NCBI GenBank assembly: GCA_031373255.1
Contig: JANMMJ010000216.1
Location: 183-64,182 of the forward strand
Source of the DNA: Hyphomicrobiales bacterium
Lineage (GTDB): Bacteria; Pseudomonadota; Alphaproteobacteria; Rhizobiales; Aestuariivirgaceae
Reading direction: 5' to 3'
Length of the DNA: 64,000 nucleotides
A program made the translations under genes and the position numbers. Shown here one piece after another: positions 1 through 64,000 of the stretch. The notes beneath the pieces are model-generated. The model worked only from the letters and a program-made list of their open reading frames with translations, had not been told where the DNA came from and searched no databases. How positions within the stretch are numbered: position 1 is the first letter of the stretch; each line of letters begins with the position of its first letter.

Positions 1-1184
1 TCAACGGCCACATAGCCTTGTGCCTTGGCTTCAGCGATCCAGCGCTCAAGAGAGCCCAATGACATGACGGTTTCGTAGCCGGCATGGCGGAACGGAATAG
101 CACGCAGACTGTCAGCCTCTCCACCATCGCGACGGATTGCAATGCCTGTGGGGGCGGCTGGGCTCGCTCCCCTTGTGACACTGTCTGCCTGTTGCCGCGA
201 TGATGTATCCGAGGACGGGGGTTCGCCACCTTCAGGCGGCCAATACTTCACTTCGACGGGCACGGGATCGATTGCATTGACATCGCAATCAAGCTCGGAG
301 CCAACTTTCCGGGTGAAGCTCGAGAATTCCAGTGCCTTGAGAAAGCCGATGAGATCGGAGGCGCGGGGCTGATCGACGGCAAAGCTGCCGATTTCCTCAA
401 CAATCGGCACACGGTCATCAAGCGTTACAAGGCGCTTCGAGATACGGGCCTGATCTGCAAACTGAATAAGATTTTCCCGTCGCTTCTGCTGCTTGATTTC
501 GGCGGCACGGGTCAGCAGAGTTTCCAGATCGCCATACTCCGAGATCAGCTGGGCTCCCGTCTTGATGCCGATGCCCGGCACGCCCGGCACATTGTCGACT
601 GAGTCACCGGAGAGCGCCTGAACATCAATCACCTTGTCAGGTTTCACGCCAAATTTTTCGAAGACTTCCGGTTCGCCGATCTCCTTGTCCTTCATGGTGT
701 CGTAGAGGGTGACACCGGGGCGGACAAGCTGCATCAGATCTTTGTCGGACGAGACAATGCGGCAGGTCGCTCCCGCCTCCACCGCCTGCCTGGCATAGGT
801 GGCGATTAGGTCGTCAGCCTCATAATTTTCCATCTCGACACAGGCAACATTGAAAGCCCGCGTCGCCTGGCGGATGAGACCGAATTGCGGACGAAGATCG
901 GCCGGCGGCTCAGGCCGGTGCGCCTTGTATTCAGGGTAATAATCATTGCGGAAAGTTTTTGAGGAATAGTCAAAAATGACCGCAAGATGGGTGGGCATGT
1001 AACCCTGATTGGTTTCCTTCAGGAGCTTCCACAGCATGTTGCAGAAACCCTGGACAGCGCCCACCGGAAGGCCGTCGCTTTTACGCGTAAGCGGCGGAAG
1101 TGCATGATAGGCGCGGAAGATATAGCCGGAACCATCAATGAGATAGAGATGGTCGCCACGGTTCAGGGGAGTTGATCTTGACAT
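1..1184 (-). CDS. polA: DNA polymerase I, N-terminal 5'-3' exonuclease region; gene runs off the window start (partial)
   Basis: The minus frame is open from 1184 down to 1 and is absent from the ORF track because it is truncated. ATG at 1184-1182. Translation MSRSTPLNRGDHLYLIDGSGYIFRAYHALPPLTRKSDGLPVGAVQGFCNMLWKL matches the Pol I 5' nuclease N-terminus. Confidence 0.85.
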   Translation of the reverse strand, partial: MSRSTPLNRGDHLYLIDGSGYIFRAYHALPPLTRKSDGLPVGAVQGFCNMLWKLLKETNQGYMPTHLAVIFDYSSKTFRNDYYPEYKAHRPEPPADLRPQFGLIRQATRAFNVACVEMENYEADDLIATYARQAVEAGATCRIVSSDKDLMQLVRPGVTLYDTMKDKEIGEPEVFEKFGVKPDKVIDVQALSGDSVDNVPGVPGIGIKTGAQLISEYGDLETLLTRAAEIKQQKRRENLIQFADQARISKRLVTLDDRVPIVEEIGSFAVDQPRASDLIGFLKALEFSSFTRKVGSELDCDVNAIDPVPVEVKYWPPEGGEPPSSDTSSRQQADSVTRGASPAAPTGIAIRRDGGEADSLRAIPFRHAGYETVMSLGSLERWIAEAKAQGYVAV

Positions 1185-1229
1185 GGGCGGCACTATGCCA
1201 CCCACGCTGCTGCGATGCCAGTGCGCGGC

Positions 1230-2288
1230 TCAGATCATGCGCAGCTTCATGACGGGCTGCTGCCACAGGCGGGCCCATTGCGGCCGCCTGAAAAGCAATG
1301 TCAGGCGCGTCTGGCGTACCGACCAGAATAGCAGGACAGGACCGACGACGGCGACGAATGTGACCACGAGCGAAACAACACCGAGATCAAGCGACGGCGA
1401 GAATTTCAGCAGGAGACTTCGCGACGCGGCCATGAACAGGAAGAAGGCCAGATAGATGACGATCGAGTTTTCGCCGCAATAGCGCACCGGTTCGGCCAGA
1501 CGGAACTTGGCCAGCACCACACCCATTGTCACAACGGCAAGCGCACCGACCGCACCCATGGCAAGACCAACGCCCGGCCATTCGGACCATCCGGCATGCA
1601 CAAAAACAGCATTTGAATAACCCCAAATGAACAAGCCGGCGAGAAGCGCAAGCGCGGACTTGCGGGAGGCGCCCTCGGCATAGGCGAAAACCCGCGCAGC
1701 CAGCCAGTAACCGGCATAGAAATAGACAAACCGGCTGGCAAATTCATCGACAAGGAGCCAGCCGGTATGGACAGGCGCCATTTCGAGGACCGCAGCGGCG
1801 GCAATGACGAGAACCGGCGAGATATTGCGCAATGCCTTAACGACGACAAAGAACACCGCCAGCATGTAAATGAACCAGAGTGTTCCATAGGGCTGAACGA
1901 AGCCCAAGAGATACGCACCGAGTGCGCCGGAGACCCCCTCGGCTTGATAGATGCCATATCCCTTGGTCAGGTATTGAATGGTCATCCATAGCACATAGAA
2001 ATAGGCAAAATGCATGACCTTGCTGTCAAGATAGCTGCGCCAAGGCCGGTCAATACGGCTGGCCAGGAAAAGGCCGGAGATCAGGAAGAAATCAGGCATG
2101 CGGAATGGCCGTGCCCAAGCAATGAAGGGACTGAGCCAGCTCACGTCACCTGCCGCCTTCTCAACACCCAGCGTCGAATGCATCATGACCACCAGGATGA
2201 TGCAGATTCCCTTGGCATAATCGACCCAATCGACGCGGGACGCGGTTCTGACTGACATTGCTGGCGCTCCTGTGCCGGACTGGTACAT
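1230..2288 (-). CDS. acyltransferase family 3 integral membrane protein (OpgC/NodX-like)
   Basis: 352-aa ORF with multiple hydrophobic helices and the N-terminal motif RVDWVDYAKG typical of acyltransferase_3. The true start may be the internal Met (MSVRT) near 2258. Confidence 0.7.
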   Translation of the reverse strand: MYQSGTGAPAMSVRTASRVDWVDYAKGICIILVVMMHSTLGVEKAAGDVSWLSPFIAWARPFRMPDFFLISGLFLASRIDRPWRSYLDSKVMHFAYFYVLWMTIQYLTKGYGIYQAEGVSGALGAYLLGFVQPYGTLWFIYMLAVFFVVVKALRNISPVLVIAAAAVLEMAPVHTGWLLVDEFASRFVYFYAGYWLAARVFAYAEGASRKSALALLAGLFIWGYSNAVFVHAGWSEWPGVGLAMGAVGALAVVTMGVVLAKFRLAEPVRYCGENSIVIYLAFFLFMAASRSLLLKFSPSLDLGVVSLVVTFVAVVGPVLLFWSVRQTRLTLLFRRPQWARLWQQPVMKLRMI

Positions 2289-2336
2289 CCGGACATTGAC
2301 TCAGCCAGCTTGTTGCAAGGAGCCTGCCCAACGCGA

Positions 2337-5300
2337 TCAAGACAAATGCTTTTCGGGCACCGGCATCAACCGCGCCTCAACCGTCCACAGAAAGGCGGCG
2401 TTAACGCCACGGCCGGGATAGATCTCACGCAAGGCGCGCGCGTAAGTGGCGAGCTGCTGGATATAGCGAGGGTTAACACCAGCGAGGCTGGCCGGCGGCT
2501 GGCGCTCGGTCTTGAAATCGAGAAGGTAGATCGCTTCAGACGTGACGGCGAGACGGTCAATTCGCCCCGAGACGTGCGTTTCCGCCTTGCCCAGGAGTGA
2601 AGCAATCGACACCTCGGCAAGGCTGTTCCCGGAAAACCATGGCGCGAAAGTTTCGTCATCCAGCAAGTTCAAGGCCTCTTCGCGAATCTTGGGAATGTCA
2701 TTTGTCTCGGTATGATGCCGGCGCAGAAAGGTCTCTGCGGCGGCGGATCTTCTCGCCGGTTCGATATCGGGAAGAAGCTGCAGGAGCTTGTGGATCAACG
2801 TGCCGCGCTGGAAGCGGCGGACATCCCTGGCGGCGAGCGGGCTCAGGCCTGGTTCATCCATTTGCTTGGGGCCGGGATCGGATGGACGAAGCCAAGGCCT
2901 TTCGTGTGTACCCCGTGCCGGATTGAGTCTTGCCCATGACGGCAGAGGTTTGGCAGCGGTCTCTGTGCGCTGTTCATGCTGCACAGCGGTCAGCGAATCC
3001 CCATCCTGATAGCGCAAGACTCCCGAATCGTCTGGCGTGACATTCAAATTCTGCAGGAGTGCCGCCTGGACCAATGCATACCAGGACTCAGGTTTGAGCT
3101 GGCCACGCAGCACGACACCACCCACGTAGAGTTCGTCCCGGGCGCGAGTGAGTGCCACATAGAGATTGCGGCGATATTCATCGTGCACGCGTTCCAGTGC
3201 CTCTTGTTTCCAGCGGGTGACAGCCGGAGGCTCTATATCGCTTTTGCAACGCCAGAACGGCAGCGGCGATTCATACTCGCCGCGGCCCACCATCAGCAGT
3301 GTCATGTCCTGGCTGGCAAGAGGCAGGTCCGCCGCATCGGGAATGATGACGATGCATGACTCCAAACCTTTGGCCCCATGCACAGTCATGATGCGGACTT
3401 CGCCACCATCCTGCTGCATGTCACGCTTGATCTCGATTGCCTCGGCTTCGAAACGGCTGACGAAACCCTGTAGCGAAGGCGTGTTGGAGATGTCATCTTC
3501 CAGTACGCGCGCGAGGAAGGCGTCAATTGCATCGGCCGCCTCTAACCCCAAACGCGCATAAATTCGCTTGCGTCCGGATGGCTCGCCGTTCAGCAGTACG
3601 TGATTGAAGAACTCATAGGGCGTCATGTCTCTGGCGCGAGAAATCAACGTCTCGAGATAGCCTGCGGCGCGGTTGTGACTGCCGGCCTTAAGGCTTTGCC
3701 ACAGGCTTTGGCTGCCTCGGCCATTGGCAATTTCATACAGACCATCATCATCAAGGGCATCGGGCACCAGCGGGCTCTTCAACACTTCCGCCAGGCTCAG
3801 ATCGTCTTCGGGAAGGATGACAAAACGTGCAAGGGACAAGAGGTCCAGTACGGCAATGTGCTCGCCCAGTTTCAGGCGGTCGGCACCCGCCACCGGCACG
3901 CCCCGCGCGTTAAGTTCAGCGATCAAGGCATCGAACACCAGGTTGCGCTTGCGCACGAGAATGAGGATGTCTTCAGGCCGGACGAGCCGGCCTGTCGCCG
4001 GAATGGTCCGCCTGCCAATCCACGATGCGATCTTCTCCGCCACAGACCTTGCCAGCAAGCGGCGAGGATGGTTGCGCGGTTCGAGATCGACGGGATCGAG
4101 CGGACCGGACTTTTCCGATTTCTCAAACTCAAGAAGCGGCCAGAGCTCGACAATGCCCGGCAGTTCCTTGCGCTGGGCATAGTGCTGTATGGCAACGTCA
4201 ATCGTCTCCTCGAGGCCCTTCCGGGCTGCGGGATCGGCGAAGACCCCATCCACGGCTCTCAGTACGCCGGGTACGCTGCGATAGGAGTCGAAAAGCTCAA
4301 CGCGGTTGAGCTCCTTGCCGATTCCCCTGATTACCGTCTCAAAATGCAGGCGCGACTCGTCAAAGGAGACAGGATCGGCGCCCTGAAAACTGAAGATTGA
4401 TTGCTTGCGGTCGCCAACGACAAAGACCGTGCGGTGAACATCACCGCGCGCACCGCTGCCCGAGAAAGGCTCCTCGGTCAGCGACTTGGCGATATCCCAT
4501 TGAGCCCGGCTGGTGTCCTGCGCCTCATCGACAAGAATATGATCGATGCCACCGTCGAGCTTGTAGAGCACCCAGGGCGCTGCACCGGAGCGCATCAGCA
4601 ATTCACGCGTGCGATCGATCAGATCGGTGAAATCATAGAGACCGCGCTCGCGCTTGAGACGCTCGAAGGTTTGCACAATGCCAGATGCAAGCGTGAGCAG
4701 GTCACGTGTTGCATCGAGCATCGGGAAAAAGGCGAGATGACCAACCAGCGTCACGACCCGCGCCTGCTCCTGCACGATGCAATCGGCAAGATCGCCGCTT
4801 GCCGCGGCAAGGGCCTTTGTGATCAGGCCCGAAACGGCGCGAGGCGGGCCCGATTTTGTAAGATAGCATTCGACCAGACGATCGCGGCGAAGCTGGCTGT
4901 TGGTTGCCTCGAGAATGGCGTTCACAAGTTCGAGATTTTTTGCCTCAGTCTTGGATTTGCTGGCGGCAAATGCCGCCACCATCCGGTGGTAGACCGCCTG
5001 ATCAATCGCCACCAAGTCCGCCAGAAGGGTTTCAGGTGTCGCACCGGTTGGAAGCCCGGCATTGCGCCTCAGTTCAGCAATGCATTTTTCAACCGCCTGG
5101 CTCCCCGAGAGAACGTCAGCGAACTCCAGCCGCCTGGCGAGCAGCTTCTTCACCAGTTCATCAAAGCTGTCGGCCTGCAGGTGCTTGACGATGCCGTCCA
5201 GCGCAATTGCGAAGATGCTGCCGTCCTGCGATTCCGAGAGGAGCTGTTGCCGGGCCTCGGCCAAGGTGGCGGCGGCGAGGATGTCGTCCATCACGGTAAA

Positions 5301-5741
5301 ACCCGGCACGACTCCGGCCTCAACCGGAAACAGCTGAAGCAGGCGCTCGCAGAAGGCGTGAATGGTCTGGATCCTGAGTCCGCCTGGCGATTCAAGTGCG
5401 AGGGTAAAAAGACGGCGGGCCCGGCCAAGATCGGGTGCGGCTTTGCCGCCATGGCCCAACGCAGTCATGTGTTCAAGCAAGTCTTCGTCCGGCATCATGG
5501 TCCAACCGGCCAGCTTCTCAAAGAGGCGATTGGCCATTTCGGCTGCCGCCGCCTTGGTAAAGGTCAGGCAGAGAATGCGCGCAGGCTCGCTGCCTGCGAG
5601 CATCAGGCGTATGACACGGTCGACCAGCACATGGGTCTTGCCCGACCCGGCATTGGCCGTGACCCAAACCGACTCTCCTGGGTCAGACGCGCTGCGCTGG
5701 CTGATGCTCGCCTGAAACACTTCCATCATGAGCGCTCCCAT
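2337..5741 (-). CDS. addA: double-strand break repair helicase AddA (UvrD-like helicase plus C-terminal nuclease)
   Basis: 1134 aa with Walker A GSGKTHVL near the N-terminus and a PD-(D/E)xK-like C-terminus. It lies directly downstream of and overlapping addB, as in alphaproteobacterial addBA operons. Confidence 0.88.
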   Translation of the reverse strand: MGALMMEVFQASISQRSASDPGESVWVTANAGSGKTHVLVDRVIRLMLAGSEPARILCLTFTKAAAAEMANRLFEKLAGWTMMPDEDLLEHMTALGHGGKAAPDLGRARRLFTLALESPGGLRIQTIHAFCERLLQLFPVEAGVVPGFTVMDDILAAATLAEARQQLLSESQDGSIFAIALDGIVKHLQADSFDELVKKLLARRLEFADVLSGSQAVEKCIAELRRNAGLPTGATPETLLADLVAIDQAVYHRMVAAFAASKSKTEAKNLELVNAILEATNSQLRRDRLVECYLTKSGPPRAVSGLITKALAAASGDLADCIVQEQARVVTLVGHLAFFPMLDATRDLLTLASGIVQTFERLKRERGLYDFTDLIDRTRELLMRSGAAPWVLYKLDGGIDHILVDEAQDTSRAQWDIAKSLTEEPFSGSGARGDVHRTVFVVGDRKQSIFSFQGADPVSFDESRLHFETVIRGIGKELNRVELFDSYRSVPGVLRAVDGVFADPAARKGLEETIDVAIQHYAQRKELPGIVELWPLLEFEKSEKSGPLDPVDLEPRNHPRRLLARSVAEKIASWIGRRTIPATGRLVRPEDILILVRKRNLVFDALIAELNARGVPVAGADRLKLGEHIAVLDLLSLARFVILPEDDLSLAEVLKSPLVPDALDDDGLYEIANGRGSQSLWQSLKAGSHNRAAGYLETLISRARDMTPYEFFNHVLLNGEPSGRKRIYARLGLEAADAIDAFLARVLEDDISNTPSLQGFVSRFEAEAIEIKRDMQQDGGEVRIMTVHGAKGLESCIVIIPDAADLPLASQDMTLLMVGRGEYESPLPFWRCKSDIEPPAVTRWKQEALERVHDEYRRNLYVALTRARDELYVGGVVLRGQLKPESWYALVQAALLQNLNVTPDDSGVLRYQDGDSLTAVQHEQRTETAAKPLPSWARLNPARGTHERPWLRPSDPGPKQMDEPGLSPLAARDVRRFQRGTLIHKLLQLLPDIEPARRSAAAETFLRRHHTETNDIPKIREEALNLLDDETFAPWFSGNSLAEVSIASLLGKAETHVSGRIDRLAVTSEAIYLLDFKTERQPPASLAGVNPRYIQQLATYARALREIYPGRGVNAAFLWTVEARLMPVPEKHLS

Positions 5742-8700
5742 TCGGCACGGCGCGACAAATGATCGTAGTCAGATACGTCATTATCGGAGAACGGCATGCG
5801 CAGCGGCATGTAGGCTTCGATCCCAGAAGCGAGATTCTCAAGTTTCGCAACAAGGGTTTCGAGATGCCGATCGGCGAGTGCCGACGCCATATTGACCGCA
5901 ACCGGCTTCAGTTCGCCGGCAGGTTCACCACCCGAAAGTTTGATATAGAGCAGTTCGGAGGCCGGATAGGCTGGAATGTCGCGGAAGCCACTCCGCGCAA
6001 TCATCGCTGCTTCGAGGGTCAATTGTGGCGAATAGCCTTCCTCGACCTGCTTTGGCGAGGGCACCACACCGGTCTTGTAGTCGATGACACGGACTCTCCG
6101 GTTGTGCAGCACATCAATACGGTCGGCGCGGCCGCTCAGCCTGAAGGCTTCACCGGCGACCGACAGGGCGAGCTGACCGCTGCGCTCGGTGATGATTGTC
6201 AAAGCATCGACGCGGAGTATGGTCTCTTCGGCAATGAACCACTTGGCGATACGGCGAAAGCGGGGCCACCAGAAAGCCCGGATATCAGGATCGACAAGAC
6301 GCTCACCAAAGACGCCGCGGCCCATCTCGATCAACCTGGCTTCGGCGTCGGCTGGCAACGCGCCGGGATAGGCCGCGATAAACTGAGCCAGAGCGTCATG
6401 AACGAGGGTGCCGCGTTCACTCGCTTCAGCGCGAGAGGCAAAGCCTTCGAGCGGTTTGAGATCGAGCAGGTGTGCTGCATAGATTGCGTAGGGATCGCGA
6501 TAGAGTTTTTCCACCTGCGAGATGCTGATACCAGCGAGCCTGGCTTTTGGCCGCGGCGCCGGCCGTTTTACCGGCTTGCTGACATCGACCTGATCCAGTT
6601 CGCGCGACCATGCGTGCCAGCTGTTCAGCTTTATGTCCTCCATGCCCGCAGCCTTCCGCAGCATATCAAGACGGAGAAGCCAGCGTGACGGCGTGGCTGG
6701 TGCATCGCCCCTCCGCTTTGACCAGCTTAAAACCACATTGGGCGAACCAAAGGCCTGAATGAAATCGTGTGCGACAAGGCCGATTTCCCGCTCCGGCGAT
6801 TCGAGGCCGAGCTTGTGCCGCATGGGGCGATTGAGCCATGGACCAGTATCAGGCTGCTCCGGCCAAACTGTTTCATTGAGGCCCGCCACGATCATGAGAT
6901 CGGCGCGAATGAGACGGGCTTCGAGCAAGCCAAGAATAGCGAACCTGGCGCCGCCCAGCATCGGTGTGCGAACGCGCGGCCTTGCAATCAGATCGGACAA
7001 CGTTAGGCAGGCACGGCGGAACGTGGTTTCCGGAAAATAGTGACCTTCCTGAAGGATGGCGATGAGGCAGCTTGAGAGACTCTCACCGGCGGCAGATTTC
7101 CATGGATCGGCAGGTGAGACGCACTGCTCGAATACATCGACGATGAATGTCGTGACAATGTCGAGGTTGGTGGCGGCATTGTCAGCAGTCTGGCGGACGA
7201 GCGGCGTCAGTATATGTGCGAGATTGGCGGCATACCGCCTGAGTGCCGCCCAATCATCTTCCGTCATGCGGCGAATGGAGGGATGAGCGAAACGGTCACC
7301 TTCTGTGCGGTCCTTGATATGATCGAAACCGGAGACAAGCTGCGCCAGATTGCCCTGCCATTGACCATGGCGCAGAAACACAAGATCGAAATGCGCGGCC
7401 GCCCACCGTGCGGACTCTGCTTCACCGCCAAAGTTCGTAAGAGGATGGTGAATCAGCGACGCCCAGGAAACGGGATTTTGCGGCCTGCCGGCAAGATCAA
7501 GAAAAAGATAGAACAGCGATCCTTCCAGCGTTCGCGTCAGCGAAGTGCCGGCACTGTCGTCGGCGGCAATGGCCCAACGTGACAATTCTCCTTTGACGCG
7601 AAGCGCCAGCTCGCGGTCCGGAGTGACAAGCGCAACGGTGCGGTCCGGCAGTTCGAGTTCACCTCGAATCCGGAGTGCAATCTGGGCGGCCTCTTCACGG
7701 GGATTTGCAGCCTCCATGGGTTCGACCCCCGTCAGGCCATTGCCGATGCGGTGGCGGTTTGTGGCGATGGTCCGGTACCAGCGATCTGCCGTTGCGGCGG
7801 GACGCATGACTTCGCTGGCGAGCCAGTCGCGATCTTCAGCTTCGGCACGGCGAACAAGGCCAGGCAACAACTCCACATGAGCGGGCAATAGCCCCATGCT
7901 CTTGAGGAGTTGGCGCATGCCGTATTGTGGATGGGCGGGTCCTTGTGCGTTTGATTCCTCGCCCAGCGTTTCCCAGCTCTGTTCGTCCATGAACCTGTCG
8001 AGCCCCGGCAGGACAACGGTACCTTGATCGAGCCGGGCAATGACATTAAGCAACTGCGCCGTTGCCGCGACCGATCCGGTTGAGCCGGCGGCAATAAACG
8101 GGTGTCCGGGCGGATTTGCCTGAAGCCTTTCGGCTTCGCGCGTGATCAGCAGGCTGCGGCGCTTGACAGCGCCAATGAAGCCTTCCCGGTGCAGCCATTG
8201 CGGATAGGTTCTGGTGACGATCTGGAGAAAACCGATGATCGCCTCCCGATGCTGGGCAATCTCGATATCATAGACGGTGCTTGCCAGATCGAATTCCAAG
8301 TTGCGAGATTCGAAATCATCGATGAGCTTCGCCAGTGAACGCGCCAGATTGAGCGCCTGAATGGGAGAAGCCGCGATTTCCTGGGCGAGCCGTTCGGAAG
8401 GCGTGCTGCCTGCCCATTCCTCGATCAAGCGGACCAGCAGGAATTCGCGGGCCAAGCTCGAAATGGCAGGGTCGATTGCCGCTTCATCGGCGGCGGCAAC
8501 AGGCTCATAAATATCGAGGATATCCTCATCAATGTCGCCAATCGGGCGTATGCGGGGCAGGAGCACGGCCTTTCGCCCAGCATTGTCGAGAAAAATCTGC
8601 TGCAGCGCTCTTGCCGCCCGGCGGGTGGGAACGAGGATGGTCCAGCGGGCGAGATCCTCAGGTCCAGGGGCCGGAGTATCCGGTGCAGGAAAGCCGCCGC

Positions 8701-8770
8701 GCAGGATCGCTCGCGCCAACTCGACAAGGAAATTGGCACTGGCGGGAATGTTGAAAACGTGGGGCATCAT
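5726..8770 (-). CDS. addB: double-strand break repair protein AddB
   Basis: 1014-aa ORF overlapping addA by 16 nt. The size, position and C-terminal nuclease-like region fit alphaproteobacterial AddB. Confidence 0.85.
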   Translation of the reverse strand: MMPHVFNIPASANFLVELARAILRGGFPAPDTPAPGPEDLARWTILVPTRRAARALQQIFLDNAGRKAVLLPRIRPIGDIDEDILDIYEPVAAADEAAIDPAISSLAREFLLVRLIEEWAGSTPSERLAQEIAASPIQALNLARSLAKLIDDFESRNLEFDLASTVYDIEIAQHREAIIGFLQIVTRTYPQWLHREGFIGAVKRRSLLITREAERLQANPPGHPFIAAGSTGSVAATAQLLNVIARLDQGTVVLPGLDRFMDEQSWETLGEESNAQGPAHPQYGMRQLLKSMGLLPAHVELLPGLVRRAEAEDRDWLASEVMRPAATADRWYRTIATNRHRIGNGLTGVEPMEAANPREEAAQIALRIRGELELPDRTVALVTPDRELALRVKGELSRWAIAADDSAGTSLTRTLEGSLFYLFLDLAGRPQNPVSWASLIHHPLTNFGGEAESARWAAAHFDLVFLRHGQWQGNLAQLVSGFDHIKDRTEGDRFAHPSIRRMTEDDWAALRRYAANLAHILTPLVRQTADNAATNLDIVTTFIVDVFEQCVSPADPWKSAAGESLSSCLIAILQEGHYFPETTFRRACLTLSDLIARPRVRTPMLGGARFAILGLLEARLIRADLMIVAGLNETVWPEQPDTGPWLNRPMRHKLGLESPEREIGLVAHDFIQAFGSPNVVLSWSKRRGDAPATPSRWLLRLDMLRKAAGMEDIKLNSWHAWSRELDQVDVSKPVKRPAPRPKARLAGISISQVEKLYRDPYAIYAAHLLDLKPLEGFASRAEASERGTLVHDALAQFIAAYPGALPADAEARLIEMGRGVFGERLVDPDIRAFWWPRFRRIAKWFIAEETILRVDALTIITERSGQLALSVAGEAFRLSGRADRIDVLHNRRVRVIDYKTGVVPSPKQVEEGYSPQLTLEAAMIARSGFRDIPAYPASELLYIKLSGGEPAGELKPVAVNMASALADRHLETLVAKLENLASGIEAYMPLRMPFSDNDVSDYDHLSRRAEWERS

Positions 8771-8785
8771 CTGCTTGCGGTCCGG

Positions 8786-9502
8786 CTATGATGACAGGAC
8801 CGCCACTTCCGCCGGCGCAATGGCTTCAGGGGTTCCGACGTGCAGCCAAAGTCCTTCATGCACGAGGCCGAACAGGCGATTTTCCGCGATGGCTTTATTC
8901 CACAATTCATTCATGGAGAACTTGCCCCGAGGTGCACCGAGAAACAAGCGCGGATGCACAAGGTAGCCTCCGGCATAAACCAGGGGTTCGCCGGCCGCCT
9001 CCCTGCGCCGCAGCGCCCGCCCCAATCCATCAAGAATGAAATCACCTGCACCCTCGTAACCCACAGTCCGTGGCAGGGGACATAGCAACAACAGGCAGTC
9101 CATCCGGTCATCGCTCCACGCTTGCTTGAGACGGCCAAGAGCGGGTCGTGCACTATCGATCCAGAAGGAATCGCTGTTGAGCACGAAAAAAGGTGCGTTG
9201 CCGAGCAGTGGCAAAGCCAGAGCCACGCCGCCGCCGGTATCGAGAATTTCGGCACGCTCATCCGATATGTCTATGTGGATACCGGATTGGTGCGCCGACC
9301 AGGTTTCGATCTGCCCTGCGAGATAGTGAACGTTGATGACGGCGTGGGCCACGCCTGCGCGGCGGAGATGGTCAAAAGCATAGCCAATGAGCGGCTTGCC
9401 TGCGACCTCAATCAAGGGTTTGGGACGGGTCAGCGTCAACGGGCGCATGCGAGTGCCAAGGCCAGCAGCAAGGACCATGGCGTGGTCAACAGCGACGCTC
9501 AT
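8786..9502 (-). CDS. murU: nucleotidyltransferase family protein, MurNAc-alpha-1-P uridylyltransferase MurU-like
   Basis: N-terminal MVLAAGLGTRMRPLT..KPL sugar-nucleotidyltransferase motif. Start moved to MSVAVDH (9502), which forms an ATGA overlap with the upstream phosphotransferase stop. Confidence 0.75.
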   Translation of the reverse strand: MSVAVDHAMVLAAGLGTRMRPLTLTRPKPLIEVAGKPLIGYAFDHLRRAGVAHAVINVHYLAGQIETWSAHQSGIHIDISDERAEILDTGGGVALALPLLGNAPFFVLNSDSFWIDSARPALGRLKQAWSDDRMDCLLLLCPLPRTVGYEGAGDFILDGLGRALRRREAAGEPLVYAGGYLVHPRLFLGAPRGKFSMNELWNKAIAENRLFGLVHEGLWLHVGTPEAIAPAEVAVLSS

Positions 9503-11028
9503 GGCGATTTGCTTTCGCGCAAGCTTGCCGGGAGATGGGTGGCAAACCATGCCCTGAGATCCGCCAGGGCCGGGTGGCCAAGATTTCGCTCCAGATACCG
9601 TGAGACCCGGGGAATATGGCGAAGATAGCCATGCTTGCCATCGCGCTTCGAAAGCCTGGCAAAGATGCCGAGGATCTTGGTGGCGCGCTGGGCGCCCAGA
9701 ATGGCATAGGCGAGACGAAATTCGGGCTCTTTGAACTCGTCGTGAGCCCGGCGTTCCTGGTAGTAAATCTCGTAAAGCTCATCGGCCATGGCGAAAGGAA
9801 TATCGACGCGCGCATCCTGCAGCATTGAAGCCAGATCATAGGCCGGATGGCCCAGAACGCAGTCCTGGGTGTCGATCAGCCCAACGCGGGCAATGCCGCT
9901 TCGCGCGGGAAGCCACATGAGATTGGGTGAGTGAAAATCGCGCAATGTCCATACGCGCTGCCGCGGTTCCACCGCATCGAAAAGTGGCGACCAGATGGCG
10001 GAAAAGCTTTCGCGCACATCACTGGCGATGGTTTCATTGCGCAAGAATGGCCAGCACCAGTCGGTCAACAGGCTGGCTTCGATTTCGAGTGCACCGCGAT
10101 CATAGACCGGGATGCGATGCAATTTACCACCGGGCAGGGGTGCGGTTTCCGGCCATTGTTCCGCAGCGATGCGCGCGAGTAGGCGCACGGCTTCGGTCAT
10201 GGGCTCGCGCATTTCGCGCCTTGCGAGCAGCATGCGGCCATAGACGTTGTCGCCCAGGTCTTCGATGACAGCGAGGCCCTGCTCGAGATCGTAGGCATAG
10301 GTCCGGGGAGCGCTGTATCCCCGGCTCAGCAGTTCGTGATTGACCGCAACAACAGCGCGGATGTTCTCGGCGAGGTGAGCGATCTGGCTGTAGGGTTTGC
10401 CATCCTTGACCGGCGGCCCATCCGGCCGGGGCGGCATGTCCATCAGCACATATGCCGAACCTCCCCGATAAAGCCGTTCATAACGCCGGAAGGACGCATC
10501 GCCTTCGAGAAAGATGCGGGCGGCGTCGCTCCAACCCGTTTCATCGAGGAATTTTTCAATGGCGGCGAGGCGGGCCAGCGCCTGGGCGCAGGTCCCCCTT
10601 GCCGTGAGTGTTGCGGTGCGGCTCGGGCCACTGCCGGCCAGCTTCACATGCAAGGTATCCGCGCAGAGAGTGCGTTCGAGTTTCTCTGGCCATTCAACCA
10701 CGAGCAGTGCCGTGTGCAGGCCATCGTCGAGCCCCAGTTCATCGATCTCGGAGGGCGAACCGATGCGATAGAGGTCGGCGTGCATGACGGGAAACCGAGT
10801 CTGGTCATAGGTCTGGACCAAGGTAAAGGTCGGGCTCGGGATATCGAAGGCTAGACCGGGTGGCGCCAGTGCACGGATCAGGGCGCGGGCCAGCGTCGAT
10901 TTGCCAGCACCCAGATCACCCTCAAGCAGGAGGGCCGTGCCGGTGCGGGCAACAAGCGCCAGTTCGGCGCCGAGGGCATCGGTAGCGGCGGGTCCCGGCA
11001 AGTGCCGGACAAGCGATATTTGGTTCAC
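9499..11028 (-). CDS. tsaE: bifunctional TsaE (t6A ATPase, P-loop GDLGAGKST) / aminoglycoside-phosphotransferase-fold kinase (AmgK-like anomeric MurNAc/GlcNAc kinase)
   Basis: Single 509-aa ORF. Residues 1-150 look like TsaE (Walker A, VVEWPE). Residues ~160-509 have the APH/choline-kinase fold (DxHxxN-like, DFHSPN motif). This fusion is typical of Rhizobiales. Confidence 0.75.
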   Translation of the reverse strand: MNQISLVRHLPGPAATDALGAELALVARTGTALLLEGDLGAGKSTLARALIRALAPPGLAFDIPSPTFTLVQTYDQTRFPVMHADLYRIGSPSEIDELGLDDGLHTALLVVEWPEKLERTLCADTLHVKLAGSGPSRTATLTARGTCAQALARLAAIEKFLDETGWSDAARIFLEGDASFRRYERLYRGGSAYVLMDMPPRPDGPPVKDGKPYSQIAHLAENIRAVVAVNHELLSRGYSAPRTYAYDLEQGLAVIEDLGDNVYGRMLLARREMREPMTEAVRLLARIAAEQWPETAPLPGGKLHRIPVYDRGALEIEASLLTDWCWPFLRNETIASDVRESFSAIWSPLFDAVEPRQRVWTLRDFHSPNLMWLPARSGIARVGLIDTQDCVLGHPAYDLASMLQDARVDIPFAMADELYEIYYQERRAHDEFKEPEFRLAYAILGAQRATKILGIFARLSKRDGKHGYLRHIPRVSRYLERNLGHPALADLRAWFATHLPASLRESKSP

Positions 11029-11031
11029 GGT

Positions 11032-13452
11032 TCAAGACGCTTTACGTATTCCGGGTCCATTGATCGGGAACCGGCAAACAACCGTCGTGCCCTTCCCGAG
11101 CTGCGAATGGAGCGAGACCTTGCCTTCGTGCAACTCAACGAAGCTTTTGACAATGGCAAGACCCAGACCCGCACCGCGGTGACCGCCTGTTACCGGCTTC
11201 GACTGGAAGCGGTCAAAGGCTTTCTGCTGGAATTCAGGTTCGATGCCACGTCCGGTGTCCGCCACCCAGAGCAGCACGTCATCGTTGTCGCGCCTGGTTC
11301 CCATGCGGATGGCACCACCTTTCGCCGAAAAGCCGATGGCGTTTGACATGAGATTCAGGAGAATCTGGCGTATGCGCTTGCTGTCGCCCACAAACTCAGC
11401 GGCATCGTCGGCCACTTCGATGCTGACGGTCAGATCGTTCTTGGCGATACGGCTCTCAAGTGCATCGGTCACCTCCTGCATCACAGCGACGGAGTCGATC
11501 GAATCGAGACGTAATTCCATGGCGCCAGCATCAATGGTTGTAAGATCGAGAATGGCATCGATGACCGCGAGCAGATCCTGTGACGAGGTCTGAATATGAC
11601 GCAGATACTCGTGCTGTTTCGACTGGAGTTCCCCGGCGATGCCAAGCGACAGGCTTTCGGCAAAGCCCAGGATGTTGGTGAGTGGCGTTCGTAATTCGTA
11701 AGAGACCTTCGACATGAAGCCGGTTTTCAAGCGGTCAGCGGCTTCAAGGGCCTCGGTGCGCTCACGCAGGGCGCGCTCTATGCGTGAGCTATCGGTGACA
11801 TCGACATAGGTCACCAGAGTGTTGCCATCCGGCAGGGGCACCGAGGCAAATTCGAGCACCAGGCCATCCTTACGGATCAAGCGGCCCTTGATCGGGCGGC
11901 GCGAGGTATCAAGGGTTGTCACCGCATATTTGAATTCGTCCCAGTGAAGCTCGTCGCTGTGATGCTTGAGGCTCTCCTCGGCCACCTGGTCGGCATGCGG
12001 TTCCTTTTCGAGAAAGGCGGGCGACAATGACCAGAAGCGGGCGAAAGCCGGGTTGTACAATTTGAGGCGGCCATCGGACCCGAACAAAGCCACGCCCTCG
12101 TGCAGATTGTCGAGGGTTTCGCGCTGTACGCCGATCATTTCATTGTAGCGGCTTTCAAGCTGAATTGCCCTTGTGGCATCCTCATAAAGATAGGTAACGC
12201 CGCCGAAGGGATGCTGTTCACAGATGACATGGAGCGAACGGCCATCGGGCAGATACCACCAGCTTTCGCGGGTTTCGATGGTGGTGTAAGCCTGCAACTG
12301 CTTTCCCTTCCAGTCGCGGTAGTTGGCCTGTTCCGGCAGGTTGCGCAGTTCGCGCAAACGGTCGAGGATTTCGCCATCGCGCGGACTGGTGGCCAACCAA
12401 TCCGCATCCAGGCCCCAGAGTTCGACGTAGGCAGAATTGTAAAAACTGAGCCGCTGGTCGAGGCCGAAGATGGCAATCGCGGTGCTCAGCTTGTCGAGGG
12501 TGTTGGCATGAGCCTGGATATGGCGTTTCAGTTCCTTCTGCGTTTCCTCCAGCGCAGTGACATCAAGCCCGTATCCCGCCGAACCACCTGACAGGGTGTA
12601 TTCGTGGATATCGAGTGCGTGCTTAGCACCAGAGATGACCGCATGGGTGCGGCCGACAAAGCCGTTCTCGGTGGTGTCGCCTGGCGTTTCAATCTTGCGC
12701 CGGTCAACCAGTTCAAGCTTGCCCTGGATCACTGCATCGACGCCATTGGCTTCGACAGCCTTGATATAGGCGCGGTTTACCCAGATGAGATCGCCGTTGT
12801 CATCGCGCATCCAGATCGGCAGCGGGGCCGAGTCGATCAGGGCACTCAGACGTTCGACCTGCTTGCCCAGCTTGCGGGCGTCATAGGCGAGCTTGGTCAC
12901 GTCGGCGCGCTCGCCAGCCAGGGGGCGGATGCGCAGTGTGGCAATGCCACCGGCGGTCCGGCCATCGGCCTCTAGCAGTTCCTCGTCCGTGGTCTTGACG
13001 CCAAGATTGAACGCGGTTCCGGTTTCGCGCATCTGGGCGATGGCGGTTTCAAGCGCATTGGCCGATTCAAGTTCCAGCCATCCGGCAAAGTTCATAATGG
13101 CCTGTGGCTCAGCTGGAACATGGGCAGCGCCCCGCATGTTGTTGGCTATGCGGTCCGGCACGCCTTCGCGGCCGCGCCAAATGAATAGAATGTTGGGCTC
13201 AGCGCCGAGGGCGGCTTCGGCTTCATTCAGGGCGGCTTCCAGTTCGCTGACCTGCCGGCGCGTGCCGCTCGAGGTGCGCGAGGTCCGGCGAAAGGCCACG
13301 AAGGCCCAGAGCAGCACCACGACGGTCGCCAGCATGGCAATATAGATCAACGGCAATGACGCCTGGTCGAACAGGCCCGAATTGCCCGCCGCGATGCTGG
13401 AATCTGCCGCCAATGTAAAAACTACGCTCCCAATTCCGACGCAACAGGGCAC
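11032..13452 (-). CDS. PAS-domain sensor histidine kinase (membrane anchored, HisKA H-box + HATPase_c)
   Basis: 806-aa ORF with an N-terminal TM helix, PAS-like repeats, H-box ELRTPLTNILGFAE, and N/G1/G2 boxes (LMSNAIGFS, GTGRGIE, GAGLGLAIV). Confidence 0.8.
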   Translation of the reverse strand: MPCCVGIGSVVFTLAADSSIAAGNSGLFDQASLPLIYIAMLATVVVLLWAFVAFRRTSRTSSGTRRQVSELEAALNEAEAALGAEPNILFIWRGREGVPDRIANNMRGAAHVPAEPQAIMNFAGWLELESANALETAIAQMRETGTAFNLGVKTTDEELLEADGRTAGGIATLRIRPLAGERADVTKLAYDARKLGKQVERLSALIDSAPLPIWMRDDNGDLIWVNRAYIKAVEANGVDAVIQGKLELVDRRKIETPGDTTENGFVGRTHAVISGAKHALDIHEYTLSGGSAGYGLDVTALEETQKELKRHIQAHANTLDKLSTAIAIFGLDQRLSFYNSAYVELWGLDADWLATSPRDGEILDRLRELRNLPEQANYRDWKGKQLQAYTTIETRESWWYLPDGRSLHVICEQHPFGGVTYLYEDATRAIQLESRYNEMIGVQRETLDNLHEGVALFGSDGRLKLYNPAFARFWSLSPAFLEKEPHADQVAEESLKHHSDELHWDEFKYAVTTLDTSRRPIKGRLIRKDGLVLEFASVPLPDGNTLVTYVDVTDSSRIERALRERTEALEAADRLKTGFMSKVSYELRTPLTNILGFAESLSLGIAGELQSKQHEYLRHIQTSSQDLLAVIDAILDLTTIDAGAMELRLDSIDSVAVMQEVTDALESRIAKNDLTVSIEVADDAAEFVGDSKRIRQILLNLMSNAIGFSAKGGAIRMGTRRDNDDVLLWVADTGRGIEPEFQQKAFDRFQSKPVTGGHRGAGLGLAIVKSFVELHEGKVSLHSQLGKGTTVVCRFPINGPGIRKAS

Positions 13453-13659
13453 AATTCTTCCCTGCCGCTCCCCTGCCAGATCCGAATCCCCCGGACCCCT
13501 GGTGACGCGTACACCTCATACTGACGAAAAATGCTTGGCCGCGACGCAGAACGAATCACTCGCACCGCTTCCGCCCAAATCTATACAGGCAAATGAATCG
13601 AGCCGGAATCCCGCAAGCTGTGGTTCGAAGATCGCAGAACTCCAGATGTTGATTCGGGC

Positions 13660-15063
13660 CTAGTAGCGGTAATAATCCGGCTTGTAGGGGCCCTGCCGGG
13701 TGACGCCGATATAGGCGGCCTGGTCGTCGCGAAGGCTGGTGAGTTTCACGCCCAGCTTGCCGAGGTGCAGGCTGGCCACCTTTTCATCGAGATGCTTCGG
13801 AAGCACGTAAACTTCATTCTTGTACTTGCCGGTCCTGGCGTTGGTAAAGAGTTCGATCTGGGCCAGCGTCTGGTTGGTGAAGGACGCCGACATCACAAAG
13901 CTCGGATGTCCCGTGGCGTTGCCAAGATTGACGAGGCGGCCCTGCGACAGGAGGATCATGCGATTGCCGGCCGGGAAATGCACCAGATCGACCTGCGGCT
14001 TGATGTTGGTCCATCTGAAGTTCTTGAGGGCCGAAACCTGGATCTCATTATCGAAGTGGCCAATGTTGCAGACAATGGCCATATCCTTCATCTGGCGCAT
14101 GTGATCGACGGTTATGACATCCTTGTTGCCGGTGGCGGTGACAAAGATATCGGCGTTGCCCACGACATCCTCCAGCGTCTGCACCGAGAAGCCATCCATG
14201 GCGGCCTGCAAGGCGCAGATCGGGTCGATCTCGGTGACGACAACTCGAGCGCCCGATCCCTTGAGGGATTGGGCCGAGCCCTTGCCGACATCGCCATAGC
14301 CGCAGACGATGGCGACCTTGCCTGCCATCATGACATCGGTGCCGCGGCGGATCGCATCAACGAGCGATTCGCGGCAGCCATACTTGTTGTCGAACTTCGA
14401 TTTGGTGACGCTGTCGTTGACATTGATCGCCGGGAAGGGAAGCTCGCCCTTTTTCTGCATGTCGTAGAGACGGTGCACGCCGGTGGTGGTTTCTTCCGAA
14501 ACCCCGATGATTGAAGCCTTGACCTTGTCAAACCAGCCGGGCTGATTCTTGATGCGCTTCTTGATCTCGGCGTAGAGGCATTCCTCCTCCTCGCTGGTGG
14601 GCTTCGACACGAGACTCGGGTCCTTTTCGGCCCTGCTGCCGAGGAGGATATAAAGTGTCGCATCGCCGCCGTCGTCGAGAATCATGTTGGTTGTCTGGCC
14701 ATTTGGCCATTCAAAAATCCTGGCGGTGTATTGCCAGTATTCCTCGAGGCTCTCGCCCTTAAAGGCAAAGACCGGAATGCCAGAAGCTGCTATGGCGGCG
14801 GCGGCGTGATCCTGGGTCGAATAGATGTTGCAGGAGGCCCAGCGCACGTCGGCACCAAGGGCCGCCAGGGTCTCGATCAAAACTGCCGTCTGGATGGTCA
14901 TGTGCAGCGAGCCGGACACGCGCGCACCCTTCAACGGCTGCAGCGACTTGAATTCGGCGCGAGTGGCCATGAGTCCTGGCATTTCCACTTCCGCCATCTC
15001 GATTTCCTTGCGGCCCCAATCGGCAAGCTTGATGTCGGCGACGTGATAATCCTTGGCGGTCAT
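13660..15063 (-). CDS. ahcY: adenosylhomocysteinase
   Basis: 467 aa with an NAD-binding GYGDVGKG motif and conservation throughout with S-adenosyl-L-homocysteine hydrolase. Confidence 0.95.
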
Positions 15064-15132
15064 GGCAATCCTCGGTCCTGATGGCTGATATTCGGGGGGC
15101 TATAGCAGGGCCGGGCAGTCGAGGCAATAAGG

Positions 15133-15152
15133 ATATAAAGAAGTCTTTATAT
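15133..15152. promoter_or_regulatory. AT-rich 20-bp palindrome ATATAAAGA-AG-TCTTTATAT, ~70 nt upstream of the ahcY start; candidate operator (SahR-type methionine-cycle regulator is one possibility)
   Basis: Perfect 9-bp inverted arms read directly from the sequence. The site sits in a GC-rich context in the ahcY 5' region. Confidence 0.4.
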
Positions 15153-15181
15153 GTTCTTAGAGGGACAGGGCGCGGGGCGCG

Positions 15182-15210
15182 TTGACACTGGTGGCCCCCT
15201 CCTCTATCAA
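15182..15210 (+). promoter_or_regulatory. sigma-70-like promoter for tRNA-Leu: TTGACA-N17-TATCAA
   Basis: -35 TTGACA at 15182-15187, a 17-nt spacer, and -10 TATCAA at 15205-15210. The mature tRNA 5' end is at 15223. Confidence 0.5.
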
Positions 15211-15222
15211 GCCCGCGTTCAA

Positions 15223-15307
<85 letters not shown>

Positions 15308-15320
15308 CTCACAGGACAAT

Positions 15321-15932
15321 ATGGCTATAAAGCTCCATAAGGGCGATCTGCCCCCCGGCCTCGATTTCGGGTCATCGGTCGCGATCGATACCGAAACGCT
15401 GGGACTCCTGCCGCGCCGCGACAAGCTGTGCCTGGTGCAACTTTCCTCTGGCGACGGCAATGCCCAACTGGTGCAGATCGACCGCAGCACCTATGAGGCG
15501 CCGAACCTCAAGGCGCTCCTAAGCAATCCGGCAGTTACCAAGATCTTCCATTTCGCGCGTTTCGACATTGCGGTTTTGAAACACTATCTCGACGTCGATG
15601 TTAACCCGATTTACTGCACCAAACTCGCCTCCAAACTGGTGCGCACCTATACCGACCGGCATGGCCTCAAGGATCTGGTGAAAGAACTGCTCGGCATTGA
15701 GCTCAACAAGCAGCAGCAAAGTTCGGACTGGGGCGCACATGTGCTGACCGATCCGCAGAAGCAGTATGCAGCACAGGACGTGCTCTATCTGCACGAACTG
15801 AAGAGCCGTCTTGACCAGATGCTGGCGCGCGAGGGCCGCGCCGATCTCGCCATGCAATGCTTTGAATTTCTGCCGGTCAGAGCGGCACTGGACCTCGGGG
15901 GATGGACCGAGGAAGATGTCTTCGCCCACTAA
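15321..15932 (+). CDS. rnd: short ribonuclease D-like 3'-5' exonuclease (DEDDy family)
   Basis: 203 aa with exo motifs DTETLGL, YAAQDV.YL and a HELK region. It occupies the conserved position ahead of lptC-lptA-lptB. Confidence 0.8.
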   Translation: MAIKLHKGDLPPGLDFGSSVAIDTETLGLLPRRDKLCLVQLSSGDGNAQLVQIDRSTYEAPNLKALLSNPAVTKIFHFARFDIAVLKHYLDVDVNPIYCTKLASKLVRTYTDRHGLKDLVKELLGIELNKQQQSSDWGAHVLTDPQKQYAAQDVLYLHELKSRLDQMLAREGRADLAMQCFEFLPVRAALDLGGWTEEDVFAH

Positions 15933-16557
15933 CATCCGCATCGCCCAGCAGATTCGCCGGCGCGCCCGCATCGCATCCGTCCTCAGCTACCTGACCGCCT
16001 TCATGACGGCCGGCATTATCGTTGTCTTCGTGCTGCAGGCCGGTCTGTTCCAGATGATCTTGCCCGCCGAAAGGGCGCCAGCGCCTGAGATTGCGCTGCC
16101 ATCGCAGGTAAGTGCCGGTGCCTCGACAATTTCGGGGATCGACAATGAAAATCTCCCTTATGAATTCAGCGCAGAAACTGCAGTGCAGGACAAGGAGCAA
16201 GCCCATCTGGTGCATCTCGAGACGCTGCGCGGCAGCTTCCGGCGGCCGCAGGGCCAGGTGTTCGATGTCGCGGCACAGCAAGGGCTCTATGACAGCAAGA
16301 ACGACACGCTCGATCTCATGAAGGATGTAAACGTCGTATCGAAAGGACGGTTCGGCGCCGTCATGGAGAAGGCCCATGTGACCGTGAAAGAGAAGACGCT
16401 GACATCTGATTCACCGGTTAACGTGACACTCGACAATGGCAGCACTGTCGTTGCCAACGGTCTCAAAATATCGGATGACGGGCGGCATATTCTGTTCTTG
16501 AATGGCGTTAAGGCGAAGTTCACAGCTTCGGGGACCAAAGGAGATGCCCAGCCATGA
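15916..16557 (+). CDS. lptC: LPS export system protein LptC
   Basis: N-terminal TM anchor (ASVLSYLTAFMTAGIIVVFVL) followed by a beta-rich periplasmic domain, located upstream of lptA. Start placed at ATG 15916 (MSSPTNIR), overlapping the rnd end. Confidence 0.7.
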   Translation: MSSPTNIRIAQQIRRRARIASVLSYLTAFMTAGIIVVFVLQAGLFQMILPAERAPAPEIALPSQVSAGASTISGIDNENLPYEFSAETAVQDKEQAHLVHLETLRGSFRRPQGQVFDVAAQQGLYDSKNDTLDLMKDVNVVSKGRFGAVMEKAHVTVKEKTLTSDSPVNVTLDNGSTVVANGLKISDDGRHILFLNGVKAKFTASGTKGDAQP

Positions 16558-17063
16558 TGCGGGCCGCAATTCTATCAGCATTGATGTTCACCGCTACGGC
16601 GTTTCCGCTTGCAGCACAGACTGTCGATACCAGCGTTGCCGCCGCGGAGGCAAAGACCCCGCGTGAAGTCGATGTCGAGGCGGACAAGATGGAAATTCTC
16701 GACGAGAAAAAAACCGTCATCTTCACTGGAAACGTGCGGGGTAAGCGCGGCGATGTCAGCCTCACCAGCGATACGCTGACCGTGCTTTACGTTGAAACGC
16801 CGGTGAGCGGCGGGGAGAACAAGACGGAGGTCACCCAGCTCGATGCCAAGGGCAAAGTGAAGATCGTCACACCGAAGCAGACGGTGACTGGGGCATGGGC
16901 CAAGATGGATGTGAAAGCCAACAAGGTTACAGTGGGCGGCGACGTCAAGGTGGTGCAGGGAACCTCGGTCATCTCCGGAGCGCAACTGTTTGTTGACCTC
17001 AACAAGAACATTAGCGAAATGACGGGCGGGCGGGTCAAGGGCTCGTTCGTTCCAGCGCAGTAA
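16554..17063 (+). CDS. lptA: LPS transport periplasmic protein LptA (OstA-like)
   Basis: 169 aa with a signal peptide (MMRAAILSALMFTATAFPLAAQ) and an OstA-type beta-jellyroll motif pattern, sitting between lptC and lptB. Confidence 0.8.
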   Translation: MMRAAILSALMFTATAFPLAAQTVDTSVAAAEAKTPREVDVEADKMEILDEKKTVIFTGNVRGKRGDVSLTSDTLTVLYVETPVSGGENKTEVTQLDAKGKVKIVTPKQTVTGAWAKMDVKANKVTVGGDVKVVQGTSVISGAQLFVDLNKNISEMTGGRVKGSFVPAQ

Positions 17064-17108
17064 ACCAGCCGTTCACCCGATCTTAATGCAAATGAGTGGT
17101 AATCCCAG

Positions 17109-17957
17109 GTGACGCAGAACGGCGAAGTTCAGGCGGCTCTCAAGCCGGGCCAGACCAAACTGACATCACGGCGCACTCCGAAAGGCGGTGCGGCGCGGGA
17201 TCAGAGGGTCCCGGCGCGGAATCCGTTCGATGATCTGCCCGGCCTGGTGGCGCAGGGGTTGCAAAAAAGTTACAAGCGCCGGCCAGTGGTCAGGGAGGTC
17301 AGCCTCTCCGTGAAGCGTGGGGAAGCCGTTGGCCTCCTCGGACCCAACGGGGCCGGCAAGACGACGGTGTTCTACATGATCACCGGGCTGATTGCGGCAG
17401 ACCGGGGGAAAATCGAACTCGACGGGGCGGACGTCACTCATCTGCCGATGTATCAACGGGCGCGGCTCGGCATCGGCTATCTTGCCCAGGAAAGCTCGAT
17501 CTTCCGTGGACTTACGGTAGAAGAAAACATTCGCGCCGTTCTCGAGCTCCGTGAGCCTTCGAGAGCCCAGCGCGACAGTCAGTTGCGTGAGTTGCTTGAT
17601 GAATTCTCGATTACCCATCTCCGGGATACGCCGGCTGTGGCACTATCTGGAGGAGAGCGTCGCCGCGTGGAAATCGCACGCGCCCTTGCCGCCAGGCCAC
17701 AGTTCATGCTCCTTGACGAACCCTTTGCCGGCATCGACCCGATTGCAATCGGTGATATACGCGTCCTGGTGCGACAGCTCACCGCTCGGGGAATCGGGGT
17801 GCTTGTTACGGATCACAACGTGCGTGAAACCCTTGAACTTATCGACCGCGCGCTCATCATCCATGAGGGCTCGGTCCTGACCGAGGGTACGCCAGATGAA
17901 ATCGTCAGCAATCCGGACGTCCGCCGCCACTATCTCGGCGAGACGTTCACAATGTAA
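17109..17957 (+). CDS. lptB: LPS export ABC transporter ATP-binding protein LptB
   Basis: Walker A GPNGAGKTT, signature LSGGERRRVEIARAL, Walker B LLDEPFAGID, and position just upstream of rpoN. GTG start with an N-terminal extension of uncertain length. Confidence 0.85.
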   Translation: MTQNGEVQAALKPGQTKLTSRRTPKGGAARDQRVPARNPFDDLPGLVAQGLQKSYKRRPVVREVSLSVKRGEAVGLLGPNGAGKTTVFYMITGLIAADRGKIELDGADVTHLPMYQRARLGIGYLAQESSIFRGLTVEENIRAVLELREPSRAQRDSQLRELLDEFSITHLRDTPAVALSGGERRRVEIARALAARPQFMLLDEPFAGIDPIAIGDIRVLVRQLTARGIGVLVTDHNVRETLELIDRALIIHEGSVLTEGTPDEIVSNPDVRRHYLGETFTM

Positions 17958-17972
17958 AGCCGGGGTCCAATC

Positions 17973-19490
17973 ATGGCGCTGACCCAACGGCTCGAAATGC
18001 GCCAGGGGCAATCCCTGGTGATGACACCGCAACTGCAGCAGGCGATCAAGCTGCTGCAGATGTCCAATCTCGAACTGCAATCCTTTGTCGAGACCGAACT
18101 CGAACGCAATCCACTGCTCGAGCGCGATGAGCGGCAAGAAGCCGCCACCCAGGAGAAGCCCGCAAGCGAAGAGAGTTCGGGCGATGTGGCCAGCGCCCTC
18201 AAGGATGAGGGACATGTGGCCGAGCGCATCGAAGGCCTCGATACCGGGCTGGAAAACGTCTATGCCGACGAATCGCGCGCCGATCATGACAATCGCATGC
18301 TGCCCGGGCCTACGGACACCAGCTGGTCGTCGGTGAAATCGTCGGGCTCGCTTTCGCTTGATTCGAACGAACTGGATTTCGGCGCCTCGCTGACGCGCGG
18401 CAAGACGCTCGCCGAACACTTGACCGACCAGATGAATGTGACACTGGACGATCCAGCCGACCGGCTGATCGGGCAGCATCTGATCGGCATGGTAAACGAA
18501 GCGGGCTATCTCACAACCGATGTCGCATCGGTTGCGGAAATGCTGGGAACCAGCGATGAGCAGATCGAGCGTGTGCTCAAGATCCTGCAGAGCTTCGATC
18601 CCGCCGGTGTGTTTGCCCGCGATCTCAAGGAATGCCTGTCGCTCCAGCTCAAGGACCGGGACCGCTTCGATCCGGCTATGGCAACACTGATCGCAAATCT
18701 CGAACTGCTGGCCAAACGCGATTTCCAGACCTTGAAAGCGCTGTGCAAGGTTGATCTCGACGACATCAAGGATATGGTCGCCGAAGTCCGGCGGCTTGAT
18801 CCAAAGCCTGGTCATGCCTTTGGCGCGGACCCGGTGCAGCCCGTTGTGCCGGACGCCTTCATCAGGCCGGCTCCTGACGGGAGCTGGCTGGTCGAACTGA
18901 ACAGCGAGACGCTGCCGCGAGTCATCGTCAACAACCGCTATATGGCGACGGTTTCGGCAGGGGCAGCGCGAGCATCCGACAAGGAGTATCTCTCGGAGTG
19001 CCATGCCAACGCAACCTGGCTGGTCAAGAGCCTCGACCAACGGGCCAAGACCATCCTCAAGGTGGCGCGCGAGATTGTGCGGCAGCAGGATGCCTTTCTC
19101 GTGCTCGGCGTGCAGCATCTCAGGCCGATCAACCTGAAGACCGTGGCAGACGCCATTTCAATGCATGAATCGACGGTCAGCCGGGTCACCTCGAACAAGT
19201 ACATGGCGACACCACGCGGCATTTTCGAGTTCAAATACTTCTTCACGACCGCCATCGCTTCCGCAGAAGAAGGCGGACAGGCGCACTCTTCGGAATCGGT
19301 GCGGCACAGGATCAAGGACCTGATCGAAGGCGAGAAGCCGGCGAACGTGCTTTCGGATGACATGATCGTTGAAATACTGAAACGGGCGGGCATCGATATC
19401 GCCCGGCGCACAGTTGCCAAGTATCGGGAATCGCTTGGTATTCAGTCATCGGTGCAACGCCGGAGAGAGAAACGGGCGTATGGCGGCTAG
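17973..19490 (+). CDS. rpoN: RNA polymerase sigma-54 factor
   Basis: N-terminal region I MALTQRLEMRQGQSLVMTPQLQQAIKLLQ and the C-terminal RpoN box ARRTVAKYRE. Confidence 0.95.
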   Translation: MALTQRLEMRQGQSLVMTPQLQQAIKLLQMSNLELQSFVETELERNPLLERDERQEAATQEKPASEESSGDVASALKDEGHVAERIEGLDTGLENVYADESRADHDNRMLPGPTDTSWSSVKSSGSLSLDSNELDFGASLTRGKTLAEHLTDQMNVTLDDPADRLIGQHLIGMVNEAGYLTTDVASVAEMLGTSDEQIERVLKILQSFDPAGVFARDLKECLSLQLKDRDRFDPAMATLIANLELLAKRDFQTLKALCKVDLDDIKDMVAEVRRLDPKPGHAFGADPVQPVVPDAFIRPAPDGSWLVELNSETLPRVIVNNRYMATVSAGAARASDKEYLSECHANATWLVKSLDQRAKTILKVAREIVRQQDAFLVLGVQHLRPINLKTVADAISMHESTVSRVTSNKYMATPRGIFEFKYFFTTAIASAEEGGQAHSSESVRHRIKDLIEGEKPANVLSDDMIVEILKRAGIDIARRTVAKYRESLGIQSSVQRRREKRAYGG

Positions 19491-19687
19491 ATGGCAAAAC
19501 AGGTTTGACAAGGCGCAAGGCAGAGACTAGCTTCCGGCCCGATTTGAGAGGCAAATTTACGGCCTTGATCCGGATCGGCCCCAATTTTTGCGGACGGCGG
19601 CAACGAGCGGAAAGAGTAACTGGAAGCCATTGACGTCAACCTGAAACCCGCCCACATGACAGAGGGCGAGGGAGCTCTATCGGACTC

Positions 19688-20269
19688 ATGCACATTCAAA
19701 TTACCGGGAAGAACCTCGACATCGGTGACACTCTGCGAAGCCATGCAGGCGAGCGCCTCGATACCATCGCGCAGCGCTATTTCGATGGCGCGGTGCGCTC
19801 GCATGTGACGGTGGAAAAACAGAGAAGCAGTTTCATCACCGACTGCACGCTGCATCTCGCAACCGGTCTTGTGCTGCAGGCGCATGGCACCGCGGGCGAA
19901 GCCTTCGCAAGTTTTGAAGCGGCAGCGACGCATCTCGAAAAGCAGTTGAGGCGCTACAAGTCGCGCCTCAAGAACCACCATCACGCGCGCAAGGAGCCGG
20001 TGCGCCAGGAAGCCGCCGCAAGTTTCGTCATTGCAGCTGCTTCAGAAGACGATCACGCCGACAGCCCCGAAATGAACCCAGCCGTCATCGCCGAATCGCC
20101 TCACGCCGTGGCCGAGCTTTCGGTCGGCGAAGCGGTGATGCAGCTTGATATTTCGACTGTACCCTTCGTTCTGTTCCGCAATGCGCGCGACGGCGGCCTC
20201 AACGTCGTCTACCGCAGGCAGGACGGCAATATCGGTTGGATCAATCCCTCTCCGTCGCAGCCGGCCTGA
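19688..20269 (+). CDS. hpf: ribosome hibernation promoting factor (long form)
   Basis: MHIQITGKNLDIGDTLRSHAGERL is a typical HPF/YfiA N-terminus. The gene follows rpoN as in the conserved cluster. Confidence 0.85.
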   Translation: MHIQITGKNLDIGDTLRSHAGERLDTIAQRYFDGAVRSHVTVEKQRSSFITDCTLHLATGLVLQAHGTAGEAFASFEAAATHLEKQLRRYKSRLKNHHHARKEPVRQEAAASFVIAAASEDDHADSPEMNPAVIAESPHAVAELSVGEAVMQLDISTVPFVLFRNARDGGLNVVYRRQDGNIGWINPSPSQPA

Positions 20270-20301
20270 GCGCTGCTGAACGGATCAAGGAAAGGGCGCC
20301 C

Positions 20302-20772
20302 ATGGGCCTTGCCGACATTATTGACGAGCGTTCGGTTTTCCCCGCGCTGAAGCCACAGAACAAGAAGCAGCTATTGCAGGAGCTTGCGCACGCCGCAGCT
20401 CAGCTCACTGCGATCGATCACCGCATCATCTTCGAGAAGCTGCTGCAGCGCGAGAAACTGGGATCAACCGGCCTCGGCCAAGGCATCGCCATTCCGCATG
20501 GCAAAATTCCCTCGATCACCAAGGTATATGGATTTTTCGCAAGACTTGCGCATCCGGTGGACTTCGATGCGGTGGACGATCAGCCCGTCGATCTGGTTTT
20601 CCTGCTGCTGGCGCCGGAACATGCCGGAGCCGACCATCTCAAGGCACTGGCGAAGATTTCACGGCTGTTGCGCGATCCCGCCATTGTCGAAAAACTGCGC
20701 GGCACCGATGCAGCCGAGGGAATTTACGCGATCCTCACGGAGCCCTCGGCGACGGAGGCCAGCGCGGCCTGA
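20302..20772 (+). CDS. ptsN: PTS IIA-like nitrogen regulatory protein PtsN
   Basis: EIIA-Ntr motifs including GIAIPHGK (phosphorylatable His), in the conserved position after hpf. Start placed at MGLADIIDE. Confidence 0.85.
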   Translation: MGLADIIDERSVFPALKPQNKKQLLQELAHAAAQLTAIDHRIIFEKLLQREKLGSTGLGQGIAIPHGKIPSITKVYGFFARLAHPVDFDAVDDQPVDLVFLLLAPEHAGADHLKALAKISRLLRDPAIVEKLRGTDAAEGIYAILTEPSATEASAA

Positions 20773-20783
20773 ACGCTCACGTC

Positions 20784-21047
20784 TCAGTGAACGCTCATCG
20801 TGAGCATTTCGTGTTCCATGGCGCTGGCGATGGCGCCCTCGCGGTTTCCTGAAATCGACATAGGGGTGCCGTCCGCCGCATAGAGGCAGAACAGCGTCGT
20901 GTCGGCTGGAACCTTGGCGCGCGTTCCCAGAAGCTTCACTGCTTCGCTGGTGCCAATTTCGCGAATGTAGCCGAAATCGCCGGCGCCCAACTGGCCCAGA
21001 TCTTCAGGAGTCAATTCCAGTGTCTTCTTGATACTCTCGGTAATCAT
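20784..21047 (-). CDS. DUF1150 family small protein (commonly paired with Hsp20 in alphaproteobacteria)
   Basis: 87-aa ORF directly downstream of hsp20 on the same strand, with a 3-nt gap. Confidence 0.6.
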   Translation of the reverse strand: MITESIKKTLELTPEDLGQLGAGDFGYIREIGTSEAVKLLGTRAKVPADTTLFCLYAADGTPMSISGNREGAIASAMEHEMLTMSVH

Positions 21048-21050
21048 GGT

Positions 21051-21476
21051 TCAACCTCCACGTATATCGATACGGCGGACAATGCGTTCCGGTTCCGGTC
21101 TTTCGAGATCAATCTTCAACAGACCATCTTCCAGTGCTGCTCCGGTGACTTTCATGCCATCTGCCAGGACAAAGGCGCGCTGAAACTGGCGGGCCGCAAT
21201 GCCGCGATGCAGATAGGCTCTTGAGGCATCATCGTTTTGCCTTCCCCGGCAGGTGAGCTGGTTTTCCTCAATGGTCACCTCCAGTTCGTCGCGGCTGAAG
21301 CCTGCAACGGCGAGCGTGATCCTGAGCCTTTCCGGTTGATTTTCGACCGGGGCCAGGCGCTCGATGTTGTAGGGAGGATAGGCGTCACCATTGGTTTTCG
21401 ATGCCCGGTCCAGCAGCCGCTCCAATCCATCGAAGCCGAGGAGCAGCGGAGAAGAAAAAAGCGAAACGCGTGTCAT
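21051..21476 (-). CDS. Hsp20/alpha-crystallin family small heat shock protein
   Basis: Alpha-crystallin domain (YPPYNIERL..ENQPERLRITLAVAGF...LEDGLLKIDLER). Start placed at MTRVSLF; the upstream ORF-track extension is likely 5' UTR. Confidence 0.8.
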   Translation of the reverse strand: MTRVSLFSSPLLLGFDGLERLLDRASKTNGDAYPPYNIERLAPVENQPERLRITLAVAGFSRDELEVTIEENQLTCRGRQNDDASRAYLHRGIAARQFQRAFVLADGMKVTGAALEDGLLKIDLERPEPERIVRRIDIRGG

Positions 21477-21546
21477 ACGTACCAGCCCTTGCACTAAGCA
21501 GCCCTGATGACGCAGCCCAAACAGGCACCACACCATCATGCGCTCA

Positions 21547-21575
21547 ATATGTGGCTAGGGGATTAAGGATTCAAG
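21547..21575 (-). promoter_or_regulatory. sigma-32 (RpoH)-type heat-shock promoter CTTGAA-N15-CCACATAT reading into hsp20
   Basis: On the minus strand: CTTGAA (plus coordinates 21570-21575), a 15-nt spacer, then CCACATAT (21547-21554). This resembles E. coli TTGAAA-N13-15-CCCCATNT and the alphaproteobacterial RpoH consensus. It lies ~60 nt upstream of the hsp20 start. Confidence 0.55.
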
Positions 21576-22203
21576 TAAAGGGCTTCTGGCCGGGCATTGT
21601 GACCCGCCGCAACGTCAAATTCAACCTTCCGCCGCCCTTCAGCAAAGTCGACGTTCCGGTCTGGATCCGGTCGATGCCGTGATAGGCCCGACGCGACGCT
21701 CCACCCAGCACGACAACATCGCCGGAGCCCAGTTTGAGGGTGCTGGTGGAACCGCCGCGTTCCGTAGAACCGATGCGAAATATCGCGGTATCTCCCAGTG
21801 AGACCGAAACGACGGGAGCGGAAAAATCGTCCTCATCGGCGTCCTGGTGAAGGCCCATCCTGGCGCCCTCGCGATAATAATTGACCAGGCAGGCCTCGGG
21901 CGGATGCGGGTAGTCGGCGACTTCACGCCACAATTCCAAGATCATGGCGGGGATGGCGGGCCAGCGCCTGCCGGTTTCGGGATGGAGTGGCTGATAGCGG
22001 TACCCGGAACGGTCGGAAACCCATCCCAGCGGCCCCAAATTGGTCATCTGCACGGTGAATGGGCGCCCGGTGCGCGGCATTAAGGGTGTGAAAAACGGGG
22101 CTTCGGCAACCGCCAGACGCAGCAGTTCAGCCAATTCTTCCTGGCGCGGCCGGTCGAAAAATCCACTGAGGAAACGTAGCCCGGATACAGGCGGCTGGCT
22201 CAT
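21571..22203 (-). CDS. alkB: alpha-ketoglutarate-dependent dioxygenase AlkB (DNA/RNA alkylation repair)
   Basis: 2OG-Fe(II) oxygenase motifs HQDADE...H and RLNLTLRRV, with a length of 210 aa. Confidence 0.8.
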   Translation of the reverse strand: MSQPPVSGLRFLSGFFDRPRQEELAELLRLAVAEAPFFTPLMPRTGRPFTVQMTNLGPLGWVSDRSGYRYQPLHPETGRRWPAIPAMILELWREVADYPHPPEACLVNYYREGARMGLHQDADEDDFSAPVVSVSLGDTAIFRIGSTERGGSTSTLKLGSGDVVVLGGASRRAYHGIDRIQTGTSTLLKGGGRLNLTLRRVTMPGQKPFT

Positions 22204-22772
22204 TCCCCGGCTTTGGCCACACCCACCAGCGATGGCCTCAGGCAGCGGTCGCCTATCGCGTAACCCGCCTGCAACTGCTGCACGACGGTGCCAGGGGCCT
22301 CGTTGTTATCGGGGACCTCGAACATGGCCTGATGCATGTTGGGATCGAATTTCTGGCCTACAGCCTCTATCCGACGAATGCCGTGACGCTGGAAAATATT
22401 GAGAAGTTCGCGCTCCGTCACTTCAACGCCTGCCAGAAGATTGCGGCTCACCTCGTCGGCGGTTTCGCGGCTCTCGGCGGGAACCGCCCCAATGGCGCGG
22501 CCCAGATTGTCGGCCACACTCAAAAGGTCGCGGGCAAAATTTGATGCGGCATACAGTGTGGCTTCGGCCTTTTCCCGCTCGGTCCGCTTGCGCAAATTGT
22601 CCATCTCGGCGGCAAGCCGCAGCAACTTGTCCTTCAGGCCGGCCGCTTCTTCTTTCAACTCGGCAATTTCCGCTTCACGCGGGTCAAAATCGAAATCTTC
22701 GGGAAACGCCAGAGACGGATCCATGTTCGGAGTGGCTTCCGGCGTGTCCGGTGTCTTGGTTTCGTCGTTCAT
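22200..22772 (-). CDS. grpE: nucleotide exchange factor GrpE
   Basis: Coiled-coil LKDKLLRLAAEMDNLRKRTERE plus the GrpE C-terminal domain. Start placed at MNDETKT. Confidence 0.9.
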   Translation of the reverse strand: MNDETKTPDTPEATPNMDPSLAFPEDFDFDPREAEIAELKEEAAGLKDKLLRLAAEMDNLRKRTEREKAEATLYAASNFARDLLSVADNLGRAIGAVPAESRETADEVSRNLLAGVEVTERELLNIFQRHGIRRIEAVGQKFDPNMHQAMFEVPDNNEAPGTVVQQLQAGYAIGDRCLRPSLVGVAKAGE

Positions 22773-22840
22773 CGCAACGTTGCCCTGTGCATCTGAAATG
22801 AGGTTGATCAGAGGGCATATCGGCTCCCGGCACAGAAAAA

Positions 22841-23932
22841 TCAAGTCAGGAGGCGGCCGACCACCTTTGCGGTATAATCCACCATGGGGATGATCCGGGC
22901 ATAATTCATGCGGGTCGGCCCGATGATGCCAAGGATCCCGACAATCTTTTCCTCGCTGTTGCGGTAGGGCGCCACGATCAGCGATGAGCCCGACAAGGAA
23001 AACAGCTTGTTTTCGGAGCCGATGAAGATGCGCATGCCCTCGCCGGCTTCCGCTAGCCCCAGGAGCTGGATCAGTTCCTTCTTGTTTTCGATGTCGTCGA
23101 AAAGCTTGCGGATGCGCTCGAGATCGTCGAAGCCGGTCTGCTGTTCGAGAAGATTGGCCTGGCCCCTGACAATCAGGGTCTTGGAATCGGGATCGATGTC
23201 GCCCGACCAGACGGCAATTCCCGCCTCCACCACCTTGGCCGAAACCTCGTCCAGTTCGCGCCTCAGGAAATCCATCTCGTCGCGCACAAAGCGTTTGACC
23301 TCGGCAATGGTCTTTCCCTGAAAGCGCGCCGACAGATAATTTGCGGCGCGGGTCAAGGCCGCGGGCGGCAGGCCCGGCGGCACCTCGATGACGCGATTTT
23401 CCACCGCGCCATCCTCGGCCACGATGATGACAAGGGCGCGGCCCGGCGCCAAGCTGACAAATTCAATGTGCTTGAGCGGCGCGTTCATCTTCGGCGCCAG
23501 AACCACGCCGGCACAATGCGACAGGCCGGACAACAGCGTTGAAGCCTCGCCCAGCACATCTTCAATGCGGCGGGTGCGGTTCGACGCGGCAATCTGGGCG
23601 TCGATGCGGGCCCGCTCGTCGGGTGCCACAGCGCCTACTTCCAGCAAGGCATCGACAAAGAACCGCAGTCCTGCCTCGGTCGGCACCCGGCCGGCACTGG
23701 TATGGGGCGAGAAAATAAGCCCGGAGTCCTCAAGGTCCATCATGACATTGCGCACCGAAGCCGGTGACAGGTTGGAAGGCAGGATGCGCGAGATGGTGCG
23801 CGAACCGACGGGCTCGCCGGTTTCCAGATAGGTATCGACAAGCCTGCGGAATACCTCGCGCGAGCGCTGGTCGAGACCAGCGATCCCGGTGGCGCGTTCG
23901 TCCTGAAACGGTTTGGGCGGAATGACACTCAT
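22841..23932 (-). CDS. hrcA: heat-inducible transcription repressor HrcA
   Basis: 363 aa with the winged-helix N-terminus LDQRSREVFRRLVDTYLETGEPVGSRTI, located upstream of grpE. Confidence 0.9.
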   Translation of the reverse strand: MSVIPPKPFQDERATGIAGLDQRSREVFRRLVDTYLETGEPVGSRTISRILPSNLSPASVRNVMMDLEDSGLIFSPHTSAGRVPTEAGLRFFVDALLEVGAVAPDERARIDAQIAASNRTRRIEDVLGEASTLLSGLSHCAGVVLAPKMNAPLKHIEFVSLAPGRALVIIVAEDGAVENRVIEVPPGLPPAALTRAANYLSARFQGKTIAEVKRFVRDEMDFLRRELDEVSAKVVEAGIAVWSGDIDPDSKTLIVRGQANLLEQQTGFDDLERIRKLFDDIENKKELIQLLGLAEAGEGMRIFIGSENKLFSLSGSSLIVAPYRNSEEKIVGILGIIGPTRMNYARIIPMVDYTAKVVGRLLT

Positions 23933-24014
23933 GGGACCAATCTAGAAATCAAGTTGGCTCGGGTCAATCGACGGGCTACAGGTGCCCATGAATTTCAAGG
24001 AAAGGCGAATGTTC

Positions 24015-24728
24015 ATGCGTCCATCGGGGCGAAAGGCAGATCAGTTGCGTGAGGTCAGGTTTCAGCGGGCTTTCACGAAGCACGCCGAGGGCTCATGCCT
24101 CGTCAGTTTCGGTGATACCAAGGTGCTGTGTACTGCCACTCTCGAAGAAAAGGTGCCGGGATGGCTCAAGGGCCTGGGCAAGGGCTGGGTCACGGCAGAA
24201 TACGGCATGCTGCCGCGTTCGACGGGCGAGCGCATGCGGCGCGAGGCAACACAGGGCCGGCAATCCGGACGCACCCAGGAAATTCAGCGTCTGGCTGGAC
24301 GGAGCCTTCGCGCCGTGGTCGATCTCCAGGCACTGGGCGAGCGGCAGATCACGCTCGACTGCGACGTGCTGCAGGCCGATGGCGGAACCCGCACTGCCGC
24401 CATTACCGGAAGCTGGGTTGCACTGCATGACTGCCTGTCGTGGATGTCGGCGCGCGACATGTTCAAGACCTGGCCGCTCAAGGATCACGTGGCCGCCATT
24501 TCCTGCGGCATCCATGGCGGCGCGATCGTTCTCGATCTAGATTATGCCGAGGATTCGACGGCTGCAACGGATGCCAATTTCGTCATGACGGGGTCGGGCG
24601 GGATCGTCGAAGTGCAGGGTACCGCCGAGGGCGAGCCGTTTTCGCAGAAAAACCTCCTGGAGCTTCTCGATCTGGCGCGCAAGGGCATCGGCGAACTCGT
24701 CGCCATGCAAAAGGCCGCCATTGCATGA
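24015..24728 (+). CDS. rph: ribonuclease PH
   Basis: [14 protein letters not shown]...[13 protein letters not shown] is the canonical RNase PH N-terminus. The track ORF is extended upstream. Confidence 0.9.
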
Positions 24729-25744
24729 GGCCGGAGGGCGTACTTGAGACGGTCCTCTATGCCGAAGATCTCGGTGCGGCCCGGCATTTCTACGAAACCG
24801 TGCTCGGACTTGAATGTTTTGCGCAGCATGGCGAGCGCGATCTGTTCTTCCATTGCGGCGGCCAGGTTCTGCTGATCTTCAATCCGCGCCTCACCGAAAT
24901 TCCGCATGGCAGCGGTCCCGGTATTCCACCGGCACATGGCGCGCATGGGCCGGGCCACGTGTGTTTCAAGGCGACTGCGGATGCGATCGCGCGGTGGCGG
25001 CGGCATTTCGAGACGCTGGGCATCTCTATTGACGCGGATTTCGAGTGGAAGACCGGCGGACGCTCGCTCTATGTGCGCGATCCTTCGGGCAATTCGGTTG
25101 AATTCGCCGAGCCGCGAATCTGGGGATTGCCCTGGGCGCGGCGGAGCCTTCGCGGCGAGAAGATCGTGGTGGCAACGCACAACAAGGGCAAACTGGAAGA
25201 GTTCGCCGCACTTCTGGCGCCCCATGGCGTGAGCGCAGTGTCCGCAGGCGAACTTGGCCTGCCCGAACCGGTAGAGACTGAGTCGACGTTCGAGGGCAAT
25301 GCGCGGATCAAGGCACTGGCCGCAATGAAGGCCAGCGGCCTGATCGTGCTTGCCGACGATTCGGGCCTGTGCGTCGATGCGCTCAATGGCGATCCCGGTG
25401 TTTATACGGCGGACTGGGCGGGACCCAAGCGCGACTGGTCGATGGCGATGCGGCTGGTCGAGGAGAAACTTCAGGCCGCTGGCGCCATAAGTGCTGAACA
25501 GCGCGGTGCGTCGTTCTTCTGCACCCTGTGCGTGATCTGGCCCGATGGCGAGGAGCGCATCTATGTGGGCCAGGCGCCTGGTCATCTGACCTGGCCGCCG
25601 CGCGGACAGCTTGGCCATGGCTATGATCCGGTCTTTGTACCCAGGGGCGAAACGCAAACTTTCGGCGAGCTTGAACCTGCTCACAAGAACCGCATCTCGC
25701 ACCGGGCGAAAGCGCTCGAGAAGCTGTTCGATGATCTCTTCTGA
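24725..25744 (+). CDS. rdgB: in-frame VOC/glyoxalase-fold domain (N) + dITP/XTP pyrophosphatase RdgB/Ham1 (C); start overlaps the rph stop (ATGA)
   Basis: There is no stop codon between the VOC-like region ([29 protein letters not shown]...) and the RdgB core ([15 protein letters not shown]...). Only a TTG (25127) or GTG could start a stand-alone rdgB. Confidence 0.6.
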
Positions 25745-26882
25745 TCCCGGCTTCGGCGTCTATGTCCACTGGCCGTTCTGCAAGGCCAAATGTCCCTACT
25801 GCGATTTCAATTCGCATGTCCGGCACGAGGGCGTCGATGCGATGTCGTTTGCCGATGCTTTAGTGACCGAGCTGAAATGGCTGGCGCTCGAAACATCGGG
25901 GCGAAAAGTCAGCAGCATTTTCTTTGGCGGAGGAACGCCGTCGCTGATGCCGCCTGCCGCGGTCGGCCATGTGCTCGATCACATCGCGCAATTGTGGTCC
26001 ACTGCTCCCGATATCGAAGTGACGCTCGAAGCCAATCCGACGAGTGTCGAAGCGCAGAATTTCGCAGGCTATCGCGCGGCGGGGGTCAACCGGGTTTCGG
26101 TTGGCGTACAGGCGCTGATCGATGACGACCTGAAAGCGCTTGGCCGGCTGCATACGGCAGAGGAGGCACTGACCGCCTTTCGCATGGCGGCGAAGATTTT
26201 CCCGCGCGTGTCGTTCGACATGATTTATGCTAGGCCGCAACAGACTGCCGATCAGTGGCGCAATGAACTTTCCCGCGCCCTGGCCGAGCAGCAGGGCCAC
26301 ATGTCGCTTTACCAGCTCACCATCGAGCCCGGCACGGCATTCGGCGACCTGCAGGCGCGCGGGCGTTTCCCGATGCTGGCGGATGAGGCGGCCAACGACC
26401 TCTATTTCATCACGCAGGAATTGACGGAAAAGGCGGGGCTCGCTGCCTATGAGGTCTCAAATCACGCTTTGCCCGGACAGGAGTCGCGGCACAATCTCAC
26501 CTACTGGCGCTATGGTGAGTACGCCGGTGCGGGACCCGGCGCCCACAGCCGCATCGGTGAGGGTGCAGGCAAGCGCGGTCTTGTTGCCGAGAAGCATCCG
26601 GAGACATGGCGGCAGATGGTCCAGGCGAGAGGCCACGGCATCGTCGAGGACGTAGCGATTTCGCCTCAAGAGCAGGCGCTGGAGTACCTACTGATGGGAC
26701 TGCGCATCTCCGAGGGGATCGACATCGTCCGCTATCAGGCGCTGGCCGGACGGAACTTCACCGACAGCAGGGTTGCCGATCTCACATCCCTTGGCCTTGT
26801 GGTGACCGACGGTTCACGCATCAGGGCCACGGCGCGCGGACGGCCACTCCTCAATGCGCTGATCGCCGAACTTGCGGCTTAA
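25731..26882 (+). CDS. hemW: radical SAM heme chaperone HemW (HemN-like, oxygen-independent coproporphyrinogen oxidase family)
   Basis: CxxxCxxC radical-SAM motif (CKAKCPYCDF) and an HNxxYW-type region, in the conserved position after rdgB. Start placed at [16 protein letters not shown]. Confidence 0.85.
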   Translation: MISSDPGFGVYVHWPFCKAKCPYCDFNSHVRHEGVDAMSFADALVTELKWLALETSGRKVSSIFFGGGTPSLMPPAAVGHVLDHIAQLWSTAPDIEVTLEANPTSVEAQNFAGYRAAGVNRVSVGVQALIDDDLKALGRLHTAEEALTAFRMAAKIFPRVSFDMIYARPQQTADQWRNELSRALAEQQGHMSLYQLTIEPGTAFGDLQARGRFPMLADEAANDLYFITQELTEKAGLAAYEVSNHALPGQESRHNLTYWRYGEYAGAGPGAHSRIGEGAGKRGLVAEKHPETWRQMVQARGHGIVEDVAISPQEQALEYLLMGLRISEGIDIVRYQALAGRNFTDSRVADLTSLGLVVTDGSRIRATARGRPLLNALIAELAA

Positions 26883-28048
26883 GAACCGGCGTTGAATTTC
26901 TCCGACGCGGGGGCAATTTCGCGCGGTCCCGACGACGACATTTCGAGGATCGACAGGCTACGCTCGATCTGACCGCTGGGCTTGAAGCGGAACAACCCGT
27001 TCTGGCCCTGGTAGCCACCCGCACTGGTGATCGCCTGGCGGCTGAAATTGCCACTCTTCGCCATGGCCACCGCCAGCGTTGCCGCGTCGTACGCAAGGCT
27101 GGCGATACGCGGCGGCTTGCTGCCATAGGATTTGGCGTAGTGATTGTCGAAGCTTGTCACGAGATCGGGAGAGACACCAGCATACCAGCCGCCCTGGACC
27201 AGCGGAACCGTTGGCGCAATCTCGTCGTCCCACAAGCCGGTGCCGATCACCTTGATGCCTGATGACGCAACACCCTGGCTCTCGAGGCTGGTTCCCAAAG
27301 CGCGCAAAGCTTCGCCGCCTTCCGGCAGGAGCAGGGCCTGCTCGCTGCCACCCTGCTGCAGTGCTGTTGCAATCCTTGCAATGTCTGGACTGGATTGCGG
27401 GGCTTCCCTAGCATAGCGCCCAGCCGGGGAAATCGAGGCGCCATAGGCGGCAGCACCGGTCAATGCCGCTTCGCTGACAATGCCGCCATACTGTGATTTC
27501 GGATAAAGTGCCGCCACATTGCGATAGCCCTGGGCCGTTGCATAGCGAAGCACCGCCGAGATTTCCTGATCGGGAAGGAAGCTCATCAGGTAGGTTCCGG
27601 GTGCTGCCACGGTGCTTACCGAGGAAAAGGCGATGACATTGATGCCGGCCTTTTCGGCAATGGGCGTTACGGCCTGGACCTCGCCCGAAAGCAGCGGGCC
27701 GAGGATCAGTTCCGCGCCTGCCGCCACGGCTTTCTCGGCCGCCACCTTTGCGCCGGCAGCGGTTCCGCCGGTGTCCTCGGTGAGGAATGTCAGGCTACCT
27801 CCGCCGGCATCGGCTGCGGCCAGTTCGGCCGCCTGTTTCAGCGCCAGGGCCATGCCTTCGGTGCCCTTGCCGGAGAGTGGCAGAAGCAACGCCACCTTGC
27901 GTCCGCCATCGGCCTTGAGGGGGGCCAGGGGCTCCGCTTGCTGCTCCTGCGGTGTATCGCTGAGGATGCTCCCCATGTTGGCCGTGCCGGAGCAGCCAGC
28001 CAGCACTATTGCAAATAGTCCGAGAAGCAGCATGCGCCACTCGCGCAT
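26879..28048 (-). CDS. LpoA/LppC-family periplasmic lipoprotein (penicillin-binding protein activator-like), periplasmic-binding-protein fold
   Basis: Lipobox LAGCSG after a signal peptide. Start placed at MREWRMLLLGLFAIVLAGC (28048). It is divergent from rsmI and followed by yraN, as in E. coli yraL/yraM/yraN. Confidence 0.65.
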   Translation of the reverse strand: MREWRMLLLGLFAIVLAGCSGTANMGSILSDTPQEQQAEPLAPLKADGGRKVALLLPLSGKGTEGMALALKQAAELAAADAGGGSLTFLTEDTGGTAAGAKVAAEKAVAAGAELILGPLLSGEVQAVTPIAEKAGINVIAFSSVSTVAAPGTYLMSFLPDQEISAVLRYATAQGYRNVAALYPKSQYGGIVSEAALTGAAAYGASISPAGRYAREAPQSSPDIARIATALQQGGSEQALLLPEGGEALRALGTSLESQGVASSGIKVIGTGLWDDEIAPTVPLVQGGWYAGVSPDLVTSFDNHYAKSYGSKPPRIASLAYDAATLAVAMAKSGNFSRQAITSAGGYQGQNGLFRFKPSGQIERSLSILEMSSSGPREIAPASEKFNAGS

Positions 28049-28120
28049 GACGCGAGAGCGCGCTATGCTGGCGCGTGATCCAAACACCCCAATCGCCATC
28101 ACCTGCCCCCTTTGCCGGTC

Positions 28121-29023
28121 ATGCCGCATCAACACATAACACCCAGGCGCTATAACATAGGTGCCTCGGTTTTCGAGGCTGAAAAGTGCCGGGCCGGTCT
28201 CTACGTTACGGCAACTCCGATCGGAAACCTGCGCGACATCACCATCTGGGCGCTGGAAACGCTGACGGGCGTGGAGCGCATCCTGTGCGAGGATACGCGC
28301 ACCACGGGCAAGCTCATGGAGCGCTACGGCATTCGCACACCGCTTTCGCCCTATCACGAGCACAATGCCGCGAAGGTCAGGCCCGGCATTGTCGAAAGCC
28401 TCGGGCAAGGCGCAGCACTGGCGCTGGTCAGCGATGCTGGAATGCCGCTGGTGTCTGACCCCGGCTACAAACTCGTCGCCGACGCCGTGGCGGCGGGGCA
28501 CCATGTCGAAGCCATTCCCGGCGCTTCCGCGACGCTCACGGCCCTGGCGATTTCCGGCCTTCCGACCGACCGGTTCCTGTTCGCCGGATTTCTCTCCAAC
28601 AAAACCTCGGAGCGGCGCAATGCGCTTGAAGACCTCAAGCGGTTACGCGCCTCGCTGATCTTTTTCGAAAGTCCGCACCGGATCGTCGATACGCTGCTGG
28701 CTATTGCCGATGTGCTGGACGATCGCCCGGTCGCGGTTACCCGCGAACTGACCAAGATGCATGAAGAAGCGGTGCGTGGCCGCGCATCGGAAGTGGCCGC
28801 CATATTTTCGGCGAGGCCTTCGATCAAGGGCGAGATCACGCTGGTGGTGGGGCCACCTGAGGCCGCAGAAGTGGTTCATTCGGCAGCAGACATCGATGCG
28901 GCCCTCATGGCGTCGACCCAGTCCATGCCTGCCAGCCAGGCGGCAGCCGACGTGGCGCGCCGCCTTGGCATTTCGCGGAAAGATGCCTACGCGCGGCTCC
29001 TGGCGCTCAAGGGCGAGACCTGA
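28121..29023 (+). CDS. rsmI: 16S rRNA (cytidine1402-2'-O)-methyltransferase RsmI
   Basis: LYVTATPIGNLRDIT N-terminal motif and a tetrapyrrole-methylase-like fold. Start placed at ATG 28121. Confidence 0.85.
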   Translation: MPHQHITPRRYNIGASVFEAEKCRAGLYVTATPIGNLRDITIWALETLTGVERILCEDTRTTGKLMERYGIRTPLSPYHEHNAAKVRPGIVESLGQGAALALVSDAGMPLVSDPGYKLVADAVAAGHHVEAIPGASATLTALAISGLPTDRFLFAGFLSNKTSERRNALEDLKRLRASLIFFESPHRIVDTLLAIADVLDDRPVAVTRELTKMHEEAVRGRASEVAAIFSARPSIKGEITLVVGPPEAAEVVHSAADIDAALMASTQSMPASQAAADVARRLGISRKDAYARLLALKGET

Positions 29024-29385
29024 TGCGTGACCGCAAACGGGCGGAACGCGGCGGCCATCTCGCCGAACTGGCAGCGCTATGGGTCATGCGCTGCAAGGGT
29101 TATCGCCTGCTGGCCAGCCGCTACAAGACGCCGATGGGCGAGATCGATCTGATCATGCGGCGCGGCAAAGTAACCTGTTTCATCGAGGTCAAGAAACGGG
29201 CGAGCGACGATGCGGCGATCTTTTCTGTGTCCTCCCGGCAAGCGAAGCGCATCGGTGCCGCGGCGCGCAACTGGATTGCCCACGACCAGAAGGCCGCGCA
29301 GGGAAACTGGCGCTTTGACATCATCTCGGTGGTTGCCTACCAGTGGCCGAAACATTATCCAGACGCCTTCCAACCGGAAAACTGA
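29023..29385 (+). CDS. yraN: YraN family protein (UPF0102, predicted endonuclease fold)
   Basis: 120 aa with the motif GEIDLIMR, located downstream of rsmI. Confidence 0.75.
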   Translation: MRDRKRAERGGHLAELAALWVMRCKGYRLLASRYKTPMGEIDLIMRRGKVTCFIEVKKRASDDAAIFSVSSRQAKRIGAAARNWIAHDQKAAQGNWRFDIISVVAYQWPKHYPDAFQPEN

Positions 29386-29388
29386 TCG

Positions 29389-30327
29389 ATGAACTTGAGC
29401 GTTGCAGTGCAGATGGATCCGATCGAACGGATCACGATCCAGGGTGACTCGAGCTTTGCCCTGATGCTGGAGGCGCAGCGGCGCGGCCATGGCCTGTTCT
29501 ACTACCAGACCAATACGCTGGCGCTACACGACAGCAAACTCTACGCCACCGGTCACGATGTCACGGTGCAGGACGTGAAAGGCGAACATTTCTCGCTGGG
29601 GGAAAAGCGGCGCGCCGAGCTTGGTCATTTCGATGTGGTGCTGATGCGCCAGGACCCGCCTTTCGACATGAACTACATCACGGCAACGCACCTGCTCGAG
29701 CATGTCCATCCCAGGACGCTGGTGGTCAACGATCCCGCCGAAGTGCGCAACGCGCCTGAAAAGATCTTTCTCACGCGCTATCCGCAGCTCATGCCACCGA
29801 CGCTGATCTCGCGCGATCTTGCCGAGATTGCCGAGTTCCGCGATGCGCATGGCGATATCATCCTGAAGCCGCTCTATGGCAATGGCGGGGCTGGCGTGTT
29901 CCGCCTTGCCGAGGGTGACCAGAATTTTTCTTCGCTGCTTGAACTCTTCACGCAAGCCTTCCGCGAACCGTTCATCGCGCAGAAATATCTGCCCGCAGTG
30001 CGCCAGGGCGACAAGCGCATCATCCTCGTCGACGGCAAGCCTGCCGGCGCCATCAACCGGGTTCCCGCGGCACATGAAAGCCGCTCCAACATGCATGTGG
30101 GCGGCAGGCCGGAACATGCGACACTCACCAGGCGCGAGGAAGAAATCTGCGAAGCCATCGGCCCCGATCTCAAGGCGCGCGGGCTGATCTTCGTCGGCAT
30201 CGATGTCATCGGCGACTATCTCACCGAGATCAACGTCACCTCGCCCACCGGCATTCGCGAAGTGAAGCGTTTCGGCGGTGCCGATATCGCGGCACTCATC
30301 TGGGATGCCATCGAACGCAAGCGATGA
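29389..30327 (+). CDS. gshB: glutathione synthetase
   Basis: 312 aa with an ATP-grasp fold and conservation with the GshB family ([15 protein letters not shown]). Confidence 0.9.
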
Positions 30328-31082
30328 CAGGCCCCGGCCTCAAGCAGCGCCTGCGCAATGGTGAGGTAACCGCCGGTTACATGTGCCTCATTCCGTCCGC
30401 GGTATCGGCTCAGGCGATTGCAGCGGCGGGGGCGGACTGGATCATCATTGACCTTGAGCATGGCCCCATCGGCCCGGAAGCGATGCATGCAATGATTTCG
30501 GCCACGGCCGGAACGCCCTGCGCGCCTCTGGTGCGAGTGCCCAAATCCGATGAAGTGTGGGTCAAACGGGCGCTGGATGCCGGAGCCGAAGGCATCTGTT
30601 TTCCACTGATCAACACCGCCGCCGATGCCGCGCAAAGCGTTTCGCTGATGCGCTATCCGCCTGAAGGCCAACGTGGCTGGGGGCCTTTCGTGGCGCATGC
30701 CCGCTGGGGTGTGGGGCTGTTTGACTATCTGCCAAAGCGCGGCAAGGCCGGTGTCACGATGATCACCATCGAGATAGCAGAAGCCGTGGCCAACATCGAG
30801 GATATCTGCAAGGTCGAAGGGATCGATTGCGTGGTGGTCGGATCGTTCGATCTTTCGACCGATCTCGGCATTTCGGGTCAATTTGATTCACCCGCATTCA
30901 AGGATGCGATCGCCAGAATCGAAGCCGCTGTCTTCGCTGCGGGCCTGCCACTTGGTGGCGCGGCGCTCAACCCAGACCAGACCAAGGCCCTGCTCGCACG
31001 CGGCTACCGCATCGTGCTGCACGGCTTCGACGTGCTGATGCTGGGCGGCCTGGTGCGGCAGGCTGCTGCGTGGCGTACTTAG
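30324..31082 (+). CDS. HpcH/HpaI aldolase / citrate lyase beta-like family protein
   Basis: 252 aa with a TIM-barrel aldolase pattern (IIDLEHGP...VRVP). ATGA overlap with the gshB stop. Confidence 0.7.
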
Positions 31083-31111
31083 CCACTTTATGCGTTAGCA
31101 ATTCGGTTCGG

Positions 31112-32944
31112 CTATTGTTGCGTCGCGCCTTGGCCCTTCGAGTTTCCAAAAGCATTCCCCAGAATTGCCGCGGCACCTTCGAGGCCTGAACCGTTGACAA
31201 CGGTGGAGGGCACCAGCTTGCCGACCAGGGCGACAAGTTGCGGTTCGCGCTCCAGCGAGGCCAGAACCTTCTCCAGGCCCTGCAGAATGGCCACCCGGTC
31301 CTGCCCCAGCACGAGGGCCTGGGCGCTCTGTCCCTTGGCAATCTCCTCGAGATACTGGCGCTCGGCCCGCCCCAGCGCCGCACGCTCGGCTTCGCGCTGG
31401 TTGGCGACCTGCACGGCGATTTGCGATTGCACGAGGCGGGGCTGCTCATCGGCCGTGGCGCGGGCCTGTTCGGTCTCGATCCGCTGCTTCTGCGCCTCGG
31501 TTTCGCGCTTGTAGGCTTCGCCAAGCTGGTCCGCCAATTGCTGGCGGATGCGGGCAACCAGGATTTCGGGGGGAATCGCCGGTTCGCCCAGGCGGATTTC
31601 CTTGATCTCAACGCCAGCCTTGCGCGATTCGGCCTTGATCTGATCCTCGATCGTATCCTCGATGGCTTCGCGGTTCTCGATGAAATCCAGGACCTTGGTC
31701 GAACGGACATCGTAGCCGACGATCTTGTCGCCTTCCTTCCGTGGAATGCGTATCGACGAGCCGGCCACGTTGCGCACGATTGACCTGATCAGCGGGGTCA
31801 GAATGCGGTGCTCGATATCCTGCATGCCACCCACGGAACCCGCCACGATCGGTGCGTTCTCCGGCGATATCTGCGCCACGACACGAAGTTCCTGGGGAAT
31901 GTCCCAGCCCTCGACCTTGACCGAAACGGCACGGTCGACTGCCGTGTCCGGAATGGCGATCTCGACGGTGCTCTCCACCTGCTTGAGATTGCCCTGCTGG
32001 TCGATCGACAGGTCGATGCTGCGGCGGCGGTATCCGCCGCGGTATTCCCAGGTCTGCACCCTCGTATCGACCAGGGTCACGTCATAGGCATGGCGGTTGA
32101 GATAATAGGCGCCGGGCAGCAAGGGCTCCTTCCAGAGCCCGATGCAGCCTTTCGGCACAAGCGGGACCGACAGGGCATCGGCATCATGCTGGGCCTGGCT
32201 CACCCGGACCATTTCCTCCTTGCAGTTGATGCCGGGCTGCTGGACATTGGACTTGACCACGCCGACCTGGCCGGTCGGAATGATGGTCGCGGCGGTTTCG
32301 TCATCAATCCGTACACTGAAGAGATAGCGGTTGAGGCGGTAGACGCCCGGCTTGAGCACAGTTTCCTGGGGACCGCGATAACCGCCATTCTCGATGAAGG
32401 TCCTGGCGTCCAGCATGCTGGCCAGCCTGTCGTCGGGAATGACCGGGGCAATGAACATGCCTTCCGGCATGGGCGCACCATCGTTGGCTGTGAGCTGGCC
32501 GTAGAAACCCTCCGGAACCGATACGACATCGTGCTGCTCGATATCGCTCAAGACATTGAGCAGCGGCCGGAAATGAAATCCGGGGCCGAGCAGTTCGGCC
32601 TGCGGACCTTTCTGGCCTTCGACCGCAATGATGCGGCCCGGCGGAAGATCGTCTGCCATGTAAATCCGCTTGATATGGCCAACCTTGTCGGCGCCAATCA
32701 GGGCAAACGATGTGGAAGAGAGAAAACCCAATCCGCCGAGAATCAGCAAGGCGCCTGAAACCGGGCCGGTGAGCAGGGTGGACATCGCCCCCGAAAGGCC
32801 GCGGCCGGGTGGTGCTGCAGCCACGTTGCTGCGCAGGAAAGCGTTGATACCCAGGACGATCAACACGAGGCCAAAGACGACGCTCAACATCATGCGTTCC
32901 TTTCCAACGATTATTTTCCTAACACAAGACCGGCTAAATGTCAA
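31112..32944 (-). CDS. flotillin-like SPFH/band-7 family membrane protein (YqiK-like)
   Basis: 610 aa with N-terminal TM helices, an SPFH-like core, and a long C-terminal EA-rich coiled coil (ETEAQKQRIETEQARA). Confidence 0.6.
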   Translation of the reverse strand: MTFSRSCVRKIIVGKERMMLSVVFGLVLIVLGINAFLRSNVAAAPPGRGLSGAMSTLLTGPVSGALLILGGLGFLSSTSFALIGADKVGHIKRIYMADDLPPGRIIAVEGQKGPQAELLGPGFHFRPLLNVLSDIEQHDVVSVPEGFYGQLTANDGAPMPEGMFIAPVIPDDRLASMLDARTFIENGGYRGPQETVLKPGVYRLNRYLFSVRIDDETAATIIPTGQVGVVKSNVQQPGINCKEEMVRVSQAQHDADALSVPLVPKGCIGLWKEPLLPGAYYLNRHAYDVTLVDTRVQTWEYRGGYRRRSIDLSIDQQGNLKQVESTVEIAIPDTAVDRAVSVKVEGWDIPQELRVVAQISPENAPIVAGSVGGMQDIEHRILTPLIRSIVRNVAGSSIRIPRKEGDKIVGYDVRSTKVLDFIENREAIEDTIEDQIKAESRKAGVEIKEIRLGEPAIPPEILVARIRQQLADQLGEAYKRETEAQKQRIETEQARATADEQPRLVQSQIAVQVANQREAERAALGRAERQYLEEIAKGQSAQALVLGQDRVAILQGLEKVLASLEREPQLVALVGKLVPSTVVNGSGLEGAAAILGNAFGNSKGQGATQQ

Positions 32945-33055
32945 TGATCAATTGAACGTGCGTAAAACCCTGATCGCGCTTGCAAATGACGGGAAGTTAG
33001 CGTCATCATGGACCAAGGCTTGATCAGCCGGTCAAAAAATCCAGGGAGCGTTCAG

Positions 33056-34054
33056 ATGATCAAGAAACTACTCGCCGCAGCCGCGGTCACCGCCATGATG
33101 GCCGTTTCGGCCTTCGCCGCAGATGACAAGCCGGCCATCGTGTTCGATATCGGCGGCAAGTTCGACAAGTCGTTCAACGAAAGCATGTTCAACGGTTCGG
33201 AGAAATTCAAGGCCGAGAGCGGCATCCAGTACGGCGAGTTCGAAATCGCCAACGAGGCGCAGCGCGAACAGGCCATCCGCAATTTCGCCGACCAGGGCTA
33301 TAGCCCGATCATCGCCGCCGGTTTCGCCCAGGCAGCGGCCGTCGAGAAGGTCGCCAAGGAATATCCGGACCTCAAGTTTGCCATCGTCGACATGGTTGTC
33401 GATCTCCCCAACGTGCAATCGATCGTGTTCAATGAACATGAAGGATCCTATCTCGTCGGCGTGCTTGCCGGCATGGCCACCAAGTCCGGAAAGGTCGGAT
33501 TTGTCGGCGGCATGGATATTCCGCTGATCCGCAAGTTTGCCTGCGGCTACGTCCAGGGCGTAAAGGCGGCCAAGGCCGATGCTCAGGTGTTCCAGAACAT
33601 GACCGGCGACACGGGCGCTGCCTGGAACGATCCGGTCAAGGGCGGCGAAATCACCAAGGGGCAGATGGCCCAGGGTGCCGACGTTGTCTATGCGGCAGCC
33701 GGCGCCACGGGCCTCGGCGTATTGCAGGCCGCAGCTGACGGCGGCGCGCTATCGATCGGCGTCGATGCCAACCAGAACCACCTGCATCCCGGCAAGGTCC
33801 TGACCTCGATGCTGAAACGCGTCGATGTCGCCGTCTACAACGTCATGAAGTCGGGCAAGGACGGCACCTTCAAGCCGGGAATCCAGGCGCTCGGCCTCAA
33901 GGAAGACGGCGTGGGCTATGCCATGGACGACAACAACAAGCCGCTGGTCACAGCCGAAATGCAGGCGGCTGCCGAAAAGGCCAAGGCGGACATCATCTCG
34001 GGTGCCGTCAAGGTGCACGACTACACCTCGGACAACGCCTGTCCGGTGCAGTAA
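33056..34054 (+). CDS. BMP-family ABC transporter substrate-binding lipoprotein (nucleoside-binding)
   Basis: Signal peptide MIKKLLAAAAVTAMMAVSAFA, the BMP/PnrA-like fold, and its position ahead of the ABC ATPase, permeases and cdd/deo genes. RBS GGGAG at 33043. Confidence 0.85.
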   Translation: MIKKLLAAAAVTAMMAVSAFAADDKPAIVFDIGGKFDKSFNESMFNGSEKFKAESGIQYGEFEIANEAQREQAIRNFADQGYSPIIAAGFAQAAAVEKVAKEYPDLKFAIVDMVVDLPNVQSIVFNEHEGSYLVGVLAGMATKSGKVGFVGGMDIPLIRKFACGYVQGVKAAKADAQVFQNMTGDTGAAWNDPVKGGEITKGQMAQGADVVYAAAGATGLGVLQAAADGGALSIGVDANQNHLHPGKVLTSMLKRVDVAVYNVMKSGKDGTFKPGIQALGLKEDGVGYAMDDNNKPLVTAEMQAAAEKAKADIISGAVKVHDYTSDNACPVQ

Positions 34055-34067
34055 ACGATAAAACGCT

Positions 34068-34090
34068 CTTCCCCGGCATCGCCGGGGAAG
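34068..34090 (+). terminator. perfect 10-bp stem / 3-nt loop hairpin CTTCCCCGGC-ATC-GCCGGGGAAG right after the binding-protein gene (candidate partial terminator/attenuator)
   Basis: Inverted repeat read directly from the sequence. There is no clear U-run, so intrinsic-terminator strength is uncertain. Confidence 0.4.
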
Positions 34091-34203
34091 TGGCCCAAAG
34101 GGCCGAAGAGGTGTTGCCGACCAAAGAGAAGAGACAGATTTTGTCGAAACACCCCCTCCCGCCTTCGGCATCCTCCCCCCAGCGCGTTGCGGGAGGGGAA
34201 ATC

Positions 34204-35721
<1,518 letters not shown>

Positions 35722-35746
35722 TGCGCCTCTCTGGGCGTGATCGGCC

Positions 35747-36841
35747 ATGAGCAGCAAGGGCGAGCTTCCGGCCTGGGTCGACGTCGGCGTCGTTCCGCTG
35801 CTCAATCTTCTGGTGGCGCTGGTGGTTTCCGGCCTCGTGGTCATCATCATCGGCGAGAACCCTTTCGAGGCCATGTGGATCATGCTCAAGGGCGCGGTCG
35901 GCTCGATCAAGGGCTGGGGGTATCTCCTCTACTACGCCACCAACTTCGTGTTCACCGGCCTTGCGGTGGCCATTGCCTTCCACGCCGGCCTGTTCAACAT
36001 CGGTGGCGAAGGCCAGGCCTATATGGCAGGTGCAGGTGCCGCAGCCGTGGGTCTCGGGCTTGAGTTCCTGCCCTGGCCCATCGTCATTCCGCTGGCGATC
36101 CTCGCCGCCATGGCGGTTGGCGCTTTCTGGGCCTGGGTGCCGGGCGTGCTGCAAGTGAAACGCGGCAGCCACATCGTCATCACCACCATCATGTTCAACT
36201 ACATCGCCTTGAGCCTGATGGGCTATCTGATCAACTACGGGTTCCGTCCGGTCGGCAAGATGGCGGTCGAGAGCCGGGAGATCACCGGTGCCTACATCAT
36301 GAGCTTCCGCGAAGTGGCGCGGGCGTTCTTCGATGTGCGCCTTGCCTCGACGCCGCTCAATTTCACGGTGTTCCTGGCAATAGTGGCGGCCGTGGTCATC
36401 TGGTACCTTTTATGGCGTACCAAGCTTGGCTATGAAATCCGAGCGGTGGGCGCCAACACCGATGCGGCGATCTATGCCGGCATCAAGCCTGACCGCATCA
36501 TCGTCATCACCATGGCGATCTCGGGCGCTCTGGCGGGCCTGATGGCCGTCAACGAAATCCTTGGCGCGCAGCACCGGCTGGTGCTCGGCTTCGTCCAGGG
36601 TTCAGGCTTCGTCGGCATCGCGGTTGCCCTGATGGGCCGCTCGCATCCGCTCGGCATCGTGCTCTCGGCCATGCTGTTCGGCCTGCTCTACCAGGGCGGC
36701 ACGGAACTTTCCTTCGCCAAGCCCGAGATTAACCGCGACATGATCGTGGTCATCCAGGGGCTTGTCATCCTGTTCATGGGCGCCCTTGAATATGCCTTCC
36801 GCCCGTGGCTCGCCGCGCTGTTCATCAAGGCCGAGGACTGA
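35747..36841 (+). CDS. ABC transporter permease (nucleoside/BMP-type)
   Basis: 364-aa polytopic membrane protein in the BMP transporter operon. Confidence 0.85.
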   Translation: MSSKGELPAWVDVGVVPLLNLLVALVVSGLVVIIIGENPFEAMWIMLKGAVGSIKGWGYLLYYATNFVFTGLAVAIAFHAGLFNIGGEGQAYMAGAGAAAVGLGLEFLPWPIVIPLAILAAMAVGAFWAWVPGVLQVKRGSHIVITTIMFNYIALSLMGYLINYGFRPVGKMAVESREITGAYIMSFREVARAFFDVRLASTPLNFTVFLAIVAAVVIWYLLWRTKLGYEIRAVGANTDAAIYAGIKPDRIIVITMAISGALAGLMAVNEILGAQHRLVLGFVQGSGFVGIAVALMGRSHPLGIVLSAMLFGLLYQGGTELSFAKPEINRDMIVVIQGLVILFMGALEYAFRPWLAALFIKAED

Positions 36842-36845
36842 GACG

Positions 36846-37802
36846 ATGGATCTCTATGTCGAAATCCTTGCCTCGACCATCCGCTACACGGTGCCGCTGA
36901 TTCTTGCCTGCCTCGCAGGGCTATGGTCGGAGCGGTCCGGCATCGTGGATATCGGGCTTGAGGGCAAAATGCTGATTGCGGCGTTCGTCGCTGCGTCAGC
37001 CTCGGCGGTATTCGGATCGGCATGGATCGGGCTGTGCCTCGCCATCCTCACTTCGGTCGGCTTTGCACTGGTGCATGGCTATGCTTCGATCAACCAGCGC
37101 GGCAACCAGGTGGTATCCGGTGTTGCCATCAACATGCTCGCCGCCGGTCTTGCCATCGTGCTTGGCAATGAGTGGTTCAAGGAAGGCGGGCGCACTCCGG
37201 CGCTTCCTCCCGAGGGCCGCTTCCTGCCGGTGCAGATTCCGGGGCTCAGCGCTTTTGCCGATGTGCCCCTTCTAGGCGCCATCTTCAAAGTGTTCTTCGC
37301 CCATTCGATCCTCACCTATGTCGCCTTCATCATGGTACCGGTCACGGCCTGGGCGCTGTCGCGCACCCGCTTCGGCCTCAGGCTCAGGGCGGTTGGCGAA
37401 AATCCACACGCAGTGGATACTGCAGGCATCTCGGTGGCGCGGCTGCGCTACATGGCGGTAACCATCACTGGTGTTTTATGCGGCATCGCGGGGACGTTCA
37501 TTTCCACGTCGCTCTCGTCAAGCTTTGTGAGGGACATCACGGCCGGAATGGGCTTCATGGCGCTAGCCGCATTGATTTTCGCCAACTGGCACGCATGGCC
37601 GGCACTCGGGGCCTGCCTGCTTTTCGGATTCCTGCAGGCCAGCGGCACATTCCTGCAGGGCAAAAATCTGTTTGGCGTACAAATCCCGGTACAGTTCATC
37701 AACATGCTGCCCTATGTGTTGACCGTCGTCCTGCTGGCCGGCTTCATCGGCAAGTCCATTCCGCCGCGAGCCAGTGGCATTCCCTATACGAAGGACCGCT
37801 GA
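36846..37802 (+). CDS. ABC transporter permease (second subunit)
   Basis: Polytopic membrane protein. Start placed at MDLYVEIL; the track ORF is extended upstream. Confidence 0.85.
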   Translation: MDLYVEILASTIRYTVPLILACLAGLWSERSGIVDIGLEGKMLIAAFVAASASAVFGSAWIGLCLAILTSVGFALVHGYASINQRGNQVVSGVAINMLAAGLAIVLGNEWFKEGGRTPALPPEGRFLPVQIPGLSAFADVPLLGAIFKVFFAHSILTYVAFIMVPVTAWALSRTRFGLRLRAVGENPHAVDTAGISVARLRYMAVTITGVLCGIAGTFISTSLSSSFVRDITAGMGFMALAALIFANWHAWPALGACLLFGFLQASGTFLQGKNLFGVQIPVQFINMLPYVLTVVLLAGFIGKSIPPRASGIPYTKDR

Positions 37803-37804
37803 AC

Positions 37805-38200
37805 ATGAGCCGCGACCTGATCGAGGCTGCAAAGCATGCGCGCCTCAAGGCCCATGCGCCCTACTCCAAATTCCTGGTGGGGGCCGCAGTGCGCGACGAA
37901 CAAGGCCGCGTCTTCGCCGGTTGTAATGTCGAGAACGCGGCCTATCCGCAGGGCTGGTGCGCCGAGCCTTCGGCAATCTCCGCGCTCATCATGGGGGGCG
38001 GCAAACGCATTGCCGAAGTCGCGGTCATGGGCAACGGCGACGTACTGTGCACGCCGTGTGGCGGCTGCCGCCAGAAAATCCGCGAATTCGCCTCTGACGA
38101 TGTGAAAATCTATTGCTGCACGGAAAACGGTGAACTTCTCCGCACCTTCACACTGGGCGAGTTGCTCCCGTCTTCCTTTGGACCGGAACACCTCAAATGA
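37805..38200 (+). CDS. cdd: cytidine deaminase
   Basis: 131 aa with zinc ligands in the motifs CAEPSA and PCGGCRQ. The 342-aa track ORF is an upstream read-through artefact. Confidence 0.85.
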   Translation: MSRDLIEAAKHARLKAHAPYSKFLVGAAVRDEQGRVFAGCNVENAAYPQGWCAEPSAISALIMGGGKRIAEVAVMGNGDVLCTPCGGCRQKIREFASDDVKIYCCTENGELLRTFTLGELLPSSFGPEHLK

Positions 38201-38979
38201 ATGAACTTGCAAAGCGCCTTGACGGCCGCGCACCCAAGACTGCCATCATGCTCGGCTCCAGCCTCGGCGATGTGGCGGCGGCGGTCGAAGGTCCGTTGCG
38301 CATTCCCTATGGCGAGCTTCCCGGTTTTCCAGAGCCAAAGATCTCGGGCCATGCCGGACAGCTTATTGCCGGAAGGCTGGCCGGCAAGGATGTAGCGGTG
38401 CTGGCGGGCCGGGCACATCCTTATGAAAGCGGCAATGCCGCCGTCATGCGACCCGTCATCGAACAGCTGAAGGACGCCGGCGTCGAAACGCTGATCCTCA
38501 CCAATGCGGCCGGTTCGCTTGACCCCAGGATGCGGCCGGGTTCGATCATGATGATCACCGATCATATCAACTACGCCGGGATGAACCCATTGATCGGGCA
38601 GCATGGCGATGAAAACTTCGTGCCGATGACCAATGCCTACGATCCCGCGCTGCGGCAACGGCTGCTGGCAGCGGCAAAGGCCGAGGACGTGGCGCTCAAC
38701 CAGGGTGTCTATGTGTGGTATTCGGGGCCGAGCTTCGAGACGCCCGCGGAAATCCGCATGTTCCAGATCCTGGGTGGAACGGCGGTTGGCATGTCGACGG
38801 TGCCTGAGTGCATTCTGGCACGGCGCTTCGGCCTCAAGGTGGCAGGGCTTTCAGTGATCACCAATCTTGCGGCAGGCATCGAGGGCGCTTCCCCCAGTCA
38901 CGAAGAAACCAAACGCGAGGGCGCCAAGGCGGCACTCAACATGAAGCGGCTGCTGATCCGTTTCTTCCAGGATTCCTGA
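38197..38979 (+). CDS. punA: purine nucleoside phosphorylase (PunA/XapA type)
   Basis: 260 aa conserved with PNP-I family trimeric phosphorylases. ATGA overlap with cdd. Confidence 0.85.
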
Positions 38980-38980
38980 C

Positions 38981-40294
38981 ATGCTGCCGCAGGAAATCAT
39001 CCGGCGCAAACGCGACGGACTGCCACTTTCCCGCGAGGACGTGCGCGAGTTCATTGCCGGGCTCACAGCGGGCACGATTTCGGAAGGACAGGTTGCGGCC
39101 TTCGCCATGGCGGTGTTCTTCAAGGGCATGCGGGCAGAGGAAGCGGTGGGGCTGACGCTCGCCATGCGGGATTCAGGCTCGGTGCTAAGGTGGGATTTGC
39201 CGGGACCCGTTGTCGACAAACACTCGACCGGCGGCATTGGCGACAATGTTTCCCTCATGCTGGCGCCGATGCTGGCGGCCTGCGGCTGCTATGTGCCGAT
39301 GATTTCGGGACGCGGCCTTGGCCACACGGGCGGCACGCTCGACAAGCTCGATTCCATTCCCGGTTACGCCACCCAGCCTGATCTGGCACTGCTCCGCAAG
39401 GTGGTGAAAGGCACAGGTGCCGCCATCATCGGGCAAACCGCGGACTTGGCACCCGCCGACAAGCGGCTCTATGGCATCCGCGACGTGACGGCGACGGTTG
39501 AATCAGTGCCGCTCATCACTGCTTCCATCCTTTCCAAGAAACTTGCCGCCGGCCTCGAATATCTCGTGCTCGACGTCAAAACCGGATCCGGTGCCTTCAT
39601 GGCAAGCCGGAAGGATGCTGTGGTCCTTGCGAAAAGCCTGGTCAATGTTGCCAACGGCGCAGGGCTGAAGACGTCAGCACTCATCACCGACATGGACGAA
39701 CCGCTGGCATCCTGTGCCGGCAATGCGGTTGAAGTGCAGAATGCCGTCGACTATCTCACCGGAACACATCGCGACCCGCGCCTGCATGAGGTGACGCTGG
39801 CCCTTGGCGGGGAATTGCTGGTGCTGGCAAAGCGCGCGAAGAACACTGACGCCGCAAGGATCATGCTGGAGAAGAGCCTGGCGAAAGGCGAAGCGGCAGA
39901 GCGCTTCCAGCGCATGGTTGCGGCGTTGGGCGGACCTGCCAATTTCATGGAGAAAGCCTCCGCTTATTTGCCGCAAGCCCCCATCGTGCGGCCTATCCTT
40001 GCAAAGAAGGCCGGAAAGGTCGCGCGTATAGCCACGCGCAATCTTGGCCTTGCGGTGATCGAACTGGGCGGCGGGCGGCGGGTGGCGAGCGACAAGATCG
40101 ATCATGCCGTGGGCCTCACAGCCCTTGCCGGAAAGGGCCAGCAGCTTGCCAAGGGCGAAGCCATCGCCATGATCCATGCGCGCGATGAGGCATCGTTCGA
40201 CCGGGCAGCGGCGATCGTTGCCAAAGCCTATGAGTTTGGCGCCGCGCCTCGCCGCGGCCCAGCGGTGATCCAGCGGATAGGCCCTTCCGAATAA
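38981..40294 (+). CDS. deoA: thymidine phosphorylase
   Basis: 437 aa with the HSTGGIGD motif of pyrimidine-nucleoside phosphorylases. Confidence 0.9.
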
Positions 40295-41469
40295 TGAGCC
40301 GGGCGTTTGTTTTCATCCTCGATTCCTTCGGCATCGGTGGCGCAGCCGATGCGGATCAGTTCGGCGATGAGGGGGCAAACACGCTTGGCCATATCTGCGA
40401 TCACATGGCCCTCAATGTTCCACACATGGCATCGCTTGGTCTCGGACTGGCGGCAAAGGGTGCATCAGGGCGAAACCCCTTGCCTGAAACGGCAATCATC
40501 GGACGCCATGGCCATGCCTCGGAGGTTTCCCAGGGCAAGGACACGATTACCGGACATTGGGAGATCGCCGGAGCACCGCTCAAGTTCAACTGGGGGTATT
40601 TCCCACACACGATCCCTGCTTTCCCGCAGGATTTCATCGACAGCCTGATCGCGCAATGCCATTTGCCGGGATTGCTGGCGCTCCGCCATGCATCTGGAAT
40701 CGAAGTCATCGAAGACTACGGCGAAGAACACATCGCCACTAGCAAGCCCATCATTTATACCAGTGCGGACAGCGTCATCCAGATCGCGGCGCATGAGGAA
40801 CACTTCGGATTGCAGCGGCTCTATGACGTCTGCAAGGTGGCGCGCGAACTTTCCTTCCCGATGAATATCGGCCGGGTGATTGCCAGACCTTTTCTTGGCG
40901 CAACGCGAAAGGATTTCGCCCGCACCGGACACCGCAAGGATTACGCGGTGCTGCCGCCAACGCCGACGCTGCTCGATTGCCTGACGCTAGAGGGCCGCGA
41001 GATTTTCTCGATCGGCAAGATCGGCGATATCTTTGCGCATTCCGGCACCGGCAAGGAGATCAAGGCCTCGGGTCATCCCGCCCTCATGGCTGCATCGCTC
41101 AAGGCCATCGCCGCTGTTGCGGATGGTGGATTTGTGATGACCAATTTTGTCGACTTCGACACGAATTTCGGCCACCGGCGCGATCCGGTTGGCTATGGCA
41201 AGGCGCTGGAAGATTACGATGCCATGCTGCCACAGGTCTTTGGCACATTGAGGGATGGCGACCTGCTGGTGCTCACCGCCGATCACGGCAATGACCCCAC
41301 CTGGCGGGGCACCGATCACACCCGCGAGCAGATACCGATCCTGTGCTATCGTAGAGGCATCATTCCGGGGAGTGCCGGGCACAGGCGATGCTTCGCCGAT
41401 ATCGGCCAGACGATTGCGGCGCATCTTGGCATAGCGCCACTTGGCGTAGGCGAAGCCTTCTCAGTCTGA
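40294..41469 (+). CDS. deoB: phosphopentomutase
   Basis: 391 aa with N-terminal FVFILDSFGIGGA and the metal-dependent phosphopentomutase fold. Confidence 0.9.
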   Translation: MSRAFVFILDSFGIGGAADADQFGDEGANTLGHICDHMALNVPHMASLGLGLAAKGASGRNPLPETAIIGRHGHASEVSQGKDTITGHWEIAGAPLKFNWGYFPHTIPAFPQDFIDSLIAQCHLPGLLALRHASGIEVIEDYGEEHIATSKPIIYTSADSVIQIAAHEEHFGLQRLYDVCKVARELSFPMNIGRVIARPFLGATRKDFARTGHRKDYAVLPPTPTLLDCLTLEGREIFSIGKIGDIFAHSGTGKEIKASGHPALMAASLKAIAAVADGGFVMTNFVDFDTNFGHRRDPVGYGKALEDYDAMLPQVFGTLRDGDLLVLTADHGNDPTWRGTDHTREQIPILCYRRGIIPGSAGHRRCFADIGQTIAAHLGIAPLGVGEAFSV

Positions 41470-50540: not shown

Positions 50541-50882
50541 TCAGGAGCGGTTGTAAACGTCGTCGTAGCGGATGATGTCGTCCTCGCCCAGGTAGTCGCC
50601 GAACTGGACTTCGATGATTTCGACAAGTTCACTACCGAGGTTTTCAAGACGATGCTTTTCGCCCAGAGGAATGTCGACAGCCTCGGAGCGTGACAGTTTC
50701 ATGACCTTGTCGCCCACGGTTACGGTTGCGAGGCCGTTAACAACGGTCCAGTGCTCGCCGCGGTGCTTGTGGCTTTGCAGTGAAAGACGCCCGCCTGGAA
50801 TGACGCTGATGCGCTTGACCTTGAAGCCCTGCTGCTCATCAAGCACGTGAAAGGCGCCCCAGGGGCGGTTTTCGCTGTACAT
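50541..50882 (-). CDS. cupin-domain protein (mannose-6-phosphate isomerase type II C-terminal-like)
   Basis: 113 aa with the cupin motifs HKHRGEHW and GEKHRLEN. Confidence 0.7.
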   Translation of the reverse strand: MYSENRPWGAFHVLDEQQGFKVKRISVIPGGRLSLQSHKHRGEHWTVVNGLATVTVGDKVMKLSRSEAVDIPLGEKHRLENLGSELVEIIEVQFGDYLGEDDIIRYDDVYNRS

Positions 50883-50960
50883 ATCGTGATTTCCCCATCC
50901 TGATCAGGGAGCGGGTCTTACCCTAAAAATCCTAAGATTTTCTCAGTAAAGAAGGCCTGA

Positions 50961-51341
50961 TTACGTCCTGCCTTTGCGCTTGCCGTTGTCGCGCTCGTTC
51001 AACGTCGCCAGTAATGCCTCGATGCCGTCGTGGTCGAGATGAACGATGGCATCGGCCAGGCGATTGGCGAGTTCAGTGGCGCGGGGGTTGAGGCCGGATG
51101 TGTCAATGGTGATCCTGGGATGCGAGATGCGAGCAAGGCGCACCACCTCCTCAGCCTCGTCCCAGATAATGTTGAAAAAGGCGATGGTGCGCTGGATGAG
51201 ATGCCAGCCGGGCCGGCCACGCTTGCCATGTTCCAGAGCCGACAAGTAGGCAGGCGACACCCCGATGGCCGCCGCCATCTGCTTCAGTGTCACTCCGCGC
51301 TCGGCCCTCAGGCGGCGCATGCGCTCGCCAAACGGTGTCAT
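50961..51341 (-). CDS. XRE-family helix-turn-helix transcriptional regulator
   Basis: HTH TLKQMAAAIGVSPAYLSALEHGKRG. Start placed at MTPFGERM; ATGA overlap with the upstream Smr gene stop. Confidence 0.7.
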   Translation of the reverse strand: MTPFGERMRRLRAERGVTLKQMAAAIGVSPAYLSALEHGKRGRPGWHLIQRTIAFFNIIWDEAEEVVRLARISHPRITIDTSGLNPRATELANRLADAIVHLDHDGIEALLATLNERDNGKRKGRT

Positions 51342-51919
51342 GGCTCGAAAGCCCGGTTGCGGCGCAATCTCACATAGATGGCGCCACCGCCACCGTGTTT
51401 GGGGTGTGCCGGCTGGAAGCCCACGACACGATGGCGGAACTCCGGCTCGGCCAACCATTCGGGAACGCGCTGGCGGAGCTTTCCCTCGCGCTCTGGTGCA
51501 TGATAGTGGGTGCGCCCGTGCAGGGTGTGGCCAGAAAACGGCGAAGCGCCTTTTCCGGTGATGACCAGCACCAATCTGGCGCCCGATGCGTGGCAGCGAT
51601 TGATGAACTCCATCAGCCGCACGCGGGCGATTTCCACGCCGCTGCCGTGCAGGTCGATGCGGGCGTCAATATCGGCCTGGCCACGCTGAAGTTTTTGCCC
51701 GGTGCGGCGATCAAAGGTGCTGAGCGGCGGTGGCGAGGCACGGGCCGGACGCTTGGCTGGCACGGCGGGAGGCGTTGCTGTCCGCTGTGGCTTGGCGGCG
51801 GAGACACCATGCAGGGGTGGCAAGGTTTTCTTCAAGGCATGGCGGCCCAGTGGCTTCACGCCATGAATGACTTCGGTCCACAGGTCGAAATCGGGAAGCT
51901 GCGGAAACTTGTGGGTCAT
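51338..51919 (-). CDS. Smr (small MutS-related) domain protein
   Basis: The C-terminal Smr domain motif LDLHG is present in IDLHGSG, followed by LVITGKG. Proline/alanine-rich linker. Confidence 0.7.
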   Translation of the reverse strand: MTHKFPQLPDFDLWTEVIHGVKPLGRHALKKTLPPLHGVSAAKPQRTATPPAVPAKRPARASPPPLSTFDRRTGQKLQRGQADIDARIDLHGSGVEIARVRLMEFINRCHASGARLVLVITGKGASPFSGHTLHGRTHYHAPEREGKLRQRVPEWLAEPEFRHRVVGFQPAHPKHGGGGAIYVRLRRNRAFEP

Positions 51920-53151
51920 TGCGGTTTGACGATCCGCGCCGCGAGCTGCTTCGGCAGCAGCACGACCATGCGGCCCGGGCTTTTCATATGTCCGGCGGTG
52001 AGCGCTGCTGCGTCACCCCAGCCCCAATAGACATCGCCTCGCGCATATCCGGTGATCGCCGTGCCGGTATCCTGGGCGATGAGCAGACGATGGAAGGTTT
52101 CGAGGCTCGCGTCCCGGCCCGAAGGGACCTGGGCCTCCAGCCATACCGGCATGCCAAACATCCAGAGACTGCGATCAATGGCAATGCTGCGCTCAGGCGT
52201 TAGCTGGACTTTCTGCGCGCCGGGTGCGCCCAGCGTTTCGTCCTCGACTTGAACCTTGCGAAAGAAAACAAACGAACGGTTCTGCCACATGAGTTCGCGG
52301 GCGGCTTCGGGATTAGCCTTCATCCAGTGGCGCAATGACTGCATCGACATGTCATCTTCGGTGAGCACACCCCGCTCCACCAGCGTCCGGCCTATGCCGG
52401 TATAGGGCTGACCCGATTTGGCAGCATAGGCGAGCCGCATGCTTGCGCCATCGGGGAGGCGGATACGTCCCGAACCCTGGACCTGGATGAAAAACGCATC
52501 GGCCCAGTCCCTGACCCAGGCGATCTCAAGGCCTCTCCCGGCAAGAGCTCCCTCTTCGATCTCCTTGCGGGTGAAATAGGACATTGGCTTGCCGCCCACG
52601 CGCCTGCCGTATTTGAGGCCTGTCGCTTGTTCTTCAACCGGATCGAAGCTAATGAGATCGGCGGGCCTTGCATAGATCGGAACAGAAAATTCCGCCGTTC
52701 TGCGCAGGCTGCCCTGTGCTTCAGGTTCATAATAGCCGGTGAACAGACCCTGGGGCCGATCCGGATCGTTGACGGCGAAGGCCGCGAATTCGCGTTCGAA
52801 AAACCTCCGGGCATCTTTAGCGCGCGCTGCGCTTTCGCAAACACCCAGCCAATCGGAGCGGCTGCCGCCAAAGGCAACGCCGCGGTCAAACGCCATGCCC
52901 TCCGCGATGATTTCCCGGCATGACCGCCGGAAAGCCGCAAGAGCCGCCGCGTGGTCATCCTCCTGCCAGCCCTTGAGGCTGGCGAAGGGGACCGGCTGCA
53001 GCACGTCGGCCGCGGCAGTCATGATGCCAAGCATGACAAGAAGAGCGCCAAGACCCAGAGACCGGATGATCGAGCTACATCTGGTCTTCAGTGGCGACCA
53101 ACTTCCAGTTTGGGTCACGGGACGTGGCGTCACGCTCGAAAGTCCATACAT
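51916..53151 (-). CDS. mltA: murein transglycosylase A (MltA)
   Basis: MltA-specific and 3D-domain motifs. The true start is probably the internal Met (MLGIMTAAADV, ~53034), because the track ORF overlaps the Tim44-like gene. Confidence 0.8.
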   Translation of the reverse strand: MYGLSSVTPRPVTQTGSWSPLKTRCSSIIRSLGLGALLVMLGIMTAAADVLQPVPFASLKGWQEDDHAAALAAFRRSCREIIAEGMAFDRGVAFGGSRSDWLGVCESAARAKDARRFFEREFAAFAVNDPDRPQGLFTGYYEPEAQGSLRRTAEFSVPIYARPADLISFDPVEEQATGLKYGRRVGGKPMSYFTRKEIEEGALAGRGLEIAWVRDWADAFFIQVQGSGRIRLPDGASMRLAYAAKSGQPYTGIGRTLVERGVLTEDDMSMQSLRHWMKANPEAARELMWQNRSFVFFRKVQVEDETLGAPGAQKVQLTPERSIAIDRSLWMFGMPVWLEAQVPSGRDASLETFHRLLIAQDTGTAITGYARGDVYWGWGDAAALTAGHMKSPGRMVVLLPKQLAARIVKPQ

Positions 53152-53782
53152 CGGTAATCTTGCGGATTTCCTTCAGATCGCCCTCGATGACCTCGCCGGC
53201 GCGGTTGAGGGTTGCTGAAATCAGCTCGCTAATGAACTTGACCGTAATCTGAATGCGTTTGCCGACTAGTTCAGCCGAGAGAATTTCGGCCTTCTGGATA
53301 CCGACAAAACGCGAGTCCATTTTTTCTTCGGCCTTGTCACGCGCATCGATGGCGCCGGCGAATCCTTCGAAGACCTCCTTGGAGACAAGGTTCTTCAAGC
53401 CCGACCTATCGCCCTGGGCAAATGCGGTGACAATCATTTCATAGGCAAGTTTGGCGCCTTCAAGGAAGGCGTGCGGGGCAAATCTGCTATCGGCCTCGAC
53501 AATCTTTTCAAGATTCTGGGCAAGCGAAGAACCCGCTGCGGCGTAGCCCGTCCAAACCGGTGCGGGCGGTTCTGCCGTGGTTGTGGCATTGGGAAGTGCC
53601 TCGGCGCCAACGGGTGGCGGATTTTCGCCGGGAAACCGGCTTTCAGCCCGCTTCGGCAAGGTAAAGTCGACAGGCGGGCGTTCATTGCCGGTGCGGCGGC
53701 CAAGAACCGAGCGCAGCTTGAAAAATATCACAACCGCAATCGCCAAAATAAAAAGGTTGAGTGGGTCAAAAACCTGATTCAT
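53075..53782 (-). CDS. Tim44-like domain protein (membrane-anchored)
   Basis: Start placed at MNQVFDPLNLFILAIAVVIFF (TM helix). The C-terminal Tim44/NTF2-like region is typical of alphaproteobacterial genes between fxsA and mltA. Confidence 0.65.
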   Translation of the reverse strand: MNQVFDPLNLFILAIAVVIFFKLRSVLGRRTGNERPPVDFTLPKRAESRFPGENPPPVGAEALPNATTTAEPPAPVWTGYAAAGSSLAQNLEKIVEADSRFAPHAFLEGAKLAYEMIVTAFAQGDRSGLKNLVSKEVFEGFAGAIDARDKAEEKMDSRFVGIQKAEILSAELVGKRIQITVKFISELISATLNRAGEVIEGDLKEIRKITDVWTFERDATSRDPNWKLVATEDQM

Positions 53783-53918
53783 CTGCTGATCCTGTATAGG
53801 CACTGTCGCGCGGAAATTCCGGCAATTTGATGCCTGCACGCTCGTTCCTATATAGTGGTGCAGCCTAAGAACTGAAAGATCAAGAATATTTGGCAGGTAG
53901 CTGCCCGGGAGACAGGAC

Positions 53919-54389
53919 GTGTTCCAGCGCATTTTCGGCATCATTACCCTGGGCGGCGTCGCGGAACTTTTCCTGCTGATTGCCGCCGGAGCGCGGTTTG
54001 GGGCATTGCCGGTGTTTGCCGAAATCGTGCTTTCGGCAGTTATCGGCGGCACCGTCATCCGGCATTTCGGGATTCGCTCGTTGAGCCGCATGCAGGCGGA
54101 AATGCAGGGTAACGTGTTGAACCGGTCTTCACTTTCCGGCGGCCTGTTCGGTTCGATTGCCGGCCTGCTGCTGATCCTTCCCGGGTTCATCGGCGATGCA
54201 GTGGGGCTGCTCCTCCTTATCCCTGCGGTTCAGATTTTCTTGCTGTCGCGTTTCACCGGGTTTTCAACGCCTCAGGCCGGGCCACAGCAGCCGCGTCCTT
54301 ATGGCCGCGTGGTGGTCATCGAAGGCGAGGCCACCGAGATCGCGAGCGATACGACAGCCACGCCGGTTTCCCCGGAGAAGCTCCCGTAG
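53919..54389 (+). CDS. fxsA: FxsA family cytoplasmic membrane protein
   Basis: 156 aa with two N-terminal TM helices and FxsA-like motifs. Confidence 0.7.
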   Translation: MFQRIFGIITLGGVAELFLLIAAGARFGALPVFAEIVLSAVIGGTVIRHFGIRSLSRMQAEMQGNVLNRSSLSGGLFGSIAGLLLILPGFIGDAVGLLLLIPAVQIFLLSRFTGFSTPQAGPQQPRPYGRVVVIEGEATEIASDTTATPVSPEKLP

Positions 54390-54478
54390 TGCCTGTTGCG
54401 GCCCGATGGCGCATCATGTAAGGCAACGCTCGATCTTTCCGATCGCTCGGTTCATCGCACTCAAGAGGCAAGACGTTC

Positions 54479-55036
54479 ATGGCCAAAGCAAGCAAGCCTG
54501 CCGCCAAGAAGGCAGTATCGAAACCGGCAAATGGTGGCGCCAAGCCAAGGCCGGTGGAAGCGGCGATGCCGACGCTTGAGGTGCCACAGCCGGCGCCCGG
54601 CGCCATGCCTGCCATGCGGATTCTCGGGCAGTACCTCAAGGATCTGAGCTTCGAGAACCCGAATGCACCGGCCTCGCTGGCGCCGCAGAAAACGCAGCCC
54701 GACATCAATGTTGCGGTCAACGTCAATGCCAAGAATCTGGCGCCGATGGATTTCGAGGTCGAGCTTCTGCTCGACGCCAAGGCCACGGTCGAGGGCAAGG
54801 TGATCTTCGCCGCCGAAATCAAGTATGCCGGGGTTTTCCGGCTGGAGAATTTTCCCGAAGCCATGCTGCACCCGGCGGTTCTCATCGAATGCCCGCGCAT
54901 GCTGTTCCCATTTGCGCGGCAAATTCTGGCCGATGCTTCGCGCAATGGCGGTTTTCCGCCGCTGATGCTCGACCCGATTGATTTTGCTTCGATGTATCAG
55001 AAGCGGATGGCGGCACAGAGCTCGGCCACGGCCTAA
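54479..55036 (+). CDS. secB: protein-export chaperone SecB
   Basis: Core ILGQYLKDLSFENP...FRLENF... matches SecB. The N-terminal Ala/Lys/Pro-rich extension makes the start uncertain. Confidence 0.8.
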   Translation: MAKASKPAAKKAVSKPANGGAKPRPVEAAMPTLEVPQPAPGAMPAMRILGQYLKDLSFENPNAPASLAPQKTQPDINVAVNVNAKNLAPMDFEVELLLDAKATVEGKVIFAAEIKYAGVFRLENFPEAMLHPAVLIECPRMLFPFARQILADASRNGGFPPLMLDPIDFASMYQKRMAAQSSATA

Positions 55037-55037
55037 G

Positions 55038-55727
55038 TTATTTCGGAACTTTCAGCCATAGCGCTGCACTTCCCAGCTCGCCGACCAATAGCGCGTGCGC
55101 CTGGAGTTCGGCCTCGGTGAGGCGGGGCGGCAGGGGGCGCGGCCGTTGCCGCATGGTGCCGACGGCGATGATGGTCCTTTGCGCAGGCTGTCTTGCGGAA
55201 AGGCCAAGGGCCGCCTGACGGCCGCCGATCAATTCGAGATAGACTTCCGCCAGGAGGCTTGAGTCCAGCAGTGCTCCGTGCTTTTCGCGCTTCGAGTTGT
55301 CGATGCCATAGCGCTTGCACAGGGCGTCGAGACTGTTTGGCCCCATGGGATGCTTCTGCCGCGCCATCATCAGCGTGTCGACAACGCGCTCGGGCGGCAG
55401 CGGCGGCTGGTGCAGGAACGCCAACTCGGCATTGATGAATTTCATGTCGAAGGTGGCGTTGTGGATAACCAGTGGGGCCCCGGCGATGAATTCCATGAAC
55501 TCCGCCACAATCTTTGCAAAGACCGGCTTGTCCTTCAGAAAGGCGGATGACAGGCCATGCACCGCTTCGGCCTCGGGCGGCATGTCACGCTCCGGATTGA
55601 TATAGGCATGATAGGTTTTGCCGCTGGGAATGTGATTGATCAGTTCGACCGCGCCAATTTCCACAATGCGATGTCCGTCAGCCGGATCGAGGCCGGTGGT
55701 TTCGGTGTCGAGCACAATTTCACGCAT
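55038..55727 (-). CDS. dnaQ: DNA polymerase III subunit epsilon (3'-5' proofreading exonuclease)
   Basis: Exo motifs DTETTGL, HNATFD and the YH region. Start placed at MREIVLDTETTG. Confidence 0.9.
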   Translation of the reverse strand: MREIVLDTETTGLDPADGHRIVEIGAVELINHIPSGKTYHAYINPERDMPPEAEAVHGLSSAFLKDKPVFAKIVAEFMEFIAGAPLVIHNATFDMKFINAELAFLHQPPLPPERVVDTLMMARQKHPMGPNSLDALCKRYGIDNSKREKHGALLDSSLLAEVYLELIGGRQAALGLSARQPAQRTIIAVGTMRQRPRPLPPRLTEAELQAHALLVGELGSAALWLKVPK

Positions 55728-56328
55728 GGTTTGCAGCGGCCTTTCTGCGGAGATTTTCAACGAGGGCGCGTACTTGCCCATGCGCATAATCGATCCCCTG
55801 CGAGGTATCGATGATCACATCGGCGCGCCTTCGTTTTTCAGTATCCGGCATCTGGCGGGCAAGGATCATCTCAAGTTTTTCCACGGTCATGCCAGGACGG
55901 GCCAGGGTGCGCTGGCGCTGTATTTCCGCCGGTGCCGACACCACCACAATCACGTCGACCTCATCCTGCCTGCCAGTCTCGAAAAGAAGCGGAATATCGA
56001 GAACGGCAAGAGGCTCTCCGGCATCGCGGCATTGCTTGAGGAAGTCGCCCTGCGCCTTGCGCACAAGCGGATGAACGATGGCTTCGAGTGTCGCGAACGC
56101 CTTTGGATTTTGCGCCAACATCTCGCTCAGACACTGCCGGTCGACTGCGCCGTCTATAATGGCTGCAGGGAATGCGGCGCGGACGTCCTCGACCGCTGCG
56201 CCACCCCTCGCATAGAGACGGTCCACGCATTGATCGGCGTCAAAGACCGGAACAGCTTCTTCGCGGAACATCCTTGCTGTTTCGGATTTTCCCATGGCAA
56301 TCGAGCCGGTCAGGCCGACGGTAATCAC
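55720..56328 (-). CDS. coaE: dephospho-CoA kinase
   Basis: P-loop GLTGSIAMGKS, 202 aa. Confidence 0.9.
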   Translation of the reverse strand: MITVGLTGSIAMGKSETARMFREEAVPVFDADQCVDRLYARGGAAVEDVRAAFPAAIIDGAVDRQCLSEMLAQNPKAFATLEAIVHPLVRKAQGDFLKQCRDAGEPLAVLDIPLLFETGRQDEVDVIVVVSAPAEIQRQRTLARPGMTVEKLEMILARQMPDTEKRRRADVIIDTSQGIDYAHGQVRALVENLRRKAAANHA

Positions 56329-57164
56329 GATCTGCCCTCGATGTCAGCGGCGATAAGATCATGAAGTTCGCGCGTGACCTCGGGTCTCCTGCCAAACCAC
56401 AGCTCAAATCCAGGAACAGCCTGATAGAGCAGCATGCCCAAGCCAGGCACGGCGCGATTGCCCTGCGCGCGAGCCGCAACAATCAATGGCGTTTCCAGCG
56501 GAGTATAGACGATGTCGGTTACCAGCGCATCGCGTGACAACCGGCTGAGATCGATCGCAAGCGGCGGCTGGCCTTTCATGCCGAGCGATGTCGCATTCAC
56601 CAGAACATCGGTGTTTGCGATGATGTCCTCGCGTTTCGACCAATCGACAATTTCAACCGTATTGCCGAAATCGCGACGGAGAATTTCGGCGCGTTCCGGG
56701 GTGCGGTTGAGGATGGCCAATTTGCCGGCGTCACACGCTTTCAGCGTGCCGGCAATGGCGCGGGCAGCACCTCCTGCACCGAGAATGGTAAAGTGCTTGC
56801 CGGCGGGTGAAAATCCCGGGCAGCCATGAGTCAGGTTTTGCACAAACCCTTCGCCATCGGTGCTGATGCCGCAGACTTCGCCCTTGCGCAGGAATACTGT
56901 GTTCACGACGCCAAGACGCCTGGTGAGATCATCGGTGACCTTCACGGCGGCAAAGGTCTGTTCCTTGTGGGGCATGGTGACATTGCAGCCGACATAACCT
57001 TGTTCCGGCAGGTGAAGCAGAAAGCCGCGGAGTTCATCGGGCGTTACTTCTTTTTTGCCATAGTTTCCGGCGATCCCGTAACGCTTCAGCCAGTAACCGT
57101 GAATTAGAGGCGAGCGTGAATGCCTGATCGGCCAGCCGATAACGCATGCCGCGGGTCCTGTCAT
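56325..57164 (-). CDS. aroE: shikimate dehydrogenase
   Basis: 279 aa with a Rossmann GAGGAARA motif and the shikimate-DH N-terminal domain. Confidence 0.85.
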   Translation of the reverse strand: MTGPAACVIGWPIRHSRSPLIHGYWLKRYGIAGNYGKKEVTPDELRGFLLHLPEQGYVGCNVTMPHKEQTFAAVKVTDDLTRRLGVVNTVFLRKGEVCGISTDGEGFVQNLTHGCPGFSPAGKHFTILGAGGAARAIAGTLKACDAGKLAILNRTPERAEILRRDFGNTVEIVDWSKREDIIANTDVLVNATSLGMKGQPPLAIDLSRLSRDALVTDIVYTPLETPLIVAARAQGNRAVPGLGMLLYQAVPGFELWFGRRPEVTRELHDLIAADIEGRS

Positions 57165-57748
57165 GACTGAAGCTTGCCTGCCTGCCGTAGAAATTCGAGA
57201 AGAGGCAGAAGCGGCAGGCCCAGGATGGTGAAGTAGTCGCCGCGAACCGCATCGAAAAGCTGCGCGCCGAGGCCTTCCAACTGGTAGGCGCCGATGGAAC
57301 GGATGGCCTCTGATCCAACCTGTTGCAGGTAGGCATCAAGGTAGGCATCGGAGAAATTGCGCATGTCGAGTTCTGCCGTCGCAACGTGGGACCAGGCAAT
57401 CGCAGCGTTTCTGGCGCAGGCGACTGCCGATACCAGCCGGTGCGTTTTGCCGCGCAATCCACGCAATTGATCACGGGCCGCAGCGATTGTTGGCGGCTTG
57501 TCGAGATGGCCGCCAAGCATTGCCAGAACCTGGTCGGCGCCAATGACGATCTCGTCAGCATCCGCAGGAGCTATCGAAAGCGCCTTGGCGCTGGCAAGCT
57601 CGAGCGCCAGTTTCTCTGGTGGCAGTGTTGCCATGCGCTTCTTGAGAACGGATTCATCAACCTGGGGTTTGGTGACTTTAATCGCAAGACCGGCGTGTTC
57701 AAGAAGCTGGCGGCGGATGCGGCTGGTTGAGGCAAGCACGAGCGTCAT
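57161..57748 (-). CDS. maf: Maf-like nucleoside triphosphate pyrophosphatase
   Basis: LVLASTSRIRRQLL N-terminus, 195 aa. Confidence 0.85.
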   Translation of the reverse strand: MTLVLASTSRIRRQLLEHAGLAIKVTKPQVDESVLKKRMATLPPEKLALELASAKALSIAPADADEIVIGADQVLAMLGGHLDKPPTIAAARDQLRGLRGKTHRLVSAVACARNAAIAWSHVATAELDMRNFSDAYLDAYLQQVGSEAIRSIGAYQLEGLGAQLFDAVRGDYFTILGLPLLPLLEFLRQAGKLQS

Positions 57749-58578
57749 ATATTGGCTCCAGAAACCTTCTGGTTGCGCTCGTTCAGCAGGTTGATGATGG
57801 CTGCGGCGGTTTCCTCGATCGAGCGCCGGGTCACATCGATGGTTGGCCAGTTGTGACGCTGACAGAGCTTTCGCATGGTCATCAGTTCGGCGGTGATTGC
57901 CTGTTGATCGACGTAAACCGTTTCGCGGCCCTCATTCAGCATCAACAGGCGATGCTTGCGGATCTGGGCAATGCGTTCGGGGGTTGCCACCAGGCCAACG
58001 ATCAGCGGATTGCCCGCTTCACTCAATTCGGGCGGTGTCTCGACGCCGGGCACGATCGGCATGTTGGCCGTCTTGATGCCGCGATTGGCTAGGTAGATGC
58101 TGGTCGGTGTTTTCGAGGTGCGGCTGATGCCGACAAGGATCACATCGGCCTTGTCGAGACCCTCGGGATGCTGGCCGTCGTCGTGGGCCATGGTGAAATT
58201 CAGTGCGTCGATGCGGCGGAAATATTCCGAGTTGAGGGCGTGCTGCCCCCCGACTTGGGGTTGGGATTCGGCATTCAGATAAGTGGCCAGGCTGGCAATC
58301 ACCGGATCAAGAATGGAAATGCAGGGGACGGAAAGTTCGCGGCATTTCTCTTCGAGCAATTTGCGCAAAGCAGTGTCTACAATGGTAAACAGGACCACAC
58401 CGGGCTGGCGTTCGATTTCGGCGGTCACCCGCTGCAATTGCTTGGGGGTGCGCACCAGCGCATAGATGTGTTCGATGGGCTGGTATTGGGCATAATGTGC
58501 TGTTGCTGCCCTGGCGACGGTGTTGAGCGTTTCACCGGTTGCGTCCGAGATCAGATGCATGTGAAAATAGCGGGACAC
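57745..58578 (-). CDS. DUF299 kinase/pyrophosphorylase (PEP synthetase / pyruvate phosphate dikinase regulatory protein-like, RP001 homolog)
   Basis: P-loop-like GISRTSKTPTS and the HLISDATGETL motif. The track start is GTG at 58578; an ATG at 58560 gives MHLISDATG. Confidence 0.8.
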   Translation of the reverse strand: MSRYFHMHLISDATGETLNTVARAATAHYAQYQPIEHIYALVRTPKQLQRVTAEIERQPGVVLFTIVDTALRKLLEEKCRELSVPCISILDPVIASLATYLNAESQPQVGGQHALNSEYFRRIDALNFTMAHDDGQHPEGLDKADVILVGISRTSKTPTSIYLANRGIKTANMPIVPGVETPPELSEAGNPLIVGLVATPERIAQIRKHRLLMLNEGRETVYVDQQAITAELMTMRKLCQRHNWPTIDVTRRSIEETAAAIINLLNERNQKVSGANI

Positions 58579-58706
58579 GGGTTTTCCGGTGAAGCCTGAA
58601 TGAAATGTGGAAAAGTGCTGGTTCTATGATGGCGTGCAAAAGTTCTTAACCCTTTTGCAGTCCGATTATCTACAGATTTTCGCCAGCACTATCCAGGCTG
58701 TGAAGT

Positions 58707-58715
58707 GTGTGGATA
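58707..58715 (-). promoter_or_regulatory. DnaA box, perfect match (TTATCCACA on minus strand)
   Basis: TGTGGATAA read on the plus strand. Confidence 0.6.
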
Positions 58716-58861
58716 ATTTCAGGGGAGTGGAGAACATCGGGCAAGCTGTGGATTATTTGCGCTGAGCTTTCGTATCCCGCTGCTTGCATTGGTTTTTTGG
58801 AGAAGGGATAATTGTCACGCTTATTCCAAGACTGTGGGATGTCAGGAAAATTGTTTACTAG

Positions 58862-58877
58862 TTAATGAAATCTTAAC
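58862..58877 (+). promoter_or_regulatory. CtrA-type full binding site TTAATGAAATCTTAAC (TTAA-N7-TTAAC)
   Basis: Exact match to the CtrA consensus spacing, ~70 nt upstream of hemE. Confidence 0.5.
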
Positions 58878-58944
58878 AATCCTTGTTTTCCAGCCTCCAT
58901 AATAAGAGTCAGAGTCTATATATCCCTTCTTTGATTGGTATCCC

Positions 58945-59973
58945 ATGAAATCCCTTCTGGCGGTTCTTAACGGTGAAAAGCCTTCGCGGCGGCCGGTGTG
59001 GTTCATGAGGCAGGCTGGCCGTTATCTCCCCGAATATCGCGCGGTCAGGGACAGGAAGGGGGGATTTCTCGATCTTTGCTATGACCCGCAAGCCGCGGCC
59101 GAGGTGACGCTACAACCGTTGCGGCGTTTCGATCTCGATGCGGCAATTGTGTTTGCCGATATTCTCGTTGTGCCGCACGCCATGGGGGTGGAACTGGCCT
59201 TTGCAGTTGGAGAAGGCCCGGTGCTGGGCGTGGTCCGGGATCTTTCCCGGGTGAGAGCCCTGAAATCCATCGCGGTAACGCAGCAGGTTGAGCAGGTTTG
59301 CGATACGCTTCGCCTGGTGAAGGCCGACCTTGACCACGATGTGGCGCTTATCGGCTTCTGTGGTGCGCCCTGGACCGTGGCAAGCTACATGATCGAAGGG
59401 GGATCCTCGGATGAACGGCTTCTGTCGCGGAAGGCCGCGGCGGAACAGCCGGACTGGTTTTCCGCGCTCATCGCCCGGCTGATCGACGAATCGGTTGATT
59501 ATCTCGTGGCTCAGGCAAAAGCTGGAGCCGAGGTTGTGCAGATTTTCGATTCATGGGCGGGGGACTTGCCATGGGACCTGCAGGAAACGTGGGTGCAGAA
59601 GCCGTTGCAGCAGCTGGCGGAGCGTTTCCGGGCACGGTGTCCGGGTGTTCCGGTTATCGTTTTTGCGAGGGGCGCTGGGGCTGGACACCTGGCAATCGCG
59701 CGGAAGGTCAGGCCAAATGCTGTCAGTGTCGAAGCCGGGTTGCCGCTGGACTGGGCGCGGGAAAACCTGCTCGAACATGTTGTGGTTCAGGGTAATCTTG
59801 ATCCGGTTGTGCTTGCCTCAGGGGGAGTGCAGATGAAAGCAAGTGTTACACGGATTCTCCGGGACTTGCCGATGGAACGGCATATTTTCAACCTTGGCCA
59901 TGGCATCAGGCAGGAGACGCCGCCAGACCACTTGGCGGAGGTGGTGCGGTTGATCAGGGCAAATGATGGCTGA
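58945..59973 (+). CDS. hemE: uroporphyrinogen decarboxylase
   Basis: N-terminus PVWFMRQAGRYLPEY and 342 aa. Confidence 0.95.
   Translation: MKSLLAVLNGEKPSRRPVWFMRQAGRYLPEYRAVRDRKGGFLDLCYDPQAAAEVTLQPLRRFDLDAAIVFADILVVPHAMGVELAFAVGEGPVLGVVRDLSRVRALKSIAVTQQVEQVCDTLRLVKADLDHDVALIGFCGAPWTVASYMIEGGSSDERLLSRKAAAEQPDWFSALIARLIDESVDYLVAQAKAGAEVVQIFDSWAGDLPWDLQETWVQKPLQQLAERFRARCPGVPVIVFARGAGAGHLAIARKVRPNAVSVEAGLPLDWARENLLEHVVVQGNLDPVVLASGGVQMKASVTRILRDLPMERHIFNLGHGIRQETPPDHLAEVVRLIRANDG

Positions 59974-64000: not shown

Follow-up and report, generated by a model that had tools for sequence, protein, structure and literature searches.

[quoted passage not shown] A sequence-only reading had placed oriC in this gap, and this core claim is well supported by our analysis through synteny, a non-random cluster of DnaA boxes, phylogenetic footprinting, and an easily melted AT-rich element. 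Based on these lines of evidence, we consider it likely that an uncultured alphaproteobacterium, with Hyphomicrobiales as its nearest named relatives, has its oriC in this gap, and that this origin is of the Caulobacter Cori type. As such, the locus is very probably an ordinary further example of a well-known type of origin. The candidate region and the neighboring genes that define its location are the following:

58561 to 58944, no strand: non-coding gap between the DUF299/PpsR-like gene and hemE, candidate origin region (from the list of open reading frames and the Pfam and NCBIfam assignments of its flanks)
57745 to 58560, minus strand: DUF299 gene, left boundary, pyruvate phosphate dikinase/PEP synthase regulator family (Pfam PF03618, 4.4e-92)
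58945 to 59973, plus strand: hemE, uroporphyrinogen decarboxylase, right boundary (Pfam PF01208, 4.7e-107)
59963 to 60394, plus strand: hemJ (TIGR00701, HemJ)
60589 to 61869, plus strand: rho (Rho domains in Pfam)
55038 to 55787, minus strand: dnaQ

The divergence of gene orientation at the gap, which had been described in the sequence-only reading, was confirmed together with the identities and strands of the flanking genes by Pfam and NCBIfam, with dnaQ-coaE-aroE-maf-DUF299 on the minus strand to the left and hemE-hemJ-rho on the plus strand to the right, the latter being followed by a minus-strand gene for a DUF255 thioredoxin-domain protein (61866–63896). The DUF299 protein scores 340 bits against NCBIfam NF003742 (cut-off 225), and its gene is the homolog of Caulobacter CC0001 and Rickettsia RP001. 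While the gap is 366 nt long, as first described, if this gene starts at the GTG at 58578, the ATG at 58560 is the more likely start codon, since the Pfam match begins at residue 8 and the corresponding ATG is the annotated start in relatives; the probable length of the gap is therefore 384 nt. To the left of the gap, 62% of the coding bases are on the minus strand and thus co-directional with replication forks leaving the gap, which is mildly supportive of an origin at this position. The remaining window encodes ordinary chromosomal housekeeping functions (addAB, tsaE, ahcY, lptCAB-rpoN-hpf-ptsN, hrcA-grpE, rph, and gshB) as well as nucleoside and betaine transporters, and no dnaA, ctrA, or ccrM gene was found within the 64 kb. 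The G+C content of the window is approximately 60%, with a stretch from 43000 to 48000 at 0.55–0.57 that may be horizontally acquired; it encodes OpuAC-type betaine-binding proteins alongside two TetR regulators of the BetI type, with which they are paired, and a 486-aa protein (43610–45070, minus strand) that matches a YopT-type cysteine protease domain below threshold.

For a comparison across lineages, the same locus was recovered from 9 further lineages, resulting in a total of 10 including the window (L082, L086, L090, L093, L095, L097, L098, L099, and L221, with L095 and L099 being two Nordella-type lineages). A HemE-based scan of genome contigs was dominated by a generic peptide pattern, and the relatives listed there showed 36%–49% identity; close relatives were reached by a search for homologous proteins, followed by retrieval of the contigs encoding them. 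A further scan of metagenomes with the pattern TGTGGANAA-N48-54-TTATCTACAG resulted in matches that were rejected as chance (0 of 99 loci checked encode HemE or DUF299). The closest HemE relatives are at most 71% identical to the HemE of the window, and the best named matches (Nordella, Taklimakanibacter, Methylocella, and Parvibaculaceae) range from 56% to 59%, with Nordella at 59%. The source lineage itself is represented in metagenome assemblies only. Except for L098, the gene order was equal across all relatives with enough flanking sequence, and 8 related loci share the neighborhood of the boundary genes. Furthermore, in relatives with long enough contigs, mnmE-mnmG-rsmG-parA-parB follow downstream within 10 kb, which is the classic neighborhood of alphaproteobacterial origins. 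The location of the gap, bounded by hemE and DUF299/COG1806 and embedded in a neighborhood that runs from dnaQ via rho to parAB, hence corresponds to that of an origin. L098 lacks the DUF299 gene, so that maf abuts hemE, and its gap of 305 nt (L098 2696–3000) contains one perfect DnaA box and a TTAA-N7-TTAA motif 25 nt before hemE.

Within the gap, a pattern search identified four predicted DnaA boxes:

58606 to 58614, minus strand: DnaA box 1, one mismatch, TTTTCCACA on the minus strand (TGTGGAAAA in plus-strand reading)
58666 to 58674, plus strand: DnaA box 2, one mismatch, TTATCTACA, oriented opposite to boxes 1, 3, and 4
58708 to 58716, minus strand: DnaA box 3, perfect, TTATCCACA on the minus strand (TGTGGATAA in plus-strand reading)
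58747 to 58755, minus strand: DnaA box 4, one mismatch, TAATCCACA on the minus strand (TGTGGATTA in plus-strand reading)

The sequence-only reading had listed three of these. Its coordinates for the one-mismatch boxes TTATCTACA (58666–58674) and TGTGGATTA (58747–58755) are correct, the perfect box TGTGGATAA is present as well but was placed one base off (58707–58715 instead of 58708–58716), and TGTGGAAAA at 58606–58614 was absent from its list. The whole window contains 11 boxes with at most one mismatch compared to 5.25 expected, 4 of which fall within the 150 nt from 58606 to 58755. In 20,000 shuffled sequences with the composition of the gap, the number of boxes averaged 0.10 and never reached four. 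No second cluster of DnaA boxes was found in the 64-kb window or in the 21-kb loci of relatives; the cluster in this gap is above chance and unique within 64 kb. The only other perfect TTATCCACA in the window (55460–55468, minus strand) was rejected as a regulatory box: the string is a coding coincidence that stems from the ExoII motif LVIHNATFD of DnaQ, and the corresponding position in relatives reads TCATCCACA. Beyond the four boxes, we noted a direct repeat, GGATAATTGT (58806–58815) and GGAAAATTGT (58845–58854), with copies 39 nt apart, a spacing equal to that of boxes 3 and 4. The copies, which showed no conservation in the relatives, might serve as weak DnaA sites of the W-box kind between the strong boxes and the AT-rich element, bridging the two.

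The strongest evidence that the boxes are functional comes from a scan for conservation that was blind to motifs. Outside of the motifs, the gaps of the relatives are barely alignable (mean pairwise identity 0.37), with the lineages compared by footprinting sharing 59%–71% HemE identity. When all 9-nt blocks of the gap were ranked by conservation, box 2 nevertheless came first (0.93), box 1 second (0.87), and box 3 fifth (0.70), while the other top-ranked blocks correspond to a pair of GANTC sites and the hemE leader. It is this ranking that leads us to regard the boxes as probably functional. Their positions relative to the hemE ATG are likewise fixed: box 1 is found at -337 to -342 on the minus strand in 6 lineages; box 2 at -278 to -283 on the plus strand, with the same sequence in 5 lineages and TAATCCACA in the two Nordella-type lineages; and box 3 at -236 to -241 on the minus strand in 5 lineages, with an interval of 33 nt between boxes 2 and 3 in each of them. 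This geometry of boxes 1–3 is common to the window, L082, L090, L095, and L099, and L093 has boxes 1 and 2. Box 4 is less conserved than the others (identity 0.58), with its CTGTGGA core kept in L082, L093, L095, L099, and L221. For the IHF site WATCAANNNNTTR, no exact match was found in the gap of the window or of any relative, only strings with one mismatch. IHF sites are degenerate, and, to our knowledge, they are not universal among alphaproteobacterial origins. Furthermore, an Rfam scan of the gap returned no family match.

The gap is markedly richer in AT than its surroundings (57% compared to approximately 40% for the window, corresponding to a G+C content of 43%, 17 points lower) and includes a discrete, easily melted element:

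58846 to 58885, no strand: 40-bp duplex with the lowest stability in the gap, best candidate for the DNA unwinding element

With a nearest-neighbor free energy of -43.6 kcal/mol, compared to a window mean of -60.0 (sd 3.6), and an AT content of 75%–78%, this element has the second lowest stability among all 40-mers in the 64 kb. The sequence-only reading had assigned the unwinding tract to the GANTC pair next to hemE; the least stable duplex, however, lies around the CtrA site, and the GANTC pair follows approximately 20 nt downstream of it. The least stable 40-mer of the entire window (15126–15165) is located in another divergent gap, between ahcY (13660–15063, minus strand) and a gene for an RNase D-like 3'-5' exonuclease (15321–15932, plus strand), and no DnaA boxes were found in that region.

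Two matches to the CtrA recognition motif were considered:

58861 to 58877, no strand: full CtrA-type site GTTAATGAAATCTTAAC, GTTAA-N7-TTAAC, full on both strands, located inside the putative unwinding element
58646 to 58650, plus strand: TTAAC half-site of doubtful significance

The CtrA site TTAATGAAATCTTAAC that had been reported at 58862–58877 is indeed present, and inclusion of position 58861 renders it a full site on both strands. It represents the sole TTAA-N7-TTAAC match in the 64 kb (0.05 expected), and one full site occurred in 1.3% of the shuffles with gap composition. By motif, the gap thus holds one perfect predicted CtrA site compared to five in Caulobacter. The half-site exists as well, although one base away from its reported position (58646–58650 rather than 58645–58649); TTAAC itself was found in the window only, its surrounding GTTCTTA is semi-conserved, and the equivalent position in L082 is the end of a full TTAA-N7-TTAA.

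Across the 10 lineages, a perfect TTAA-N7-TTAA was found in the gap of 7, four at the same place and three elsewhere. At position -83 relative to hemE, the window, L093, and L221 have a perfect site and L090 has a site with one mismatch, while perfect sites elsewhere in the gap are found in L082, L090, L097, and L098 at -309, -254, -172, and -25. No CtrA-type site was found in the hemE-upstream gap of the remaining 3, L086 and the two Nordella-type loci. In the latter (L095, ~19856; L099, ~19846), the only TTAA-N7-TTAA in 21 kb falls between parA and parB. For the 6 lineages that were shuffle-tested, the motif in the gap is unique in 4–64 kb of sequence, and the probability of finding it by chance does not exceed 0.033 in a single gap and is approximately 1e-7 for 6 of 9 lineages, with the sites at -83 sharing ancestry. 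As the full site recurs in this gap alone despite its moved position, selection would act on CtrA binding within the origin rather than at one promoter, which suggests that one CtrA site is selected for somewhere in the origin, with positional turnover.

Adjacent to the predicted CtrA site, a further conserved block precedes hemE:

58898 to 58916, plus strand: hemE-proximal block with a -10-like CATAAT (58898–58903), followed by tandem CcrM-type sites GAGTCAGAGTC (58906–58916)

The two adjacent GANTC sites GAGTCAGAGTC at 58906–58916 are as described in the sequence-only reading. The pair is kept in L082, L086, L093, and L221, only the second GANTC is kept in L095 and L099, and the identity of the block is 0.73. 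It probably represents the promoter and transcription start region of hemE, with TTAACA (58873–58878) as a possible -35 element that overlaps the 3' half of the CtrA site and is separated by a 19-nt spacer from CATAAT. A consensus sigma-70 scan of the gap revealed no convincing promoter, the 19-nt spacer lying outside the range of the scan. Furthermore, neither a terminator nor a conserved RNA-like block was found in the gap, and the presumed 5' leader of hemE showed no unusual fold (z = 0.41). While two GANTC in 366 nt are not unusual as a count, the motif is depleted about twofold in the whole window (140 compared to 306 expected from dinucleotide-preserving shuffles). Such a depletion is typical of CcrM-encoding alphaproteobacteria (PMC3973325), and it fits with this genome encoding a methyltransferase of the CcrM type.

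Strand composition, in comparison, leans slightly against an origin at the gap. GC skew had been proposed as a check for this origin, and within the 64-kb window this check does not favor it, as there is no sign reversal of the skew at the gap: plus-strand values range from approximately 0 to +0.05 on the left and from +0.1 to +0.17 from 57 kb onward, with only 5 kb on the right. When transcription-strand and replication-strand effects were separated at third codon positions (GC3), the plus-strand component for the left 58 kb was r = +0.034 (95% bootstrap interval 0.009–0.059), whereas a negative value is expected for an origin at the gap. Within the window, neither KOPS-like GGGNAGGG nor skewed k-mers, which were searched for agnostically, reached counts high enough to orient the replichore. 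However, local skews are gene-specific, and the strong positive skew on the right rests on four genes whose skews are conserved across relatives: in the window, L082, L086, L095, and L099, the sense-strand GC3 skew is +0.19 to +0.38 for hemE and hemJ, and -0.3 to -0.57 for the DUF255 gene. Conserved gene-specific GC3 skew therefore mimics replication skew over a few kb. Moreover, loci of Caulobacterales, analyzed with 4-kb flanks, do not show a skew switch either, although their origin is at hemE, and at least one Hyphomicrobiales genome is without a clear skew inversion (PMC3794950). Given the gene-specific skews of the flanks, the Caulobacterales controls, and this published genome, we do not take the missing switch as a refutation.

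These observations also bear on other explanations for the gap. That the cluster of motifs is a chance product of AT-rich intergenic DNA might be argued from the fact that one-mismatch 9-mers are common and that TTAA-type strings are favored in AT-rich DNA. However, with 0 of the 20,000 composition-matched shuffles reaching four boxes, a full CtrA site in just 1.3% of them, and the boxes being the best conserved blocks of an otherwise divergent alignment, this explanation is effectively refuted by shuffles and conservation scan, and we attach next to no credence to it. Another explanation is that the gap is a divergent promoter region and the relic of an ancestral origin, where DnaA would regulate transcription or be titrated, while the active origin would be found at a different chromosomal position, further left or outside the window. 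Promoters for both hemE and the DUF299 operon certainly lie in the gap, the plus-strand G excess runs across it, the GC3 component of the left 58 kb is slightly positive, and DnaA also serves as a transcription factor in alphaproteobacteria (PMC8203912). Nonetheless, a set of four boxes with conserved order, orientation, and spacing, and with an AT-rich melting element next to it, would typically be found at an origin and not at a promoter, and no other box cluster exists in the 64 kb. Furthermore, parAB are encoded approximately 9 kb away in relatives, and alphaproteobacterial centromeres adjoin the origin. As for the skews, they are gene-specific and equally uninformative in Caulobacterales, for which the origin at hemE is experimentally established, and some Hyphomicrobiales genomes lack a skew inversion (PMC3794950). 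Taken together, we regard a relic with an active origin elsewhere as improbable.

A closer competitor accepts the gap as the origin but considers the CtrA-type site as merely transcriptional, serving the hemE promoter or a CcnA-like small RNA, with CtrA control of replication being indirect or absent as in Sinorhizobium meliloti. The site is single, and its 3' half lies over the possible -35 TTAACA with CATAAT 19 nt downstream, an arrangement resembling that of most CtrA-activated promoters, which have one site at -35 (PMC11264516). It is also missing in 3 of 10 lineages and displaced in 3 more, the origin of S. meliloti is devoid of CtrA motifs and CtrA binding (PMC4433202), and a CtrA box in Caulobacter Cori drives the CcnA RNA (PMC8959179). 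On the other hand, the site is located exactly within the least stable duplex, the expected melting point; a full site recurs in the gap alone (within flanks of 4–64 kb), even at -309, -254, and -172, far from the hemE promoter; and neither a terminator nor a conserved RNA-like block was found. We regard a purely transcriptional role of the site as less likely than not.

Returning to the gap as a Cori-type origin, a mechanism can be proposed by analogy to E. coli oriC and Caulobacter Cori. DnaA-ATP would bind the four near-consensus 9-mer boxes at 58606–58755, oligomerize toward hemE, and melt the AT-rich element at 58846–58885, where the helicase would be loaded and from where two forks would depart in opposite directions, matched by the divergent orientation of the flanking genes. 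Phosphorylated CtrA could block opening of the element and/or transcription from the hemE promoter, as it does at Caulobacter Cori, and the onset of replication would at once leave the two adjacent GANTC sites at the presumed hemE start hemimethylated.

Whether CtrA would indeed gate initiation is a separate matter. The sequence-only reading had concluded from the presence of both DnaA and CtrA sites that initiation is gated as in Caulobacter, Sinorhizobium, and Brucella. This goes too far, as the Sinorhizobium precedent is contradicted (Pini et al.) and one predicted CtrA site does not imply gating; 3 of 10 related lineages lack it. Judging from the motifs, CtrA gating of initiation at this gap is plausible but unproven. 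More specifically, we tentatively propose, while considering it rather doubtful, that direct CtrA control is maintained by a single high-quality site in or near the origin that is under selection while its position turns over (-83, -309, -254, -172, and -25). If true, the history of direct CtrA control of initiation in Hyphomicrobiales-like bacteria would be one of repeated gain, relocation, and loss, and this control would here be paired with strong E. coli-type DnaA boxes, unlike the weak ones of Caulobacter, which are thought to render its origin CtrA-sensitive. This bears on how widely the Caulobacter-style direct repression of the origin by CtrA applies outside the Caulobacterales. The comparative result of fixed box positions and a single mobile CtrA site is the only aspect that goes beyond routine annotation. 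Apart from this, the analysis provides a precise origin annotation for an uncultured alphaproteobacterial lineage seen in metagenome contigs only, which is of use for genome orientation, for peak-to-trough estimates of replication rates from metagenomes, and for building replicating vectors.

The features by which hemE-linked alphaproteobacterial origins have been recognized in silico are the boundary genes, a box cluster, AT richness, and a CtrA site (PMC1914354), all of which are found at the locus in the window. The origins of Caulobacter and Rickettsia are located between hemE and the DUF299/COG1806 gene (PMC1914354; PMC6393856). Caulobacter crescentus Cori (Marczynski and Shapiro; PMC6393856) shares with the window this location and the divergent flanking operons, as well as DnaA boxes, an AT-rich hemE side, the CtrA motif TTAA-N7-TTAAC, GANTC sites, and a hemE promoter in or near the origin. 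The two differ in their DnaA boxes, which in Cori comprise two moderate G-boxes (TGATCCACA-like) and five weak W-boxes but in the window are four in number, of the E. coli type, and close to consensus. They also differ in the number of CtrA sites (five in Cori, one in the window), and while Cori contains an IHF site and the CcnA RNA gene, neither an IHF consensus nor a conserved RNA-like block was found in the window. The hemE promoter predicted for the window resembles the strong internal hemE promoter of Cori, which is repressed by CtrA (PMC6393856; PMC8959179). The predicted origins of Rickettsia prowazekii and other Rickettsiales (Brassinga et al. 2002; Ioannidis et al. 2007, PMC1914354) are similar to the window in their hemE/COG1806 pair, a gap of approximately 380–400 bp, the combination of DnaA and CtrA sites, and an AT content above that of the genome, but their genomes are AT-rich, and the predictions for them include an IHF site along with several CtrA sites, compared to one CtrA site at approximately 60% G+C in the window.

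By HemE, the closest named relatives of the window are Hyphomicrobiales/Rhizobiales, and Nordella-type loci share boxes 1–3 at equal distances. The oriC of Sinorhizobium meliloti is said to lie near hemE, a placement attributed to Sibley and colleagues in 2006. Together with Brucella abortus oriI, likewise near hemE (PMC4104442), it resembles the window in its hemE-proximal position and strong DnaA boxes. The S. meliloti origin, however, exhibits neither CtrA motifs nor a CtrA ChIP signal (PMC4433202), in contrast to the full CtrA site in the AT-rich element of the window and its four closest lineages. In this respect, the window is more reminiscent of Hyphomonas neptunium, a member of a different order that we liken by description, in which ChIP-seq located CtrA at a single place beside the chromosomal origin (PMC7200025), while for the window the single site is predicted by motif. 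Among the loci compared upstream of hemE, those of Caulobacterales have 0–3 perfect CtrA sites and few strong boxes; those of Parvibaculum, Sphingomonas, and another Hyphomicrobiales metagenome-assembled genome have strong boxes and no CtrA site; and Parvularculaceae have both strong boxes and CtrA sites. Judged by these motifs, the predicted origin of the window belongs to a mixed class that combines strong DnaA boxes with a CtrA site.
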